A stretch of DNA of 64,000 nt, from sequence record phage_1. One strand, written 5' to 3'. Made by a program: the position numbers and the translations under genes. The notes beneath the pieces were generated by a model. It was given only the letters and a program-made list of their open reading frames with translations. It was not told the origin of the DNA and searched no databases. This document shows, piece after piece, positions 1 through 64,000 of the stretch (position 1 is its first letter; each line of letters begins with the position of its first letter).

Positions 1-5
1 ATTTT

Positions 6-1181
6 GTGCCGACTGTGGCTATCAAAGATACAGTCTTAACGGTACGAGACGCGCTACCTGCAATAAACGACGCATTGGGGCTTACATTAGTTGCTTCTGA
101 TTTGCAGTCACCTGACGCAAGTTTACCTAAACCGAGCGCTTCGCCGCAGACGTTGAAATTAAATATCTCAGGTAATTGCCCTGCGTTTACAGGCAGCTTA
201 ACGATACGTTATACCGTCCCGAGTGGTGCAATTTACCCCGATTCTGGACCTGGCCCTAAAACGTTGCTGCAAGGTAACACTATCGCGGGTTATTTCGGAA
301 CAACCACAATTGCAGAGTTGTTTACACACTCTCAACTTCTTAATGCCACTATATCGGCCGGTGCGTTACCACCGGTACATTCTGGTGCCGAAGGTTGGTA
401 CAAGTTCTTTTACCAGGGTAGGGTTATTTACCTCCCGATTAGTCCTGTCGCTAGCTCCATCTCCTGGAATACGTTATATACAAACGGACTCGTTTACGGA
501 ACAGACGATAATGGTAAATACCCTGCGGCGACGCCCGTTAACCAGGGACGCATCATTAGCTTTACAGGCGCAGACAACAAAAGGTTTTACTTCCGCGTTC
601 GTCTACCTAGTGCCGGGAAAGACCCATACGTCAGCGGCACCCCAACTGCCGCTGAGTTAGCAGGTAGTGAGTTTGAGATGTTCAACTTTCTGTATAATGG
701 AACGTGGGACAAACCGATTAACAGTTACTGGACGCTGTTCTGTTTATTGAAAGATACACTGAACACCAACGTCGCCAATCATCGCATGGCGACGTTGTCT
801 GGAGCCAGTTGGACAAACTTAGGAAAATCATCGAGCGCAGGCAACTACTACTGGTTCCCGGTGCTAGAGTTGGTGGATAAGTCCACAGTTACCTTGGGTT
901 TAGAAGATATCCATGGTGCGGTAGATTACAGTCTCCAACCGNNCAGNGTGTCCGCAGAAAANNCNTTTAGNCTCANNCCNTTGGTNCTCGGTAATCCAGA
1001 TACTACCGATTTCGAACCGGTAGTTGTTACTTCAGAAAACAGTTTCGCACNGCATCCGCCTGCTTTAATGCTGCCGAAGACAGTCGACTTCCAACCCATT
1101 GCGGCTACCGCTGAAATGTATACGCCACCCGACAAGACATCGTTAACGTCACTTAACGGTGAACTGGACGGCTTTAAGTAG
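6..1181 (+). CDS. Virion/tail-fibre-associated protein, paralog type A (probably 5'-truncated by window edge)
   Basis: Core motif YPDSGPGPKTLLQGNTIAGYFG shared with the next five genes; C-terminal NGELDGFK; frame open to window start. Confidence 0.65.
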   Translation: MPTVAIKDTVLTVRDALPAINDALGLTLVASDLQSPDASLPKPSASPQTLKLNISGNCPAFTGSLTIRYTVPSGAIYPDSGPGPKTLLQGNTIAGYFGTTTIAELFTHSQLLNATISAGALPPVHSGAEGWYKFFYQGRVIYLPISPVASSISWNTLYTNGLVYGTDDNGKYPAATPVNQGRIISFTGADNKRFYFRVRLPSAGKDPYVSGTPTAAELAGSEFEMFNFLYNGTWDKPINSYWTLFCLLKDTLNTNVANHRMATLSGASWTNLGKSSSAGNYYWFPVLELVDKSTVTLGLEDIHGAVDYSLQPXXVSAEXXFXLXXLXLGNPDTTDFEPVVVTSENSFAXHPPALMLPKTVDFQPIAATAEMYTPPDKTSLTSLNGELDGFK

Positions 1182-1192
1182 AGGTATCATCC

Positions 1193-2191
1193 ATGTCTTT
1201 TACTTTGCGTTGGAAAAATCCAAACGTAATCTCTACGGTAGTAAAAATCTACCGTGACGTTAAAGATATCACACCGAGCGCTTTGCCTGAACCGATTGCA
1301 ACGCTCTCAAATGGCGAGACAGAATGGCGTGATACCACCGCCGCACCAGGCGCAACCTATTATTACCTTCTGACGGTAACCGCCAACGGTAAAACAGTGG
1401 CATCGTCTAGCCAGAAATACACCATTGAGATAAAGCGTGGGATTGGCCCAATGACTATTCTAAACGGTAACGACCGTTTAGGGTTTATGGGTGCGGTTCC
1501 TTACGACGAACAATGGCTTCCGTCGCAAATGCCACCTGCATTTTTGGCGATGTTCCCTAATCTATTAACCGATCGTGTGGCGTTGTATAAATTTACCCGA
1601 AACGGGAAAATCTATTACATGCTATCTAACACGTCGCAGTTCCCGAATACGCCTGTGGACTGGGCTTCCCTCTATCAAGCTGGTTTAGTCTATGGTACGG
1701 GCGATGCTGGTCCAGAGAACGGCCATGGAACGCTACCGGCCACTCCACAAGACGCTAAGATAGTCCACAAAGGGGATACGTACATTATGCGTCTTCCTCG
1801 CGGCCTGACGACGTCTAGCGAGCCTCCTGCGTATCCTTTCGTAGCTGACTATAATGGGAAAACCCATGATGAAATCGCTTCTCTAACCAACCCGTGTGAG
1901 TATAACGATTTACTTTACACGATGGTTAACGAGGTGCCGAAGAAACAGCGTTGGGCTAACTGGGCAACGTACAGTTATAATTATCTGGGGCAGGGTACTT
2001 TGGGAACCTCGGCAACGTATTTCGGCGGTGGTGTTCTCTGTATGGAACACGACACCACGGAAGACCGTGTGCTCCATCGTGGTATTTTTAACAATGCCGG
2101 TGGAACACCCGTATCCGCGATTCAGCGTATAAACTATTTATCACCCACCACGAAAGGGCGTTACTACCCTATCTTTGAACTGGTTGAGTAA
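1193..2191 (+). CDS. Virion protein, paralog type B (FN3/Ig-like N-terminus plus GPGP-family domain)
   Basis: N-term LRWKNPN..KIYRD..ATL..W.D..YYY pattern; clear paralog of 4647..5636. Confidence 0.65.
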   Translation: MSFTLRWKNPNVISTVVKIYRDVKDITPSALPEPIATLSNGETEWRDTTAAPGATYYYLLTVTANGKTVASSSQKYTIEIKRGIGPMTILNGNDRLGFMGAVPYDEQWLPSQMPPAFLAMFPNLLTDRVALYKFTRNGKIYYMLSNTSQFPNTPVDWASLYQAGLVYGTGDAGPENGHGTLPATPQDAKIVHKGDTYIMRLPRGLTTSSEPPAYPFVADYNGKTHDEIASLTNPCEYNDLLYTMVNEVPKKQRWANWATYSYNYLGQGTLGTSATYFGGGVLCMEHDTTEDRVLHRGIFNNAGGTPVSAIQRINYLSPTTKGRYYPIFELVE

Positions 2192-2200
2192 GGGGCAGTC

Positions 2201-3124
2201 ATGACTATACGGTTAAGCTGGCCGTCTCAAGCCAGTAAAGGTCTTACCGCGATTGAAATCTATCGCAAAGAAGGCTGGAACGCAACTATAGACGTTTACA
2301 ATCCAGGCACGCCCCACGCAACTTTATCTGGCAACGCGGTAGAGTTTGTAGATAATATCGATACCCTGACGAAGAATACAACCTATCGTTACTGGGTAGC
2401 TGCTGTAAAAGACAGTGAACGACTTATCGGCAATCCGATTACGCAAGGATTCTATCCGGACACCGGGCCGGGTCCGCAAACTATTTTGCGTGGTGACTGG
2501 GCTTCAGGTTATTTCGGTACAGTACCGAATACAGAGTTCTTTAATACAGCCGAGTTAAAACTCATGTTAACTGCGCAGCAGGGAAACATGTTTATCTACG
2601 ACCCTCAGGAATGGCACAAGTTTATTTTCCGTGGGCGAATTGTGTTCTTCCCAGCGTCGATGCATTCGAAAACCAACTCGGTACAAATGGCGTATCAGTA
2701 CGGTATGATGTACGGGACCGATGATGTCGGAAGTATTGTTCCGCTGGGAGCCACGGCCACCAAACAAGATTGTAAGGTCACGAAGGATGGTCGTACGTAC
2801 CGTATCCGGTTACCTTACGCAGTCCCGTACGATGCGACTCTCTCAGGACAGGATTACAACAACGGCGAATGGCGAAACACAATGGGCCGTTTGTATCCTG
2901 TCAGTGCACAGTTCCCAGCCCTTGGTCTTGGTGCCATCGATTCAATACCGGCGCAAGGTTCAACTTCCCAGCCTAACGAAACAGGTGCTGCTGCATTAGC
3001 CCCTTTATGGAGCAACAACATTTTCGCTTATGCGTACGGTTATGCGCCTATAGGGATTAGTAACACCTCAGGTGTCGGGAACTCGACCACGATGTTCTTT
3101 GCTTTTGAATTAGTCTTACCGTAA
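2201..3124 (+). CDS. Virion protein, paralog type C (FN3/Ig-like N-terminus plus GPGP-family domain)
   Basis: IEIYRK..ATL.G.A..F.D..NTTYRYW.AAVKD.ER; YPDTGPGPQTILRGDWASGYFG; paralog of 5639..6538. Confidence 0.65.
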   Translation: MTIRLSWPSQASKGLTAIEIYRKEGWNATIDVYNPGTPHATLSGNAVEFVDNIDTLTKNTTYRYWVAAVKDSERLIGNPITQGFYPDTGPGPQTILRGDWASGYFGTVPNTEFFNTAELKLMLTAQQGNMFIYDPQEWHKFIFRGRIVFFPASMHSKTNSVQMAYQYGMMYGTDDVGSIVPLGATATKQDCKVTKDGRTYRIRLPYAVPYDATLSGQDYNNGEWRNTMGRLYPVSAQFPALGLGAIDSIPAQGSTSQPNETGAAALAPLWSNNIFAYAYGYAPIGISNTSGVGNSTTMFFAFELVLP

Positions 3125-3137
3125 CGGAGTAAAAGCC

Positions 3138-4634
3138 ATGGGGTTGTATACAGAACCTTCAATGGAACTGCTCTGCCAACAAATTGTGCGTGACAATCCC
3201 GGTTTAGCAGGAAAAATCACCGCTGACTCCATTGGGGTCAGGGGNGTTCCTGTTGCGAAAAACGTTAACGGACGAAACACACAGATTACGTTGGTAGGAA
3301 AACCCGGTAAAGGATTTGCTGGGGAAATAACGGTATATTACGACCGGTTGAATCTGGCCAGTCTATTTAAGTCTGGCCCAAATATGGTGAGTATTCCACG
3401 TAGCGNACAAACCCATGCGGAAGNGTTACCGGCGTTCAATGAATTGAACGGGTTNAACTTAACCGCGAGTGATATCACCAGTCCAAACGTTGCATTAATG
3501 AAATACGCTACGCCGGAAACTGTAACTCTGACGGCGCACGCTAACTCCTTGTGTTATACCGGGTCATGCAAGATGACCTATGTTTACGAACCGATTGCGA
3601 TGTATCCGAAGTCGGGTCCTGGGCCAAAAGGATTAATGGCTGGTAATGAGTTATACGGATTCTTTGGGCTGGTAAGCGCGGAAGAGTTATTCACATCTGA
3701 TGAAATGGTGTATGCCCTCTATAACGGCACCACCTGGCCTAACCGCTACGCTATCAAGTGGCTCAAATTCTTTCTGAATGGGGNGGTAGTGTTTGTTCCG
3801 ACCCGTGCGNTTTGCAACGTTACCTGGGCAGACCTGTACAACAAGGGTGCAATATTTGATTCCGGAGACGCAGGACCTCGCCCGAAGTCGACTTACACAC
3901 CTGTCGATGTTGAACAGTTGAAATACATGGTAAAACGGGATGATGAAGGAACGCATTATTTCAGAATGTCTATCCCGTATTACACCGAGAACGCCGCCGC
4001 GCCTGATTGGAGTAAACCGCCGTCAATCACCTCTATCCTGTCACTGACCAGCAAATTGGGGTCGGTGAACGTATATGGGGAGTGGGGAACTCTTAGCACG
4101 ACTGATGCTAACTTCCTGGATTACGTGTGGTTACGACACCAGTTCGGTGCCGACCAAGCGTATTACCAGTCTATCAGTGGGAGCTATCGTTCATACACCT
4201 ACATCTACACCTCTTCTGGCTTTTGGCCAATCCTGGAGATGTTTGATGTTGCCAATGAACCTGTGCCGTTGATTGACGAAGGTGCAGAATTAACATGGGC
4301 ACCGTCCGTGGTTACTCTGACGGACATCGACCAAAATGAATCGCTTCGTGTGGTGCCTATTACGGAAACCTCCGCTGCAGCGAATCCACGTCCGTTAGTT
4401 TTCAACACCGACAACACCGAAACTGCCACCCCTGCCTGGGTGCGGGAAACGTCATCAGACTCACCACGTCCTCTGCTTGCCACGACGGACAATGATGAAC
4501 GTGCATATTCCGTCGCGGTAACAGGCATGGCTAGCGTTAAGATTAGACCGATTATTCTCACGACTGACCAAATCGCCCAACCTTCAAAAATTACTCTGGG
4601 CGATACTAACGGTGAGTTGGATGGATTCCAATAA
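3138..4634 (+). CDS. Virion/tail-fibre-associated protein, paralog type A'
   Basis: N-term RNTQITLVG..GKGFAGEITVYYDRLNL shared with 6629..7948; YPKSGPGPKGLMAGNELYGFFG; PRPL..TDN.E repeats; C-term NGELDGFQ. Confidence 0.7.
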   Translation: MGLYTEPSMELLCQQIVRDNPGLAGKITADSIGVRXVPVAKNVNGRNTQITLVGKPGKGFAGEITVYYDRLNLASLFKSGPNMVSIPRSXQTHAEXLPAFNELNGXNLTASDITSPNVALMKYATPETVTLTAHANSLCYTGSCKMTYVYEPIAMYPKSGPGPKGLMAGNELYGFFGLVSAEELFTSDEMVYALYNGTTWPNRYAIKWLKFFLNGXVVFVPTRAXCNVTWADLYNKGAIFDSGDAGPRPKSTYTPVDVEQLKYMVKRDDEGTHYFRMSIPYYTENAAAPDWSKPPSITSILSLTSKLGSVNVYGEWGTLSTTDANFLDYVWLRHQFGADQAYYQSISGSYRSYTYIYTSSGFWPILEMFDVANEPVPLIDEGAELTWAPSVVTLTDIDQNESLRVVPITETSAAANPRPLVFNTDNTETATPAWVRETSSDSPRPLLATTDNDERAYSVAVTGMASVKIRPIILTTDQIAQPSKITLGDTNGELDGFQ

Positions 4635-4646
4635 GAGGTAACGACA

Positions 4647-5636
4647 ATGGCTTTTACAATTCGTTGGNCGAACAATAACCCTGGGGCTTCGACCGTGAAG
4701 CTGTACCGCGACACCAAACCTCTGGTGCGTACGGCATTACCTGAACCCCTGGCAACGTTCACTAACGGGGAAACTGAGTATACTGACCGAACAGCGATAC
4801 TGGGGACAACGTATTACTACATGACCACTGTGACAGTGGGAAGCCGAACACTGTTCAGTCCGCAGAAATCAATTCTAATTCAGAACCGTCGCGGTATCGG
4901 CATCGTGGCTCCACAGTACGGTGATGACCGCTTTGCGTATTACGGGTACGTGGCGTACGGNGAATTACCTAGNGCGGGNGATTTTCCGCCAGGGTTTGNG
5001 GCCCTTTCTGGATACGACCCAACTGTTAAGCCGGGCTTGATGAAGTTCCAGCTAGACGGTAAAATTCTGTATCTGTTTAGTGGTCTTCGTGTGAACGGCA
5101 ACACGCTGTATAGCCGTGATGCGATTTATAACGCGGGTTTGCTGTACGGTGTGGCGGGACCTGGTCCGGAAGGCGGTCATGGCGATTTACCTGACGTTGA
5201 CCAGGCTGGGGAGTTTACGTGGTTGGGTGACCGCTATCGGATGCGCCTGCTGCGCGGTTTAACACTCGACAGTGAAAGCCCGGTCATGACACTCGATGCA
5301 CAGTGGGACGGTAAACTCCATGACGCGTCACCGTATACTGCCGATAGCGAATACAACCGACTCATCTATGGGATAAGTAGCTGGTTCCCAGAAAAGAAAA
5401 AAGTGATGTCCCTGATAAAGTGGTCGAACTCCAGCATATTTGGAAATGGATNNNTGGTGGCAGGCCGTGGGGCGCATTGTCAGGAGTTTGACCCAGAACN
5501 TAAGTTGGGGCTGACGCGCGGATTGGCGGCGGTGGATTCCACTGATACCGTGGATAACCTCCAGCGTATACAACATGTCCCTGGTGCGACCGTGGGCGGT
5601 ATTTGGATTCCAGTAATCGAGCTTATCGAGGATTAA
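4647..5636 (+). CDS. Virion protein, paralog type B'
   Basis: Colinear similarity to 1193..2191 (FTIRW.N, KLYRD.K..LPEP.AT..NGETE, GP.GGHG.LP, EYN.L.Y). Confidence 0.65.
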   Translation: MAFTIRWXNNNPGASTVKLYRDTKPLVRTALPEPLATFTNGETEYTDRTAILGTTYYYMTTVTVGSRTLFSPQKSILIQNRRGIGIVAPQYGDDRFAYYGYVAYXELPXAXDFPPGFXALSGYDPTVKPGLMKFQLDGKILYLFSGLRVNGNTLYSRDAIYNAGLLYGVAGPGPEGGHGDLPDVDQAGEFTWLGDRYRMRLLRGLTLDSESPVMTLDAQWDGKLHDASPYTADSEYNRLIYGISSWFPEKKKVMSLIKWSNSSIFGNGXXVAGRGAHCQEFDPEXKLGLTRGLAAVDSTDTVDNLQRIQHVPGATVGGIWIPVIELIED

Positions 5637-5638
5637 TC

Positions 5639-6538
5639 ATGCCTATTACATTACACTTTGCACAACGGAAGCCACAGGCGCTCGATAACATCGAAATCTA
5701 TCGCAAGACGCCGGGCAACGCCACAATTGATGTTAATGCACCGGGAACGCCTCTGGCAACCCTTCCGGGTGACGCTACATCGTACGAAGACAACGCTGTG
5801 GAAAACAACACCACTTACCGTTATTGGATAGCTGCGGTTAAAGACGGTGAGCGTGTCTTCAANACCCCNNCCNCCCAAGGGTTTTTTTTANACNCCGGGN
5901 CNGGCCCCCANAAANTGTTATACGGNGNCNGGCACNCNGGATACTTTGGAANANNAACNCCAGNAGANTTATTCACTAACACGGAACTGAACGGCCTCGT
6001 GGTGAATATGTTCAGTTCCGCCGTTGGTGCCTGGCATAAATTCATTTACAAAAACCGTATTCTGTTTATGTCCGATAACTCGATAATAAACGCTAGCCCG
6101 CAGTTCATTTATAACCAGGGGATGATGTACGGCCAGGATGGCAATGGATATGTACCGGGCTGGGCTACTGCACGTAACCAACGGCGCACGGTGACGAAAA
6201 ACGGTTACGAATACGTGGTGCGCTTGCCGTATTTGTTCGACTACAAATTCTGGACGTCTTACGTTGGAAGCGGTAACACTGAGTTGTATCTCGACGGTGA
6301 GTGGTTTAACACCTTCGCGCGCCTGTACAACNACAGGGGGCGGTTTCCGCGCTTTTACGAACTTCCGGTCGGTTCAATCGATTCGGTTACTGCCCAACAA
6401 TCTGCATTCTTTGCGGCTATGAATAACACGTCCAGTCAGTGGTACAACCGTCCACCTTACCCTGAGTCGCCGTCGTGGAGTAACTACGGTACCACTACAA
6501 TACGCTCCATTGCGGTACTTGAACTCGTTCTGCCTTAA
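5639..6538 (+). CDS. Virion protein, paralog type C'
   Basis: Colinear similarity to 2201..3124; start moved to MPITLHF; N-rich patch near 5860-5970. Confidence 0.65.
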   Translation: MPITLHFAQRKPQALDNIEIYRKTPGNATIDVNAPGTPLATLPGDATSYEDNAVENNTTYRYWIAAVKDGERVFXTXXXQGFFLXXGXGPXKXLYXXXHXGYFGXXXPXXLFTNTELNGLVVNMFSSAVGAWHKFIYKNRILFMSDNSIINASPQFIYNQGMMYGQDGNGYVPGWATARNQRRTVTKNGYEYVVRLPYLFDYKFWTSYVGSGNTELYLDGEWFNTFARLYNXRGRFPRFYELPVGSIDSVTAQQSAFFAAMNNTSSQWYNRPPYPESPSWSNYGTTTIRSIAVLELVLP

Positions 6539-6583
6539 CAGGAGACTTCATGGGATNGNATAGCGNACTTCACCATAACAGCT

Positions 6584-6617
6584 AAAAATAGGCCCTTCAG
6601 GGCCTATTTTCTTTTTT
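6584..6617 (+). terminator. Rho-independent terminator
   Basis: AAAAATAGGCCC-TTCA-GGGCCTATTTT followed by T-run. Confidence 0.75.
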
Positions 6618-6628
6618 AGGACGTTGCA

Positions 6629-7948
6629 ATGATCAACTATAACAAACCTGTCATGCAGCTGGTTTGGGATCAGATTAATCGTGATAACCCGCAGCTCAAG
6701 AAACCACTCAACGCAACCAACGTGGCGTTATTACAAGGTCCTTTAACCAATGCCTTGCGCGATGGCCGCAACAGCCGTATAGTGGTAAACGGATTACAGG
6801 GTGGCGGTTACAGCGGTAAGATGGACATCTACTACGACCGCTTAAACCTTTCGCAGTATTTTAAAGGCGTCAGCGTACCGGTTAAAGTACCTTATCGGGC
6901 GACGTCCTACCGCGACATCATCGACCGGATTTCCGCAGCTTGTGGGCTGGTGCTTACTGCTGACGATTTAACGTATCCTGACAGCCAGTTTGCAATGATC
7001 ACTGTGGCAACGGGCGATCGGACGGTGGCGATTAAATCGGATAACCCCGCATTCACGGGTCACATTCCTATTAGCTTTATTCGTGAAGAGCCCAGCTTTG
7101 CCGACTTGTACCACACCACCGAAACCGGAGCTTGGGAACCCATGGATGTTTACAGCACGGTCTATCGACTCGACTGGAGCATGTACACCCAACAGATAAT
7201 CAATATCCCGATGGGTACCCCGCTGCGACTAAACAGTAACTCGTACATGACCCAGTTCATCGCGGCGCTGTCGGCATGGTCGGGCATCCCGTTCACTATC
7301 GGTAATGCTGCTACTGATAACCCGTATGACCTCTATGGGTATGTCGCTACACGCAATAACAACCCAGGCTTAGACCCTGATATGCGTGGGGAGTACAATT
7401 ACTGCGTGAAGTTGACGCCACCTGAGGATATGGGTAATCTCCGCCGTCCGTTCTTCTTGCACTTTGGTCCGAAAAATAACGTGGCCNATTTGGCGCAGGA
7501 AAAGGANGNCGAACGTTATGCGCGTTACATGAGGTTCCGGGAAACCAGCCCAAATTCGATGAGCGTCACGTTGTATCAAAACGAGTACGTGTTGACTCGG
7601 GCAGAATCGCCTGAAACTGCGGATGATTTAACGGGTTCCCCGTATGGCACTCGATACTGTACCGGGAGTATTCGACGGCTGATGCAACACGCGTTTCCGA
7701 CCGAAGAGATGTTCCAAGAAAGTATTGCTAACCGGCGTCGGGTACTGTACCACACTGCTTACACCACCACGACATCAGCTATTACTTACCAGGGACTATA
7801 CCGTAACGGATACCAATCCAAACAAATGACGAGCCTCTACTCGAATTACTGTAACTATTTCATCTATTACGACCCAAGCAAAGGCGGCTATATGGTCTAC
7901 AGTCCATATAGCAAAACCGCCCCGGTCCCTTGGTATCCACCGCTATAG
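6629..7948 (+). CDS. Tail-fibre-family virion protein
   Basis: N-term RNSRIVVNG..GGGYSGKMDIYYDRLNL shared with 3138..4634; C-term motif shared with 7963..10131. Confidence 0.65.
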   Translation: MINYNKPVMQLVWDQINRDNPQLKKPLNATNVALLQGPLTNALRDGRNSRIVVNGLQGGGYSGKMDIYYDRLNLSQYFKGVSVPVKVPYRATSYRDIIDRISAACGLVLTADDLTYPDSQFAMITVATGDRTVAIKSDNPAFTGHIPISFIREEPSFADLYHTTETGAWEPMDVYSTVYRLDWSMYTQQIINIPMGTPLRLNSNSYMTQFIAALSAWSGIPFTIGNAATDNPYDLYGYVATRNNNPGLDPDMRGEYNYCVKLTPPEDMGNLRRPFFLHFGPKNNVAXLAQEKXXERYARYMRFRETSPNSMSVTLYQNEYVLTRAESPETADDLTGSPYGTRYCTGSIRRLMQHAFPTEEMFQESIANRRRVLYHTAYTTTTSAITYQGLYRNGYQSKQMTSLYSNYCNYFIYYDPSKGGYMVYSPYSKTAPVPWYPPL

Positions 7949-7962
7949 ACTAAGGTGTCACC

Positions 7963-10131
7963 ATGTCCTACACTCCTGATTTAGTGGCGACCNTGATTCG
8001 GTCGCTCAACCGTAAAAACGCGGTCGCCAAAGCAGTAGACCCCGCTAACGTTCGCCTGGTGTCCGTGGAGCATCGTGACGAAAAAACCCTAGACGTCACA
8101 CTGACAGGGGGTCCGGGGTATTCAAGTTACGGTCAAATTACGGCCCAAGTGACGAAGCAAAATATTGCTGATTATTTCGCTAAGGTTAAGTTGGATGCCA
8201 TTCCCACCTGTGCATCCATCCACGAGCTGTTGCCGCATTTAGACACTCTACTAGGGATTACCTTTTTAACCGACGACTTTGAAGACCTGCCTATCACTTG
8301 GACAAACAATGCTGCGCGCATCACGTTCCAGGCGAAACAGACAAGTCTTATCTGGTACGGCAGCCAAACGCTAGATGTGATAAACGGTGACGTGGATATC
8401 AACACTGTCTACACTGTTACCAATATCATTCTCACGCTAAAGGCTGCGAATAAACAGCAGTGGATTAACTTCTACTCTAATGCAGCCAAACGGATCGTGG
8501 ATCTTGATAAAGTCGATGTCAGCGCCCCGATGTCCCCGGAGGATATAGGCCAAACCTCTGCGTATAACAGCGTCGTGGCTTTGACCGCTAGACCGGGGAG
8601 CGGGATGTTTGGAACGAAGTATGTGTTCTTCTCACGTAACAAACTCGAGACATATGCAGGCAAAACCACATACGTCCCGGATGATTTCACCGGTAGCCTG
8701 CACGATGCTCTGGCCATCGAGACACTCGGCATTCGGAGCGTTTTTGATGTAAACGAAATTGCTCCTGTAGAGAACCTGGCAGGCGAGTGGCCGAGACAAG
8801 TGCAATTGGCACCCGTAGAGGGTTCGTACAAAGTCATGGGCAGCGCCACGTTGAATGTGGCACGCTATCAAGATAACGAGCAAACCCTTAACCTGAACTA
8901 CACAACTACGTCGCAAGTTTCGGACAGCTACTGGGCCACGACGTTGACCAACCATGCGGCGTGCGGGCGTTTGTTTNTTAACGTGACCGTAGANGNGGGG
9001 GNTTTNGTTTTTCGCNCCAACAACCTAAAACCGACGTTCGTTATCGACGAATTGCCGCAAATTGGCGAGGTGGTTTGGAACTTCGTTAACCGGGGAACCA
9101 TTCTTGGTCGNGGTGGTTCGGGTATGGTCTATTCTCTGCCTGCGAACACATCAGCAGACGGAGCTGACGCAATCCACATTACCGATACCTTCCGCGGCAA
9201 AGTCACCATCGAAAACTACGGCACCATCGCCGGAGGTGGGGGTGGGGGCGACTACTATGCGTTTACCACCNCCAAGNTCGGTGGAGCTGGTGGTGCGCCT
9301 CTCGGGCCAGGCGCGGCGGTACCCAGCGGCACCAATAACCGTAACGGCTTAGCTGGGTCCCGTGACAAAGGCGGTGCTACCCAGTTAGTCGTCGCACAAT
9401 TTACCGGCTACCAGAGTCGCNACTATGGCGGTCCTGGTGGCGATTGGGGCCAGCCGGGACGATATACAGCGTTCGAGCAATGGAACACCCCGGCTACCGG
9501 CTCGCCGGTCTATGTCTACGGTCGTGAAGACGGGATGTCATGGACTCGCCCTGGGATGGCAGGCGAAGCCGTCGGTGGGAATAAAAGTATCGTCAACNGG
9601 GTATCCNTCGNAACGGGGAAACCNAATTTCACCNACGAGTACCAANAGTTCCNCNNCNACCNCNCAGATTTAGATNCCAACCGATTGGCCAGTGCGGATG
9701 GGATAGATAAAGTCACCGACCCAACCAAACCTGTAGTTGTGGAGTTCTTAGGTACGATTATTTCAGGTACGCTNTTCAAAAAGCAAAACATACCCGGCGG
9801 TTTGGTGGGAACACCATACGGCGATGCTGTAGCCAACTTACCGAGCACCACATTGTTTGGTATCATGGCACACTGTGTATCGGAGTTTGATATTGTGCAC
9901 GACACTTGGCGTTACAACCGTGCGGTAATGTTCACCCTAAAACCCNCNCCTACCGGGGCGATTGGCCTCGCTGTGGAACGCAACCGGGTGAAATCGGCTA
10001 CCAGTAGTACACCGGTGGAGAGGTTCTATGTCGATCGCTTCGTGTATTACGATGCGTATCTCGGTAAAATGATGGAATGTAATCCGTATACCAAATCTGC
10101 CCCTAAACCGTGGGTGCGGCCAACGATATGA
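7963..10131 (+). CDS. Tail fibre with internal T-even gp38-like glycine-rich adhesin domain
   Basis: Two N-terminal family domains, then GTILG.GGSG..DGADAIHI..KVTIENYGTIAGGGGGG..GGAGGAPLGPG..GGPGGDWGQPG..GMAGEAVGGN, matching the gp38 polyglycine pattern. Confidence 0.65.
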   Translation: MSYTPDLVATXIRSLNRKNAVAKAVDPANVRLVSVEHRDEKTLDVTLTGGPGYSSYGQITAQVTKQNIADYFAKVKLDAIPTCASIHELLPHLDTLLGITFLTDDFEDLPITWTNNAARITFQAKQTSLIWYGSQTLDVINGDVDINTVYTVTNIILTLKAANKQQWINFYSNAAKRIVDLDKVDVSAPMSPEDIGQTSAYNSVVALTARPGSGMFGTKYVFFSRNKLETYAGKTTYVPDDFTGSLHDALAIETLGIRSVFDVNEIAPVENLAGEWPRQVQLAPVEGSYKVMGSATLNVARYQDNEQTLNLNYTTTSQVSDSYWATTLTNHAACGRLFXNVTVXXGXXVFRXNNLKPTFVIDELPQIGEVVWNFVNRGTILGXGGSGMVYSLPANTSADGADAIHITDTFRGKVTIENYGTIAGGGGGGDYYAFTTXKXGGAGGAPLGPGAAVPSGTNNRNGLAGSRDKGGATQLVVAQFTGYQSRXYGGPGGDWGQPGRYTAFEQWNTPATGSPVYVYGREDGMSWTRPGMAGEAVGGNKSIVNXVSXXTGKXNFTXEYQXFXXXXXDLDXNRLASADGIDKVTDPTKPVVVEFLGTIISGTXFKKQNIPGGLVGTPYGDAVANLPSTTLFGIMAHCVSEFDIVHDTWRYNRAVMFTLKPXPTGAIGLAVERNRVKSATSSTPVERFYVDRFVYYDAYLGKMMECNPYTKSAPKPWVRPTI

Positions 10132-10245
10132 TTATCGTAATTTAACGNGGAACTTGNCGGGTTTAAANCCNGAANANAACCCNNNCCCNNTTCCCCNCGG
10201 GGAAGNGGNTTTNTTTTTATGACCCTATCAACTCAGGAGGTTATC

Positions 10246-10836
10246 GTGGTCGATCGTTGGAGTAAAGAGGGCATTATTCGTGCCAAAGTAAACATCGAAG
10301 CCGGTTACGTTAATAACCCGAAAGATTTGGGCAAAGCAACGAACCGCGGTGTCACCGAACTCACTGCGCGAGAATATGGCTATAAAGGGGATATGCGTGA
10401 CCTGAGCTTAGAAATCGCGTTAGACATTTACAACAAGCTCTGGTGGCAGCGGATGCGTTTAGACCAGATTATGAAAATGAATGTCCTGCTAGCTGACCGA
10501 ATGTTTGATTTCGGCATCAACGCAGGACGCGGTAACTGTATCAAGTCCCTGCAACGTATTCTGAACGTATTAAACCGCCAGGGTAAACTATACGATGATA
10601 TCGATGCCGATGGTGGTATCGGGCCACGTACGTTAACAGCGTTAGAAGGCTTCATCAAAGCCCGTGGGGAAGAGGGCCTGAATCGACTGATGTTCGCTTT
10701 AACCTGTCATCAGGTTGCGTATTACACGGAAATCAGTGAAGGGCGTGAGGATAACGAAGAGTTTACTTACGGCTGGTATGGCCGCGTCTATCAGGAAATG
10801 CCAGACTACGTGGCTAAGTTGGGGATGTGCAAATGA
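10246..10836 (+). CDS. Endolysin, glycosyl hydrolase family 108 with peptidoglycan-binding C-terminus
   Basis: EAGYVNNPKDLGKATNRGVT (EGGY..P.D.GG.T..G[IV]T motif), FDFGINAG, DGGIGPRTL, FTYGWYGRV; AGGAGG SD 5 nt before GTG 10246. Confidence 0.85.
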   Translation: MVDRWSKEGIIRAKVNIEAGYVNNPKDLGKATNRGVTELTAREYGYKGDMRDLSLEIALDIYNKLWWQRMRLDQIMKMNVLLADRMFDFGINAGRGNCIKSLQRILNVLNRQGKLYDDIDADGGIGPRTLTALEGFIKARGEEGLNRLMFALTCHQVAYYTEISEGREDNEEFTYGWYGRVYQEMPDYVAKLGMCK

Positions 10837-10908
10837 AACAGAATTGGTTTGCTGCCTTAATGAAAGCTATCTGGCGCGCCCTTGTTTTTGCCNNAAGGAG
10901 AAAACGAA

Positions 10909-11061
10909 ATGACCCACCGTCCAACTCCGCCTAAGTTCCCCGAAGTACAAACCGTTCCGGAAACGTATTACGATTCTGGGTTCTTCAAACTATTACGCGC
11001 GATCTTCTGTCGGAGGGTAAAGCCATGCAATACGACAACGACGACTGGCCGAAAGGCTTAA
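10909..11061 (+). CDS. Small hypothetical protein (50 aa, not in ORF track)
   Basis: AAGGAG SD then ATG; MTHRPTPPKFPEVQTVPETYYDSGFFKLLRAIFCRRVKPC... Confidence 0.4.
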   Translation: MTHRPTPPKFPEVQTVPETYYDSGFFKLLRAIFCRRVKPCNTTTTTGRKA

Positions 11062-11117
11062 TGCCCATTTTACTGGGATTAATGGTCCTCACGATGCTCG
11101 TGCGTTATATGACGTGA
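11025..11117 (+). CDS. Small single-TM peptide (30 aa, not in ORF track)
   Basis: GGAGG SD; MQYDNDDWPKGLMPILLGLMVLTMLVRYMT; stop just before the next gene's start. Confidence 0.45.
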   Translation: MQYDNDDWPKGLMPILLGLMVLTMLVRYMT

Positions 11118-11124
11118 GGTCAGT

Positions 11125-11766
11125 ATGGAAGCACTTAAGTATAAGTTGTTAGAGAAGCCGTGGTTTATCCTCACGGATGATTTCCATTTCGAGTTTACGT
11201 TGCGCAGCCTCTATCGTGAGCACACCGGAATGGATGCGATGGTAGCATTAACAGGTGTACACCCGGATACTCCGTTATGGGTAACGGTACCGAAAGGATT
11301 TGTAACGGACCTGGCAAGCATTCCAGAAGCGNTNCNNCCTATCCTNCNNCCGGANGGGCCTTGGGCCGCNGCCNCTTGTGTGCATGATTTGTTTTACCAG
11401 AAACGTTCATCGGGGGTCTTGTACCCTGACACTGTCGAAGGTAATCTATCTCGTGCATGTGACAAAACATTCGCTGACCTGATGTTCTTACGTATCATGG
11501 AGGCATTAGGCGTTGACACCTTTATTCGTAAGTCCTTCTACCATGCCGTTCACGAGTTTGGTTGGCCGTCCTATGTAGACGATAACTCTAAGGTGGTTTA
11601 TAGCCGGCCGGTAGAAAAGACGTTGTCCTATAATCGCAACTACCTGTTCTTTAGAACGTCGCGTACGTTAGCGATTCCTGAACACGAACGTGTTGACATT
11701 ACTAATGGGCAACCGGTAAACGTGCAGTATTTGAATATCAAACGTGCGTTCCTGACTACCCCTTAA
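11125..11766 (+). CDS. DUF1353-family protein
   Basis: TVPKGFVTDLASIP...A..VHDLFY...AD..FLRIMEALGV. Confidence 0.75.
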   Translation: MEALKYKLLEKPWFILTDDFHFEFTLRSLYREHTGMDAMVALTGVHPDTPLWVTVPKGFVTDLASIPEAXXPIXXPXGPWAXAXCVHDLFYQKRSSGVLYPDTVEGNLSRACDKTFADLMFLRIMEALGVDTFIRKSFYHAVHEFGWPSYVDDNSKVVYSRPVEKTLSYNRNYLFFRTSRTLAIPEHERVDITNGQPVNVQYLNIKRAFLTTP

Positions 11767-11775
11767 GGAGAGAAA

Positions 11776-12291
11776 ATGTTTCATCCGAATCCTGCCAACT
11801 TCGCGTTAAAAGAGTTGATGCCGCAGGAGTACATCGCGAAATATGGTGAAGGTGCTATTCGTTTCCTTAATCCGTTACTGCTAATCTCGCTCCAACAGAT
11901 TCGTAATCGTTTTGGGCGGATGGTGATTTTAACCAGTTCCCAGCAACAGCGTAGTCTGCGTACCCTGCAGTTCTTTATTAATCAAGAGAAACCAAAGGGT
12001 GGAGATTGGCAAACTCGTGCAAACAAACTGTACGCCGAATCAGGCAGTATGCATAAATTCGGTAATGCGTTTGATGCAACAATGCTTGATACACCGTTGC
12101 AGAAAGTACACGACTATATTGCCGCGAACCCTAACGAGTTTCCGTTTATTCACTTTATCGAGTGCGATATTACCTGGCTGCATGTTGACGTACGCAACCA
12201 GCCTGATATCACCTTCTGGTCACCGACACGTGGTACCGTTAAAGTGGTTAAGCAACAACCCATCGATTGGAGCAAGCTAGTTAAAATCTAA
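11776..12291 (+). CDS. Peptidase M15-family Zn peptidoglycan peptidase
   Basis: RSL...SMHKFGNAFD...WLHVDVRN Zn-ligand motifs (H..D, H). Confidence 0.75.
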   Translation: MFHPNPANFALKELMPQEYIAKYGEGAIRFLNPLLLISLQQIRNRFGRMVILTSSQQQRSLRTLQFFINQEKPKGGDWQTRANKLYAESGSMHKFGNAFDATMLDTPLQKVHDYIAANPNEFPFIHFIECDITWLHVDVRNQPDITFWSPTRGTVKVVKQQPIDWSKLVKI

Positions 12292-12373
12292 GCCACTTTA
12301 ATCAAAAGTAATATCATTTATCATTTGATACGTTTAATGCGCTTAGAGAGCGTTACAGAGCGTTTTAGAGGGT

Positions 12374-12430
12374 AAATAAAGCCCTTACCCACTCCCCTTA
12401 CGGGAGTGGGTAAGCATTATTTATTTTCTT
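12374..12430. terminator. Bidirectional terminator (conserved family copy 1)
   Basis: CTTACCCACTCCC/GGGAGTGGGTAAG stem between convergent genes, A-run 5' and T-run 3'. Confidence 0.8.
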
Positions 12431-12908
12431 CTAACGGAACAATCGTAATCGGAGTAGGAACTTCACCGATAAACCCGCTGCTGCAGCGAAAGAATGTCAT
12501 CCCTTTACCTTCGCCGGTATACGGGTTCACATCCGAAAAAGAATAAGTGGGGCTATCGTTTACGGTTTTATTAATACGGTAATAACGCTCACCTGTGGTG
12601 GTGTTAACATTCCCGTCGATTTTGCCGATCACGTCTTTAAACATCATCGGTGACTCTAGTTTGCCACCGTCCCACGCTGCTACCCAGTTTGCACCCACAT
12701 CCATTACTGTTACTGACCGCGGCATCATTTGTAGGTTGTCCAGTACCGGACGGTAGTCTACAAACTTCTCCTGCGTCCCTGTGCATGTATAAATCACCAA
12801 GTCGTGATTCTTTACTGGTGTGGCGCTAAATTGTCCTATGTTGCTTGGCGACTGAACACAACCGGCCAACAGGTTTATAATCGCGAATACGATAAATAGA
12901 CGTTTCAT
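12417..12908 (-). CDS. Lipoprotein, unknown function
   Basis: MKRLFIVFAIINLLAGC: signal peptide II with LAGC lipobox. Confidence 0.7.
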   Translation of the reverse strand: MKRLFIVFAIINLLAGCVQSPSNIGQFSATPVKNHDLVIYTCTGTQEKFVDYRPVLDNLQMMPRSVTVMDVGANWVAAWDGGKLESPMMFKDVIGKIDGNVNTTTGERYYRINKTVNDSPTYSFSDVNPYTGEGKGMTFFRCSSGFIGEVPTPITIVPLEENK

Positions 12909-12996
12909 AGAGTATCCTTTCAGTGGTAAAAACTTTCTCGTTTAACAGCCAACTTTACTGTCATATTAAGCCCACTATGTTGTTTTTAGAACGATT

Positions 12997-13003
12997 TAGT
13001 ATG
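12997..13003 (+). promoter_or_regulatory. Candidate late promoter (TAGTATG)
   Basis: TATG core as in phiKZ late promoters, 30 nt upstream of a structural gene; same 7-mer class recurs before other structural genes. Confidence 0.4.
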
Positions 13004-13032
13004 CACCACAAACCTACTATAAGGAAACAACC

Positions 13033-13581
13033 ATGGCAGTCATCTCTGCAAAAGACCAACTCGTCGCGCTGTTTAATGCTGCAAACAGCGGACTGTCTAG
13101 TCCGTTAACTACTGCTGACGTTACATTCGGCGCTGTTGCTGACTATTCACCAGCAGATTCTGGAGACACTCGCAACTCCAAACTCACCATCACTGCCACC
13201 GCGGAATCCGCTAACTTTACGGGCGAGAAAGAGCTGCACTATACCCGCCTCGATTCATTGAACATCATCGGTGCGAAAGCAGTTACCGCTGACCAGGCAG
13301 AATGGGATACCGATGAAGAAGTGCTTGCTTTTGTCAACGCAGATCTAATTGCCGCCGGTAAAACGGAAGATGCGTTTGCATTGTCTGAACTCACCATTTC
13401 ACGCGAGGACGGCGACAGTGGTGAGAAAATCATCACTGTTATGGTGAAAGAAGGCCACATTAAATACCAGCCTGCCAGCCTTGCAGTTTATACTGTAACG
13501 CAGCCAATCGTTAAAACTGACCTGAGCACCACCAACGGTGAACTAGACGGATTCGTTTCACAAAACAACGTTAGTATGTAA
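13033..13581 (+). CDS. Virion structural protein, NGELDGF family
   Basis: RNSKLTIT....NFTGEKELHYTRL family domain; TTNGELDGF near C-terminus. Confidence 0.65.
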   Translation: MAVISAKDQLVALFNAANSGLSSPLTTADVTFGAVADYSPADSGDTRNSKLTITATAESANFTGEKELHYTRLDSLNIIGAKAVTADQAEWDTDEEVLAFVNADLIAAGKTEDAFALSELTISREDGDSGEKIITVMVKEGHIKYQPASLAVYTVTQPIVKTDLSTTNGELDGFVSQNNVSM

Positions 13582-13605
13582 CTAAGAAATTAGTAGTTTC
13601 TAAGA

Positions 13606-13660
13606 AATAAATAAAAGGTACCTACCTCCCTTCGGGGAGGTAGGGCCTTTATTTTCTTTG
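13606..13660. terminator. Bidirectional terminator (family copy 2); ends the long minus-strand tail/rSAM run
   Basis: CCTACCTCCC-TTCG-GGGAGGTAGG flanked by A- and T-runs. Confidence 0.8.
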
Positions 13661-13661
13661 C

Positions 13662-14333
13662 TTACATGCCGAGTGACTCGGACAATGTTTTTAATCCGGT
13701 GTAATCGCGCTTTTCAGCTAACTCACGGATTTGGCGTTTGTTATCTGCCATTGCTGAGTGCAACACTTGGTCACGTGCAACAATAGCGGCCAGCAACGCT
13801 TTACATTGGGCTACTGTAAACGGACTGTGCTTAGTATTCAGCGTATCGAGCCAGTATTCTGGTGCGGTATCTGCCTGAATGTATTGACCGAGGATGGTAC
13901 GCGACGATTCATCGGCTTGAAAGTGACTACCTTCAAACTCGATATAACCATGGCGCTCATCTTCGTAGCGGTGGTCGAGTTCCAACAGCATCTTCTGCAC
14001 GTCTTCGTAAATGTAACGTGCGGTAGATTTCAGATTCCCGCGAATTTCGTCGAGGTCAATCTCCAGCACATTAGCAATAAACTCTTTCGTGCGTTTCAAT
14101 GTGAAGTTAGCTTCAATCTCCGACATCTCATACAGCTTCATGCGTGCCAGGGCTTCTTTATCAGACATCCCTTCGATGAGATGGTAATGGAGTAATGCAC
14201 AAAATCCGGTACGACCCTGATCCTGCGCACCGATTCGTTCCATGAAATTACCGTGACGATCAATCGGCAAATCACGCTGGAAATAACNGGCGCGGATCTC
14301 TTCGTTCGTTAAGCTTTTGTCAGTAACAGACAT
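13662..14333 (-). CDS. DUF4376-like tail-fibre assembly protein with N-terminal extension
   Basis: C-half FQADESSRTIL....YWLDTLN..PFTVAQCKALLAAI..RDQ.LH fits the DUF4376 pattern. Confidence 0.65.
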   Translation of the reverse strand: MSVTDKSLTNEEIRAXYFQRDLPIDRHGNFMERIGAQDQGRTGFCALLHYHLIEGMSDKEALARMKLYEMSEIEANFTLKRTKEFIANVLEIDLDEIRGNLKSTARYIYEDVQKMLLELDHRYEDERHGYIEFEGSHFQADESSRTILGQYIQADTAPEYWLDTLNTKHSPFTVAQCKALLAAIVARDQVLHSAMADNKRQIRELAEKRDYTGLKTLSESLGM

Positions 14334-14875
14334 TCGTCCTCCTCAATCAGGCCAAGTTCTAACAACAAACCGAAGTCCAGCATCTGGAAGTCCTGATCGA
14401 GGTTACCGGCCCACAACAGAGAAATGTTGTGTTGCTCTTCTTCTTCCAACTGCGGGAGCAGGTGTTCTTCGAAGATTTGACGTTCTGTGTAATAAGCGTC
14501 AACCGGGTTATTGGAGCGTAAGTTACGAATACGCATCCGCGGGAATGACAAGCCCAATGCCACTAAACTTTCAGGACTGGCTTCATCAATAGAGTGACGT
14601 AGCAGTTCGATTTTGTGGCGTGGGTATGCAAGCAGTCGCTTCTCAAAGCCAGGGTTGCGCTTTTCGATTTCCGCGACAGACTCGTGTCCTTTCTCAACGC
14701 AGTAGACCGGGATCATCACATTCAGCCCGTATTTAATCAACAGGCTTTGGATTTCATCAGTGAAGTCTTCCCCTGCCACAATTGCGTGCACATTGTACAG
14801 CTTGCTTTTGCGCAGGAAGCGATCGACCAAGTGCAGTTTACGCTTCGTAAAATTGTGAATCAGTATTGACTTCAT
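14309..14875 (-). CDS. Hypothetical protein of the rSAM cluster (188 aa)
   Basis: GGAG SD before ATG 14875 (MKSILIHNF); overlaps both neighbours. Confidence 0.6.
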   Translation of the reverse strand: MKSILIHNFTKRKLHLVDRFLRKSKLYNVHAIVAGEDFTDEIQSLLIKYGLNVMIPVYCVEKGHESVAEIEKRNPGFEKRLLAYPRHKIELLRHSIDEASPESLVALGLSFPRMRIRNLRSNNPVDAYYTERQIFEEHLLPQLEEEEQHNISLLWAGNLDQDFQMLDFGLLLELGLIEEDECLLLTKA

Positions 14876-16166
14876 TCTGGGCTCCGTTTTGTAATTTTTC
14901 TGCTTCGGCACGTTGGCGTACACAACGTGAACAATAGCACATGGATTTATCATGCAAATCTGATGCGCGAGTCGTACCAGTTTTCTGATACCAATATTCC
15001 GCCGCCATCAGCTTCGCAGTAGTCCAACCACACTGACGACGCTCGGCGTGATACGCTTTACGGTCTTCCAGTGTACCTTCACCGTTTTCGTACGATGCTG
15101 CTGCGCAGCTACCGCAGCTGTGTTTCATCGGACACCCTAAACAAGTTTCTGGGTAGTTGGTGTACTGCGTTTGAATCTCTTCTAACAGCTTACCGCCGTC
15201 CAGGCTCACAAACTCACGACCGACCAGTTCCGCTACAGCAGAGCGGGAAGTTACCGTGGACATGAAACGGTTACAACCGTAAATCTTGCGATCAAAGCCG
15301 AGACAGGTCATGTGCGTCAACGTACCGCAGTACGGTTTCAGGCGTTCTGGGTCGAGACGAACAGAGTCGTCATGTAAGAGTTTGTCACGCCAATCCGGGT
15401 CCCAAGTTGCCATAAAGTTCAGGCCATCCGGGATGATGTGCGTAATCGTGTTACGCGGGTTGGTGTGCAGACCCTTCTCAATCCAGTAGTCCATCACGTC
15501 CATCATCTGGTTCGCGATATCCAACGCCATATGGCGCGGCAGGATATCTTCGTACGTCACGTTACCAGAAATGGTACCACCGCCGGACATGTCAATTAAC
15601 GATTTCATGCTGGCGGCATAGTGCGGCAATGTATCGATCGTAAACGTCGCCTTTACGCCCAGTTCAGCGATGCCAACACTCTTCAGATAATTGTAACCGC
15701 GTACCGCAGCTTCGTACGACCCTTCACGCGTCGTGGTAAAGATACGATATTTGTCATGGACTTCAGGTAAACCATCGATGGAGACCCCAATAGACAGTTT
15801 GTCTTTCCAGCGCTCGATAATTTCTTTGTTCAGCGGACGGTCCAGAAGCGTACCGTTCGTGGAGATACTGAACATATACGGGCGATTGTGTTCTGCGCAT
15901 AACTTCTCTGCGGTTTCAAAGGCCGCCAAAAGAAGTTTAGGCTGCATGAACGGCTCACCACCGATGATATCGATGATGACTTCAACGTTCGGGATATCTT
16001 TATCACGCTCGAAACAAGCGTGGATAAAATCAATCACGTCTGCTACTTTGTTGTTACGCGGATATTTACGCTCGTAGCAGTATTCGCAGTCCAGGTTACA
16101 TGACAAGTTAGTCACAACCTGATACGTGCGTGGTGTGTACTGGATTTGCTGTTCGTTATTACTCAT
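14838..16166 (-). CDS. Radical SAM/SPASM peptide maturase
   Basis: CNLDCEYCYE (CxxxCxxC), IGGEP, SISTNGTLL, SIDGLPEVHDKYR; C-terminal CG..H.TC..YGCNRF..CLGCPMKHSCGSCAA..QC auxiliary-cluster Cys. Confidence 0.9.
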   Translation of the reverse strand: MSNNEQQIQYTPRTYQVVTNLSCNLDCEYCYERKYPRNNKVADVIDFIHACFERDKDIPNVEVIIDIIGGEPFMQPKLLLAAFETAEKLCAEHNRPYMFSISTNGTLLDRPLNKEIIERWKDKLSIGVSIDGLPEVHDKYRIFTTTREGSYEAAVRGYNYLKSVGIAELGVKATFTIDTLPHYAASMKSLIDMSGGGTISGNVTYEDILPRHMALDIANQMMDVMDYWIEKGLHTNPRNTITHIIPDGLNFMATWDPDWRDKLLHDDSVRLDPERLKPYCGTLTHMTCLGFDRKIYGCNRFMSTVTSRSAVAELVGREFVSLDGGKLLEEIQTQYTNYPETCLGCPMKHSCGSCAAASYENGEGTLEDRKAYHAERRQCGWTTAKLMAAEYWYQKTGTTRASDLHDKSMCYCSRCVRQRAEAEKLQNGAQNEVNTDSQFYEA

Positions 16167-17073
16167 TGTTCGCCGCCCGTTTACGCTTAGCAGAAATTAC
16201 ACGGTTGATGTAGTTATACGCATCAACGCCGATAGAACGCGCCAGGCGATTACAGCCGACTTCCAATATCTCTGGGGCGTTCTGAATTTGCTCCTGCGTA
16301 CCGTCGGCGTTAAGCCACAGCACTTCACTGCACGTGTTGCACTCGGTATCGAACATTTTACTGATCGCAAGCCCACATTCAGAATCGTTCTGCATGTTAA
16401 GGCGTTCGATATTGTCGAGTATTTTCCAATACCCGTACATGAAGTTCATGACGTGGTCTGGCGATAACGGTTTCGGCATCATCGCATCAAACAACAACGA
16501 CACACCACCTGGACGGTAATGATAGATTGCTCGGTGCAGCTCGATGAAATCTTCGTACCAGCGTTTATCGCCTAACTGGTCACGCGTCATCACACCCCAG
16601 GTGTAATAATTGTCCAGCTCGTACAGCACTTCCAGCGCTTCGTGATTACCACCGTTTACAAAGTTCATAAACGGACGTTCCGACTTCTTGTAGCCGTCAA
16701 TGGACACAAAGATAAGGTCGAACTGTTTCAGCAACGGCAGATGTGATTTACGCATCTTTAAACCGTTGGTGTACATGTGATGACGGAGGTTCGGATGAGA
16801 CTCCTTCAACTCGTTCACGAAGTCTTCAATCTTACGCTGCGCTAACAGCGGCTCACCGCCCGTCCAATGAATCTCACCGATATCCGGATTCTTCTCTAAA
16901 ATCGAGAGAATCTCTTCACGTTGAAACTCACGAGAAGTATCTTCTCTATCCATGTAATAAGCCCCTCCACAGAAGCTACAGTCTAAGTTACACTTAGAAG
17001 TTGCGACAACCGACAGAATTGACGGTTTGTCGTACAGTTCAGACGAGATCCTGGATTCTACTTGATCTGTCAT
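16159..17073 (-). CDS. Second radical SAM protein (short, reduced C-terminal Cys domain)
   Basis: CNLDCSFCGG, WTGGEPLL, YTNGL, VSIDG; C-term CNTC...GCNR. Confidence 0.85.
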   Translation of the reverse strand: MTDQVESRISSELYDKPSILSVVATSKCNLDCSFCGGAYYMDREDTSREFQREEILSILEKNPDIGEIHWTGGEPLLAQRKIEDFVNELKESHPNLRHHMYTNGLKMRKSHLPLLKQFDLIFVSIDGYKKSERPFMNFVNGGNHEALEVLYELDNYYTWGVMTRDQLGDKRWYEDFIELHRAIYHYRPGGVSLLFDAMMPKPLSPDHVMNFMYGYWKILDNIERLNMQNDSECGLAISKMFDTECNTCSEVLWLNADGTQEQIQNAPEILEVGCNRLARSIGVDAYNYINRVISAKRKRAANNE

Positions 17074-17094
17074 TGCAGGTTGCTCCAGTATTTT

Positions 17095-17982
17095 TTAAAT
17101 ATAATCAATGGCGAATAAAGGATCTTCGTCTACGTTAGCGCCAGGCACCAGTAACATCGGGTCGTGATAGGCAGCTAAAATTTTGTTCAGGTCGGCGTGT
17201 CTTTCGTTCAGACGTTTCAAATCGGCCAACGTTACCGAACGACCACGAATCTCAGAAACAGCTTCTGCTTCTTCTTTCGTTAAATCCACCTTCGTTAAGA
17301 GGAAACTTACCAGCTTACTCAAATCCGCTTCTGTCGCCGGGTAATCCCCATATCGGGTTTGAACCAGGTGTTGCATCCACGGCTTACGAATACGTTTGGT
17401 GATTTCAAAATCGTCAGTCAGCGCATACCAGACAGAACGCTTTTTATCCCACACGAACTTATAGCTATACGCCATCATGTCCGCTAAACGGGTGATGCCG
17501 AGTTCTTTATACCCCTCGATATCGATGTATGGTTCGGTGTCGAAATACGTTTCCGTATCGGCAGGTACCAGTACAAAGTAGTAAGGGAACGAGCCCAGAT
17601 AGTCCGGACTCCACCAACGGCGCGCCATCGGTTTTGCTTCAAGTTCGTCAAACGGTGTAAACATCAGTTCTAAATCGACGCTGTTGTTCAAAATCCCTTC
17701 GCTGAAGAAATACTTACCGTCGACTAACACGCCACGAGAGTTACCATCGCCGTTAAAGATAACGATGGCCTCTGCAACCATATCACGGATCTTAAACGTA
17801 TTTTCTACGGTGTAGTTCTTCTTGTCGGTCAAGAAGCGACCACGAACCTTTGGCCACTCACCAGGAATCTGTGCAATCAGTCTGACTTTGTCAGCAAGGT
17901 GCGCACGCACTGAATCTGGGGAAGATAGATGCAGCGGGTGGTTGAATGTGGTTTTATACGCAAGATGCAAATCGTTTTTCAT
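17095..17982 (-). CDS. Hypothetical protein of the rSAM cluster (295 aa)
   Basis: Long clean ORF with SD between peptide genes and rSAM genes. Confidence 0.65.
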   Translation of the reverse strand: MKNDLHLAYKTTFNHPLHLSSPDSVRAHLADKVRLIAQIPGEWPKVRGRFLTDKKNYTVENTFKIRDMVAEAIVIFNGDGNSRGVLVDGKYFFSEGILNNSVDLELMFTPFDELEAKPMARRWWSPDYLGSFPYYFVLVPADTETYFDTEPYIDIEGYKELGITRLADMMAYSYKFVWDKKRSVWYALTDDFEITKRIRKPWMQHLVQTRYGDYPATEADLSKLVSFLLTKVDLTKEEAEAVSEIRGRSVTLADLKRLNERHADLNKILAAYHDPMLLVPGANVDEDPLFAIDYI

Positions 17983-18004
17983 TTAATACTCCGAACGTTT
18001 TCTG

Positions 18005-18211
18005 TTATCGATTCCCCGCTCCACGGCTACAGCTTCCGCTGCAGGACCAGCTACACCCACCATTACAGTTATAGTGAGAAAGCGGTAAGCCAGCCAGGTT
18101 ATTTGTGGTCGACACGGTGCCCTGGTTAGCGATATAGTTGTTTGCCTGTGCGGTTGTAATGTAACCTTCTACCGTAACGAGACGGTTTCGAATAGTCTTG
18201 AGACTGATCAT
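18005..18211 (-). CDS. Cys-rich precursor-like peptide 3 (68 aa, 4 Cys)
   Basis: Leader ISLKTIRNRL..; core SHYNCNGGCSWSCSGSCS; GGAGG SD. Confidence 0.8.
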   Translation of the reverse strand: MISLKTIRNRLVTVEGYITTAQANNYIANQGTVSTTNNLAGLPLSHYNCNGGCSWSCSGSCSRGAGNR

Positions 18212-18226
18212 ATAAGCCTCCGTCAG

Positions 18227-18631
18227 TTAGGAGTTAGGACCTGAACAACCACCAGAACACGCGCCGGAGCAGTTTGCGGAACAGGATTTGCCACAGCCGC
18301 CAGAGCAGTTACCAGTACACGTTCCGCTACAACCACCAGAACATGAAGAGCTGCAACCCGTACAGCTGCTGCTACAGCCCGATACACAGTTTGCGGAACA
18401 AGTCGACCCACAACCACCCGTAGCAGACCCAGTACACCCGCCAGAACAACTCGAGCAACTAAAAGAGCATGTGCCACCACAGTCATAGTGCGAACGGCCT
18501 TGACCTGCGAACAAGTCGGCGTTATTCGTAGCTTTATTGCGAATGTAGTTTTGCACATTCGTGGTGTTCTTTAAAGCGTTTGCATCGATCGTGTTTAATC
18601 GGTTATTCAGTTCTTTTAATCCAATTGCCAT
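18227..18631 (-). CDS. Cys-rich CxxxC-repeat precursor-like peptide 2 (134 aa, 20 Cys)
   Basis: Leader IGLKELNNRL..; core SHYDCGGTCSFSCSSC(SGGC..)n. Confidence 0.85.
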   Translation of the reverse strand: MAIGLKELNNRLNTIDANALKNTTNVQNYIRNKATNNADLFAGQGRSHYDCGGTCSFSCSSCSGGCTGSATGGCGSTCSANCVSGCSSSCTGCSSSCSGGCSGTCTGNCSGGCGKSCSANCSGACSGGCSGPNS

Positions 18632-18641
18632 TTAATCCCCC

Positions 18642-19034
18642 TTAGCGACCTGAACAGCCGCCGGNGCAGGCCCCGGNGCAGTTTGCGGAANAGNAGCCNC
18701 CNCAACCNNCTGAAAAGTTACCGGTACAGCTACTACTGCAACCACCAGAACAACCAGAGCAACCAGAACAGTTACCGCCACACGTCGAAGAACAGCTACC
18801 GATACAAGAAGCAGAACAGCTTCCTGAACAGCTCGAACAGCCATGCGAGCAACCGTTAGAGCANGTCCAAGAACATGTCCCGCCGCAATCTAGCTGTGCT
18901 TTCGTCCAACCCCCAAATCGGTCTGCTGCATTATGGGCTTTAGAGGCCACTTGCGCCTCGATGCGGGGGCCTGTCGCCATGTTAGCTTCGACNATCTGGA
19001 CGCGGTTTCTGACGTCTTTAATAGATATCGCCAT
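18642..19034 (-). CDS. Cys-rich CxxxC-repeat precursor-like peptide 1 (130 aa, at least 18 Cys)
   Basis: Leader ISIKDVRNRV..; core LDCGGTCSW.CSNGC..; some N bases. Confidence 0.85.
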   Translation of the reverse strand: MAISIKDVRNRVQXVEANMATGPRIEAQVASKAHNAADRFGGWTKAQLDCGGTCSWXCSNGCSHGCSSCSGSCSASCIGSCSSTCGGNCSGCSGCSGGCSSSCTGNFSXGXXGXXSANCXGACXGGCSGR

Positions 19035-19099
19035 TACGCTTCCTTAAAAAGTAGAACGAGCGGACTATGTCCATAAACATAGTCCGGCTCGTAAACAAG

Positions 19100-20302
19100 T
19101 TACTTAGTACCCGCTTCAGCTTGAACATCGTCGCGCGAGGTGAGGCTGTTGTTGACGTGAACAGCAGCCTGCACAACACCTCCATACTGTTTATGGAGGT
19201 AATTCGGGTGTGGGTTATCCGCAGCCGCATGGTTCGCCAGATTCTGGTTTGCCTGCGAAATTGCGTTGGTGTTGTTTATAACCTGAGTTTTAAGACTGTT
19301 GATTTGTCCTTGCAGGTTATCAATTTGCTGTTGGAAGTCTTTGCCCTGATTCTCAAGATCCGTGACGCGCTGATTTGTTTCATTCAGTGCAGACTGAAGA
19401 TCGTTAACCATCTTCTGTAATTGCAACACCAGAGAATTAAGGTTAGCTAATGCTAACGACATTTTCTGGTAATTTTGAGCAACCACGTTAAGCTGGTCGT
19501 TCCACGCGGCTAACGAAGCCACAATTGCATCGATGCGTTGCCCCAACGCCGTGTCTGCTNCTCTTAAGTCGCCGATATCGTTGATAGTGGCGTCAATGGC
19601 AGTCTGTACACTTTGAATCAGGGCACGAATCTCCGTCTCCGTCAGGCCATTAACCTGATGAATGTCGAGATTGTGTACGTTACCTTCGGCGTTGATGTGT
19701 GTATTTAAGGCGTCGAGGAAGTCGTTTCTCAGACCGTCCAGAATACCTTTAATTTCTTCCAGCTGTACTGCAGAGCCGGAGTTAATCGCATCTTTAATCC
19801 CCGCGAGTACGGTAATGATATACTCAAAACCGTAGATATCGCCAAGGTCTTTATACGTCGGGGCGGACGGGAACGTATCGGGTACGTTTCGAAGATCCTT
19901 GAAGTCCACCACACGGTCTTCAATTTTCAGCGACGCAATCGCTTGTCGGATGCCTTCGACGTTCGCGGACTGAAAACCACCAACGACTTGCGCAGAGACT
20001 TCGATATCAGTAGGAATGGCCGAGTTAGTTACCACCACACCCATGACCACTTCGCGGTTCTTGGTCATTTTCTGATATGCAGTATGTGCAAAAATCAGTT
20101 CGTAGTCTGTGCCGCGTTTGTACGGGTAGACACCTGGTTTATTCGCAGCTGCCAAGCGGAAGGTATCCGCGTAGAAAGCTCCGTCAGGAAAAGCAAAAGC
20201 CCGGTTAACTTTACCAGAACCTAACGTAATACGCCGTGTAACGGCGTTCGACGTTAATGTCCCGGTAAGGTCGAGCGGGTACTGATGAATGATTTCGGCC
20301 AT
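19100..20302 (-). CDS. Coiled-coil tail fibre / virion structural protein
   Basis: N-term YPLDLTG typical of phiKZ-like tail paralogs; long heptad region; HAAADNPHPNYL fibre His motif; AAGGAG SD before ATG 20302. Confidence 0.7.
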   Translation of the reverse strand: MAEIIHQYPLDLTGTLTSNAVTRRITLGSGKVNRAFAFPDGAFYADTFRLAAANKPGVYPYKRGTDYELIFAHTAYQKMTKNREVVMGVVVTNSAIPTDIEVSAQVVGGFQSANVEGIRQAIASLKIEDRVVDFKDLRNVPDTFPSAPTYKDLGDIYGFEYIITVLAGIKDAINSGSAVQLEEIKGILDGLRNDFLDALNTHINAEGNVHNLDIHQVNGLTETEIRALIQSVQTAIDATINDIGDLRXADTALGQRIDAIVASLAAWNDQLNVVAQNYQKMSLALANLNSLVLQLQKMVNDLQSALNETNQRVTDLENQGKDFQQQIDNLQGQINSLKTQVINNTNAISQANQNLANHAAADNPHPNYLHKQYGGVVQAAVHVNNSLTSRDDVQAEAGTK

Positions 20303-20349
20303 TGCCAAACTCCTTTGATTGGGGCTTCCTTGCCCCATAGCGCTATCTG

Positions 20350-23300
20350 TTAGGTACGGAACATAAGATTGACCTGGATAATATCAGGCTGTTGACGTCC
20401 TCTCTCGTTCACCCAATCGTGTGCAATCGTTAACGTAAGATCATCGCCTTCCCACGACACGATCGGTGGTGGGAATAAACCCTGAGCGCCCGTGGTAACA
20501 ACCGGGATTGCACCTGCCACATTCGTAAACGTATAGCTACGACTGTTCAGAACAACCGGTGTGCCGTGGGTCTCTCCCGGCTGTGGTAAGATTTGAATCT
20601 TACTATCCGAAAGATCGGTGGTGATTGGTAGACCCCCAGCGTCCGTGAAAAGCCAAGAGCAAATATNCTGGTTNGCTGTTTCGAGCGCTGAAGAACTCTT
20701 CACAGCCGCGAAAGTAAAGGTGCACGGCACGCCTGCTGGCAGAGAGTGCTGTTTGTGGTGCACGGTATGTGGTGACGGCAATAACACTTCTGGATTTTCG
20801 TCAATGTTAACATCCGTACCTTCCGCCTCGACGTTGTAGAAAAAGCCATCCACCGCCTCCCATGGGGCAACGTGGACATTAAAGGTCGTTTCTACTCCCG
20901 GTGTACCTGGGACGACGAATTTACTTTGCACCACCACCATCATAGTTCTTGAGGTCGGTGAGAAAGCGGGCGTTGGAATACCTACCCACTCCATTCCCAA
21001 CGATGCCGCTTCACCGTTCTCATCAGCCGTTACCGTCGCGATTGTTGTAGGATGTTTCCAAAACGCCCCCGACTTGTTTGCCTGAGTAAACGCCGGCAAA
21101 GTTTTCAAGCCTTCGAAACGTTTGGACACCATCGCTTTACCGCGACGCTGTGCGTCAGATACGGTATAAAGCAACTGACTATCCAGATAGCCTTTCGTAG
21201 CATCGATCGACAAAGGACCCATCGCTTCTTTACGCAATGGTGCCAGTCTGCCCGTTGCTGCATCCCTTCCCACTTCCACATCATGCTTATTCTCAACCGC
21301 CGCATGTTCCAACAGTTGTTTCACCGCCCCCAATCGCTTAGCATGTTCGACGTTAGTCTCGACGACTCGTGACGAGCCCGTTTTAACATACCCGATATAG
21401 AGTTCCGTTTCAGTGTCTGGATGTTGAATCACGTCCATTACGTACTTCGGTGTACCATTTTCTACCTTGGCGTGCAGGTAGAATGTCCGGTTCTGATGGT
21501 TTGTTGGAAATGCTGCGCTGAGGTCAATATACCACGTAGGCAGCTTATAAGTGCTCGAGCCGAAACGCAGGTCAACTTCCTCAGTCACATATACCAGCCA
21601 ACCTTCGGCTGTTTCCACNCCAGCAATGACGACCGATTCAGTCGGGCCACTAAAATTAGGAGCCGCGACAAAATCACTCGACGACATTGCGATACCACCA
21701 CAATAGACGTAGTCGAGAGATGAGTTGTGTAGCATCACCTGATCACGATGAGCCAGATAAGCTGGGCTGACTGGAGTGTGTGATGGTGCCATGCGTCCAA
21801 TGCCGTGTGGAGCAGAAGAACGCGTCCAGGTACCATTAGACAGCGTAAGACCAACACCGTAGTTAAGCGCACCCAAGTCGCCAATTTGGCGCAAGGTTAA
21901 CGTGTGTGGAAGATACAACCCGAACTGCGTACCATCTACTGACACCAGTGTAGGTTGTCCCGGCCGGCGTGTTTTTCCTCCCGTTATCTCACCCAACGTA
22001 GCATAGTTCAAGCCATAGTCGAGGTTGTTATAGAAGTCAAACAATGCCAATATCGCTGCCGGGAATGTTACCTGCCCGTTACTGATTGTTGGTTTCAGTG
22101 TAAAGTAGTAGATATCCAACAAGTTAACATTGTTCACAGTACGCGTACATGCTACTTGTGCTAACGTGAGCGGTGTGGCCGTACCAATGCCGATGAACCA
22201 AATGGAGAACAGTGCCTTTCCGGCGTTATTTGCGGCAAGGATAAATTCCGAAGCATAACCATTCGCAGCGCCAGCCGGTGCGCCGTCGATAATCATCTGC
22301 TTCATCTTATCCCATTCGGCTTGTGACAGCGTCAACCGATCGGCATGAATCGTGAAAGTGCCAGAAACGTTGTGGTAAGGGAATGTTTCTGGTCCTGTGC
22401 AATACCAGCCGTTTAACTCTGTACCAGGCGACGCCGGTGTAACAATGTGGCACATCTGCGACAGATTCTCGTACGTGGTAGAATCTACTACACGACGATT
22501 GTTAGTTGGTCCATACCCCGCTTTACCTGAATAAGTGGTGTTCGGATCAAACTCAACTTCAATTGCCAAACGGGTACGCGGCTGTGACAACCAGATAAGT
22601 CTGGAATTCGCTCCCAGAGTCAGCGGATACGCCATGCCCAGCTCGTAGATAGAACCACGACCTTGGTTTAACATTACCGCACTAAAACTTCTGGCAGTGA
22701 AGTTGTAGTCGCACGACAGGTACTCGTACCAACTCACACCGTCATCTAACGTTGTAATCGTGACATAAGGCATTAGGTCGCGATCGCCTGCATGTCCTTG
22801 CGAAACGATATACTTGTCTTGCGATGTTGCAAAGGTTCGGTTATTAGCTTGACCTTCGCCCCATTTCCGGCTCGGAATCCCAATCTCAGCGCCACCGTTA
22901 TAACGAACCGTGGTAAGATCGGCCACAATAGGGAATCGATCAGCACCTTCCAGCGTTATCGTCATTGAACTACAATCAACAACAAAGCTTGACACCCATT
23001 GTTTAAAGTTAATAGTTTGCCCTGTAGTAGAAGCAAACCAAACCGTTGGAGTTAAACCAACACGAAAGTTCAGCCCATCCACACCAATCGCGTGATTACA
23101 TTCCGGACCATGGACAAATTTCGTCGCACTATTCCACTTCGCCGATGCGTCTGCGTAGATTTGTGTTACTGGCGCTACCAACACATCTGTATCAGAACGN
23201 TTCTGACCCTGACGCAAGTAGATATTATCTCCCGACGTTAACATCCCACCTGTTAACACATCCGCCACAAACGTGTTGCTACCACCCAGATTAAGTTCGT

Positions 23301-25533
23301 CGAGTGCGATGCTACGCATACTCACGAAATAGTCACCGGAGGTAAGCACAGTACGGAGCAGATAAACCCGCTCGTTGCAAACGATCAAATCGTTTGTTGA
23401 TGGATCAACAACCCATGGAGCGGTTGTAACTGACACCGGCCCGTTACCATTTCGGTAATCGCCCAACTGAACTTTAACAACACGATGATGTTTTGCATGG
23501 TCAATGGTGCCGTCAAAGATGACCAGGTAGTACGCACCGTCACTGCCTAAGCAGATCATTGCATCTGTACCGGTAATCACAATAGCAACCAGATTCACCC
23601 CAGGATACGCCGACATTCCAGCGGGTCGATAACGTACGGACGTCTGCTGCATATTTTCCAGCGTATTGCTTGGCGACACATCAGCATAGGCGTAATAGAT
23701 AGCCCAGTCACCTGGTGGATTCCCGTTAGAACCATTACGGAGCGAGTAAACCTTACCAGACTCGTAACGCGCCAAACCTTTCTGCCAGGTTTGGTTTTTG
23801 GTATACCCTTCGTAGTTCCCCTGGACAGGTATAGGCAAGAAGTTATTGTTGCCGTACGATGATCCGCCGACAGTCCATGCGGGCAACAGCGTAGCAATCT
23901 TGTCATTCAGTGTGTCAATCTTTTGTTCAAGCAAGAAGCCCTGACGCGAAGTGACCATCTTATCCGAGGTAGTGTCGATTGCATCCCACAGTTTAGCCAA
24001 ACCTGTAACAGACGTGGATGCGTACGGCACGTTATCGAGATCTGCAATGGTGTGGGTGTGCGTTGTAAGCGCTTTGCCTGATAGCACGGTGCGCAACGCA
24101 TTAGTAACCGGTTTCTCCAGCGGCCCGGTATTGTTCATCTTCTCAATACCGAAATCTGCCGCGGTTAAGGTCAGATGCATCTGCCCGTTTGAATCTAATA
24201 CAAACCCTTTACCATTGACTGTATACGTGTCGTCCACATATCCGTCGAGTTTGTTCTTCAAGTCAGTAACAGCTTTTTGGGAAATCGCTGTGGANGCCGC
24301 AGCGGACGCCGAAAGGTTAGTAATCGCAAACAAACCCTGCACAGTTGTGGTTGCTGCAGGCAGCTCCGCATTCATGTAAACTTTGTTTGTTTCTTTACCA
24401 GAGCCGTAAATCTTCAACGTGTCGCTGGACTTGAAGTAGGCGTTTGCTGGAAGTATCTTCACCGAGGTCAAGTACATCTTAACCATATCCGGTGTAACGA
24501 GATACACGCTGTTATACACAGGTGCAAGCACACCTGCATCATAAGCGCCCCACTTGTCACCTGCTTTACCCGAGTGAACCCAAAGCGTGTTCAGACCAGC
24601 ACTGAACTCCGTAGCGATACCCGGTTCGTTGTTATCCCGGTCAGCTTTTAATACCAGCGGTTTTGTCGAGGTGATAATGAACTTCTCACCCTTCATGCTG
24701 ATAACGTGACCAGACGTTGTTTGGAACGTAATCGCGTCGTTATTCAGAACACGCATACGGCCCAGTAAATCGCCCAGGGTATTATCCAGAAGCATGTCAA
24801 CGTGTTTCTGTTGGATGCCACTGGTAGACATTAACGTCACTAACTCTGCCAGTGTACGTCCAAACGCTTTAGTCGCATCCACGGCCTTACCGAGCACAGG
24901 GAGTGCGCCAATGTCACCGCAGGTGTAACCATGTGCATTTTTAATCAGGTGGTGTTGATACATTTCGTCATCAAACACCTGTTTACCGTTCTGATAAATC
25001 AAATCGGTAACTTCGGCAAATGCCTCATCCAGTTCGTGGGCGCGCTCTAAAATACCCAGACGGATATCTTCCAACGCCTTTACGATTTCATCGCGAAGAA
25101 TCGCTTCTTCGAGATCTTTTGGCGGGTCGATTGGCGAGATAATCGGTGGATATTTCATCAGCTCAGACCAATCGCAGTTGCGCGGGTCTTTCATATCCGT
25201 CTTAACCAGATACTTGCCGATTTCAGAAGCAGGGATGCGGTACTGTCGACCAACCGACAACAACTCGTATTCTACCTCTGTGGCGTTCAGCAGCATTATG
25301 CTGCCGTATATTGCATCGTTCTCAGCCTCGGCTAATTCCTGGAAGTAATGTCCTAAGAAATAATCAAGACCTTCTATTAACTTGCGTTTGGTTCCGGTTA
25401 TTTTATCGGTAACGGTTAACGTTAACCCGATGCGATAGAACGGTGCTTCGACGGGAATGACCGTCGAATAACGGTTCGGGTAAGTAGCGGTACTGAGGGT
25501 ACCGTTAAACTGCGCCGCATCTTCTCTCGGCAT
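20350..25533 (-). CDS. Giant tail fibre / baseplate-attached protein (about 1727 aa)
   Basis: H..KNAHG.T motif, ATTTVQGL and ASTSVTGL fibre repeats, LTAADFGIEKMNNT..KPV motif; AGGAG SD before ATG 25533. Confidence 0.7.
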   Translation of the reverse strand: MPREDAAQFNGTLSTATYPNRYSTVIPVEAPFYRIGLTLTVTDKITGTKRKLIEGLDYFLGHYFQELAEAENDAIYGSIMLLNATEVEYELLSVGRQYRIPASEIGKYLVKTDMKDPRNCDWSELMKYPPIISPIDPPKDLEEAILRDEIVKALEDIRLGILERAHELDEAFAEVTDLIYQNGKQVFDDEMYQHHLIKNAHGYTCGDIGALPVLGKAVDATKAFGRTLAELVTLMSTSGIQQKHVDMLLDNTLGDLLGRMRVLNNDAITFQTTSGHVISMKGEKFIITSTKPLVLKADRDNNEPGIATEFSAGLNTLWVHSGKAGDKWGAYDAGVLAPVYNSVYLVTPDMVKMYLTSVKILPANAYFKSSDTLKIYGSGKETNKVYMNAELPAATTTVQGLFAITNLSASAAXSTAISQKAVTDLKNKLDGYVDDTYTVNGKGFVLDSNGQMHLTLTAADFGIEKMNNTGPLEKPVTNALRTVLSGKALTTHTHTIADLDNVPYASTSVTGLAKLWDAIDTTSDKMVTSRQGFLLEQKIDTLNDKIATLLPAWTVGGSSYGNNNFLPIPVQGNYEGYTKNQTWQKGLARYESGKVYSLRNGSNGNPPGDWAIYYAYADVSPSNTLENMQQTSVRYRPAGMSAYPGVNLVAIVITGTDAMICLGSDGAYYLVIFDGTIDHAKHHRVVKVQLGDYRNGNGPVSVTTAPWVVDPSTNDLIVCNERVYLLRTVLTSGDYFVSMRSIALDELNLGGSNTFVADVLTGGMLTSGDNIYLRQGQXRSDTDVLVAPVTQIYADASAKWNSATKFVHGPECNHAIGVDGLNFRVGLTPTVWFASTTGQTINFKQWVSSFVVDCSSMTITLEGADRFPIVADLTTVRYNGGAEIGIPSRKWGEGQANNRTFATSQDKYIVSQGHAGDRDLMPYVTITTLDDGVSWYEYLSCDYNFTARSFSAVMLNQGRGSIYELGMAYPLTLGANSRLIWLSQPRTRLAIEVEFDPNTTYSGKAGYGPTNNRRVVDSTTYENLSQMCHIVTPASPGTELNGWYCTGPETFPYHNVSGTFTIHADRLTLSQAEWDKMKQMIIDGAPAGAANGYASEFILAANNAGKALFSIWFIGIGTATPLTLAQVACTRTVNNVNLLDIYYFTLKPTISNGQVTFPAAILALFDFYNNLDYGLNYATLGEITGGKTRRPGQPTLVSVDGTQFGLYLPHTLTLRQIGDLGALNYGVGLTLSNGTWTRSSAPHGIGRMAPSHTPVSPAYLAHRDQVMLHNSSLDYVYCGGIAMSSSDFVAAPNFSGPTESVVIAXVETAEGWLVYVTEEVDLRFGSSTYKLPTWYIDLSAAFPTNHQNRTFYLHAKVENGTPKYVMDVIQHPDTETELYIGYVKTGSSRVVETNVEHAKRLGAVKQLLEHAAVENKHDVEVGRDAATGRLAPLRKEAMGPLSIDATKGYLDSQLLYTVSDAQRRGKAMVSKRFEGLKTLPAFTQANKSGAFWKHPTTIATVTADENGEAASLGMEWVGIPTPAFSPTSRTMMVVVQSKFVVPGTPGVETTFNVHVAPWEAVDGFFYNVEAEGTDVNIDENPEVLLPSPHTVHHKQHSLPAGVPCTFTFAAVKSSSALETXNQXICSWLFTDAGGLPITTDLSDSKIQILPQPGETHGTPVVLNSRSYTFTNVAGAIPVVTTGAQGLFPPPIVSWEGDDLTLTIAHDWVNERGRQQPDIIQVNLMFRT

Positions 25534-25554
25534 TGCAAACACTCCTAATCTGTA

Positions 25555-25595
25555 ATAAAACGGAGACCGCCCTCCCAATAACGGAAGGGCGGTTT
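25555..25595 (-). terminator. Internal terminator/attenuator between two giant fibre genes
   Basis: Imperfect ACCGCC..GGCGGT stem followed by T-run on minus strand. Confidence 0.5.
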
Positions 25596-25628
25596 ACCTA
25601 CGGACTACCCGCCCGTAGGCAGTCCGTC

Positions 25629-28600
25629 CTAAGAGGCCCACTCACCCGAGTTGTTGCCTTCGTTTCTACGTTCAGTATCCAACGTTTGTAAAATCCAATC
25701 CCATGTCCTGGTGGGGATGTGGAATGGATTACGCTTCTCAATGAGAATCGTCTCGCCACCCGTGCGAAGTTCCACCGGTGTCGTTTCAGTAATCACGAAC
25801 ATCGGATTACCACTACTACCCACACCGTTAATAGTGAACTTCGCTTGTAGCGGCGGCACAGAACCTTCCGGAGGCACGAACACGATGTGAATTGGCTGCA
25901 TCGGTTTCGTGCGGGCAAGAGTCCCAGATATCTGAACAGCTGTTGTCGATGCACTGAAAGGTATAACATTACCCGGAATTTTCTCACTACCCACGACGAT
26001 ATATCCAGGGTAGTTAGAGAGCATTGTCCCATTTACCGACACAAAACGCTCAGTTTGAGTTGGGCGATAAGCCCGCATAAAGCCGTACTTCCATTCACCA
26101 CCGTTAGACGTATAGTCTGCAGGAGCCGACTCAAGTAGCGGAGCACCACGTTTCTGCAGCCCTTTATAAAACGGCGCTGGGAGTTTACCGTTCGGTGCAA
26201 GTTCCGGATAACCCTCACTTGCAGCAGACATCGTGATGTATTCCGTAACCGGGTGATCAACGTTATCTCCAAATGACGCAAAAGGTACCGTTGTTACTGT
26301 CATCTCCTCGTGGCCGGAAGACTGTCTATCTGGTGTCCTTTCAATATACGACTCAAACAGTGAACGTAAATAATGGAAACGATTTATATCCACATCTGAG
26401 ATGATCGGCTGCATCAAACCGTGGTTAATAGTCACGTTGTCTCCAGTTTCAATACCGGAAACGTGGATGGCTAGCGCCCCACCTTTAAAGTAATCGATCG
26501 CATCAAACGGAATGTCGTATTCCATTTCGTAAACCTGCACCAGCGGATTGGCTATCAACTTAGAAACCATTGAGATGCGCAGTACCTGCGTATCAACAAT
26601 GTATCGATAACGTACAAGCCAACGATCTCCAAGCGGCGCAAGCTCACTATCGGTATGAACCGAAAGAAAATCTAAACACTCGGTAGATTGGCTCGTCAGG
26701 TTTTTAATTACCCTCGGATTTTCAAGCACCTTATTTGTAACACTGCCCTGCGTGGTCGAGATGATGCCTCCAGTTGCTTGGTTATAAGGAGACGTGATGA
26801 AGCCACAATTCAATTCTGGACGATTGCCACTCCATCTCAGTACCCTAGTCTTGCTTTTATCATCTGCAGACGGGGCCATGAAGTTTAATGTGATATCGCG
26901 ATCGCGAACAGTTTGCGCTTCCGACAAATCAACATCGACCACCACAGAACCTTCAAACGTCGCCATCCCTTTTTCTTTCGGGTTGCTTGGTGTAAACCAG
27001 CAGTACGGTGATGCGCTTTCTGTGGAGACAACCGCTCCAACAAACACTAGGCTTGAAATGGTGCTATCAAATTTATAATCGAATAACCCTCGGTCTAATC
27101 GAATATAGTGGTTACCAGAAACTGGACTATTAGGGTACGCATAAAGCCACTGTTTAGGCAACGGATCGACTTTGTTTAGCGGTAACATTTTTGGGTTATC
27201 CGTCAACGACCAGTCGGCATTACTCACTCCGTGTGCCAGACGTGTTTCGAAGTGCCGTTTAAGTTCGGACGCCATGCCAAAATCAAACGTCGTTTCAAAC
27301 TCGTAAGTCGTACCTGCAACCAATCCCGTCTCTGGTACATCAATATGTCCGATATAGCCGCGTTCCAAGTTAATACCTTCCGTGTCCACAATAGGTTCGG
27401 CGCGCGAATATAACGCATCGGTTATCATGTTCACATAGAGGTAATGCCTTAAACCATTCGGCGTCTTAACAAACTCCTGCAGGCGGGCAACTTTGGTGTT
27501 TTTATCCGAGGCCCCAACCGCAAAGTCACCGTCGTAAATTGTGAAACGAATTGCGGCTGCTTTAGCGCTATCGTTACACTCGGCACGGAATGCTAAGCAG
27601 TGTTGCTTCCACCCCTCCTTGACAGTCGCCTCCAGATACCCCGCTTCTGTAATACCCGCACCGATAATTTCACCGTCCAGATAAACAGAAACAGCACCAC
27701 CGCCACGAACCCAAATCCGCAGCTTACCAGAGTCGCAACGAACCCACGTTTTCGCCAAGAGGTTAACGACTGACAAATCACCCATTCCGGTTGTCGTTAA
27801 ACCAATCTGCGCACCGTAGTTCGTTTCCGGGACGGCAACCTCAAACCCACTAAAATCAATACCGGCACCGGTATTAATTACCGCGTTCTGCCACGTTCTT
27901 TCCATACGGTTATCTGGAGAGAACCACTGGAACATCGGTGTGGTTTGCAGGTCTATCGAACCAGATACCGTCCCCTCTTTACGTGCGCCATTTAACAGAT
28001 AGAAATAATTCAAATCCGTTATGGCGAGTGTGGTACGTGCTGACCCCACAGTCCAAGTCTTACCACGCACAGCGGCAAAATCGGTCACGGAATCCTCTTT
28101 CGCGTTTGCTAGCGCAGCTGCAACTACGTCTAAACGTTTTGACAAATCGTTCAGAACGTTCGGGGTAACGCCGCGATTACCCGACAAGCCGTTTAGGTTG
28201 GTAGAATATCGAGCGATACCGGGAACTGTTTGAGAAGCCGTTGGGATCTGTAAATCGGCGAAGTTGTGATGATGGCCTTTATCGCTAAGACCGGTAACTG
28301 CTTCTGCCAACGCATCAGAAAGTGGTTTATCGACGTCAGCTGTGTTATCAGCCAAGTCCAGACCCAAATCCTTTTTCGTTAGCGTTCGGCTACCAGTGTC
28401 CATCGGCTGGTTATTCAGCAGCGTTGTCTTCCTGACGTACGAAGACAGATCACCCTCGTACGGTAAGAGCGAAGCTGGGGTGGCTGCTTGTCCTTTGACT
28501 ACATCGCTCGGCTTATCAGTCAGCGTCACAACGCCGGGTTCAGAGGTCGTGGCGGGTTTGGCTGTAACCTTCCCGGTGACGGGATCGGCTTTTGACCCTT

Positions 28601-29759
28601 TGCCCGTGAAAGTAATACCGTTCACCCCGCTAATGTACAGTTTGTTGTCATCCGGGTCAACGGTACCGCCGCCGGTACCAGGGTCTTGTTGATAGCCCAT
28701 GAGAGCGGTGGTGGTCAGCAACGTTGTTCCGTTAAGTGTCAGCTTATCCATCCCCAAGGCACTGCCGGTTGACTCAATACGTAACGTATTGATGCCTGCT
28801 TTCCACTCCATAAACCGGACGGTTCCAGTAGTGTCAGCATACCCACACGCCAGCACGACAGAGCCATTAGATTTAAGAGTGAATGCCTCAGCAGAGAACA
28901 CAATTTCGGATTCGCCAGCAGGAGAACGGAACAGGGCACGAGTACCAGATATCGTCGCGTTAAACACCCCTTTGGATTCTTTCGATACCCATTTAGAAAT
29001 GTACTTGTCGATATCCGATTGTTGCAGGCCCAGTGCACGGACCTCGCTGGTTAATTGACGCAACGTCTTTCCATACGCCAGGAAAGTATCTGGCGTTTTC
29101 AGGTTGACAGGATGCGCCCCGGCCTGCGCCGCGGTAGTCCCATGAGGGTTAGTGGACGCAATGTGTCCGGGGTAGTTAAATGTGGCGATTTCAGTTCCTA
29201 AGCCCAGAACCGTATCTTTCAGCTCGGTAAGCTTTTCACGAATCTGCTCGTTGGCCGCCCCGGCATCTAACTCCACATCATGCACTGCAGAGGCAACATA
29301 CTTTTTATTCAGCATGTCTGACCAAGCTACCGCTGCGGGGGTGGCTGGGTACAGGGAAGGTCGATTACCTAAAAGCAGCCAATCTGCAGCCGTTGGATTG
29401 TTGAGAGCCTTAATTAACTCATCCAACATCTCAATCAGACCACTGTAAAACGTACCCCCGAGCATCTGGCCTTCAAAGACCACTGCACCACGCAGTTTAG
29501 GGTTAATAAGATGCACCCCACAGAACACCGGGGTCGTCACCGAGTCGTCCAACGGCGTTAAAGCATACTCCAGCTCATAGTCCGTCCCGCGGGTAAGCGG
29601 TATGGTCGAGCCGGCGAGCATTACCACCAATCCTTCGAAAAATGGGCGATGATCTAGCATCACCACCCGATCGTTAGGATTGTCGGAGTCGATGATACGT
29701 TCCTCGATGAAGTGACACTCGGGATTTACACCCCGAGGATCGTAAGGATACGTTTTCAT
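25629..29759 (-). CDS. Giant tail fibre paralog (1376 aa)
   Basis: YPYDPRG N-term; HIASTNPHGTT; ATTSEPGV and ASQTVPGI repeats; LTKKDLGLDLADNTADVDKPLS. Confidence 0.7.
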   Translation of the reverse strand: MKTYPYDPRGVNPECHFIEERIIDSDNPNDRVVMLDHRPFFEGLVVMLAGSTIPLTRGTDYELEYALTPLDDSVTTPVFCGVHLINPKLRGAVVFEGQMLGGTFYSGLIEMLDELIKALNNPTAADWLLLGNRPSLYPATPAAVAWSDMLNKKYVASAVHDVELDAGAANEQIREKLTELKDTVLGLGTEIATFNYPGHIASTNPHGTTAAQAGAHPVNLKTPDTFLAYGKTLRQLTSEVRALGLQQSDIDKYISKWVSKESKGVFNATISGTRALFRSPAGESEIVFSAEAFTLKSNGSVVLACGYADTTGTVRFMEWKAGINTLRIESTGSALGMDKLTLNGTTLLTTTALMGYQQDPGTGGGTVDPDDNKLYISGVNGITFTGKGSKADPVTGKVTAKPATTSEPGVVTLTDKPSDVVKGQAATPASLLPYEGDLSSYVRKTTLLNNQPMDTGSRTLTKKDLGLDLADNTADVDKPLSDALAEAVTGLSDKGHHHNFADLQIPTASQTVPGIARYSTNLNGLSGNRGVTPNVLNDLSKRLDVVAAALANAKEDSVTDFAAVRGKTWTVGSARTTLAITDLNYFYLLNGARKEGTVSGSIDLQTTPMFQWFSPDNRMERTWQNAVINTGAGIDFSGFEVAVPETNYGAQIGLTTTGMGDLSVVNLLAKTWVRCDSGKLRIWVRGGGAVSVYLDGEIIGAGITEAGYLEATVKEGWKQHCLAFRAECNDSAKAAAIRFTIYDGDFAVGASDKNTKVARLQEFVKTPNGLRHYLYVNMITDALYSRAEPIVDTEGINLERGYIGHIDVPETGLVAGTTYEFETTFDFGMASELKRHFETRLAHGVSNADWSLTDNPKMLPLNKVDPLPKQWLYAYPNSPVSGNHYIRLDRGLFDYKFDSTISSLVFVGAVVSTESASPYCWFTPSNPKEKGMATFEGSVVVDVDLSEAQTVRDRDITLNFMAPSADDKSKTRVLRWSGNRPELNCGFITSPYNQATGGIISTTQGSVTNKVLENPRVIKNLTSQSTECLDFLSVHTDSELAPLGDRWLVRYRYIVDTQVLRISMVSKLIANPLVQVYEMEYDIPFDAIDYFKGGALAIHVSGIETGDNVTINHGLMQPIISDVDINRFHYLRSLFESYIERTPDRQSSGHEEMTVTTVPFASFGDNVDHPVTEYITMSAASEGYPELAPNGKLPAPFYKGLQKRGAPLLESAPADYTSNGGEWKYGFMRAYRPTQTERFVSVNGTMLSNYPGYIVVGSEKIPGNVIPFSASTTAVQISGTLARTKPMQPIHIVFVPPEGSVPPLQAKFTINGVGSSGNPMFVITETTPVELRTGGETILIEKRNPFHIPTRTWDWILQTLDTERRNEGNNSGEWAS

Positions 29760-29771
29760 TCAAAAATCTCC

Positions 29772-32700
29772 TTAATCACGAATAATAAGTGTTCGACCTG
29801 ACGTGTTTTTCGGATTGAACGTCATCATCTTGGATGGGTGCGCCGCCGGTGGAATTTTACCTGTATCCACTGGTCGGAACGAACTGTATGAATAGTTGCA
29901 CATCGCGCTGTTCATCTCATTAATCGTTGAACCTGCATCCACCACGCCAGTAAAGAATCTTGCGCGGTTTAAGCCGGAATAGTTAATCGCATAGTCAAGG
30001 AACGTGGCGTAATAACGATTCTTTGTCGGCATCGTGTTCAGGTTAGCGTAAGTCAAACGCGCTTCTGTGTCGGAACTAAACAAACCACCCACGCCGTGAT
30101 AAATCGGCGTACTCGGATCGGTAATCAGTTTCGTCAAGTCGATATAGTCAGGACGGAGACGGGTAGACAAATCCTCAGTCCACGACTCGCCGGTCGACTG
30201 CAAGGTGTATTTCAGCGTCTTTGTTGTCGCGGTTAGCGTCAGCTCAAAGTTGATCGTTTTGGAATCGATGTTAATCGTTCCCACGAACGAAATACCGTCC
30301 GCTGTTCGCGCGTGGCTGAAACGCACCGATGGATTAAGTGCCGTCCAGTCATGGCCGGAACCAGTGACGCCGTTCAAGCCAATAACAACCTGTGCAGCAC
30401 GTCCGTAGTTAACCGCGATTCCCGCATACGTGCTCACGCCGCCTGGAGTGGTAATACGCCCTGCGGTGCGTGCGACGAGTACAGAAATACGGTGCATGAA
30501 CGTGGCCGAGTGATGGCAACACCCAATTACCGTTTCTAGCACACTGTCCGCTGTTGCGGTTAAAGGTGTCCACGTCGCGGTAATGCCGTTATTCTGGAAC
30601 ATCGGGAATGTGTTGTGGACAAAACGATAATNGGTTACAGATAAACTGGTTGTTTTAAACGTCCATTTATCAGCAGCCGGATCGTAGTCCGCTTTCAACA
30701 TAGGCGTATAGCTGCTAGCCTGCGCGTAACGCCAATCGGCATCTATACGTTTTGTACCCGGTGCACCCGTGGACCACACAGGCCCGCCCGTACCGTAAGT
30801 AAATCCGAAATCAGCTTGCGTCATGCCCCGACGAATATGGGCGTTATCATCCTCGATATGCTCGCCTAATTCACGGAACTCACCTAAACGCGTCACGTTG
30901 CGGATTTCTACAAAAACCACACCGGTTTCACTGGTGACGATGGAACCTATTTTGGTCATCGTCTCAGTTTCTGCCGTGTTTGGATTTTCGTAGATAATGT
31001 ACTTGCCATCATNGCCCGCCGCGTCAACATACACGCCAAACTCGGCATCTTCGTGCGTCGCTGGGAATAGCTCAGCCAAGTTAAATGTGGAGAGAGGTAC
31101 TTTGTACTCGCGACCAACGAAATAATCGTTCGCTTTAATAGTAACCATCCAGTCGGTGTAAGTGATGCCGTTTTCAATGATATCCGTGCCGGGTAAACCG
31201 TAACGAATAATGTTGATTGAAGCACCAGAGTCGACTGTCTTCGCAACCTTCTCTATCTCTGTGATGGCGTCCGCCTGTCGGATGACCTCAGCGCCGTCTA
31301 ATGCCAGCGTGGCATCGTCAACCGCGGTGCCGAACTGTACTAAACCGAACTCCGTCGTTGTTGCACGCTTAATCCCGAGCGCATCAGGAGTGTGTGTGTG
31401 ACCGACGACTGCATACTTGTCCAGCTCAGCTCGTTGGAGCGGGGAAATCGGCAATTGCACATCTGGGATGTTCTGTACGTTCGATAAGCCGAAGTTAGTT
31501 TTATCGATGTAAATGGAACNCGTCAGCGGCATGTCGTTGATGTACGATTTAACGGCAACCAACTTGCCCGTAAACTGCTGATCCAATTTCTTGATGAGTG
31601 CCGGCGTTGCGGCCAAGTCCTCACGATCACCGAATTCAGTAGCCAACAAACGGACAGCCATCAGGCCAAGGTCATCGGACTCCGGTGGAACAAAAGTACA
31701 AATGAACGGAACAGACTGAATACCGTTACCGTTAATGGTTACAGTAGCTGTGGATGTTCCGTAAAACAGTCCATCACCACCCGACTCGTTACCCGGCAGG
31801 TACGGCCCGACCGTAGTAGGGTCCAACAGTTTCTTACCGTTGAACTCCAATCCACGGGAATCCGGATAAAGGATGAGTTGGTTAGCCCCACCTTGCCATG
31901 TAATCGGATTGTTCCCGGCGTTAACGGTTTGCGAATCGCGTCCAATAAAACGNATAACCCTCGGGTCAACCGTAAATTGTGCACCCACGCCTTCAGACTC
32001 ATCGGTACCCACTGCCGACGTTATTGAAGTCAGGCCAGGCTTCATGCCGAACGTGCCGTTGATAGACTGTGCAGCCGTCGGTAAACGTAAAAGCTTATTC
32101 GCCAGCGCTGACAGTTTCGGCAACAGATTGTTAACGTAATCTGTCAGCTGCGGTTGCGTTTTTCCGTATACCAGTGTCGCGTCCGAAGCAATACCGTTAT
32201 TCTCCAAAGCACGGATTGCGCCCCACGAATCGCGATGCGGGTTATCCTTGCGCGGCACGTGTGTGTGTGCCGGTGCATCACGGTACAGTTTATCGACAAT
32301 CTGGTGATATTTTACCAGCAGCTGGTACACGTCATTGTTAACGTCAGGTGACGGTGCGCCTGGTAATGAACGAATCTGGACGTAATCGTTCTCACCCGCC
32401 CACCAGTTTAGGTTGACGCCCGATTTAAACTTCAACCATTTAGCGACATCAGTTTTCTGATACCCTGGTGCAAATTCGCTCGGCGGGTTGTCAACGTTAA
32501 AGCTGTAGTTAACGGTTTGCTTGCTTGTTTTAACGGTGATGTCGTAAATGCCGTTACCTTCGCGTCTGACCACGCTAAACTCAACCTCACCCGCCAACTC
32601 GGCATCGGTCAGGCCAGTCGTCAACGTATAGCTGTAATTAGACGAACCGGAACCAATCGCTGTCGTTAAGGTAAGATAAATCGCGCGTTGCTTCAACTGA

Positions 32701-33485
32701 AGACGCAGGATACTTGCCCCACCGTTTGCGTAACAGAGCATCCAATCGATCAACTCGCCTGGATTCAACGTTGTTTCCGGTGGAATGCTCGGTAAACGGT
32801 ATTTTACCGCTAACGAATACGCACCGAACGTCGTGTTCTGGTAAGATAACGAATAACGACGACGCGACGCGTTATACGTGTAGCCGCCAGTACCGTCGTA
32901 CGTCGCATACTGCTCGGATGTGATAAGCGTGACACCGGCGCGATATTGAAGGTCTAACGTGTTACGAGCAATCGGGTCAACGCGACTGATCGCTTCACCG
33001 AGCTTAGCACCAACCGCAACAATGGCTTCCATCAACTCGGATTCGCCACGCCAGTTTTCCCAGTCGAACTTAATATCGACCGGTGGGAAATATAAGTCCC
33101 CAATGACGTTATCCCATTGGCAGTCTACGGGATAGCGATCTTTATTCGCTTCTCGTTCTGCGGCGATCATTTCTGCAGTGGCTTCACCGATGCCAATTGC
33201 GTGGTAATCGAGTGTAAAGCCACTCTGATATTTCGGGTTGGTAATCCACACGCCGCCGTGACAAACATGGCCAGTGCGTGCCATGCCCGTAACGTACGCA
33301 TGGGTGATGACGTAATCATCACCTAATGTTAATTTCTTGCCGCCACTCTTGACCACCAGGGATGTGGTATAAAAGGGGGCGTGTGCGGGGAACAGCATCC
33401 GGTACTTAGTACCGATCGGCGTTACCGCTTCACCGGTCTGCATATTCCCCGGTTCTTGATAGTGCGGGTCAGGGACGACAGCCAT
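29772..33485 (-). CDS. Giant tail fibre paralog (1237 aa)
   Basis: HVPRKDNPH; IDKTNFGLSNVQN..D..LPIS; ATTTEFGLVQF; module shared with 20350..25533. Confidence 0.7.
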   Translation of the reverse strand: MAVVPDPHYQEPGNMQTGEAVTPIGTKYRMLFPAHAPFYTTSLVVKSGGKKLTLGDDYVITHAYVTGMARTGHVCHGGVWITNPKYQSGFTLDYHAIGIGEATAEMIAAEREANKDRYPVDCQWDNVIGDLYFPPVDIKFDWENWRGESELMEAIVAVGAKLGEAISRVDPIARNTLDLQYRAGVTLITSEQYATYDGTGGYTYNASRRRYSLSYQNTTFGAYSLAVKYRLPSIPPETTLNPGELIDWMLCYANGGASILRLQLKQRAIYLTLTTAIGSGSSNYSYTLTTGLTDAELAGEVEFSVVRREGNGIYDITVKTSKQTVNYSFNVDNPPSEFAPGYQKTDVAKWLKFKSGVNLNWWAGENDYVQIRSLPGAPSPDVNNDVYQLLVKYHQIVDKLYRDAPAHTHVPRKDNPHRDSWGAIRALENNGIASDATLVYGKTQPQLTDYVNNLLPKLSALANKLLRLPTAAQSINGTFGMKPGLTSITSAVGTDESEGVGAQFTVDPRVXRFIGRDSQTVNAGNNPITWQGGANQLILYPDSRGLEFNGKKLLDPTTVGPYLPGNESGGDGLFYGTSTATVTINGNGIQSVPFICTFVPPESDDLGLMAVRLLATEFGDREDLAATPALIKKLDQQFTGKLVAVKSYINDMPLTXSIYIDKTNFGLSNVQNIPDVQLPISPLQRAELDKYAVVGHTHTPDALGIKRATTTEFGLVQFGTAVDDATLALDGAEVIRQADAITEIEKVAKTVDSGASINIIRYGLPGTDIIENGITYTDWMVTIKANDYFVGREYKVPLSTFNLAELFPATHEDAEFGVYVDAAGXDGKYIIYENPNTAETETMTKIGSIVTSETGVVFVEIRNVTRLGEFRELGEHIEDDNAHIRRGMTQADFGFTYGTGGPVWSTGAPGTKRIDADWRYAQASSYTPMLKADYDPAADKWTFKTTSLSVTXYRFVHNTFPMFQNNGITATWTPLTATADSVLETVIGCCHHSATFMHRISVLVARTAGRITTPGGVSTYAGIAVNYGRAAQVVIGLNGVTGSGHDWTALNPSVRFSHARTADGISFVGTINIDSKTINFELTLTATTKTLKYTLQSTGESWTEDLSTRLRPDYIDLTKLITDPSTPIYHGVGGLFSSDTEARLTYANLNTMPTKNRYYATFLDYAINYSGLNRARFFTGVVDAGSTINEMNSAMCNYSYSSFRPVDTGKIPPAAHPSKMMTFNPKNTSGRTLIIRD

Positions 33486-33516
33486 TTTACACTCCTTTTC
33501 TCTGAGGGCGTCGAGT

Positions 33517-33527
33517 TCATACTATGA
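33517..33527. promoter_or_regulatory. Candidate back-to-back late promoters
   Basis: TCATACTATGA near-palindrome gives TATG on both strands between divergent structural genes. Confidence 0.5.
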
Positions 33528-33552
33528 CCCGAATCCTTAGAGGAAACAGCCA

Positions 33553-34815
33553 ATGACTACTGCTTATCAAGTGCGGGCCGACAGCGCTTTTGGCTTCTCT
33601 CGAGACACCCGAACTTGGGGAACCATCGATGTCACGCAGCCCTTAAATACCCTTTGTGCTAACTACCACTTTTTCGAAGTAGGACTAGAAGCACTAGGTG
33701 CTGAATACACCTTCTATAGCCAGTATCACCTGGCTGATTTACAAAACCGTACGGACACGTTGCAAGATTGGTTAAACACCAANNCAGGAACCCCGATTCC
33801 CACGCTTGGGAAGGGCCTNCCGAANCTCNAATTNNTTGNGGCANATTACCAGTCTATTAATGCAGATGTGCCCGTAGAAACGCACCTGTGCCCTCCTGGG
33901 TACCACTACACTCAGGACTTCAATCCTGATGATGCACACGACGTTGTTGTAGTCTGCGACGATGAGTGGAAAGAGAAATACCGTACTGGGGTACTGTACA
34001 ACATCAACGGTCAATGGGTACCGCACCAATCTGACCCAGTGGGTGTTCGCTTAACCGGCGCTGGTAACATCGTGCGGAGAGCCAACACACCCNACANCGG
34101 CNGTCTAGTGATGGCGAATATTGGTAAAGTGAAGACTTACCCCATATCCGGTTTAACGATGAACAAACTCGATACTACGCGAGATTACTATTCTTCGTTA
34201 ATGTTGACCTTACCCGATTCCATTACAGGGAAAACCGTTGGGTTCGTCATCGGGGGTATTCTGCATTGGTTGCCACCGCAGGGCTATTTCAGCGACCGTG
34301 CGATTATGCTGAGTCTGCCAAACCTTAGCGTGGCGAAGATTGTATTGGAAACCCGTCGCTATTACGATTGGGACGCCATCGGTGTAGGTGATTTAAGTAC
34401 GCCTACGTCCGTTCAACGTATTCGTAACTCAGAAACGTTAAAAGCGTTGCTGACGCACGAATCCTCGTTTATCTTTACGATAGACAACCCGTATCTCGAA
34501 AAAGAGATTCACGGAATAAGCCACAACGCTATCTGGGGCCGGTTCTATTTAAAAGACCCGACTGACCCAGATGGGAAGAAGACGCTAGGTCCTATCTTTA
34601 ACCGTATTGGTAAATGTGTAGGGTACTGGCCGACCTGGGAAGAAGGGGAGTGGGTCTTTAATACCACATTCTTCGACCGGGAAAACTTTTTNTTGGGGAA
34701 CGCACGTTGGTNTAACCAGAATTTGGNAAANGACNCNCAGGNAATNGNNGGGCCTTTCGGGGNTTGGGGTAAGCCGTTTNTTGAAATGCATCGCTACAAA
34801 GNAAGAAAAAAATAA
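33553..34815 (+). CDS. Probable virion (baseplate) structural protein
   Basis: 420-aa clean ORF divergent from the tail operon; function from context only. Confidence 0.5.
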   Translation: MTTAYQVRADSAFGFSRDTRTWGTIDVTQPLNTLCANYHFFEVGLEALGAEYTFYSQYHLADLQNRTDTLQDWLNTXXGTPIPTLGKGXPXLXXXXAXYQSINADVPVETHLCPPGYHYTQDFNPDDAHDVVVVCDDEWKEKYRTGVLYNINGQWVPHQSDPVGVRLTGAGNIVRRANTPXXGXLVMANIGKVKTYPISGLTMNKLDTTRDYYSSLMLTLPDSITGKTVGFVIGGILHWLPPQGYFSDRAIMLSLPNLSVAKIVLETRRYYDWDAIGVGDLSTPTSVQRIRNSETLKALLTHESSFIFTIDNPYLEKEIHGISHNAIWGRFYLKDPTDPDGKKTLGPIFNRIGKCVGYWPTWEEGEWVFNTTFFDRENFXLGNARWXNQNLXXDXQXXXGPFGXWGKPFXEMHRYKXRKK

Positions 34816-34865
34816 AAGGTAAACCCTACTCCCAATGGGAGNAGGGNACCTATATNTTTTTTTTG
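34806..34865. terminator. Bidirectional terminator (family copy 3)
   Basis: AATAAAAG..CCCTACTCCC-AAT-GGGAGnAGGG then T-run; convergent genes. Confidence 0.7.
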
Positions 34866-34877
34866 CCNGNNGGCCGA

Positions 34878-35087
34878 TTACGCGTTTACNTAATANATGG
34901 CGTTGCCGAACATTTTGTTGTTGCCGCCACAAGCGGTAACTTTAAATGCTACGCCGCCTTCAGCTTCGGCTTTCTTAGCCAGCGCTTCGGTAACTTCGGT
35001 AACGGTGCTCAGTCCAGAAACCTGAACGGTGCCTGCTTCTACCAGACCAGAAACGTCGCTGCCTGCGGTGATTTCACGAATGCTCAT
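34878..35087 (-). CDS. DUF1471 (YdgH/BhsA/McbA-like) small protein lacking a signal peptide
   Basis: GTVQVSG...EALAKKAEAEGGVAFKVT..GNNKMFGNA.Y matches the BhsA-type pattern; GGAG SD; in-frame TAA directly before ATG. Confidence 0.65.
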   Translation of the reverse strand: MSIREITAGSDVSGLVEAGTVQVSGLSTVTEVTEALAKKAEAEGGVAFKVTACGGNNKMFGNAXYXVNA

Positions 35088-35295
35088 TTACTTATCTCCA
35101 TTAACAAATGATAGCAGAAGAACCCTATGTTCAACTACTTGTACTTCGAGGCATATTAACTGCCCCGTCTCGTAAATTAGTTGACAATAAACCGGCTTTT
35201 GTGCGAAAAAAGTGGCTAACCGTGTACAAGCGATTTGGGTTATCGTTNCAGTTAGGNGGTTTATTGTCACAATATACAGCTCACACGTAATTAAA

Positions 35296-36228
35296 TTAGT
35301 GCGGTGTGCTAGTGTCGTTGCCCGGACCATGGCCAGTATGCAAGTGAAGACTAAAGGTAATGCCGCCGATAACCGATTCGGTAACTGTGAATGTACCCTT
35401 ACCTTCACCCTTGCCATTATAGAGGAAATCCTTACCTACTTCCAGGTTGCCGGTAAATAGATTCGTTGGACAATCGGTCTTCCAGTCTTCAGTCGTCCAT
35501 GCCATGTTTTTCGACGCTGTAGAGTTGCGAGTTTCGCACTTCTCGTTAATCGTTTTTGTCTCGAGATTAATAGAACGTTTAGCATAAATGAAAGCGTCCT
35601 CTTTATTGATATTAACCTTCGATCGGCAGGCGTTTTCAAACCCTAAGTCATCCTCTGGGGAGTTAAGGTAGAACTTACGCCCTTCGTCATCTACTAACTG
35701 GAAAAACCCATCGCGTGTGTTCAATTGAAATAGATACGCATTTTTCTCACCGTTAGTCATACTGGTACGTAAAGTAACGTGACCATCCATCGGGGAGATA
35801 TTCAGTACGTAGGCGTTAGAGAGGTCATCGGCCATCTGGTTTACTGGGTCAGCAGACCAGGCGTATACCCCATCTTCCAGTCGCTTAACGTTACTGTTGT
35901 TTAAATCTTCCCAGAAGTACATATCAGTTTCACCGATACGCCAGATTCTTACGTAGTCTTCTTTTTTCACATCCGGAGGGTTAACCCGGTTGCTGTTGGA
36001 CTTCATCCATTTTGCAGTGATGGCATTACCTTGCTTTACAGTAAGGTTGTCAGTACCACTTAAACTGTTGTGTTGCTTCTCTACAGGTGTCTCTGTTGCA
36101 TCGACAGCTGTAGGATTAATAAAGTTAACTTCGATAGGGATGACTTTAACTCGAGTGGCACCACGAGGTTTATCTTCCGCGACGATACCTATCGAGAAGA
36201 TGTGCAACCCTGACTTAGATTTATTCAT
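35296..36228 (-). CDS. Baseplate central spike (gpV/gp138/phiKZ gp164-like)
   Basis: OB-like N-term, beta-helix-like repeats, C-terminal GGITFSLHLHTGHGPG (HxH iron-binding apex). Confidence 0.8.
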   Translation of the reverse strand: MNKSKSGLHIFSIGIVAEDKPRGATRVKVIPIEVNFINPTAVDATETPVEKQHNSLSGTDNLTVKQGNAITAKWMKSNSNRVNPPDVKKEDYVRIWRIGETDMYFWEDLNNSNVKRLEDGVYAWSADPVNQMADDLSNAYVLNISPMDGHVTLRTSMTNGEKNAYLFQLNTRDGFFQLVDDEGRKFYLNSPEDDLGFENACRSKVNINKEDAFIYAKRSINLETKTINEKCETRNSTASKNMAWTTEDWKTDCPTNLFTGNLEVGKDFLYNGKGEGKGTFTVTESVIGGITFSLHLHTGHGPGNDTSTPH

Positions 36229-36241
36229 ACCACCCTCCTCT

Positions 36242-36248
36242 CATACTA
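36242..36248 (-). promoter_or_regulatory. Candidate late promoter (TAGTATG)
   Basis: Immediately upstream of the spike gene SD. Confidence 0.4.
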
Positions 36249-36408
36249 CACTTTTTTACGTTTCGATCTCATCGTTTGACAATCGAGGAGTGTACGGGGG
36301 TAAGGGGGTTTATGTATTGGATGCGAACATAAACGGAGGTATCCGTAGGATACCGACATCCTTTTTGTAGTTGACCTTGACTTTTAACCTAACGAGGAGT
36401 GCAGTACC

Positions 36409-36726
36409 ATGTCTTTATTTCAAACCATTAAAAGTGCATTAGAGCGTAATGATGCAGACAGTGCCTTTACTGCGTTACAGAAAGCCAGTAACGGGAAGCT
36501 AGACAGCGTCTTTGCTAACAATCAAAGAATGCGCTTTTACAAAGTGGGGGAAGTAGACCAGTTCTACGACGAACTGTTTACGGGGGTAGTGCAAAGCGCG
36601 GTATACGCCATGCCGACTGAACAATTAAGTCAGTTTGAAAAAGGGATGCGTTACCAGCGGTTAAGTAACGACTACGCATTACTGAATCTGGCTATCGATG
36701 ACTGCGTCGTGCTGGTCGTATACTAA
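36409..36726 (+). CDS. Hypothetical protein
   Basis: GAGGAG SD, 105-aa ORF. Confidence 0.55.
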   Translation: MSLFQTIKSALERNDADSAFTALQKASNGKLDSVFANNQRMRFYKVGEVDQFYDELFTGVVQSAVYAMPTEQLSQFEKGMRYQRLSNDYALLNLAIDDCVVLVVY

Positions 36727-36756
36727 GTTTTTACAGATAGATGTCATCTTAGTGAG
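36725..36756 (+). promoter_or_regulatory. Candidate phage early promoter
   Basis: AAGTTTTTACAGATAGATGTCAT..GTGAG; motif repeated five times in intergenic positions. Confidence 0.55.
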
Positions 36757-36846
36757 CATTGTGTATAAACCCACAGTCGCTTAAACACCAACTGTTCTTT
36801 AGTAACAGTTTTTGGTCGCTTTAGTGTACTTTAAAGGAAATACCAA

Positions 36847-38085
36847 ATGTATAACGAATACGAATTAGTTTACCAGACACCGAAAGAAGCATTCTTTAAT
36901 GCAGTAATTACTAACTCAATTGTACTGTTGGGAATGCAGTTCAGTATTCGGAGTATGGCTTACAGCGACGTAACGTGGCAGGATTGTGCGTACCTGCCAC
37001 AAAAGCTCTCAACCGTTGTCGAAAAGCGGCTGCTTGACAAAGGGGAAGTAAAGTGCCGTTTAGGCCACCACGTCTCTGACTTTGAGCCGTGGGTTGAGTT
37101 AACCATGACATTCGAAGGGGATTCGCGGGTAGCTTACCTATCGGGTAATCAAAACATCGGACGCGCCATTGCTGAGGGTAACACAATGTGGGTGCACTAC
37201 ATTCTTACTCTGCTGACCGGTAAACCGGTGTTCGAGTTAACACCTGACATGCCCGCACTAAGCGATAGCAACTGGTGGACTGGCGGAGAGCTGAATACAG
37301 GGTTTAATGAGAAATTACAAAACTTTAATTCAGAGCGACTCGATGTTGATGCGGAAGTGTTAGTGCAGCAGTTCCCCGAATTCACTGCGTACCAAATTAC
37401 TACCGTATGGAATAGAGCGGTAAGCAAGCGCAGATTCTACACGAAAAACGCACCGCGTGAAGCAGCCAAACCTGTGGAAATTGACGAAGACACCAAAGAA
37501 GCACTGCGTGATCTAGTCACCATAGCCAATGATAGCAATATGATGTTCTGGACATCTGATGAAAACGCTAACCATTATTTCGGTGAGATGTTAGACGCCG
37601 ATGTTTGGTCAGTAATGCCGATAGCAGAGCCCGGAAACCTTAAAGATTACCATAAGGTCGAAAAAGGCGATGTGGTTAATGAGAAGGTCGTCACCCTTCT
37701 TAACGTTTTCCGCGAAGTTATCCAGTCAGAAATACTGTTAAGCATCTATAAACGCAAGACCCCGGCCAGTGAAAATGACACGGCGTGGGTATTTGACTGT
37801 CGACCGACAAATACAATATCGCCTGCGTTCTGGATACAGGTGACAGGAAAGCTGCAGCGTGTGAACAGTTCCGTTGTTTCTCGCCTGCCAGATTCTGAAA
37901 NGCGCTCCGTTGCCGAACCTGCTTATTTGNTGTCGGNGAAGGNGGTANGGGATGCGTGGGGTACCAACGAACTGAAACAGTGGCATTACGATGCCATCAT
38001 CAAATGGGGTGTTAACAATGGCTGGAAAGAAGTGACTAAGTACGGCCGTCAACTATTGTTTGTCGCTGATTTGCGTTTACTGTAA
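36847..38085 (+). CDS. Hypothetical protein (412 aa)
   Basis: Long ORF with SD; no motif recognised. Confidence 0.6.
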   Translation: MYNEYELVYQTPKEAFFNAVITNSIVLLGMQFSIRSMAYSDVTWQDCAYLPQKLSTVVEKRLLDKGEVKCRLGHHVSDFEPWVELTMTFEGDSRVAYLSGNQNIGRAIAEGNTMWVHYILTLLTGKPVFELTPDMPALSDSNWWTGGELNTGFNEKLQNFNSERLDVDAEVLVQQFPEFTAYQITTVWNRAVSKRRFYTKNAPREAAKPVEIDEDTKEALRDLVTIANDSNMMFWTSDENANHYFGEMLDADVWSVMPIAEPGNLKDYHKVEKGDVVNEKVVTLLNVFREVIQSEILLSIYKRKTPASENDTAWVFDCRPTNTISPAFWIQVTGKLQRVNSSVVSRLPDSEXRSVAEPAYLXSXKXVXDAWGTNELKQWHYDAIIKWGVNNGWKEVTKYGRQLLFVADLRLL

Positions 38086-38145
38086 TCTCGTCATCGGGGG
38101 TCTTGTACCCCCTTCTTATTTTTTAACCGTAAAGAGTATTTAACC

Positions 38146-38727
38146 ATGCCACAACCAATTATTGAACAACATGAAATGAACTACGAAGAACTGACCCGCC
38201 GCTATCGCGTGAAAGCCCCACGGGTAGTAGAAGGTTGCGAGAAATACAAAGAAGCAGACTTCGTGGTATTCCAACGCGAAGGTGTTCCGATGCTGGTGTT
38301 CGTAAAACACGTCACCACCGATAACGACGACCGTCTAGTGATGCTGTATAACGTGATGGCTACCGTACTAGATACTGATATTGGGTTGTTACGTCGTTAT
38401 AAATCATCCTACGAACAGAAAGCGAAGGTGGTTGCTTTTGACTTACCACGCACGGTACTAGTAGATGGTTCCCGTCCGGCTATTCTTCGTTTTACGAAAA
38501 GCGAAGACGACAGTAACCCAGCGCATATTGTTCAGCCACTAACGCTGTCGCAAGATACGTTACAGCAGAACGGTGGGATGGATTGGCTAAACGTCATGTT
38601 ACCGGGCCTAGCTGAAGGTCAGGAACTGCATCTGGTTTGCTACACCCCATCCGTCGAGCACACCTATGCGCGTTACCTTACCGAAGAACACGGTTTCCGT
38701 AACCACCGTGGTATTTACATTGCGTAA
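38146..38727 (+). CDS. Hypothetical protein
   Basis: ORF in tightly packed run. Confidence 0.55.
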   Translation: MPQPIIEQHEMNYEELTRRYRVKAPRVVEGCEKYKEADFVVFQREGVPMLVFVKHVTTDNDDRLVMLYNVMATVLDTDIGLLRRYKSSYEQKAKVVAFDLPRTVLVDGSRPAILRFTKSEDDSNPAHIVQPLTLSQDTLQQNGGMDWLNVMLPGLAEGQELHLVCYTPSVEHTYARYLTEEHGFRNHRGIYIA

Positions 38728-38736
38728 GGTGAGTGT

Positions 38737-39300
38737 ATGTTCCGTTTACTAGAAATTCGAAACGATATCTGGCAAGAGCACATCCGCAACGATCCGGAGT
38801 GGGAAGGGGTTGAAAGTGATTTACCGGATAACCCCGACCAGCTGTTGGTGTTCCTTTATAGCGATAAAGCCAAACAGATCAAGGGGATATTTGAACGTAA
38901 AACGACAAGCTTGTCGACCTTACTGAGCTGCATTTGCTGTGGCGTCAGTGAGCTTGATCCCAATCTATTCACCAACTATCTTGCGCGTAAAGTCCGTACA
39001 CCGCTACTGGAGGTTACACTCCCGCCAGATATTCGTATCAGTAAAACTGTACCGACTGTTTTGCGTTTACAGGATGTCTCTGGCAGCAGCGACGACGGGG
39101 AAACAACGATTACCCTTTCCTCGTCAGAGAGTGAACTCGCAACCGAATCGTTTCTTAGCGAAGTCGAGGCCGGATTAAAGCAGGACGTAATCGTCTATAA
39201 TCTCGGCGGTGTGCCCATTGAGCCCATTTTACACTTCTTTGAAAGCCAAACCTGCCATCTCGTAGAGAGCTTAACATATCACTTTAAAGGAGCCTTATAA
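38737..39300 (+). CDS. Hypothetical protein
   Basis: ORF with SD, stop overlaps next start. Confidence 0.55.
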   Translation: MFRLLEIRNDIWQEHIRNDPEWEGVESDLPDNPDQLLVFLYSDKAKQIKGIFERKTTSLSTLLSCICCGVSELDPNLFTNYLARKVRTPLLEVTLPPDIRISKTVPTVLRLQDVSGSSDDGETTITLSSSESELATESFLSEVEAGLKQDVIVYNLGGVPIEPILHFFESQTCHLVESLTYHFKGAL

Positions 39301-39584
39301 TGAAACTCGAAGGTTATATTGTTACTGATAAGCCGTTTGTTGAGGCTAACCTTTCACGTTCTCAAGTTGTCTATAAAGACATCGATGTCCCTGCTGAAAT
39401 TGTTAAAGCGAANCCCAGCTGGCNAATCAACCNCGTTTCTTTGGAAATCACNAANCCGTTTATCAACGANCCAACCGNCCCATTTGTCGACATGGGTAAT
39501 TTCCGCGAGATTCTTTCCCCGCATCAATACCAGACAGTTGCACAGAAGAAAGGGAAGCTGCTCATTGAAACGTTGAGTGTGTAG
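39300..39584 (+). CDS. Hypothetical protein
   Basis: Coupled start, followed by terminator. Confidence 0.5.
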   Translation: MKLEGYIVTDKPFVEANLSRSQVVYKDIDVPAEIVKAXPSWXINXVSLEIXXPFINXPTXPFVDMGNFREILSPHQYQTVAQKKGKLLIETLSV

Positions 39585-39589
39585 TTTAT

Positions 39590-39632
39590 CTCCAGTAACC
39601 ACGAGGGTTACTGGAGTCCTCTTATTTTTTAC
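39590..39632 (+). terminator. Rho-independent terminator
   Basis: CTCCAGTAACC/GGTTACTGGAG stem plus T-run. Confidence 0.7.
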
Positions 39633-39663
39633 ACTTAACTCAAATTAATTTGAGGTGTGGTAT

Positions 39664-40251
39664 ATGACAGAACGTATTTTACGACTGCAAGAGAACAAGT
39701 TAGAAGACCTGCACGTAATGCGTAGTCGTGGCTTGTTTCCGGTGGGGCTTGATGTGAGTGGATTATTAACTGCCGCAGAGCACGGGGATAGGGTCATTAC
39801 AATGCATTCGCGTGGGAGCGAAGTGGTCTCTGCGATTTTCATCGATAAGGTTATTCCAGACTCGGAAAGCGGTAGGGAGGCAGGACACATCATTTACGAA
39901 TACTTTCGCAGCATTCTATACGAGGAAAAGATAAATGTCAAAACTTTTATGGAGTACGCTAAGCGAAATAACTACATCGATGCGCGACTGATGGTCACGG
40001 AAGGCACCCCAACTATAAACGGTAAAGTCCATCATCGTTTACTTGGGGCGCAGTTGCCGAGACTGGGTGAGTTACCGACGNNGNTAGAGCTANACCAAAA
40101 AACAGATTGGCGACACAAAATCGAAGTGCTTCACAAGCTTTACGATTTATCGATCGTTCAAATCAAACTGGTGGACTTCACGCCTGCAAATATGCAAATC
40201 GCTAAGCGAGCATTGGGTTTTCGTATTCTTAACACAACCTTCACATTGTAA
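39664..40251 (+). CDS. Hypothetical protein
   Basis: GAGGTG SD before ATG 39664. Confidence 0.55.
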   Translation: MTERILRLQENKLEDLHVMRSRGLFPVGLDVSGLLTAAEHGDRVITMHSRGSEVVSAIFIDKVIPDSESGREAGHIIYEYFRSILYEEKINVKTFMEYAKRNNYIDARLMVTEGTPTINGKVHHRLLGAQLPRLGELPTXXELXQKTDWRHKIEVLHKLYDLSIVQIKLVDFTPANMQIAKRALGFRILNTTFTL

Positions 40252-40281
40252 AATATCTCAGATATATATTACCTAGGTGAG
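40251..40281 (+). promoter_or_regulatory. Candidate phage early promoter
   Basis: CAGATATATATTAC..GTGAG; contains TATATTAC (40265-40272), the phiKZ early promoter core. Confidence 0.6.
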
Positions 40282-40356
40282 AGTTAAGAGATTAACTCAA
40301 CTGGCTACCCTCGGGTAGCCTATTCTTTTTTAAACCAATCGACTATAGAGTAAAAC

Positions 40357-40758
40357 ATGACTATCAAGAAGTTCTTACAAGCAGTAGTAGTTCTGGCCGC
40401 ATGTGGTATTGCAGCAACTTATGCTTTCGATAAGCCAGACGTGACTGAATACACATCAGCTGATTCGGATTATGGCATTGCACCGAATGAAAAACCGGAA
40501 CTGATGCGTGAGGTCGAACAGTTACAAATCTACAGACTGACGGACGGTAAGAACTGCACAGGGCTGGTTATCGCTGATAAGAAATTGAAAATGTATCAGC
40601 GGTTAATCGACATATCGTGCAATCAACCAAAAGTCACCTCGGTCAGTGTATCGCCACTGGAATTACCGAATTTGGTTGCTGTGAGCTTTTATCACAACGA
40701 TGTGCTCGTCGGTCGCATCACCCTCAATCGTGGAGATATCAAAAATGAAATGCAATAA
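40357..40758 (+). CDS. Exported hypothetical protein
   Basis: MTIKKFLQAVVVLAACGIAATYA signal peptide; mature Cys pair. Confidence 0.6.
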   Translation: MTIKKFLQAVVVLAACGIAATYAFDKPDVTEYTSADSDYGIAPNEKPELMREVEQLQIYRLTDGKNCTGLVIADKKLKMYQRLIDISCNQPKVTSVSVSPLELPNLVAVSFYHNDVLVGRITLNRGDIKNEMQ

Positions 40759-41236
40759 CGTCAATCGCCNCTTGGCCAAAGTGGTGCTTTTTACTGTGCT
40801 GTTGATGGCAGTTGTTGTTGGGCTACGGATTTCTAAGGCACGCGCTGACGAATTCAGCGGGTTCCAGGGCAGTATTAACGGCAGCATTCCAGCATATACC
40901 CGCACCATCAATCTTAATGATAAGCCGTTCTGGTGCAATGCGCGTAAGCTGCTTAAGAAACAGTGTCGTGTAGTTGACATATCCTTCAACGGTCGTGTCG
41001 CTATCGTACACCGTCCTGGCGATAAAGATTGCCCAGGTGGTTGGTGGGGTGCAGTCGACCGTCACAATGGTGACGCGTTATGGCTTATCCCTAATCGTGA
41101 TGAACTATCAGTGGAGAAAATTTGCAGCAAAGATTTCAGGGCCGGTTTTGTACAGCGACCGGATACCAAAACTCTGGCCTCCATCGCTATGTACTACGGT
41201 ATGGAAACCATCAAAACAATCGACTATTCAGAATAA
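40745..41236 (+). CDS. Exported 4-Cys family protein 1
   Basis: Hydrophobic N-term; FWC-x9-C-x21-C-x30-C. Confidence 0.6.
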   Translation: MKCNNVNRXLAKVVLFTVLLMAVVVGLRISKARADEFSGFQGSINGSIPAYTRTINLNDKPFWCNARKLLKKQCRVVDISFNGRVAIVHRPGDKDCPGGWWGAVDRHNGDALWLIPNRDELSVEKICSKDFRAGFVQRPDTKTLASIAMYYGMETIKTIDYSE

Positions 41237-41258
41237 CTCAAAAAATTGAGGTACTATT

Positions 41259-41669
41259 ATGAAACATTTTTTATTACCAGTTTTACTTGCTACTCTGGCC
41301 ATTAGCTTCTTCGCTCGCGCTGGAAGTATCGAGTTACCAAAAGTTGTTAACGATCACGAATACGGCGGGCCGTTCTGGTGCCAGAACTCTGACGTACAAG
41401 GCGGTAGCTGTCAGATCGTTGCGATGTCCGATAACAACCGTTACCTGTTAGTGAAAACGATGGGCGGTGTCGCATGTGGCGACCCTGAATACGGGGTTAT
41501 TAACATGGCAACAGGTCAGGCCGAATCCATGAACTACAATGATAACCAAGCCTGCAGTGGTGAAGCCGTTGCTGAGTTTACTCGCGACCCAGGTGATAAT
41601 GCCCTGACGGTTATCATGTACGACCCTACGATTAAGAAAAACGTGGGCATCAATAAACTCGACTTTTAA
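41259..41669 (+). CDS. Exported 4-Cys family protein 2
   Basis: MKHFLLPVLLATLAISFFARA signal; FWC-x9-C-x21-C-x25-C. Confidence 0.65.
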   Translation: MKHFLLPVLLATLAISFFARAGSIELPKVVNDHEYGGPFWCQNSDVQGGSCQIVAMSDNNRYLLVKTMGGVACGDPEYGVINMATGQAESMNYNDNQACSGEAVAEFTRDPGDNALTVIMYDPTIKKNVGINKLDF

Positions 41670-41682
41670 GTAAGGAAACAAC

Positions 41683-42066
41683 ATGCGTGGACTTATGGGT
41701 ATTATCGCGGCGGTGTTCTTGACCGCTTCTGCTTCAGCTACAACCAGCGTAGAAGATTTACTGCCAGGCACACCGTATCAGTACAACCCGCCTTCATTCG
41801 AAGTCTGTACTGGCGACAATGGCAGATGTGAAGAAGTCAGCCGTCACGACGAGTATATCCTGGTCCACGCAAAGGGCGAGGAAACTTGTCCGGCTGGTTA
41901 CTACTTCTTGTTGAACTCAAAGGCACAAGAGATTGTGCCGGTAGAGACAATAACGTGCGACCCGACGCTTCGCGCGTCGCTCGCTTACAATACGAAAACC
42001 AAACAACGCCTCCTGGTTATTGAACAGCAAGGGGTGGTGCGTGGTTCAGTAGCGCTCGACCAGTAA
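41683..42066 (+). CDS. Exported 4-Cys family protein 3
   Basis: MRGLMGIIAAVFLTASASA signal; C-x6-C-x19-C-x22-C. Confidence 0.65.
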   Translation: MRGLMGIIAAVFLTASASATTSVEDLLPGTPYQYNPPSFEVCTGDNGRCEEVSRHDEYILVHAKGEETCPAGYYFLLNSKAQEIVPVETITCDPTLRASLAYNTKTKQRLLVIEQQGVVRGSVALDQ

Positions 42067-42069
42067 CCG

Positions 42070-42100
42070 AAAAGTTTTCAGACAGATGTTATAACGTGAG
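42070..42100 (+). promoter_or_regulatory. Candidate phage early promoter
   Basis: AAAAGTTTTCAGACAGATGTTAT..GTGAG. Confidence 0.55.
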
Positions 42101-42195
42101 ATGACGACCCATCTCACTTTGGCCCTGCGGTGATTTCCCCAACACTTAGCCGCAGGGTCCTTTTTAATCGACTATTACTCGTAAGGATTAAGCAA

Positions 42196-42696
42196 ATGAA
42201 CATGAACATTCTCGACGATACCCGTTCTTCTTTCTTTACTCAGATGAACGTCAATCCCGAACGTACCCNTGCCATTCTTTCCACTGGCTGGAAGTTAAAG
42301 CTGTTAGGCGAGTTAACCCTAAACCGCACCGACTGGCCAGAAGAAGCGACCGTATTGATTAACAGCATTCACAGCGAGTGGCTAGATGCTGCGTTGAATG
42401 CCCCACAACTACGTCCGTACTATCGGATGCTTCATGCGGGTTATGAAGTATACCGCAAAGGTTGGTACGCTGCAGCCACTTATTGCAAAACCCCTGAAGG
42501 TCGTGAAGACAACACTGTCGACCACGTATTAGTAAACAATTTCTGGGGCGACCAAATCGAAGTCTTACAACTTTCCACCGGNGACCGTATTCCGGCCTGT
42601 GAGTTATTCGAAACTAACGCACAAATGTACGAACCATATGCAATGATTCGTGGCCGTAAGGTCCCAATCATTTCCCTTATGCATATGGGGCTGTAA
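42196..42696 (+). CDS. Hypothetical protein
   Basis: AAGGA SD before ATG 42196. Confidence 0.55.
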   Translation: MNMNILDDTRSSFFTQMNVNPERTXAILSTGWKLKLLGELTLNRTDWPEEATVLINSIHSEWLDAALNAPQLRPYYRMLHAGYEVYRKGWYAAATYCKTPEGREDNTVDHVLVNNFWGDQIEVLQLSTXDRIPACELFETNAQMYEPYAMIRGRKVPIISLMHMGL

Positions 42697-42701
42697 ATAC
42701 G

Positions 42702-42732
42702 AGAGGTAGCCCGTAGGCTACCTTCTTTTTTT
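42702..42732 (+). terminator. Rho-independent terminator
   Basis: AGGTAGCC-CGTA-GGCTACCT plus T-run. Confidence 0.75.
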
Positions 42733-42750
42733 GTTGAAGAAGGATTAAAC

Positions 42751-43377
42751 ATGAACGAGATTACCCTGATTCGTTTCATCGACGACATGGTGACGTGTCA
42801 GAAAGCGAATCGTCAGGATACCAAACTGCGTATCAATCTGATGGAAGAAGAGGTAGAAGGGTTTCTGGAATACCCGCGATTGGTGAAGTGGTTTAAAGAA
42901 GCGCTGCCGCGTAGCTGGGAACAGCTAGAAGCGTGGTTTGCTCTACCTATTGCAGAACGTAATCCCAATAATACGATCTTCACCGGAACTACTGCATTAG
43001 ATTTGGCTGGTTCGGTGGAGCAACCTAAACGTTTAGTTTTCTTCTACGTCAATGGCGATTCAATAATGGCTGATACAGTTAACTGGATTTCCGATGAGTT
43101 AACTGTAAACACCACTTTGGTCGGTAGCGCTGCTGATGCCTGGGTTGTTGGTCAGCACCAATCGCAACCGTACGAAGAAATCAAAACCGGTTATTTAATC
43201 CCGATATATCTCGACGGCGTGGCACCGGGTCGCAGCGCAGAACTGTTCAAATTCCTGCTTACTGAAACGTTAAAGGTTGTCGATTCTGATGCCGGGCGTG
43301 CGTGGTATGAATTAACCAAAGAGCGCACCGATAGTTTTTGGGAATCACTCGGACACCGTAAGTTTATTCCGCAATAA
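42751..43377 (+). CDS. Hypothetical protein
   Basis: 208-aa ORF with SD. Confidence 0.55.
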   Translation: MNEITLIRFIDDMVTCQKANRQDTKLRINLMEEEVEGFLEYPRLVKWFKEALPRSWEQLEAWFALPIAERNPNNTIFTGTTALDLAGSVEQPKRLVFFYVNGDSIMADTVNWISDELTVNTTLVGSAADAWVVGQHQSQPYEEIKTGYLIPIYLDGVAPGRSAELFKFLLTETLKVVDSDAGRAWYELTKERTDSFWESLGHRKFIPQ

Positions 43378-43387
43378 CTCTCCTCTC

Positions 43388-43420
43388 TGGAACCCTTCGG
43401 GGTTCCATTTNTTCTTTTTT
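43388..43420 (+). terminator. Rho-independent terminator
   Basis: GGAACCC-TTCG-GGGTTCC plus T-run. Confidence 0.75.
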
Positions 43421-43473
43421 ACGCATGACCTTTTGGATATGAACNNCTAATNCTTTCTCATTANAAGGCAAAC

Positions 43474-45984
43474 ATGCACAAGGTCGAACGTATCATTTTN
43501 AAAGNNTTTACCGGCATGGGGTTACATGAAANNNAAANNTTTGATTTCACCCTTAANTCAACCGTTACCANCATCCTCGGTGGCAACGGCTGCGGTAAAA
43601 CAAGCCTCCTGTCTGTTTTTCTCCCCTTAGCTCCAGCAAAATCAGAATTCCGTGAAGGTGGTTCCTACACTAACTACGCGTTAGTTGGGGACGACCGTCT
43701 TAAGTTTGAAGTCCTGCGTCGTGGCTCTTCTCTGTCTTGTAGTATTTTCAATATCACTAAAGGTGTCTCCATCGTAGACTCGGTAAACGCCAAAGTTTAC
43801 AACTCCATGGTGGAGCAATTAACCGGAATCACCAAAGAAATCAAAGAGTTAATTAATGGTGAGACCTTATTAACTGACGCCACTACCGAAGTTCGTCGTA
43901 AATGGTTTACGTTAATGTCAGAATCTGATCTGACGTACGTTGTTGGTTGCTATCGACGTTTGCGTAAACTCGCTTCCAGTTTAAGTGGGGCCATTGAGCA
44001 CACCGGCCGTAAAATCGGTGAGGCAAAAATGCGCGTGGTGGACGATGAAGAAGATCGTGCACGTTTAGAAGTTCGTTTGAAAGAACTCGATGCTGAGCTT
44101 CAGGAATTAAACCGCACAATTGAAGCGAGACCCGGTTTAGATAACGCCGTTTCGGTTGATAGTATCCGGAAACGCATTGCTTCGTTGCAACCGGCTGTAA
44201 AACTCATTATGGAACGTTATGGCGTTCTGCCTTCTGACGAACTGATTAACGAGTTTCAAAGTCGTGTGGTTGCCTGGCGTGAGCAAGCTGCCTCTGCTGA
44301 AACTGAATGCAACATGTACAATAAAGAGTTGTCACAGCTACTGGATGAGGAGTCGCGTCAAGCGTATCTGATGCGCAACCATACCGGTCTAAAACAAACA
44401 ATCGACAGCTTAAAACAGGAACTGGCAACGTTCCAACAGAACTGGATGTTCCCGGCTCTGTTTGAAGGTACCCGCATTGATGTGGATAGCATTCAGAACG
44501 CGTTAAACGATGCCTGTAACTGGAATTTACCGTTGTCCATGCATCTGGACCAGTTAAAGACAACAGATCGCCTGGGAGCGTTAGAGAAGCGTTTACAGGG
44601 TATGGATTTAACCTCTGCGGGTCTATCTGAAAAGCTGCAACGTTGTGAGAATGTGCTACACGGTTTATACCACGACCGTCAACACTTCTTAGAAACTGCA
44701 GAAGTTGATTGTCCACAGTGTAACCACCGTTTCCGTCCTGGGATTCGTAAGTCGTTACCTGAAATTGAAAAGGCCATCAACGATAATGAAGGTTGGAAGA
44801 AGCAGCTGAAAGACGAAATGGATAGTCTTTTGCGTGACCGCAAAGAGATTGAAGAGGACGTCCGTAGCTTACGTACGATTCGCGAAATCGTCATGTCGTA
44901 TTCCAACCATCCTGTTGTCGGTTTGTTTTTCCGTAAACTGCAGGAGCTGGATATCTTCACCACGGCGCGGGATCGTTACGGTGCCATTGCACGTGCCTTT
45001 ACTGAAGAGCTAGATTCGGCCATGATGTATCTGCGTCAATCGGCGAAGCTTGCAACAGCGGAACGGGAATGGCAAGAGGCTGTTGCCGCAGTAGGTAACG
45101 TTGATGGTGCGCTGAGCCAGAAAATTGAACATATCCGTTCACAACTGGACGGGGCTAACCGTCGACTGATAGAATACCGCAGACAAGCCAATGAGCTGGA
45201 ACGCGAAACCACCCAACTGCAACAAACCAAAGAAGCAATCGAACGTTTCCAAAAAGGCTACGAACATCTGGTATCGGAAATGAACATCTCCGTTAACAAC
45301 GTCGTGGTTCGTGAGTTGTTAAACCGACGCGAAGCGAAGCTCGATGCGTATACTTCAGCTCGTGAACGGTTTCGTCAAATGGAAGGGGCTATTGCACGTT
45401 TAGCGGAATTGGAAAAAGAGCAAGCTGAGTTGCTCAAAGAACACCATCNNGNCNGATTGATTATCAATGCCGTCTCACCCGAAAAAGGATTATTGCGTCG
45501 TTACTTTTATGCTGCGATTACCCGCATCATGGATTTAATGAATCGGTATATCGAAATGGTGTGGGCATATCCGATGCAGGTTATTCCATGCGATCTAACC
45601 GACGGGGATTTGGATTATACTTTCCCGGTGCGATTAAAAGACCATGAAGAACTGGTGCCGGATGTGAAGAAAGGTTCGAAGGCACAGCGTATTATCTTTA
45701 ACATGATGTTTCGTTTAACGGCGTATAAAGCGCTTGGTTTACAAAACTATCCTTTGTTNTTNGATNAANCCNCNNAAGGCATGGATGAANAACANAAAAA
45801 NCGCCTGGTCAACTTCTTTAAATCGTTGGNGTTGTTGGGGGAGTTTTCTNAANTGCTGGTCGTTTCGCATGAAGCGGAAGTTCATTCTAAACTTAACGAA
45901 GCCACCTACTGTGTCGTGGAGCCAGAAGGTGTAACGCTTCCACCGGTTTATAACGAAGGGGTAATAATCAAATATGCATCATAA
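43474..45984 (+). CDS. sbcC: SbcC/Rad50-like SMC ATPase
   Basis: Walker A GGNGCGKTS, long coiled coils, CPQC zinc hook, GSKAQ signature, Walker B region, VSHE. Confidence 0.85.
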   Translation: MHKVERIIXKXFTGMGLHEXXXFDFTLXSTVTXILGGNGCGKTSLLSVFLPLAPAKSEFREGGSYTNYALVGDDRLKFEVLRRGSSLSCSIFNITKGVSIVDSVNAKVYNSMVEQLTGITKEIKELINGETLLTDATTEVRRKWFTLMSESDLTYVVGCYRRLRKLASSLSGAIEHTGRKIGEAKMRVVDDEEDRARLEVRLKELDAELQELNRTIEARPGLDNAVSVDSIRKRIASLQPAVKLIMERYGVLPSDELINEFQSRVVAWREQAASAETECNMYNKELSQLLDEESRQAYLMRNHTGLKQTIDSLKQELATFQQNWMFPALFEGTRIDVDSIQNALNDACNWNLPLSMHLDQLKTTDRLGALEKRLQGMDLTSAGLSEKLQRCENVLHGLYHDRQHFLETAEVDCPQCNHRFRPGIRKSLPEIEKAINDNEGWKKQLKDEMDSLLRDRKEIEEDVRSLRTIREIVMSYSNHPVVGLFFRKLQELDIFTTARDRYGAIARAFTEELDSAMMYLRQSAKLATAEREWQEAVAAVGNVDGALSQKIEHIRSQLDGANRRLIEYRRQANELERETTQLQQTKEAIERFQKGYEHLVSEMNISVNNVVVRELLNRREAKLDAYTSARERFRQMEGAIARLAELEKEQAELLKEHHXXXLIINAVSPEKGLLRRYFYAAITRIMDLMNRYIEMVWAYPMQVIPCDLTDGDLDYTFPVRLKDHEELVPDVKKGSKAQRIIFNMMFRLTAYKALGLQNYPLXXDXXXXGMDEXXKXRLVNFFKSLXLLGEFSXXLVVSHEAEVHSKLNEATYCVVEPEGVTLPPVYNEGVIIKYAS

Positions 45985-46165
45985 AGGTTGGCGCTTATGG
46001 GCTTGGTGGGGTTTCCAGTTCCTTCAGTTTGTTGTGATGGTACTGTACCTCTCCTTTTGTGCAACCGTAGTGGTTATCGCTGCGGTCGTTTATTTAGCTG
46101 CTGCTCTTAAAGAACGTCTGTTCGACACGCGTTGTGAGTGGCGAGATATGGGGGAACGGACATGA
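45974..46165 (+). CDS. Small membrane protein
   Basis: 63 aa, long hydrophobic stretch. Confidence 0.55.
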   Translation: MHHKGWRLWAWWGFQFLQFVVMVLYLSFCATVVVIAAVVYLAAALKERLFDTRCEWRDMGERT

Positions 46166-46266
46166 TTGAAGGTATCGTATTAACCGGTATTGCACTGTGG
46201 TTGATTCGTGGTGCCTGGGGTTGGATTATCCGCACGAAAGGATGGGCGTTCCATGGCAACACGTAA
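46162..46266 (+). CDS. Small membrane protein (34 aa, not in ORF track)
   Basis: MIEGIVLTGIALWLIRGAWGWIIRTKGWAFHGNT; ATGA overlap with upstream stop. Confidence 0.5.
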   Translation: MIEGIVLTGIALWLIRGAWGWIIRTKGWAFHGNT

Positions 46267-46444
46267 ACCACGTCGCTTAAAATCTTGGGNGGTTGTGGTA
46301 ATGCACACTGTAGTGTTGCTGGGTNTTTTCTTGTCTCGTGCCACNCCTGCCTTTTGGGGCTTAGTTGTTTTGGTGTTCTTAGAAGGGGTTTACTTCGGTA
46401 ATCTGTGGAGCAAGCCCCCCGNGTTTAAGGGACCCGGCTTATGA
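46253..46444 (+). CDS. Small membrane protein (63 aa)
   Basis: MATRKPRRLKSW followed by two hydrophobic segments. Confidence 0.5.
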   Translation: MATRKPRRLKSWXVVVMHTVVLLGXFLSRAXPAFWGLVVLVFLEGVYFGNLWSKPPXFKGPGL

Positions 46445-46572
46445 CAGTCGTGAATAGTGTCAACGCGGCGATGATTGNAACGGGTGCGTATGACGGTGCC
46501 ACATGGACAGATGTTGGTATCACGCTTATCATTTGCGCAATCGGAGCGTTTGTAGCAACATGGTTATTTTAG
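46441..46572 (+). CDS. Small membrane protein (43 aa, not in ORF track)
   Basis: ATGA overlap; ...DVGITLIICAIGAFVATWLF. Confidence 0.5.
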   Translation: MTVVNSVNAAMIXTGAYDGATWTDVGITLIICAIGAFVATWLF

Positions 46573-46667
46573 TGAAATGGGTTGGGTGTATCGTCTGTAG
46601 CCTGATACTAGGAGCGGGCGCATACGCCCTAGGCGCAATCCTTGCATTGACGCAAGGTTGGTTTTAA
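46572..46667 (+). CDS. Small membrane protein (31 aa, not in ORF track)
   Basis: TAGTG overlap; MKWVGCIVCSLILGAGAYALGAILALTQGWF. Confidence 0.45.
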   Translation: MKWVGCIVCSLILGAGAYALGAILALTQGWF

Positions 46668-46685
46668 CAGGAGGGTAATTACGAA

Positions 46686-46964
46686 GTGGGAGAAGTATCA
46701 TGTAACAGTGAAACAGTCTCTGATCCCGTGGTCGTGGGTTCAGGGGCGGCCGAGCCAACCCGGCGTATCGTTCTTTCGAGCGCGGGGATGGCTATAGGGT
46801 CTTCAAAGAACCTTCTAGCAGACATCGCGGAAGTCTGCGGGCCGGATGATTTTGCAGTTTCACGTACAGTCGGGGAAGACTGGCGTGGTAATCAGAAGCG
46901 CCATGAGCGAATGTGGCGACGGAAGGTTACCTCAGCATCGCGACGTTTTCAACGTCGTTGCTGA
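46686..46964 (+). CDS. Hypothetical protein, basic C-terminus
   Basis: AGGAGG SD, GTG start. Confidence 0.45.
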   Translation: MGEVSCNSETVSDPVVVGSGAAEPTRRIVLSSAGMAIGSSKNLLADIAEVCGPDDFAVSRTVGEDWRGNQKRHERMWRRKVTSASRRFQRRC

Positions 46965-47110
46965 TTATAGACACGGTTCCGATAGAGAACTGGTCTTCAC
47001 CTCTGGCGGTATACACCGCTTAAGTTTACCGGTAAACTTAAGAAAACACAAACCCAATTCTTCGTTACTCNCTTTCATCGCAGGTGAAAGCTCACTTAGG
47101 AATTCAGCTC

Positions 47111-47599
47111 ATGGCCGAAATTGTCATTCTTTCCTCATCCTCAGATTTAACGGAAGCACAAAATAAACAGCTGTTGGGGCTGCATTATAAATTTCTGAAC
47201 CACCAACGTACCATACTCCATATCGAAAAAGGTGAGATTCCGAACCTCACTCTGGAGAAACTGTTGGCGGGGAACCGTGCTTGTGTTGCTCTGGAAGGGG
47301 GTACCCCTGTTGGTTACTGTTTGTATCGCGTAATCGCTGGGGTTCTGAAGATTCGTACGATGTTCGTGTCTGAAATGGCACGCCGTCGTAAAACGATGAC
47401 GCAGATTTTTGATGCGCTTGATGTGAATGNGCAGTTCACCAGTGCGCATGGGGGAATATACGCTTGCCAGGAAGCTGGTATTGCGTTCTTTACCNCTCGC
47501 GGTTTTGACAAGACCGTCTCTACAGACGGACAATGGCTTGAATTTAAGAAGCAGGTTCTTGCGGAAGCAGATGAACCTTTAAGGACTGCGGTAGCATAG
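47111..47599 (+). CDS. GNAT-family acetyltransferase
   Basis: VALEGGTPVGYCLY..LKIRTMFVSEMARRRK (motif A-like) ..AGIAFF..RGF (motif B-like). Confidence 0.65.
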   Translation: MAEIVILSSSSDLTEAQNKQLLGLHYKFLNHQRTILHIEKGEIPNLTLEKLLAGNRACVALEGGTPVGYCLYRVIAGVLKIRTMFVSEMARRRKTMTQIFDALDVNXQFTSAHGGIYACQEAGIAFFTXRGFDKTVSTDGQWLEFKKQVLAEADEPLRTAVA

Positions 47600-47607
47600 T
47601 CCTGTTT

Positions 47608-47667
47608 TAGCACTCCTTACGATTATGCCTCACTATGAGTGGGGTATTTTTTACGCGAGGAGTGCTA
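47608..47667 (+). promoter_or_regulatory. Nested hairpin: SD-sequestering outer stem around a terminator-like inner hairpin
   Basis: TAGCACTCCT (47608-17) is the exact reverse complement of AGGAGTGCTA (47658-67), which contains the SD; inner stem 47625-47647 then T-run. Confidence 0.55.
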
Positions 47668-47670
47668 TTT

Positions 47671-47880
47671 ATGTTTCACCGTCCCGGGTTTTCAGCTTTA
47701 AACACCGATGTCTGTTGGGCTGAGTACGAGCGGGTGAAGGAGTTCTTACCCGTAAATCCTAAACACATCAACGTGGGTACTATCGGGCGTGTTGCGTTCG
47801 ATGACACTCCGCTGAGTACGTGTATTAAAGCTGCGCTTGGTACGCTGCCGGCGTCTATAGTGTTTGAGGAATTAAAATGA
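47671..47880 (+). CDS. 69-aa mini-protein with EF-Tu G1/P-loop-like segment
   Basis: KHINVGTIGRVAFDDTPLSTCIKAAL versus EF-Tu [32 protein letters not shown] SD. Confidence 0.6.
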   Translation: MFHRPGFSALNTDVCWAEYERVKEFLPVNPKHINVGTIGRVAFDDTPLSTCIKAALGTLPASIVFEELK

Positions 47881-48395
47881 CGGACATTCGTGTTGACATA
47901 TATGGGGAAATTCATACCACGGCCGATCGTAATCGTGTTGAATGGGCTATCATCGATAACCATCGGAAAAAACCATACGATTTTTTACTGTGTGAAGAAC
48001 TGGGGCCGTATGAACATCACACTGCAAAAGCGCAAGATAAGGCATTAAAGGAGAAGATGTACTCTATTGGACCCATGGGGCTGGAGTTGGCTAAGAAACT
48101 CGGCATCCCTGCTATTGGGATCGATGACTGGAGCGACGCAACCTACGCTAAAGATATCAAGGATAAAAAGGGAATGGCTGTAAACTTTAGCCGTTCTTTT
48201 TATATTNGTGAAACTAAAATGGTTGCAAAAATTAAAAAGTATATGGCAAAAGGGCGTTGTGCTGTTATGCTTGGCGACTCACACTTGCGCACCACGAAAA
48301 CTAAAGAGCTTGGTGATGCGTCCCTTATCTGGGAAACGTTTAAGGATAATCCTGAAGTGAAGTTTCACAGGAGCCCTAAACGCGAGATTGATTAA
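47877..48395 (+). CDS. ChaN/TraB/EreA-superfamily-like metallohydrolase
   Basis: YGEIH, DFLLCEE, IPAIGID, ETKMV, VMLGDSHL motifs in canonical order. Confidence 0.5.
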   Translation: MTDIRVDIYGEIHTTADRNRVEWAIIDNHRKKPYDFLLCEELGPYEHHTAKAQDKALKEKMYSIGPMGLELAKKLGIPAIGIDDWSDATYAKDIKDKKGMAVNFSRSFYIXETKMVAKIKKYMAKGRCAVMLGDSHLRTTKTKELGDASLIWETFKDNPEVKFHRSPKREID

Positions 48396-48413
48396 ATCTA
48401 AAGGAGCATTAAA

Positions 48414-48836
48414 ATGGTTACCGCTATTCGCGAAACAAAATCACTATACGATCATTTATCAGAAGAAGAAACAGCCTTATTCTACGACCTGTTACCTGAA
48501 ACCAAAGCAAATGTTCAGTGGTGGTTACGTTTAGCGCTACGTGATAAAGTTGGGGAAACGCCGGTTAGTATTCTCGCACACACGTTGGACATGACACCCA
48601 TGATTGAAATCGCGATTACCCGCCCTAAATTCTGGCGACCTGGTATGGTGCGTGAGGCGTATCTACTCCAACGCTTAGGTGTTGACCCGGAGAAGTGTTG
48701 GCGTAAGATGGACGACCATCGCTACCGTGAAGAAATTACGAATAGCCTCAACACTATGTTGGCAATGAAACGACTCGGTATCGAANACGAAGGTTTCGAG
48801 TCTGCGGTGCAAGCGTGGGTGAGAAGGAATAGCTAA
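48414..48836 (+). CDS. Hypothetical protein
   Basis: AAGGAG SD. Confidence 0.55.
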   Translation: MVTAIRETKSLYDHLSEEETALFYDLLPETKANVQWWLRLALRDKVGETPVSILAHTLDMTPMIEIAITRPKFWRPGMVREAYLLQRLGVDPEKCWRKMDDHRYREEITNSLNTMLAMKRLGIEXEGFESAVQAWVRRNS

Positions 48837-49085
48837 ATGCAAAAAACAATCATCGGAATAATGGTTAGTTCTTTCTGTGGTTTCCCTACCCCGCAGACAG
48901 AACCCCAATATTTGGGCGCAGGCAAACCTGATCCGGAAGTCCGTAAGTTGCGCGAAGAAGCAAAAGCCAGAGTTCTTACTGAGCTGGAATCGTTGCTTCA
49001 GTCTCCGGTTATTTCACAATGGGGTATGGCAATAGATGTCACTCGAACTGATCGACGAGGCTATTATCTCCCACGACCTGTTTAA
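48837..49085 (+). CDS. Hypothetical protein
   Basis: Starts directly after upstream stop. Confidence 0.45.
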   Translation: MQKTIIGIMVSSFCGFPTPQTEPQYLGAGKPDPEVRKLREEAKARVLTELESLLQSPVISQWGMAIDVTRTDRRGYYLPRPV

Positions 49086-49536
49086 CGCGCCTGAGCGCTT
49101 CAAGGTCGTTACAGTTAACTGTGTTGGTGCAATGGGAAGGGGCATTGCCTTGGCGTGCCGAGAACGCTTCCCATCGCTTTATAATGACTATCGCCAGAAA
49201 TGTCGTAAAGAGCAAATCGTTATCGGTGAGGTCTATTGTTATCCTGAGGAAGGGGTAATACTCCTTCCTACTAAAACCCATTTTCGCTATAAATCGCAGA
49301 TTTACTATGTCACGTCCGGCATTGATGCGCTGGCGCGACTAGGGGAAGACTTAGAAGGAGGGATTGCGATACCNCCCCTAGGGATGGCTAACGGTTGGTT
49401 ACGTTACCATGAGCGATTGGAAATCTTTATACACTTACAGAAACGACTACAGCACACGGAGCAGACTTATCGATTCTATTTACCAGACACCCTGCTGAGG
49501 GAAGCAGAGAAAATCATCCCAAAAAGTTTCAAATAG
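49036..49536 (+). CDS. Macrodomain protein, DarG/TARG1-like ADP-ribosyl hydrolase
   Basis: TVNCVGAMGRGIALACRERFP, LLPTKTHFR.KS, IAI.PLGMANGWL. Confidence 0.8.
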   Translation: MSLELIDEAIISHDLFNAPERFKVVTVNCVGAMGRGIALACRERFPSLYNDYRQKCRKEQIVIGEVYCYPEEGVILLPTKTHFRYKSQIYYVTSGIDALARLGEDLEGGIAIXPLGMANGWLRYHERLEIFIHLQKRLQHTEQTYRFYLPDTLLREAEKIIPKSFK

Positions 49537-49551
49537 ATATTATTATCAGGG
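49522..49551 (+). promoter_or_regulatory. Candidate phage early promoter
   Basis: AAAAGTTTCAAATAGATATTAT..AGGG. Confidence 0.5.
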
Positions 49552-49635
49552 CACATTACAAAGGAGCACAATGCCGTCCGCGCCGTCTTCCCGGATTGGG
49601 AACGGAAAAGTATAAATCCGTTTGGAGATACATCC

Positions 49636-50358
49636 ATGTTTCNCACCATTTTATTTCTTCTGGTAGCAGTGACCACATTCAACAGCAACGCTTCTTACCA
49701 GACCACCAGTAACAAACACCAAAAAGAATTCGTCCTTATCCAGGACCAGTTCAATGAGATTAAACCTCTCATCGTCACCGCATCTCGAAAACAAGGCGTA
49801 CATGCCGGGATGCTCGCGACCACCATTTATCGTGAATCCCGTTTTAATAAAAACGTGGGTAAGAATAAATCGAGCAGTGCTAGTAGTGTTGTCCAAATGA
49901 CGACAGGCACTAAACGCTCCATGATACGTCTGTATGGGAAACAACTTAACATCCCAAAGAATGCGGACCTTAATAAACCGAAGTATGCTGTACAGCTTGC
50001 TGCCGTTTACATGAAACACATCGAGGATCATCTGACAAAACAACTCAAACGCAAGCCGAGCACAGCCGAAATCGCTTTAGGCTATCGCTTCGGTGAGGGT
50101 GCCGCTGTTGCGATGATTAAAAAGAAATCACCGGTCGGGAAACGCTGGATGGCNNGCNACNGAAAAGACGCAGCATTCTACGGTGCGAAAATGACACCAC
50201 CGAAAGNTGAAANACNNCNGNTTNNNTTTGNGNAGGNAGNCCANGNCCAACGNGTCGCCGAACTTCAGAAAATCTGGGATACGCTGTACACCAAAATATC
50301 ACCTGCGGCCGGTACATTACTGGCAAATAACACTATCATGAAAGGAGCATTGCTATGA
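49636..50358 (+). CDS. Exported SLT-family lytic transglycosylase-like protein
   Basis: Signal-like N-term; IYRESRFN (catalytic Glu), SVVQM, DLNKP..VQLAAVYM, LGYRFGEG. Confidence 0.7.
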   Translation: MFXTILFLLVAVTTFNSNASYQTTSNKHQKEFVLIQDQFNEIKPLIVTASRKQGVHAGMLATTIYRESRFNKNVGKNKSSSASSVVQMTTGTKRSMIRLYGKQLNIPKNADLNKPKYAVQLAAVYMKHIEDHLTKQLKRKPSTAEIALGYRFGEGAAVAMIKKKSPVGKRWMXXXXKDAAFYGAKMTPPKXEXXXXXFXXXXXXQXVAELQKIWDTLYTKISPAAGTLLANNTIMKGALL

Positions 50359-50948
50359 CACTCGTAACACGCCCCTGGTATCCAGGTCTTAAAACAGCCG
50401 NACAAATCACCGCCAAAGACGTTTACGAACTGATTCGCGCGGGTGCGGAACACGTTCAAACCAATCCGAACTACGTTGAGCGTCCTATCGGTGAAGTCGA
50501 TGGGGAAGCTGTCGAAGCACCTGTCTACGTTGAGTACGGCGAATGGTTCGCAGAGAACCACGGTTTCTACGACGCGTTAAACGCGGCGTTTGGTGATGAC
50601 GAAGACGAAGGTATCGAATTCGACTGGAACGTTAATCTGGCGCTGATGTGGATTTGTGGTTTACGTCCAGCAATTAACGAAACCGAAGCAGGCTTCGTGC
50701 TGACGTGGCGACAGTCGGCGGGTTACGATAAAGAACTCGACTTCAAACAGGCGTATATGGATGTGTCGATTGCACTGCAGAAACTGTTCTTCGGCGATCG
50801 TGCTTTCTGCCAGCTCAGCTGGTTGACCATCCTGGAAAAACTGGCAACGTGCCACAAACTGTGGCGAGCAGAAGATGCCCCAGAACATCTTTTCGTGCTC
50901 GAATATGCAGTGGTACCGAACCAGCCGTTCTTTGAGGCCGAAGCGTAA
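50355..50948 (+). CDS. Hypothetical protein
   Basis: ATGA-coupled 197-aa acidic ORF. Confidence 0.55.
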   Translation: MTLVTRPWYPGLKTAXQITAKDVYELIRAGAEHVQTNPNYVERPIGEVDGEAVEAPVYVEYGEWFAENHGFYDALNAAFGDDEDEGIEFDWNVNLALMWICGLRPAINETEAGFVLTWRQSAGYDKELDFKQAYMDVSIALQKLFFGDRAFCQLSWLTILEKLATCHKLWRAEDAPEHLFVLEYAVVPNQPFFEAEA

Positions 50949-50953
50949 TTAAC

Positions 50954-50990
50954 GGTCAGACCTTCGGGTCTGACCNCCTTTTATTTAATT
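50954..50990 (+). terminator. Rho-independent terminator
   Basis: GGTCAGACC-TTCG-GGTCTGACC plus T-rich tail. Confidence 0.75.
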
Positions 50991-50999
50991 CTTGGGTGT

Positions 51000-51266
51000 G
51001 TGTTCGTGAAACGTTTAATAAATATTCTCTACTGGATGGAGAAACGCTATAGCCACAACATTCCGATGATGTATAGTTTGTTATTCTCTACGGTAATGTT
51101 GGTGATCGGTGCGATTGTCGCGCATCTGATGGAACTCACGTCTCCATGGGCGCAACTCTTTCTTACCATCTGGATGTTGTTCTCAGGCTACCACATACGT
51201 GGTTTCATAACCCGATTCTTTCGCTGGCGTAGTACCTGGCACGTCTTTAATTCCGACCGTAACTAG
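51000..51266 (+). CDS. Small two-TM membrane protein
   Basis: Two hydrophobic segments. Confidence 0.5.
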   Translation: MFVKRLINILYWMEKRYSHNIPMMYSLLFSTVMLVIGAIVAHLMELTSPWAQLFLTIWMLFSGYHIRGFITRFFRWRSTWHVFNSDRN

Positions 51267-51326
51267 TTTTTTACAGCAGTAACTAATCATCTGAAAATAC
51301 CATTGACTTTTATAAGGACTATTAAC

Positions 51327-52460
51327 ATGCAATTTCCAATTTCCGTAATCGAAGATATGGCTCGTGTAGTACGTGACCGTGCGTATGTGCTTAGCTACGA
51401 AGGTATTCGTGCATATTCAGAAGCTCTGATTGCACAACACGTCACTGGCACCGGTGTTATCAACCCGGATCTTTACAATGCGCTGGTCGATAACAATGTG
51501 GAGGCTTATCTGCCGCTGCCGCACCTGCGTAATAAGTTGTGCCTTTCTTCTCAAACTCTTCAGTTTGATAACCTGCCGCCACTGAAATATTCGCCAGATG
51601 ACCGTTGGGGAAGTATGCTGGGCGTAGCTTTCCAAAATTGCCACGCGCCTTATAACTGGTCTATTCTCGTTGAAGGTGTTGATGGTGTCTGGTATGCCAT
51701 TGCACATTCTGACGGATTCTTCTTCGAACCAGGTGAGTTGATTAAACCAGTAAGTGCCCCACAAGGTCGTGCTAAGGTTGGGCATTGTTACATTGAATTG
51801 ACTCATGTCCAGTGGACTATCGAAGACTGGCGTGCTGCCTCCGTTATCTTCGGTGACGGTAAACCACACTCAGTTACTTTCGAGCGTTGTGAAGCAGAGC
51901 ATGTTGAAGAGACTGACAATGACGAAGTGGGAGATCGTTACGCGCCGCTGGAAGAGTGTCGTAACATCGNNAACANCNACTGGGTGAAAGTCTTTACGGC
52001 CAACCCCGGTTTCCGTGGCCANACNATCAACCCCGGNGAAGNAACCTGGGAAGGTTTCGTACAACTCGCAGATAAACTCGGTTATGACGTGTGGGATTAT
52101 ACCTACAAACGTCCATACCCGAATGCGTCGGAAGATGAAGACCACGATGAAATCATTCTGGAAAACCTGGCTGATATCGAAAACGTGTTCATCGATGATG
52201 AAATCTTCATCACCCTCGGCATTGAGCGTCCGAAATCAACCGCATATCCGGTATCGGTTGCCAGCGTTATTCAGGAACTGGGCAAGATGCAGGAGCAGAC
52301 CGTCGAAGTGAAAATCGACGAAGAGCAAATGCATATCGTTGCACAGGTACAGAAAACTCTGAACCTGGATAAACTGTACGCGGAAATCCGCAAGCAGCCG
52401 AAAAAGAAACGTACTGCTGCCACAATCAAAGCAATGATGCGTGAAATTATCGGCAAGTAA
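51327..52460 (+). CDS. Hypothetical protein
   Basis: AAGGA SD before ATG 51327; acidic region and basic C-terminus. Confidence 0.6.
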   Translation: MQFPISVIEDMARVVRDRAYVLSYEGIRAYSEALIAQHVTGTGVINPDLYNALVDNNVEAYLPLPHLRNKLCLSSQTLQFDNLPPLKYSPDDRWGSMLGVAFQNCHAPYNWSILVEGVDGVWYAIAHSDGFFFEPGELIKPVSAPQGRAKVGHCYIELTHVQWTIEDWRAASVIFGDGKPHSVTFERCEAEHVEETDNDEVGDRYAPLEECRNIXNXXWVKVFTANPGFRGXXINPXEXTWEGFVQLADKLGYDVWDYTYKRPYPNASEDEDHDEIILENLADIENVFIDDEIFITLGIERPKSTAYPVSVASVIQELGKMQEQTVEVKIDEEQMHIVAQVQKTLNLDKLYAEIRKQPKKKRTAATIKAMMREIIGK

Positions 52461-52465
52461 TGCGA

Positions 52466-52517
52466 TAAAAAATAAAAGCCTACCTACTCCCAAGGGAGTA
52501 GGTAGTTCTTTTTTTCT
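52466..52517. terminator. Bidirectional terminator (family copy 4)
   Basis: CTACCTACTCCC/GGGAGTAGGTAG stem with a very short written loop; A-run before, T-run after. Confidence 0.8.
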
Positions 52518-53141
52518 TTAATTTGTTAACCCGTTATCTTTCAGGATTTTCAACATCGCATCATTCAACGCCTGCAGTTCTTGATTCTGCTTAGTGAGTG
52601 TTGCAACTTGTTCTGTCAGAGGAACCTGCTCACGGATTTTGGCTTTACGCACCGCTTCCATTTGCAAGTGTTCTTCTTCCGTCACCGTCCCTTCGTAATC
52701 CATCGATGTGATGTCCACACGTGCATCGATTCCTAAACCGCGTTCTAAGATGCTTTTCAGGTCGTTCGTTAGCAGTGTGACATCGACGTATTCGGGTATT
52801 AATGCCAGGTCAATAACCACCACATTGCGTCTATAATTTAACCCGTTCAGTCCAGGATACGTCTCAATGTACGTATCAGGCAACTCGTAGACTTGACCGT
52901 CCCTCGACTTTAATGTTACAATCGAGGCTTCGACATTAGCGTCGCTGATATAGTCGTCACGAGTTAGGCCGACAGGTTTATAATACTTGTTATAAACGTC
53001 AATATTATTACGTTGGAGTTTCGGAAAGTTCTGTACCGCGTCAACACGGTAAATCACTTTATCTGGCAACGTATAAGGTGCCTTAACCTTGAACAACCCC
53101 TCAAGGTTAACCTGAGGCGTGTTAGGCAACAGTTGTGCCAT
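52518..53141 (-). CDS. Hypothetical protein, probably virion-associated
   Basis: Co-oriented with 53152..54531; C-terminal coiled coil; function from context only. Confidence 0.5.
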   Translation of the reverse strand: MAQLLPNTPQVNLEGLFKVKAPYTLPDKVIYRVDAVQNFPKLQRNNIDVYNKYYKPVGLTRDDYISDANVEASIVTLKSRDGQVYELPDTYIETYPGLNGLNYRRNVVVIDLALIPEYVDVTLLTNDLKSILERGLGIDARVDITSMDYEGTVTEEEHLQMEAVRKAKIREQVPLTEQVATLTKQNQELQALNDAMLKILKDNGLTN

Positions 53142-53151
53142 TTAACCCTCC

Positions 53152-54531
53152 TTAGGCTTCTGGCTCTGCCNCAGGGACATCCCAAACAGCTTTGCGGGCC
53201 AAGACACGATACTCCACGTTATCGAATTCGAAGACGTAGAAGTAAACGTTAGGATCGACGTCGTCTACGAGCTTCACGATATCCAGCGGGGTGGAATGTG
53301 GGTGATACTCTTCCGCTGCGATTAACGCCTGGAAGAACAAGTCCAGCCACTCGGTGGTTTTCTTCGACATTCTCGCAATATCTGCATTGTTAGTGCCGAT
53401 TAATGCGTAGTCGGGAATCGTATCATGCAGGGTCGTTTTGCGTGAATCGTTTTCAGGGCCCGCGATAACTACAGCGTTTAGTGATTTATAGATGGACGGT
53501 AAATCCGTTACATCGGTAGTTGGAGTTGAGATTGCTCCACTATTTTTTTCCGTAATGGTTTGAACAGTCCACTCCCCAAATCGGGAGATTGCTTTGACCC
53601 AGAAATCATATGGGAGAATCGGCGAGTATAATGCCGCAACGTCTTCCTCATTTGGAANCCCACNAATTGACCAACCGGGAACAATTGTGAANTTGGNGGT
53701 CGTAAANATTTCTGGGAACACCTTGACACCCAACGCCACAGNAAAACTGGNGTTTNCCAAAATGTAATCACNNAACNCTTGTTTAATCCTGNTCGGGTTA
53801 CGACCCGCGCGTCCGTAGATGATAGCCGACATCGGTATCGGTAAGGTGGAATCAAAGTCTTCCTGGTCGTGCCAAGTATAGATGTTAGTAATCAGGCTAG
53901 TGTACGGATAACCGTCAGCTAATTCGTTAATCTTATTATGGTGATCCGGAAGGTTGAACCCTTCCATTGCCTTTTCGACTACAGATTTCACAGCCAAGAA
54001 AGTATCAACCGGTAATATCGGCATTTGGACTTCAATTTCAAATCCGGTATAGTCCTGATTGAAATCTTCATCAGCAAACCAGAGAATAATCTGGTTATTC
54101 ACATCAGATGGGTCTTCGACTTTATCTGCTGTGGTTTCAAGTTTCCAACTGACCCAACGTGGGAACCAGTTACTGTTAGTCTGAATCATCGCGCCAGACT
54201 GAACACCGCTGATGACACTATTAAATTGCCCCAACAGCAAACGCTGGAATTCAACTTCGTCGTTTCTTAAGTTGCCCAGGATAGACTGTTGGTAGATCCA
54301 TTGGGAAACAGTAAGAACGTGGTCGCTAAAGACGGCCGGGGTCTTAATAGGCAACTCGTCACGTTTAGAAGTAAAAGCAACCAGTTCCACCTGCAGATTT
54401 TCTTTAGTAAAATACTGCTTGCTTTTAGCGAACGAATATGACAGCTCAGACAACTCACCTACCGGAGCGGTGTTGCCAGGGCCATTATCAATCAGAGCCG
54501 CTATTTGAATAAAGCCTTGTAAATCATACAT
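53152..54531 (-). CDS. Probable virion structural protein
   Basis: 459-aa ORF; position near RNase H resembles phiKZ-like synteny (from memory). Confidence 0.5.
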   Translation of the reverse strand: MYDLQGFIQIAALIDNGPGNTAPVGELSELSYSFAKSKQYFTKENLQVELVAFTSKRDELPIKTPAVFSDHVLTVSQWIYQQSILGNLRNDEVEFQRLLLGQFNSVISGVQSGAMIQTNSNWFPRWVSWKLETTADKVEDPSDVNNQIILWFADEDFNQDYTGFEIEVQMPILPVDTFLAVKSVVEKAMEGFNLPDHHNKINELADGYPYTSLITNIYTWHDQEDFDSTLPIPMSAIIYGRAGRNPXRIKQXXXDYILXNXSFXVALGVKVFPEXFTTXXFTIVPGWSIXGXPNEEDVAALYSPILPYDFWVKAISRFGEWTVQTITEKNSGAISTPTTDVTDLPSIYKSLNAVVIAGPENDSRKTTLHDTIPDYALIGTNNADIARMSKKTTEWLDLFFQALIAAEEYHPHSTPLDIVKLVDDVDPNVYFYVFEFDNVEYRVLARKAVWDVPXAEPEA

Positions 54532-54555
54532 AATTAAAAACTCTCCGAGGTGAGC

Positions 54556-55065
54556 ATGATAGCATCAGTTTTCAAACTGCTTCCATTCTTACAAATGCTG
54601 TGGGAAGCATTTAAACCGGGCGAGGGGGAGAAAGTAACACGAGCCGGGAAAATAGTGACACTAGTGATAGTGGCACTGATCGCGTTCTCTGCATTTGTCT
54701 CATACGCCTACATTGTTCAATACCACACACTGGTTAGCGTTCAATCGCGTACTCAGTATCTGGAGATATCCTATAAGGAGCTAAAAGAGAAGTCCGATCA
54801 TGGCGAAGTGGAGAACAATAAGTTGTACGATCGTCTCTTCACGTGCCTGGGTTCTCGACCGCCATATGATGGTACCAAATCTCCAACAGGAACAGGCACT
54901 GAGGCCGCGGTTCCGCCTGTANAAANCAANCCNGTAANNCCNCCGGCNCCGTTNAATCCNTCTANCCCNCCNNCCAAGAAATACCNGGCCNCTTCTCNCC
55001 CGGTAGGGTCGCAGGAGGCAAATGATTTCCGACAGGAGATTATCAGTACGCTTAATAATCCATGA
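54556..55065 (+). CDS. Inner-membrane protein, candidate i-spanin
   Basis: Single TM (IVTLVIVALIAFSAFVSYAYIV) followed by helical segment with one Cys and a Pro-rich tail. Confidence 0.4.
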   Translation: MIASVFKLLPFLQMLWEAFKPGEGEKVTRAGKIVTLVIVALIAFSAFVSYAYIVQYHTLVSVQSRTQYLEISYKELKEKSDHGEVENNKLYDRLFTCLGSRPPYDGTKSPTGTGTEAAVPPVXXXXVXXPXPXNXSXXXXKKYXAXSXPVGSQEANDFRQEIISTLNNP

Positions 55066-55074
55066 GGAGCATAC

Positions 55075-55554
55075 ATGAAGTTATTTTTGGTGGCGATACT
55101 GGTGCTATTGTTGACAGGATGCCCTGGAGCCATCCGTCACGTAGACCCAGATTACTCCTCAACCGGAGATTGGCCTTTTCGTCCTTTAGAACACCCACCA
55201 GTTTATGCTGGTGGGAACAGTCCTGAGGCGAAAAAGCTGGCAGGGAAAATGTTTGTTGCGGATGTGAACGCTTATGCTTATTACGTTTATCTGTACGCTA
55301 AGTCGTTGAACAATTACGCAGAAGCTAAGGGGTGGCGCACCCCGATGGCCGCACCGCTTTGTGAAGAGTTTATTCGCCCCACTCTTCATGATATACCCTC
55401 CGGGATATATCTCGACCCTGGTTCTCGTAGCCCTCAAGACATTAGTCGTGATTTGTCACGACAGATTAAGTCNCTCATTCGCAGCTATCGCGAAGACAGA
55501 GAGTCTTTTAATCATGCCTACGAACGGCACAAAAGTAGTTGCCTTGTGCAATGA
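55075..55554 (+). CDS. Lipoprotein, candidate o-spanin
   Basis: MKLFLVAILVLLLTGC lipobox; Pro-rich mature N-term; directly follows a TM protein. Confidence 0.5.
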   Translation: MKLFLVAILVLLLTGCPGAIRHVDPDYSSTGDWPFRPLEHPPVYAGGNSPEAKKLAGKMFVADVNAYAYYVYLYAKSLNNYAEAKGWRTPMAAPLCEEFIRPTLHDIPSGIYLDPGSRSPQDISRDLSRQIKXLIRSYREDRESFNHAYERHKSSCLVQ

Positions 55555-55642
55555 AAACTCCCTCTTACCTTCGGGTAAGAGGGGATTTCCTTTTTTANNT
55601 TAATANTCAATANTGTGATATATAATCTCNTGGNGAGTTGAA

Positions 55643-56362
55643 ATGACATATCCTAAAATTCTGCCTGTTTTAACGCCCACCGTTGTTGTTGGGACGGACT
55701 TAGAGACCCTGGCTTTACGTCCAGATGCCTACATCTTAACGTTGGCAAACGTGGCATTCGATGTTCCGACAATGAAAATGATCGGTTCATGTTACCACAA
55801 AATCGACCCCAATGATGCAAAAGCAAAAGAAATCTTCTACATCGATCCACAAACGGTCGGTTATTGGGAAGGTAAAGGCGACCCCGAATACGCACCGAGC
55901 GAGAAAGCACGTATTGAAGCGTTTTCTGGGACCACTCCACTGCCAGAAGCACTGTGGGCGGCCAAAAAATGGTTGGATGATCTGGGCAACGTGAAAATGG
56001 TTATCACCATGCGCGGTCCCGATTTCGATGCTCCAATTCTGATGAACGCATTCGCGCAGTGCGATATCCCGCCGGGCAAGTACCGCAAGTTTTCTATATT
56101 GGACTCTGACCGGACTGCAGAACGTATTGCATATGCGTTTGGCCTGGAACCGAACTGGCACGCAGAAGCGCACCATTGGACCCGTGGCAAAGAAGCGTAC
56201 GAGCATAACGCTAGCTTCGATGCTGCGAAGGAAGCGTATTCTACGGCACGCATCTATCATTTGGCCCTGGTCGCGCGTACGTACGGCTTCGAACGCATGT
56301 TAGAAGCCCACCGCGAAATGTGCACAGGTGAATACATTCCACCGCAGTTGCGAGGAGAATAA
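55643..56362 (+). CDS. DEDDh 3'-5' exonuclease (RNase T/Rv2179c-like)
   Basis: TDLETLA (Exo I), DFDAPIL (Exo II), HNASFDA (Exo III). Confidence 0.8.
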   Translation: MTYPKILPVLTPTVVVGTDLETLALRPDAYILTLANVAFDVPTMKMIGSCYHKIDPNDAKAKEIFYIDPQTVGYWEGKGDPEYAPSEKARIEAFSGTTPLPEALWAAKKWLDDLGNVKMVITMRGPDFDAPILMNAFAQCDIPPGKYRKFSILDSDRTAERIAYAFGLEPNWHAEAHHWTRGKEAYEHNASFDAAKEAYSTARIYHLALVARTYGFERMLEAHREMCTGEYIPPQLRGE

Positions 56363-57876
56363 TGAAAGACGTCGACGTAGCGGTTATTTATACCGATGGT
56401 AGTCATACTGAGTCCCCGAAAGGTTCGGGGGCTGGTATTCATGGTTATTTATTCAACAACGGAGATTTGGAAGACAGTCAGGCTTATAGCCATCCGGGTG
56501 TTTCANAANGGATTACCACTGTTGGATANAAAAAAGNGCCGCAGGNTGNGAAGTGTCCGGNGTTGCCGGACACCGTTNAATTTNTNGACGCCGTTNTTCC
56601 CGTTCCNAAANAGTTNTNCNCAGATGTGGGNGNGTTAATCNCCTTCATCACGTTNTTTGAGAACGCGCCCTTCCGCGCGAAGAACTATATCATCTACGTG
56701 GATGCCAGTTACGTTGTAAACACTTTTAACGAGTGGATAGACGGCTGGCATAAACGTGGTTGGGTTCGTGCTGACGGTACTCCGCTGGCGAACAAAGAAC
56801 TTATTGTTCGTATCTGGGAAATCAAACAGCAGATGAAAAAAGAAGGACGGGGTGTTAAGGTTATCAAAATCAAAGGACACTCCGGCCACTACGGTAACGA
56901 CCGGGCGGACGAATTGGCTAGAAAAGGTTCAGCCATCACAGCGACCAACGACGGCGTTCCATATCAGCCGTACTGGTCGAAGGATGAGTTGCCTGCATCC
57001 GCGGAACCCGAGCCCATCGCCGCTGGGATGAACCTTGCGGCATATCCGCCTATTTGTACGGTTAAATATTGCTATCCGTTGGTGAACGAGGACCATCCTA
57101 CTGTAAAAGTGAAAGATGAAACTTTCTATTACATGTTTGGTGGCAACCATGCAAAGAACAAGGACGACTTGGTGTTTATTGGGAAAATGATTCCTGATGC
57201 ACACTTTTCCGTAATGTTCACTAAACAACCGTGGGATAACATCTACACGATTGTAAATACCCACGCCGCCCTGGCATGGAAAGATACACCGAAGATGCGG
57301 CAGTATGATCCAATCGGTGTTGTTAACAATGAGTTCGTTAAACGTAAGAAGTTCGTTGATGTGGCAGGTGATGGATTACCGGCAGACAAGATGCATTTCA
57401 GTGGAGAAGATTCCAATGTCTGGTTCTTTGAAGACCTGGCCATCTCCAGAATGCTTCGCCCGCCCTTATTGTCGTACCGTGCGCTGGATATTCGTGATGA
57501 ACTCGCTACAACGTTGCGAGATGTTCTGCATCAGGAAAAGGGTTACGTCTTAAACGACATTACCGACTTGCTATTCGACGACAAAGGTAAACCTGTCAAG
57601 GAATACTACCGTAGCGTCGATAAGTCAATAACGTTAAAGATTGACTTTCCGATGGGTAAACGACCTGTCTCGGTTATTTTGACTCGCGGTATCGATATTC
57701 CATCACGTACGGAAATCAACCGTATTAAAGAACCCGAAGGCCGTTATTACATCGCGGTGTGTCGTCCTGAAAAATACTACATCCGTTACTTCTTAATCTA
57801 TATCGGTAAAGAGTATCATGGGTTGTGGTGTGCGTATTACGCAAACCGTCGCATACTGCGAGAAGAAGAGGTGTAA
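56362..57876 (+). CDS. rnhA: Ribonuclease HI with long C-terminal extension
   Basis: IYTDGS, YVDASYV..W..GW..RGW..ADG.PLANKEL, KIKGHSGHYGNDRADELARKG. Confidence 0.9.
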   Translation: MKDVDVAVIYTDGSHTESPKGSGAGIHGYLFNNGDLEDSQAYSHPGVSXXITTVGXKKXPQXXKCPXLPDTVXFXDAVXPVXKXXXXDVXXLIXFITXFENAPFRAKNYIIYVDASYVVNTFNEWIDGWHKRGWVRADGTPLANKELIVRIWEIKQQMKKEGRGVKVIKIKGHSGHYGNDRADELARKGSAITATNDGVPYQPYWSKDELPASAEPEPIAAGMNLAAYPPICTVKYCYPLVNEDHPTVKVKDETFYYMFGGNHAKNKDDLVFIGKMIPDAHFSVMFTKQPWDNIYTIVNTHAALAWKDTPKMRQYDPIGVVNNEFVKRKKFVDVAGDGLPADKMHFSGEDSNVWFFEDLAISRMLRPPLLSYRALDIRDELATTLRDVLHQEKGYVLNDITDLLFDDKGKPVKEYYRSVDKSITLKIDFPMGKRPVSVILTRGIDIPSRTEINRIKEPEGRYYIAVCRPEKYYIRYFLIYIGKEYHGLWCAYYANRRILREEEV

Positions 57877-57877
57877 C

Positions 57878-58618
57878 ATGTTGCGAGTCGTGAGTGAATC
57901 GCTCACGCTCCACACACAAAGTCTGATTAACTGTGTGGAGCAATACGGATGGATGTCGTGGATGGCAACGAACCGTGAGTTTGGTGCTGCGCCCATGGAA
58001 GATTACGACGTGTTGTACAAGTGGGGATTTGAAGCGGCTTGTGATGTTGTGGCAGAGCTGGTTACCGAAACAATTGCGCGTTACAACGCAAGATGTGATG
58101 AACCGATGCCTAAACAAGTCCCGCCGCAAATACCTCCGCTACCGACAATCGATCGTGAGCATTGTCGAATCTGGACAATGGAAGAGTTGTACGACGAACA
58201 CGTTAGAATGCTGAAACCGAACGAGCTAATAACCGGTGCGTTGAACTGGTTCTTACATCGTTTCTGGACAGAGTTGGTCGATGTGGCGGGTGACGAAGAT
58301 AATTGTTCTCAGGTTATTTGGTACGATCGAGCGATGTTTCATCGCAGTCTTAAAGATCGTAGTCTCTGCAACCTGTATATTGTTGACCCGTGTGAAGACA
58401 TTGTAAAGGTTGCAGAAGGTAACTCTTATTCCGACTTGGTGATGCCCGTGGTAGAAAAACCGATGGGTATTTTCCTGCAGGGNGACGNTTGGGTTTTAAC
58501 GGATGATATCTCGGGCTACCTGCTGGACCCGGATGACATTCACTCGGACGAACCTGATACCATCGAGTATTTTCACTTTACAGAACAGGCAGCACGCTTC
58601 TTGCATCTCTTAAAGTAA
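57878..58618 (+). CDS. Hypothetical protein
   Basis: GAGGTG SD before ATG 57878. Confidence 0.55.
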   Translation: MLRVVSESLTLHTQSLINCVEQYGWMSWMATNREFGAAPMEDYDVLYKWGFEAACDVVAELVTETIARYNARCDEPMPKQVPPQIPPLPTIDREHCRIWTMEELYDEHVRMLKPNELITGALNWFLHRFWTELVDVAGDEDNCSQVIWYDRAMFHRSLKDRSLCNLYIVDPCEDIVKVAEGNSYSDLVMPVVEKPMGIFLQXDXWVLTDDISGYLLDPDDIHSDEPDTIEYFHFTEQAARFLHLLK

Positions 58619-58643
58619 TCTGAGATAGATATTATCTACAGGG
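58612..58643 (+). promoter_or_regulatory. Candidate phage early promoter
   Basis: AAAGTAATCTGAGATAGATATTAT..AGGG. Confidence 0.55.
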
Positions 58644-58671
58644 ACGTAACCTTAAGGAGAATTTATTCACG

Positions 58672-59406
58672 ATGCTTAAAGTCGAAGTGCCAGTGCTTTT
58701 AAACCTCACGCCCCAGTTCTTTGAAGCGTTGTTCGAAAAGCATTGGCCCGCGTTCGCGAAGAACGAACTAAAGGATAACCCACAGTGGTATCCACTGCGC
58801 GATGAATTCAAGTACACAGCCATCAACGTCTGTATAGAAGTCTTCACTGCGTGGTTACAAGAGATGTACGACTGCATCAACACCGAACGGTTGTTCACGC
58901 TAGAACATGTAGAGATTAATGTTGTTGACGTCTACGAAGGTTACACCTACGAAGAAGGCATTACTGCCACGGGGTTAAGCCAACAAGACGTTGAAGAACA
59001 AATCTTTGCGTGGATCGAGTGGTTCACGGAAAAGTTGATGCTGGCTGATTTTGTCACGCAGGTGGAAGATGTATTCATCCCAATGTACGAGCGGTTAGCT
59101 GAGATACGTCGTAACCATCGTCTGCTCGGTTACTGGTATGACACTTATACCACCTCCTCAACATTGTGGTCTTCCGCTACTGCCGCATTTGGCATAACTG
59201 AAGGCGATTACGATGTCATTCATTCCGGCCCTTGGCAGTATGGTTTCGGCACCCTGTGGCACGAGCTGACCGATGCCATGTGCCTGGACTTTTATCTGTG
59301 TGGAGGTAAGTTTTACACGGATAACTGCGTGAGCCAAATTCCGAATGGTGCGATGGTGGTGATGTGTCGCATCCGTAAAGAAGTCGCTGAGAAACTAAAC
59401 TACTGA
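58672..59406 (+). CDS. Hypothetical protein
   Basis: AAGGAG SD, 244 aa. Confidence 0.55.
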   Translation: MLKVEVPVLLNLTPQFFEALFEKHWPAFAKNELKDNPQWYPLRDEFKYTAINVCIEVFTAWLQEMYDCINTERLFTLEHVEINVVDVYEGYTYEEGITATGLSQQDVEEQIFAWIEWFTEKLMLADFVTQVEDVFIPMYERLAEIRRNHRLLGYWYDTYTTSSTLWSSATAAFGITEGDYDVIHSGPWQYGFGTLWHELTDAMCLDFYLCGGKFYTDNCVSQIPNGAMVVMCRIRKEVAEKLNY

Positions 59407-59419
59407 AGGAGTATTTAAA

Positions 59420-59791
59420 ATGACGCAAGACGAATTTGAAACGATGGTAAAACAGTATTACAAAGAAGGGACTATTCTGTACATAGTCGCACCCGAGAGC
59501 GAAAACTGGTTGACGTTATCGTCGCGGGTAACCACCCTACGCGGCCCAGTTTCTCAAGAAATAAGACAGATGGCTCGTATAGTTCGAGATACCGCCATCC
59601 AGGGCGGTAAAGTCGTCAGCTTCTCCCACCTCTCTCCGATCGGCCACTCTAACTTAGAAACCGAAGTTGATGTCGTTGCTACTGTTGGTTTTGATTTAGA
59701 TGGCTCTCCAGGCTCGAACCTTGTCGTGATTAAGAAATGGCGTGGATACGATGCAATCCCATCGCCAGGGGTGTGGCCGGCAACCAACTAG
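59420..59791 (+). CDS. Hypothetical protein
   Basis: AAGGAG SD. Confidence 0.55.
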   Translation: MTQDEFETMVKQYYKEGTILYIVAPESENWLTLSSRVTTLRGPVSQEIRQMARIVRDTAIQGGKVVSFSHLSPIGHSNLETEVDVVATVGFDLDGSPGSNLVVIKKWRGYDAIPSPGVWPATN

Positions 59792-59801
59792 AGGGGTCGC
59801 T

Positions 59802-60209
59802 ATGTTAAAGGTGTATAGCGAGTCATTGATGGACTTGCAAGAGTATCTAAAGCATGTGGAAATTAACGGCAACCGTGGAATGATATACTCCATGGTTGTC
59901 GAGATTTTAATTAAAATCGTGCTTGTTTCATTCCACGTAGCAGAAAATGGCACTGCTGTACCAGGAGATGTTTATAAAGGCGTTATTAAGCATCTTAGCG
60001 AGCGCTACAGTTGTTTACGTGAACCGGATATCTTTAATGAGGTGCAGCGTGTTGTGTTGCTTATCCTCGACAACCGTGAAGACTTGGCGTACAAGCTTGC
60101 GCATGAATTGGCAGACACGTCACAGCACGGTGGACAACTGAAATATAACGTTGTGGATCTCGTAGCGTGCAGATACTGGTATACGCAGCCCGAGGTAAGT
60201 AACTTTTAA
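59802..60209 (+). CDS. Hypothetical protein
   Basis: GAGGGG SD before ATG 59802. Confidence 0.55.
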   Translation: MLKVYSESLMDLQEYLKHVEINGNRGMIYSMVVEILIKIVLVSFHVAENGTAVPGDVYKGVIKHLSERYSCLREPDIFNEVQRVVLLILDNREDLAYKLAHELADTSQHGGQLKYNVVDLVACRYWYTQPEVSNF

Positions 60210-60219
60210 GGAGCATTAG

Positions 60220-60759
60220 ATGCAAATCGTAATTGACTTCGCTCTGTCGGAGTCGAGACGTCAGCTAGATGAAATTCTGTTAGGATTAAAACGTGACGTG
60301 GAATTTGAACTTCACGATGCGTTGGCCGTCCACGAAAATCGTTTGTCTGACGAAATAGGTTCGGGTGTAGATGTGGCTATCTGTGACACTGGGGATATGG
60401 TAAATCAGCTTATTGAACGTATGTTCACGCGGCTGCGTAACATTCTGAACTATCCCCATCGTTTTGAACTGGTAGAAGGGACGGACCAAATCACCGACTT
60501 ATTGAGTGAAGCCTTTGATAAGGTTGGTGAATCTCTGGCGGGGTTACATCAAGAGAACCTGGGCGAGACATATGTTGCTGTGGTCATTAACGGGCAAACG
60601 TCGAACGTTACGGATACGGTAACATGGTCCGATATCGTTGACCAGCCAATCATTGACAAAATCACCAAGCTGTATCNTGAGGCGGAGATGAAGGTGCTGG
60701 CTATCTGTCGTCGCGAACTGCTCTATCTCGGCGAGAAATATGGGAAACCTGTTGAATGA
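60220..60759 (+). CDS. Hypothetical acidic helical protein
   Basis: AAGGAG SD. Confidence 0.55.
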   Translation: MQIVIDFALSESRRQLDEILLGLKRDVEFELHDALAVHENRLSDEIGSGVDVAICDTGDMVNQLIERMFTRLRNILNYPHRFELVEGTDQITDLLSEAFDKVGESLAGLHQENLGETYVAVVINGQTSNVTDTVTWSDIVDQPIIDKITKLYXEAEMKVLAICRRELLYLGEKYGKPVE

Positions 60760-61298
60760 AAATATTCATTGATTTACTCGATGACGAATTTCGTGAAATA
60801 TTTCCAGCGGCGTTGTTCGAGTTTAAGCGTAAGTGTGAAGACTATCTGATACCGAAGAATATCGATCGTCAACACCTCGCTGGACTTATCTCTGCGGCGT
60901 ACGTCAATATCGCGGTAAATGAAGTTCATCAACTCGCGCAACGTATTGCGTGTTTCGAATACAACGACGAAGACATTGAAGACGGCTTCCTGCAGTCTAA
61001 GATGGGTCGCTTCTCACTCGAACTCAAGACCGATGAGGTTATTGATAAGGTCGGTAAAGCCTTTGATGAAATGAAGGACATCGAAATGATGATTAAGATG
61101 TCTGGACCGGAAGCAGGCCCATTGAAAGAAGCGTGGGAACATCTCAACCGCGACGAGTATAAAGAGATGTACATGGGTGAGTTCACCACCATGCTACGTC
61201 ACCTCGAAGCACAGGTCTGGGAGCATATCGTTTCACGTCTGAAAGAAATACTGATTGTGATTGAGCCAATGCAGCCACTCGCTATTAGTAAATTCTAG
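60756..61298 (+). CDS. Hypothetical acidic helical protein
   Basis: ATGA-coupled ORF. Confidence 0.55.
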   Translation: MKIFIDLLDDEFREIFPAALFEFKRKCEDYLIPKNIDRQHLAGLISAAYVNIAVNEVHQLAQRIACFEYNDEDIEDGFLQSKMGRFSLELKTDEVIDKVGKAFDEMKDIEMMIKMSGPEAGPLKEAWEHLNRDEYKEMYMGEFTTMLRHLEAQVWEHIVSRLKEILIVIEPMQPLAISKF

Positions 61299-61303
61299 TT
61301 AAA

Positions 61304-61337
61304 CGGACACTCTTCGGGGTGTCCGTAGTTTTATTTT
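61304..61337 (+). terminator. Rho-independent terminator
   Basis: CGGACACTC-TTCG-GGGTGTCCG (one G-U pair) plus T-rich tail. Confidence 0.7.
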
Positions 61338-61366
61338 AATCGACCATTAATCTAAAGGAGTATTAA

Positions 61367-62290
61367 ATGGACAGCTTTCTTTTTGATTTGGCAGAATCGG
61401 TAAATGTAGATGTAATCGGTATGCGCGAATCCCCGAGTAATTTCTTAAACGGTCTTACTAAAATCGACGAACGTGTGAAATCCAGAAGTGGAGATCCCGC
61501 CATCATCGAGCAATACGCAATAGCCCATTGTGGCGAGATAGGCCAGCACTTTATACCGATTGAGGCGTTCCTAAAGAACTGCTTCGCCGAAGAATGCACC
61601 GCAGACTTCCTGTCTCTTGCCTACGGCTGGCGATACGGGGGTATCCAAATGGAATTTGATCTTAATATTTTTGAACAAGTTCTACTTGGCGACGTTCTCA
61701 CTGAGATACCACGCAGCTGGATAGACAAGATTCCCGGTTGGGCCGTCTCCTTTTCAGTGTGCTATCGCGCTAAAGATATCGGTATCCAAGAAAAGACTTA
61801 CGTTTTCGGTCGGCGAATGTTTAAAGGGAAAGATTGTTTAACAATGATGATTTTTGGAAAACGTATCGAGGGGGAAACCTTTGAAATCGTGGACGTGGGT
61901 GACGGCTTTGTATCCTTGCGTGTGGCGGAAACTGGTACGCCGGCCAATGAGAAAACGTTACGCATTGTCGGCGCTACCATGTTTACATTCTCACTGATCC
62001 CGCACAACCCTACACCCGTCAAACTGAGACAATTAACTGGAAAGAAACGTATCGCCAATTACCACATTGAACCAAAATCTAAACCGACTGTCCTCTCCAC
62101 CGTAAAAGCACAAAGCGAGTATCTTGAAGAATTTGATACTGATACGGAGAAAAGAACACAAGGTAGCAGATGTGCGCATATGCGTCGTGCACACTGGTGT
62201 ACTTACTGGCTCGGTCCACGTGACGGGAATCGGACAAAGATTTTGAAATGGATACCGCCGACATTTGTCAACGGTTCTAAATGCAAATAA
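61367..62290 (+). CDS. AcrVA2/FinQ-like protein
   Basis: C-term HMRRAHWCTYWLG..KWIPPTFVNG and N-half YGWRY..FD..IF..EIP..IPGWAV resemble recalled AcrVA2 motifs; similar length (307 aa). Confidence 0.6.
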   Translation: MDSFLFDLAESVNVDVIGMRESPSNFLNGLTKIDERVKSRSGDPAIIEQYAIAHCGEIGQHFIPIEAFLKNCFAEECTADFLSLAYGWRYGGIQMEFDLNIFEQVLLGDVLTEIPRSWIDKIPGWAVSFSVCYRAKDIGIQEKTYVFGRRMFKGKDCLTMMIFGKRIEGETFEIVDVGDGFVSLRVAETGTPANEKTLRIVGATMFTFSLIPHNPTPVKLRQLTGKKRIANYHIEPKSKPTVLSTVKAQSEYLEEFDTDTEKRTQGSRCAHMRRAHWCTYWLGPRDGNRTKILKWIPPTFVNGSKCK

Positions 62291-62345
62291 AATAAAGCCT
62301 ACCCACTCCCGTAAGGGGAGTGGGTACTGCTTACTTNNTNTTTAT
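62285..62345. terminator. Bidirectional terminator (family copy 5)
   Basis: TACCCACTCCC/GGGAGTGGGTA stem between convergent genes. Confidence 0.8.
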
Positions 62346-63097
62346 TTTTTGTTTGCTTTCAGGGTCTTGAGGCGATCACCGGTTACGTTCAGACATTCTG
62401 TCAGTTCATTAATCTGTTTCATAAACAGTCCGAACAGCTCAACCCAGTCAGCACCCATGTCAGCCATTTTCACTAACTCTGCCGCCACATTAGGATGGAC
62501 TTGTGAATTAGAGATAATGTCTACAGAGACGTTGATGCTTTCAACTGTACGGTCAATACCTTTCTGGAGTTTCTTAGTCACTTCCAGGTTCAGCGCTTTG
62601 GCACGATTAAACGCAACGTCAATCTCACCTGCACTGTGGTAGGTCTTTTCAATCGCACGCTGGTCGATCACATTGTTGGTGTACGACTTCGCCAGTTTTT
62701 CAACCAGGTCTTTCGGATTGATGTTTTTCAGTGGATAGTTCAGGTCTTTGAACTTAAACCNAATCGNNNGAGTTAACATGCCCNGGTCGTGTGTCATCGC
62801 GCCGAAACGTTTGTCGATGGGACTTAAAACCCCTTCCTGAATCTTCTGGAGCACAGCCCATACAGATTCCAACCGTTCTATGTGGTCCATCACATACGTG
62901 TTGAAGCCCGGTGGTACGGGTACAAGCATTCCGGTAAAGTTTAAAAACTTCTCTTGCTGCATCCACTTGGACACATCAGACATGTCGTCATAGGTGGTCA
63001 GCGCGAGTTCCTGTTGAGAGCCGCTGAAGGCTTTAGGCAGAATCGTGGATGCTTTGGCAACAAAGCCCGACAACGCTGCAAGTGGATTAACATTCAT
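62342..63097 (-). CDS. Probable virion structural protein
   Basis: 251-aa helical ORF with TACTATG late-like motif upstream (63132-63138); function from context. Confidence 0.45.
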   Translation of the reverse strand: MNVNPLAALSGFVAKASTILPKAFSGSQQELALTTYDDMSDVSKWMQQEKFLNFTGMLVPVPPGFNTYVMDHIERLESVWAVLQKIQEGVLSPIDKRFGAMTHDXGMLTXXIXFKFKDLNYPLKNINPKDLVEKLAKSYTNNVIDQRAIEKTYHSAGEIDVAFNRAKALNLEVTKKLQKGIDRTVESINVSVDIISNSQVHPNVAAELVKMADMGADWVELFGLFMKQINELTECLNVTGDRLKTLKANKK

Positions 63098-63195
63098 TCT
63101 ATCAACCTCGAATATATAAGGGATTGGGCTACATAGTAAGTCTTTTACGTATCACCCAAACCTTATGTACGAGAACTGCAAAAAGGTAACACCTG

Positions 63196-63495
63196 ATGAA
63201 AATCAAATTACTGACTCGTGCTTTAACCTCTCGTATCGAACCTGAGATTTACACCACCCCGACGAAGAAGAATACCGATGGTAGTCCGATCGTGGTTGGT
63301 AAAATCCTGAACGTGACCACACGTGCTGATGGTCAACGCGTTCTGGAAATCGAAATCGACGAACGTAACCGTAACCGCTTCAAAAGCATTTCTAACATCA
63401 ATCCTAAGGATGACAACCAAGTCACCGAGTGGGCAGAAGTGCATTTCGAAGTTTGGCATAAACGTCGTCTGTTACTCCCACTGAAAAAACGCTAA
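63196..63495 (+). CDS. Hypothetical protein
   Basis: AAGG SD, 99 aa. Confidence 0.5.
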   Translation: MKIKLLTRALTSRIEPEIYTTPTKKNTDGSPIVVGKILNVTTRADGQRVLEIEIDERNRNRFKSISNINPKDDNQVTEWAEVHFEVWHKRRLLLPLKKR

Positions 63496-63510
63496 TTGAC
63501 GGNGCGNTAA

Positions 63511-64000
63511 ATGGCAGGTCCAGCTAAACAAGTCATGGGTGAAGTGATTCGCCCTCGTTTTAACGTATATACCATCATGGACCACGCTCTCGGTAACTAC
63601 GAGCGCGGGGAAGATGGTTTGTACTACCTCAACGGTGGTTTTGCCCACATCATGGGCTTCGCAGGTCGTGGGAATACCTTTAAGTCTACCTTATTGGACT
63701 TCTGTATTTTCATGATTCTGCAACGTTATAATGCAGCCTGGGGATCGAAATACGATACCGAAGTTACGGCAGCATTAAGTCGTCTGGAAACGGGGTACAT
63801 TTCCGCAGCGAAAGCAAACGGATTAGAAGTATCGCCAACAGGCGGCGTGCTGGACCTGATCCACGAAGGTCGTTACAACATGGTTGGCTCGGATATCATG
63901 GCGGGTGAGGAGTATTACTCTGCTTATATCCGTGACGAAGTCGAAAAACGTTTCAAAGAGTATATGGCTGGTAAGGCACGTGAAACACCGTTCCCGGACC
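63511..64000 (+). CDS. uvsX: UvsX/RecA-like recombinase ATPase (3'-truncated by window end; not in ORF track)
   Basis: Manual translation MAGPAKQVMGEVIRPRFN..NGG..IMGFAGRGNTFKSTL (Walker A) ..KYDTE; open to window end. Confidence 0.7.
   Translation, partial: MAGPAKQVMGEVIRPRFNVYTIMDHALGNYERGEDGLYYLNGGFAHIMGFAGRGNTFKSTLLDFCIFMILQRYNAAWGSKYDTEVTAALSRLETGYISAAKANGLEVSPTGGVLDLIHEGRYNMVGSDIMAGEEYYSAYIRDEVEKRFKEYMAGKARETPFPD

What the first reader, a model, noticed from the sequence alone, without database searches (positions are those of the whole stretch)
61367..62290. AcrVA2/FinQ-like protein in a probable nucleus-forming jumbo phage
Seen: C-terminal HMRRAHWCTYWLG...KWIPPTFVNG and N-half WRY..FD....P.....P.W.V. 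Recalled from memory and unverified: AcrVA2 ends HIRRGHWHGYWQG...WQPAVFVN and has WRNTLGIYQLD...TP...LPDWCV; it is related to plasmid FinQ and is reported to block Cas12a biogenesis rather than activity. Inference: since phiKZ-like phages generally shield DNA from Cas12, this homolog probably silences a different host defence or conjugation protein. It sits in its own unit between two terminators.
Basis: partly seen in the sequence, partly recalled or inferred. Interest (0 to 1): 0.75.

Follow-up and report, generated by a model that had tools for sequence, protein, structure and literature searches.

The report
AcrVA2/FinQ-family gene in jumbo phage
This 307-residue phage gene is a genuine full-length relative of the anti-CRISPR AcrVA2 and the plasmid protein FinQ, sitting in a swappable slot of a nucleus-forming jumbo phage, so it most likely shuts off production of some still unknown host or rival-element protein rather than Cas12a.

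Summary
The ORF (61367-62290, +, 307 aa) is real, has a good ribosome-binding site and lies between two terminator-like hairpins. The window is Escherichia phage vB_EcoM_Lh1B, a Seoulvirus (SPN3US-like, chimallin-encoding jumbo phage). Homology to AcrVA2/FinQ is established over the whole length, not only the C-terminal motif. A 63-sequence family profile hits PDB AcrVA2 (7ci1) at E=3.4e-41 over residues 9-303. An AlphaFold model (pLDDT 90.8) finds only AcrVA2 in the PDB (E=2.4e-9). FinQ matches the profile at 99.9% probability. The precomputed Pfam hit is PF26125 'AcrVA2-like'. All five residues shown experimentally to matter in AcrVA2 are conserved (W88, D98, H271, R273, H276). New here is the locus behaviour. 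The target and activity are untested. The most likely function is AcrVA2-style, translation-coupled silencing of a non-Cas12a protein. One caveat: the Lh1B record looks like a reference-guided consensus, but the gene exists in many independent assemblies. Verdict: a correctly identified new member of a known family, of moderate interest.

The parts
61303..61326 (+). Upstream terminator-like hairpin (10-bp stem, 6 G-C pairs, 4-nt loop) followed by a T-rich run. It ends the upstream gp213-like gene and is part of the cassette that SPN3US lacks.
61327..61366 (+). Short leader with the ribosome-binding site AAGGAG (61355-61360), 6 nt before the ATG. No recognisable promoter. The leader is shared at the DNA level with the SaP7 cassette.
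61367..62290 (+). CDS for the 307-aa AcrVA2/FinQ-family protein (GenBank UGO35939.1, annotated 'hypothetical protein'; Pfam PF26125 AcrVA2-like; PHROG 6160).
61367..61726 (+). Residues 1-120: mostly helical N-terminal region. Residues 1-80 are the least conserved part of the family and differ most between alleles. Contains W88 and D98, the equivalents of AcrVA2 W79 and D89, and the invariant P115.
61727..61996 (+). Residues 121-210: central antiparallel beta-sheet domain (strands 126-186) plus helix 195-209. Contains the invariant P123.
62087..62287 (+). Residues 241-307: C-terminal small beta domain, the best conserved part of the family.
62177..62194 (+). Codons for H271-M-R273-R-A-H276, the H-x-R-x-x-H motif. 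It is invariant in 63 of 63 family members and aligns with AcrVA2 H286/R288/H291, which are required for Cas12a mRNA and protein downregulation but not for binding.
62300..62326 (.). Downstream hairpin (11-bp stem, 7 G-C pairs) with T-rich runs on both sides. It is shared with the convergent gp214-like gene and present unchanged in SPN3US. Masked N positions follow it and were set aside.
61299..62283 (+). Extent of the roughly 990-bp segment present here but absent from SPN3US and most Seoulviruses, where the gp213 and gp214 orthologues are about 62 bp apart. Against SaP7 the non-homologous segment is 61368-62341.

Best explanation
The gene encodes a full-length member of the AcrVA2/FinQ superfamily (Pfam PF26125, AcrVA2-like), carried as an accessory, exchangeable cassette in a variable slot of Seoul-like nucleus-forming jumbo phages. 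By analogy with AcrVA2, the variable N-terminal and central domains would recognise a specific protein, probably its nascent chain on the ribosome in the host cytoplasm. The invariant C-terminal H-x-R-x-x-H domain would then trigger loss of that protein's mRNA, so the target is never made. The target is most likely a host (E. coli or Salmonella) protein made during infection, such as a defence factor that acts outside the phage nucleus, and not Cas12a. SHOWN: homology over the whole length, conservation of all five functionally tested AcrVA2 residues, cassette-like presence/absence, and allele replacement at one locus. INFERRED: the translation-coupled mechanism, the division of labour between the domains, and the nature of the target.
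For: Homology: the profile of 63 family members hits AcrVA2 7ci1_A at E=3.4e-41 over residues 9-303 vs 6-318. Every member of that profile had been retrieved by the phage-only profile at E<=3e-11 from 1.84 billion proteins, with 1,764 hits at E<=1e-3. With the AF2 model (pLDDT 90.8, pTM 0.86), Foldseek vs PDB finds only AcrVA2 (7ci2_A E=2.4e-9, 7ci1_B E=1.1e-8, 328-338 columns, TM 0.47-0.49; next hit E=0.2). FinQ WP_023063753.1 matches the profile by hhalign at 99.9%, E=6.7e-34. The precomputed Pfam hit is PF26125:AcrVA2-like. Functional residues: AcrVA2 H286/R288/H291 are needed for downregulation and W79/D89 contribute (Marino et al., bioRxiv 10.1101/2022.11.29.518452). They align with H271/R273/H276 (63/63 conserved) and with W88 (57/63) and D98 (41/63). 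Domain pattern: family conservation is lowest at residues 1-80 and 181-200 and highest at 261-300. Between alleles, identity is 33% over residues 1-60 and 50-53% over residues 246-307. Marino et al. likewise note that AcrVA2 and FinQ resemble each other in the C-terminal domain and diverge towards the N-terminus. Accessory nature: the slot is empty in SPN3US. SaP7 has a 40%-identical allele with flanks 93% and 96% identical, and DNA homology stops at the start codon. Asesino has a 44%-identical gene in the same slot. An Enterobacter Seoul-like genome has two tandem family members there. Non-Cas12a target: homologues are typically found where Cas12a is absent, including on megaphages. That E. 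coli and Salmonella carry type I rather than type V-A CRISPR systems is established knowledge, not tested here.
Against: No experiment or expression data exist for this protein or any jumbo-phage homologue. Identity to AcrVA2 is only about 15%, and the global TM-score (0.47-0.49, rmsd about 9 A) is moderate, so domain arrangement may differ. How AcrVA2 itself destroys mRNA is unknown, so the mechanism is borrowed from a partly understood model. Blocking biogenesis does nothing against proteins already present when a lytic phage arrives, which makes a role against constitutive defences less obvious. No promoter was found, so timing of expression is unknown. The neighbouring genes are all of unknown function and give no guilt-by-association clue. 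The Lh1B record itself may be a reference-guided consensus, so physical presence of the cassette in that particular isolate is unverified.
Confidence: 0.55

Rival explanations
1. FinQ-like warfare between mobile elements. The protein silences genes of a co-resident conjugative plasmid or a competing phage rather than a host defence, which would be useful during the long-term persistent (carrier-state) infections reported for Seoul-like phages.
For: FinQ is a family member. It inhibits F-plasmid transfer and was reported to lower tra mRNA levels. FinQ is itself a presence/absence insert in IncI1 plasmids, which mirrors the cassette here. 84% of 299 Seoul-like genomes come from bacterial assemblies and are interpreted as persistent infections. 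The exact protein is found on contigs of about 240 kb in NCBI bacterial-isolate assemblies. A biogenesis inhibitor suits long coexistence better than a brief lytic cycle, as argued for AcrVA2 in a prophage.
Against: No link to any plasmid or rival phage gene was found. Pairwise similarity to FinQ is marginal and C-terminal only (E=9e-3), so there is no reason to expect the same target. This differs from the best explanation only in the identity of the target.
Confidence: 0.2
2. Same fold, different biochemistry. The conserved His/Arg/His C-terminal domain acts in a way not coupled to translation of a specific target, for example as a general RNA-binding or RNA-cleaving module or a transcription-termination factor.
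For: The AcrVA2 effector step is unknown. From my own knowledge (not checked with the tools here), older work on FinQ proposed an effect on tra transcription. Two histidines and an arginine, invariant in 63/63 sequences, are a composition typical of metal-independent ribonuclease sites; this rests on general enzymology and is an inference.
Against: Marino et al. found no resemblance to known enzymes. Foldseek against the PDB returns no nuclease or other enzyme below E=0.1. The strongly variable N-terminal part argues for a specific recognition function.
Confidence: 0.15
3. A true anti-CRISPR against Cas12a, with the same function as AcrVA2 of Moraxella bovoculi.
For: Same family, and the same five functional residues are conserved.
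Against: Identity is only about 15%, and the N-terminal recognition region is not conserved. The hosts are E. coli and Salmonella, where type V-A systems are not known (established knowledge). Homologues are typically found without Cas12a. Nucleus-forming phages already exclude DNA-targeting nucleases.
Confidence: 0.03
4. A regulator of the phage's own gene expression, or a functionless passenger cassette.
For: No target is known. The gene is dispensable, since most Seoulviruses lack it.
Against: A core regulator would not be absent from near-identical phages. A decaying passenger would not keep an intact 307-aa frame with every family-invariant residue, be maintained as the exact same protein in 140 index blocks of independent assemblies, or be duplicated in tandem.
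Confidence: 0.05

Closest known systems
AcrVA2 (Moraxella bovoculi prophage; PDB 7ci1/7ci2; Pfam PF26125 AcrVA2-like)
   Same: Length is about 310-320 aa. The profile alignment is full length (E=3.4e-41), and AcrVA2 is the only significant fold match. The H-x-R-x-x-H motif and the W...D pair at the same 10-residue spacing are conserved. Both are encoded on a mobile element as a stand-alone accessory gene.
   Different: Identity is about 15% and the global TM-score only 0.47-0.49. The N-terminal 80 residues are not alignable by pairwise methods. This gene sits in a virulent or persistent nucleus-forming jumbo phage of Enterobacteriaceae rather than a temperate Moraxella prophage, and no AcrVA1-like partner gene is evident nearby. 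The host lacks Cas12a, so the target must differ.
FinQ (fertility inhibition protein of IncI1 and F-like plasmids)
   Same: Same superfamily (hhalign 99.9%, E=6.7e-34 over residues 103-307). The host range is the same (E. coli, Salmonella). FinQ also behaves as a presence/absence insert in an otherwise conserved backbone, and it is reported to lower mRNA of its target operon.
   Different: Pairwise similarity is limited to the C-terminal 56 residues (38% identity, E=9e-3). FinQ is plasmid-borne next to trbA, whereas this gene is in a phage. The target of FinQ (F tra genes) has no obvious relevance to a lytic jumbo phage.
Homologues in other jumbo phages (Asesino gp235, SaP7 ULF48428.1, ChrisDB, Dickeya JA13, RisingSun, Yoloswag, Special G gp231; PHROG 6160)
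   Same: They belong to the same PHROG (7e-40). Asesino and SaP7 have the same genomic slot and the same length (307-308 aa), and every hit lies in a record of 235-307 kb. Structural matches in BFVD reach TM 0.78.
   Different: Identity is only 21-44%. All are annotated 'hypothetical', apart from 'putative protein FinQ' and one evidently mistaken 'putative mycothiosynthase'. None has been studied.

Membership tests
AcrVA2-like superfamily (Pfam PF26125; AcrVA2 + FinQ) | Significant sequence-profile match to AcrVA2 over most of the length | tested here: met
   The 63-sequence profile vs PDB hits 7ci1_A at E=3.4e-41, 145 bits, positions 9-303 vs 6-318. The single sequence alone gives only E=0.004 and is C-terminal.
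AcrVA2-like superfamily (Pfam PF26125; AcrVA2 + FinQ) | Hit to the curated Pfam model PF26125 | tested here: inconclusive
   Precomputed annotation lists PF26125 (named 'AcrVA2-like', unmarked, i.e. E<=1e-5) for this exact protein and all 8 close homologues. My own hmmscan against the local Pfam copy returned no family for it or for any of 63 relatives, most likely because that copy lacks the model, so I could not reproduce the hit.
AcrVA2-like superfamily (Pfam PF26125; AcrVA2 + FinQ) | Three-domain fold of the AcrVA2 crystal structure | tested here: met
   Foldseek vs PDB finds only 7ci2_A (E=2.4e-9) and 7ci1_B (E=1.1e-8), probability 1.00, 328-338 aligned columns. TM is a moderate 0.47-0.49, and the next hit is at E=0.2 (first model).
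AcrVA2-like superfamily (Pfam PF26125; AcrVA2 + FinQ) | Conserved C-terminal H-x-R-x-x-H (AcrVA2 H286, R288, H291), required for downregulation | tested here: met
   H271, R273 and H276 are aligned to those residues and invariant in 63/63 members. The functional data come from Marino et al..
AcrVA2-like superfamily (Pfam PF26125; AcrVA2 + FinQ) | Conserved N-terminal Trp and Asp (AcrVA2 W79, D89) | tested here: met
   W88 (57/63 W) and D98 (41/63 D) have the same 10-residue spacing and are aligned; counts are.
AcrVA2-like superfamily (Pfam PF26125; AcrVA2 + FinQ) | Translation-dependent downregulation of a specific target mRNA | not testable with these tools
   This needs expression measurements; none exist for this protein.
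AcrVA2 proper (type V-A anti-CRISPR) | Inhibits Cas12a by recognising the Cas12a N-terminal peptide | not testable with these tools
   Indirect evidence is against it: identity is about 15% with a divergent N-terminal region, and homologues typically occur without Cas12a.
FinQ (plasmid fertility inhibition) | Sequence relationship to FinQ | tested here: met
   hhalign of the family profile vs FinQ WP_023063753.1 gives 99.9%, E=6.7e-34, 216 columns. Pairwise tblastn gives only E=9e-3.
FinQ (plasmid fertility inhibition) | Encoded on an IncI1 or F-like conjugative plasmid, next to the transfer genes | tested here: not met
   The gene is in a 240-kb phage genome between phage genes of unknown function, upstream of a UvsX-like gene. 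It is therefore a relative of FinQ, not FinQ.
FinQ (plasmid fertility inhibition) | Inhibits F-plasmid conjugation | not testable with these tools
   No data.

The most novel reading that the evidence does not exclude
The gp213/gp214 slot of Seoul-like and Erskine-like nucleus-forming phages is a hypervariable counter-defence locus. It holds zero, one or two AcrVA2-like genes whose recognition domains have diversified (40% identity between phages whose flanks are 93-96% identical). Each would co-translationally silence a different cytoplasmic host or rival-element protein. This would give phages whose DNA is already shielded a way to stop defences that act on mRNA, translation or the early infection stage, and might support the persistent carrier state reported for these phages. 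Comparing alleles would then offer a natural panel for learning how this family reads nascent peptides.
Probability: 0.3. Interest if true: 0.7.

Novelty: new member of a known kind. Interest (0 to 1): 0.4.

Why it matters
AcrVA2 is so far the only bacterial example of a protein that recognises a nascent polypeptide and destroys its mRNA. Its discoverers proposed that the roughly 1,800 homologues hit other targets, but none is known. Jumbo-phage members living in E. coli and Salmonella, which are tractable hosts without Cas12a, are a convenient place to look for a second target. That holds especially here, because nature provides near-isogenic phages with the slot empty, with allele A, or with a 40%-identical allele B. 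For nucleus-forming phages it would also point to which cytoplasmic host functions still threaten them. That said, the family assignment already exists in Pfam, and megaphage homologues were mentioned in the AcrVA2 paper, so the identification is confirmation rather than discovery.

Tried and rejected
(1) The local Pfam, NCBIfam and PADLOC scans returned nothing. Only PHROG 6160, of unknown function, matched.

(2) The first AF2 model, from 8 sequences, had a poor C-terminal domain (pLDDT below 50 over residues 262-307). It was replaced by the 63-sequence model.

(3) Promoter search: the sigma-70 scan gave nothing meaningful upstream. The conserved stretch TTTAATCGAC is not enriched (10 matches vs 5.4 expected; 5 of 100 shuffles do as well). 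A k-mer enrichment scan upstream of ORFs found only T-runs. The promoter and timing of expression remain unknown.

(4) 'Recent lateral transfer' read from 0 differences in 1,018 nt between the window and EC001 was rejected as unsafe. The window aligns to EC001 over 64 kb with 1,755 substitutions and no indel, whereas EC001 vs JN03 shows 23 gap openings for 1,493 substitutions. The Lh1B record therefore looks like a reference-guided consensus in which the cassette could be reference fill. A weaker version of the signal survives in 11 independent assemblies: gene 0.22% vs flank 1.57% pairwise divergence. That comparison is biased, because 8 of the loci were chosen for having an identical protein.

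(5) Surveying slot occupancy in IMG/VR with the upstream neighbour as anchor returned only SPN3US itself.

(6) The cassette DNA is not found in complete E. coli RefSeq genomes.

(7) Base composition does not mark the cassette as foreign: GC is 45.8% vs 48.0% for the window, at the 18th percentile.

(8) The neighbouring genes are all of unknown function, and the two upstream genes are not clear paralogues.

(9) Circularity of the profile hit was checked. P0032, the member with AcrVA2-like coordinates, is not AcrVA2 itself (E=1.6e-6, C-terminal only).

N positions in the window were set aside in all comparisons and were not filled.
Full report
OBSERVATION. It has an AAGGAG ribosome-binding site 6 nt upstream. 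It is bracketed by a terminator-like hairpin with T-run at 61303-61326 and a second, bidirectional-looking hairpin at 62300-62326, which it shares with the convergent downstream gene. No promoter could be recognised.

WHERE THE WINDOW COMES FROM. The window is 99.9% identical to Escherichia phage vB_EcoM_Lh1B (OK428535.1, genus Seoulvirus, 240,200 bp), and window coordinate equals record coordinate minus 124,000. The protein is UGO35939.1, annotated 'hypothetical protein'. SPN3US, the type member, encodes a diverged chimallin (gp244) and forms a lattice like the phage nuclear shell (PMC9365700). All 299 'Seoul-like' genomes in a recent survey encode chimallin (bioRxiv 10.1101/2024.12.31.630880). 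'Probable nucleus-forming jumbo phage' is therefore justified.

IS IT REALLY AcrVA2/FinQ-LIKE? The finding's own refutation test was similarity confined to the short C-terminal motif with an unrelated fold elsewhere. Pairwise evidence is indeed C-terminal only: phmmer against all PDB chains returns one hit, AcrVA2 7ci1_A, at E=0.004 over query residues 254-305. A profile of the 8 close homologues improves this only to E=2.2e-4. Three independent lines then extend the relationship to the whole protein.
- Sequence profiles. The phage-only profile, run exhaustively against 1.84 billion representative proteins, finds 1,764 relatives at E<=1e-3 and 180 at E<=1e-10. Most are 300-350 aa long and many align from about residue 70 to the end. 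A profile of the query plus 62 of these diverse hits matches AcrVA2 at E=3.4e-41 (145 bits) over profile positions 9-303 and chain residues 6-318 of 323. The member whose coordinates most resembled AcrVA2 is not AcrVA2 itself. Because every member had been pulled in by the phage-only profile at E<=3e-11, the chain of inference is sound in any case.
- Fold. An AlphaFold2 model from the 63-sequence alignment is confident (mean pLDDT 90.8, pTM 0.86). Foldseek against the PDB returns only AcrVA2 (7ci2_A E=2.4e-9; 7ci1_B E=1.1e-8; probability 1.00; 328-338 aligned columns), and the next hit is at E=0.2. An earlier, poorer model gave the same answer. The TM-score of 0.47-0.49 is moderate, so domain packing may differ.
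- Curated family. The precomputed Pfam annotation for this exact protein is PF26125, named 'AcrVA2-like'. I could not reproduce this with the local Pfam copy, which returns nothing for any of 63 family members, presumably because it lacks the model.
FinQ is linked as well. Pairwise tblastn reaches finQ-annotated genes on E. coli and Salmonella plasmids only marginally (E=9e-3, residues 247-302). The family profile matches FinQ WP_023063753.1 at 99.9% probability, E=6.7e-34, over query residues 103-307.

FUNCTIONAL RESIDUES. Marino et al. (bioRxiv 10.1101/2022.11.29.518452) showed that the AcrVA2 mutations H286A, R288A and H291A abolish downregulation of Cas12a protein and mRNA while the mutant proteins still bind Cas12a. 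They also showed that W79A and D89A cause partial loss of function. In the tool-generated alignments these residues correspond to H271, R273 and H276, and to W88 and D98 (the PDB chain numbering is offset by one). Across the 63 diverse members, H271, R273 and H276 are invariant, W88 is W in 57, and D98 is D in 41. P115, P123, G283 and W295 are also invariant. The protein thus has every residue currently known to matter for this family.

ANATOMY. The model shows three parts:
- a mostly helical N-terminal region (residues 1-120);
- a central antiparallel sheet (strands 126-186) backed by helix 195-209;
- after a poorly ordered linker, a small C-terminal beta domain (residues 271-301) carrying the H-x-R-x-x-H motif.
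Family conservation is lowest at residues 1-80 and 181-200 and highest at 261-300. That agrees with the observation by Marino et al. that AcrVA2 and FinQ resemble each other at the C-terminus and diverge towards the N-terminus.

THE LOCUS IS A VARIABLE SLOT (the main thing added here).
- In SPN3US the orthologous neighbours, gp213 and gp214, are only about 62 bp apart. The gene, its upstream hairpin and its leader (about 990 bp, 61299-62283) are missing.
- Of the 37 non-Erwinia records that match this 6-kb region, only four carry a family member: Lh1B, EC001 and JN03 with this allele, and SaP7 with another.
- SaP7, which is filed under the species Seoulvirus SPN3US, has a gene of the same length in the same place that is only 40% identical in protein. 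Its flanks are 93% and 96% identical in DNA, and DNA homology stops at the start codon (61367) and resumes at 62341.
- Erwinia phage Asesino (Erskinevirus) has a 44%-identical gene in the same slot. The SaP7 allele is closer to Asesino's (52%) than to this one.
- A 222-kb circular 'plasmid' of Enterobacter ludwigii (NZ_CP134650.1) has Seoul-like gene order and is evidently such a phage genome. It carries two adjacent family members in the slot (hhalign E=6.6e-42 and 1.2e-30).
- More distant members occur in 76 phage records, every hit shown being in a record of 235-307 kb from Erwinia, Klebsiella, Serratia, Dickeya or Salmonella phages. Eleven viral structures in BFVD match at E<=1e-3.
Presence/absence, allele replacement with cassette-precise breakpoints and tandem duplication are the usual signature of accessory genes engaged in conflict. 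FinQ itself is a 1,250-bp presence/absence insert in IncI1 plasmids (PMC8004404).

A CAUTION ABOUT THE RECORD. The cassette (61293-62310, 1,018 nt) shows 0 differences between the window and EC001, while the flanks differ by about 3.5%. I do not read this as recent transfer. Over the whole 64 kb the window aligns to EC001 with 1,755 substitutions and no indel at all. The two records have the same length and identical gene coordinates. Two independent assemblies, EC001 and JN03, show 23 gap openings for 1,493 substitutions over the same region. The Lh1B record therefore looks like a consensus called on the EC001 reference. Its two long identical runs, the cassette and 25401-29809, could be reference fill. 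Whether isolate Lh1B physically carries the gene can only be settled from its reads.
The gene itself is not in doubt. The exact protein is indexed in 140 blocks of the public assembly collection, 47 of them with contigs of 0.2-1 Mb, including NCBI bacterial-isolate assemblies, sequencing-run assemblies and a metagenome. Every locus read shows the same gene order. Among 11 independent carriers the gene is less diverse than its upstream flank: 9 segregating sites in 924 nt vs 143 in 2,833 nt, and 0.22% vs 1.57% pairwise divergence. This hints that the cassette is younger than the backbones. The comparison is biased, because eight of the loci were selected for an identical protein.

HOW IT MOST LIKELY WORKS. 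What is shown is family membership, conserved functional residues, a variable N-terminal part with a constant C-terminal part, and accessory-cassette behaviour. What follows is inferred from AcrVA2. The variable domains bind a specific polypeptide, probably as it emerges from the ribosome. The constant H-x-R-x-x-H domain triggers loss of the corresponding mRNA, so the target is never produced. Such a protein would work in the cytoplasm, where host and phage mRNAs are translated, which is the compartment a nucleus-forming phage cannot shield.
Cas12a is an implausible target. The hosts are E. coli and Salmonella, identity to AcrVA2 is about 15%, and homologues typically occur without Cas12a. Because blocking biogenesis does not remove pre-existing protein, the target is more likely something made or replenished during infection. 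Alternatively the gene pays off during the long persistent infections reported for Seoul-like phages, in which case a rival plasmid or phage is an equally good candidate, as with FinQ. I put about 0.55 on 'AcrVA2-style silencing of a non-Cas12a host protein', 0.2 on the rival-element version, 0.15 on a different biochemical activity of the same fold, and little on a true anti-Cas12a role or a functionless passenger.

NOVELTY AND SCORE. The family is known (Pfam PF26125; Marino et al. mention plasmids and 'megaphages'), and the precomputed annotation already assigns this protein to it. GenBank calls it hypothetical, and JN03 does not annotate it at all. No paper in the library links FinQ to jumbo phages. 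It is therefore a new member of a known kind. The added value is the description of the slot with empty, single (two alleles) and tandem states in near-isogenic phages of tractable hosts. Interest is 0.4.

Noticed in passing
window 1-64000 (whole window), especially 25401-29809 and 61293-62310: The window (Lh1B record) aligns to EC001 (MN445185.1) ungapped over all 64 kb with 1,755 substitutions and no indel, and both records are exactly 240,200 bp. Two independent assemblies, EC001 and JN03, show 23 gap openings for 1,493 substitutions over the same region. The Lh1B record therefore looks like a reference-guided consensus, and its two long identical runs (4,409 nt and 1,018 nt) may be reference fill.
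   Followed up: partly
L007 (NZ_CP134650.1, Enterobacter ludwigii 'plasmid unnamed1', 28697-39422): This 222-kb circular, non-mobilizable 'plasmid' has SPN3US-like gene order (exoribonuclease, RNase H, ..., 756-bp reverse gene, UvsX-sized gene). It is evidently a Seoul-like jumbo phage genome in a bacterial assembly, consistent with the reported persistent infections. It carries two tandem AcrVA2-like genes.
   Followed up: partly
window 25401-29809 (4,131-nt gene on the - strand, EC001 MGA_169): A very large gene that is only about 93% identical in most Seoulviruses, against 96-98% for the surrounding backbone, yet 100% identical between the Lh1B and EC001 records. Some records name it 'YomR'. 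It may be a host-range-related structural gene, or just a second reference-filled stretch.
   Followed up: no
L011 (Salmonella phage JN03, MT799840.1 186196-187116): JN03 has the intact gene (99.7% identical protein), but its record leaves it unannotated.
   Followed up: yes
phage records MF459646.1 (RisingSun) and KU886222.1 (Special G): Family members carry inconsistent names: 'putative mycothiosynthase' in RisingSun, which is evidently a misannotation since it matches this fold at E=1.2e-13, and 'putative protein FinQ' in Special G. All the others are 'hypothetical protein'.
   Followed up: partly
window 61367-62290; loci L016-L023: The exact 307-aa protein is indexed in 140 blocks of the public assembly collection, including NCBI bacterial-isolate assemblies (GCA_008107065.1, GCA_039688375.1, GCA_008059975.1), on contigs of about 240 kb. 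The allele is thus much commoner in bacterial sequencing data than among deposited phage isolates, where 3 records carry it.
   Followed up: partly
window 60220-61298: The two genes upstream of the cassette (179 and 180 aa, with overlapping stop and start) are similar in size and belong to separate PHROGs of unknown function. They share only a weak 22-residue similarity (E=0.005), so paralogy is not established.
   Followed up: partly
window 62338-62342 and scattered positions (13 N between 58000 and 64000): Masked N positions fall in the T-rich tail of the downstream terminator and inside neighbouring ORFs, where they appear as X in translations. They were set aside and not filled.
   Followed up: no
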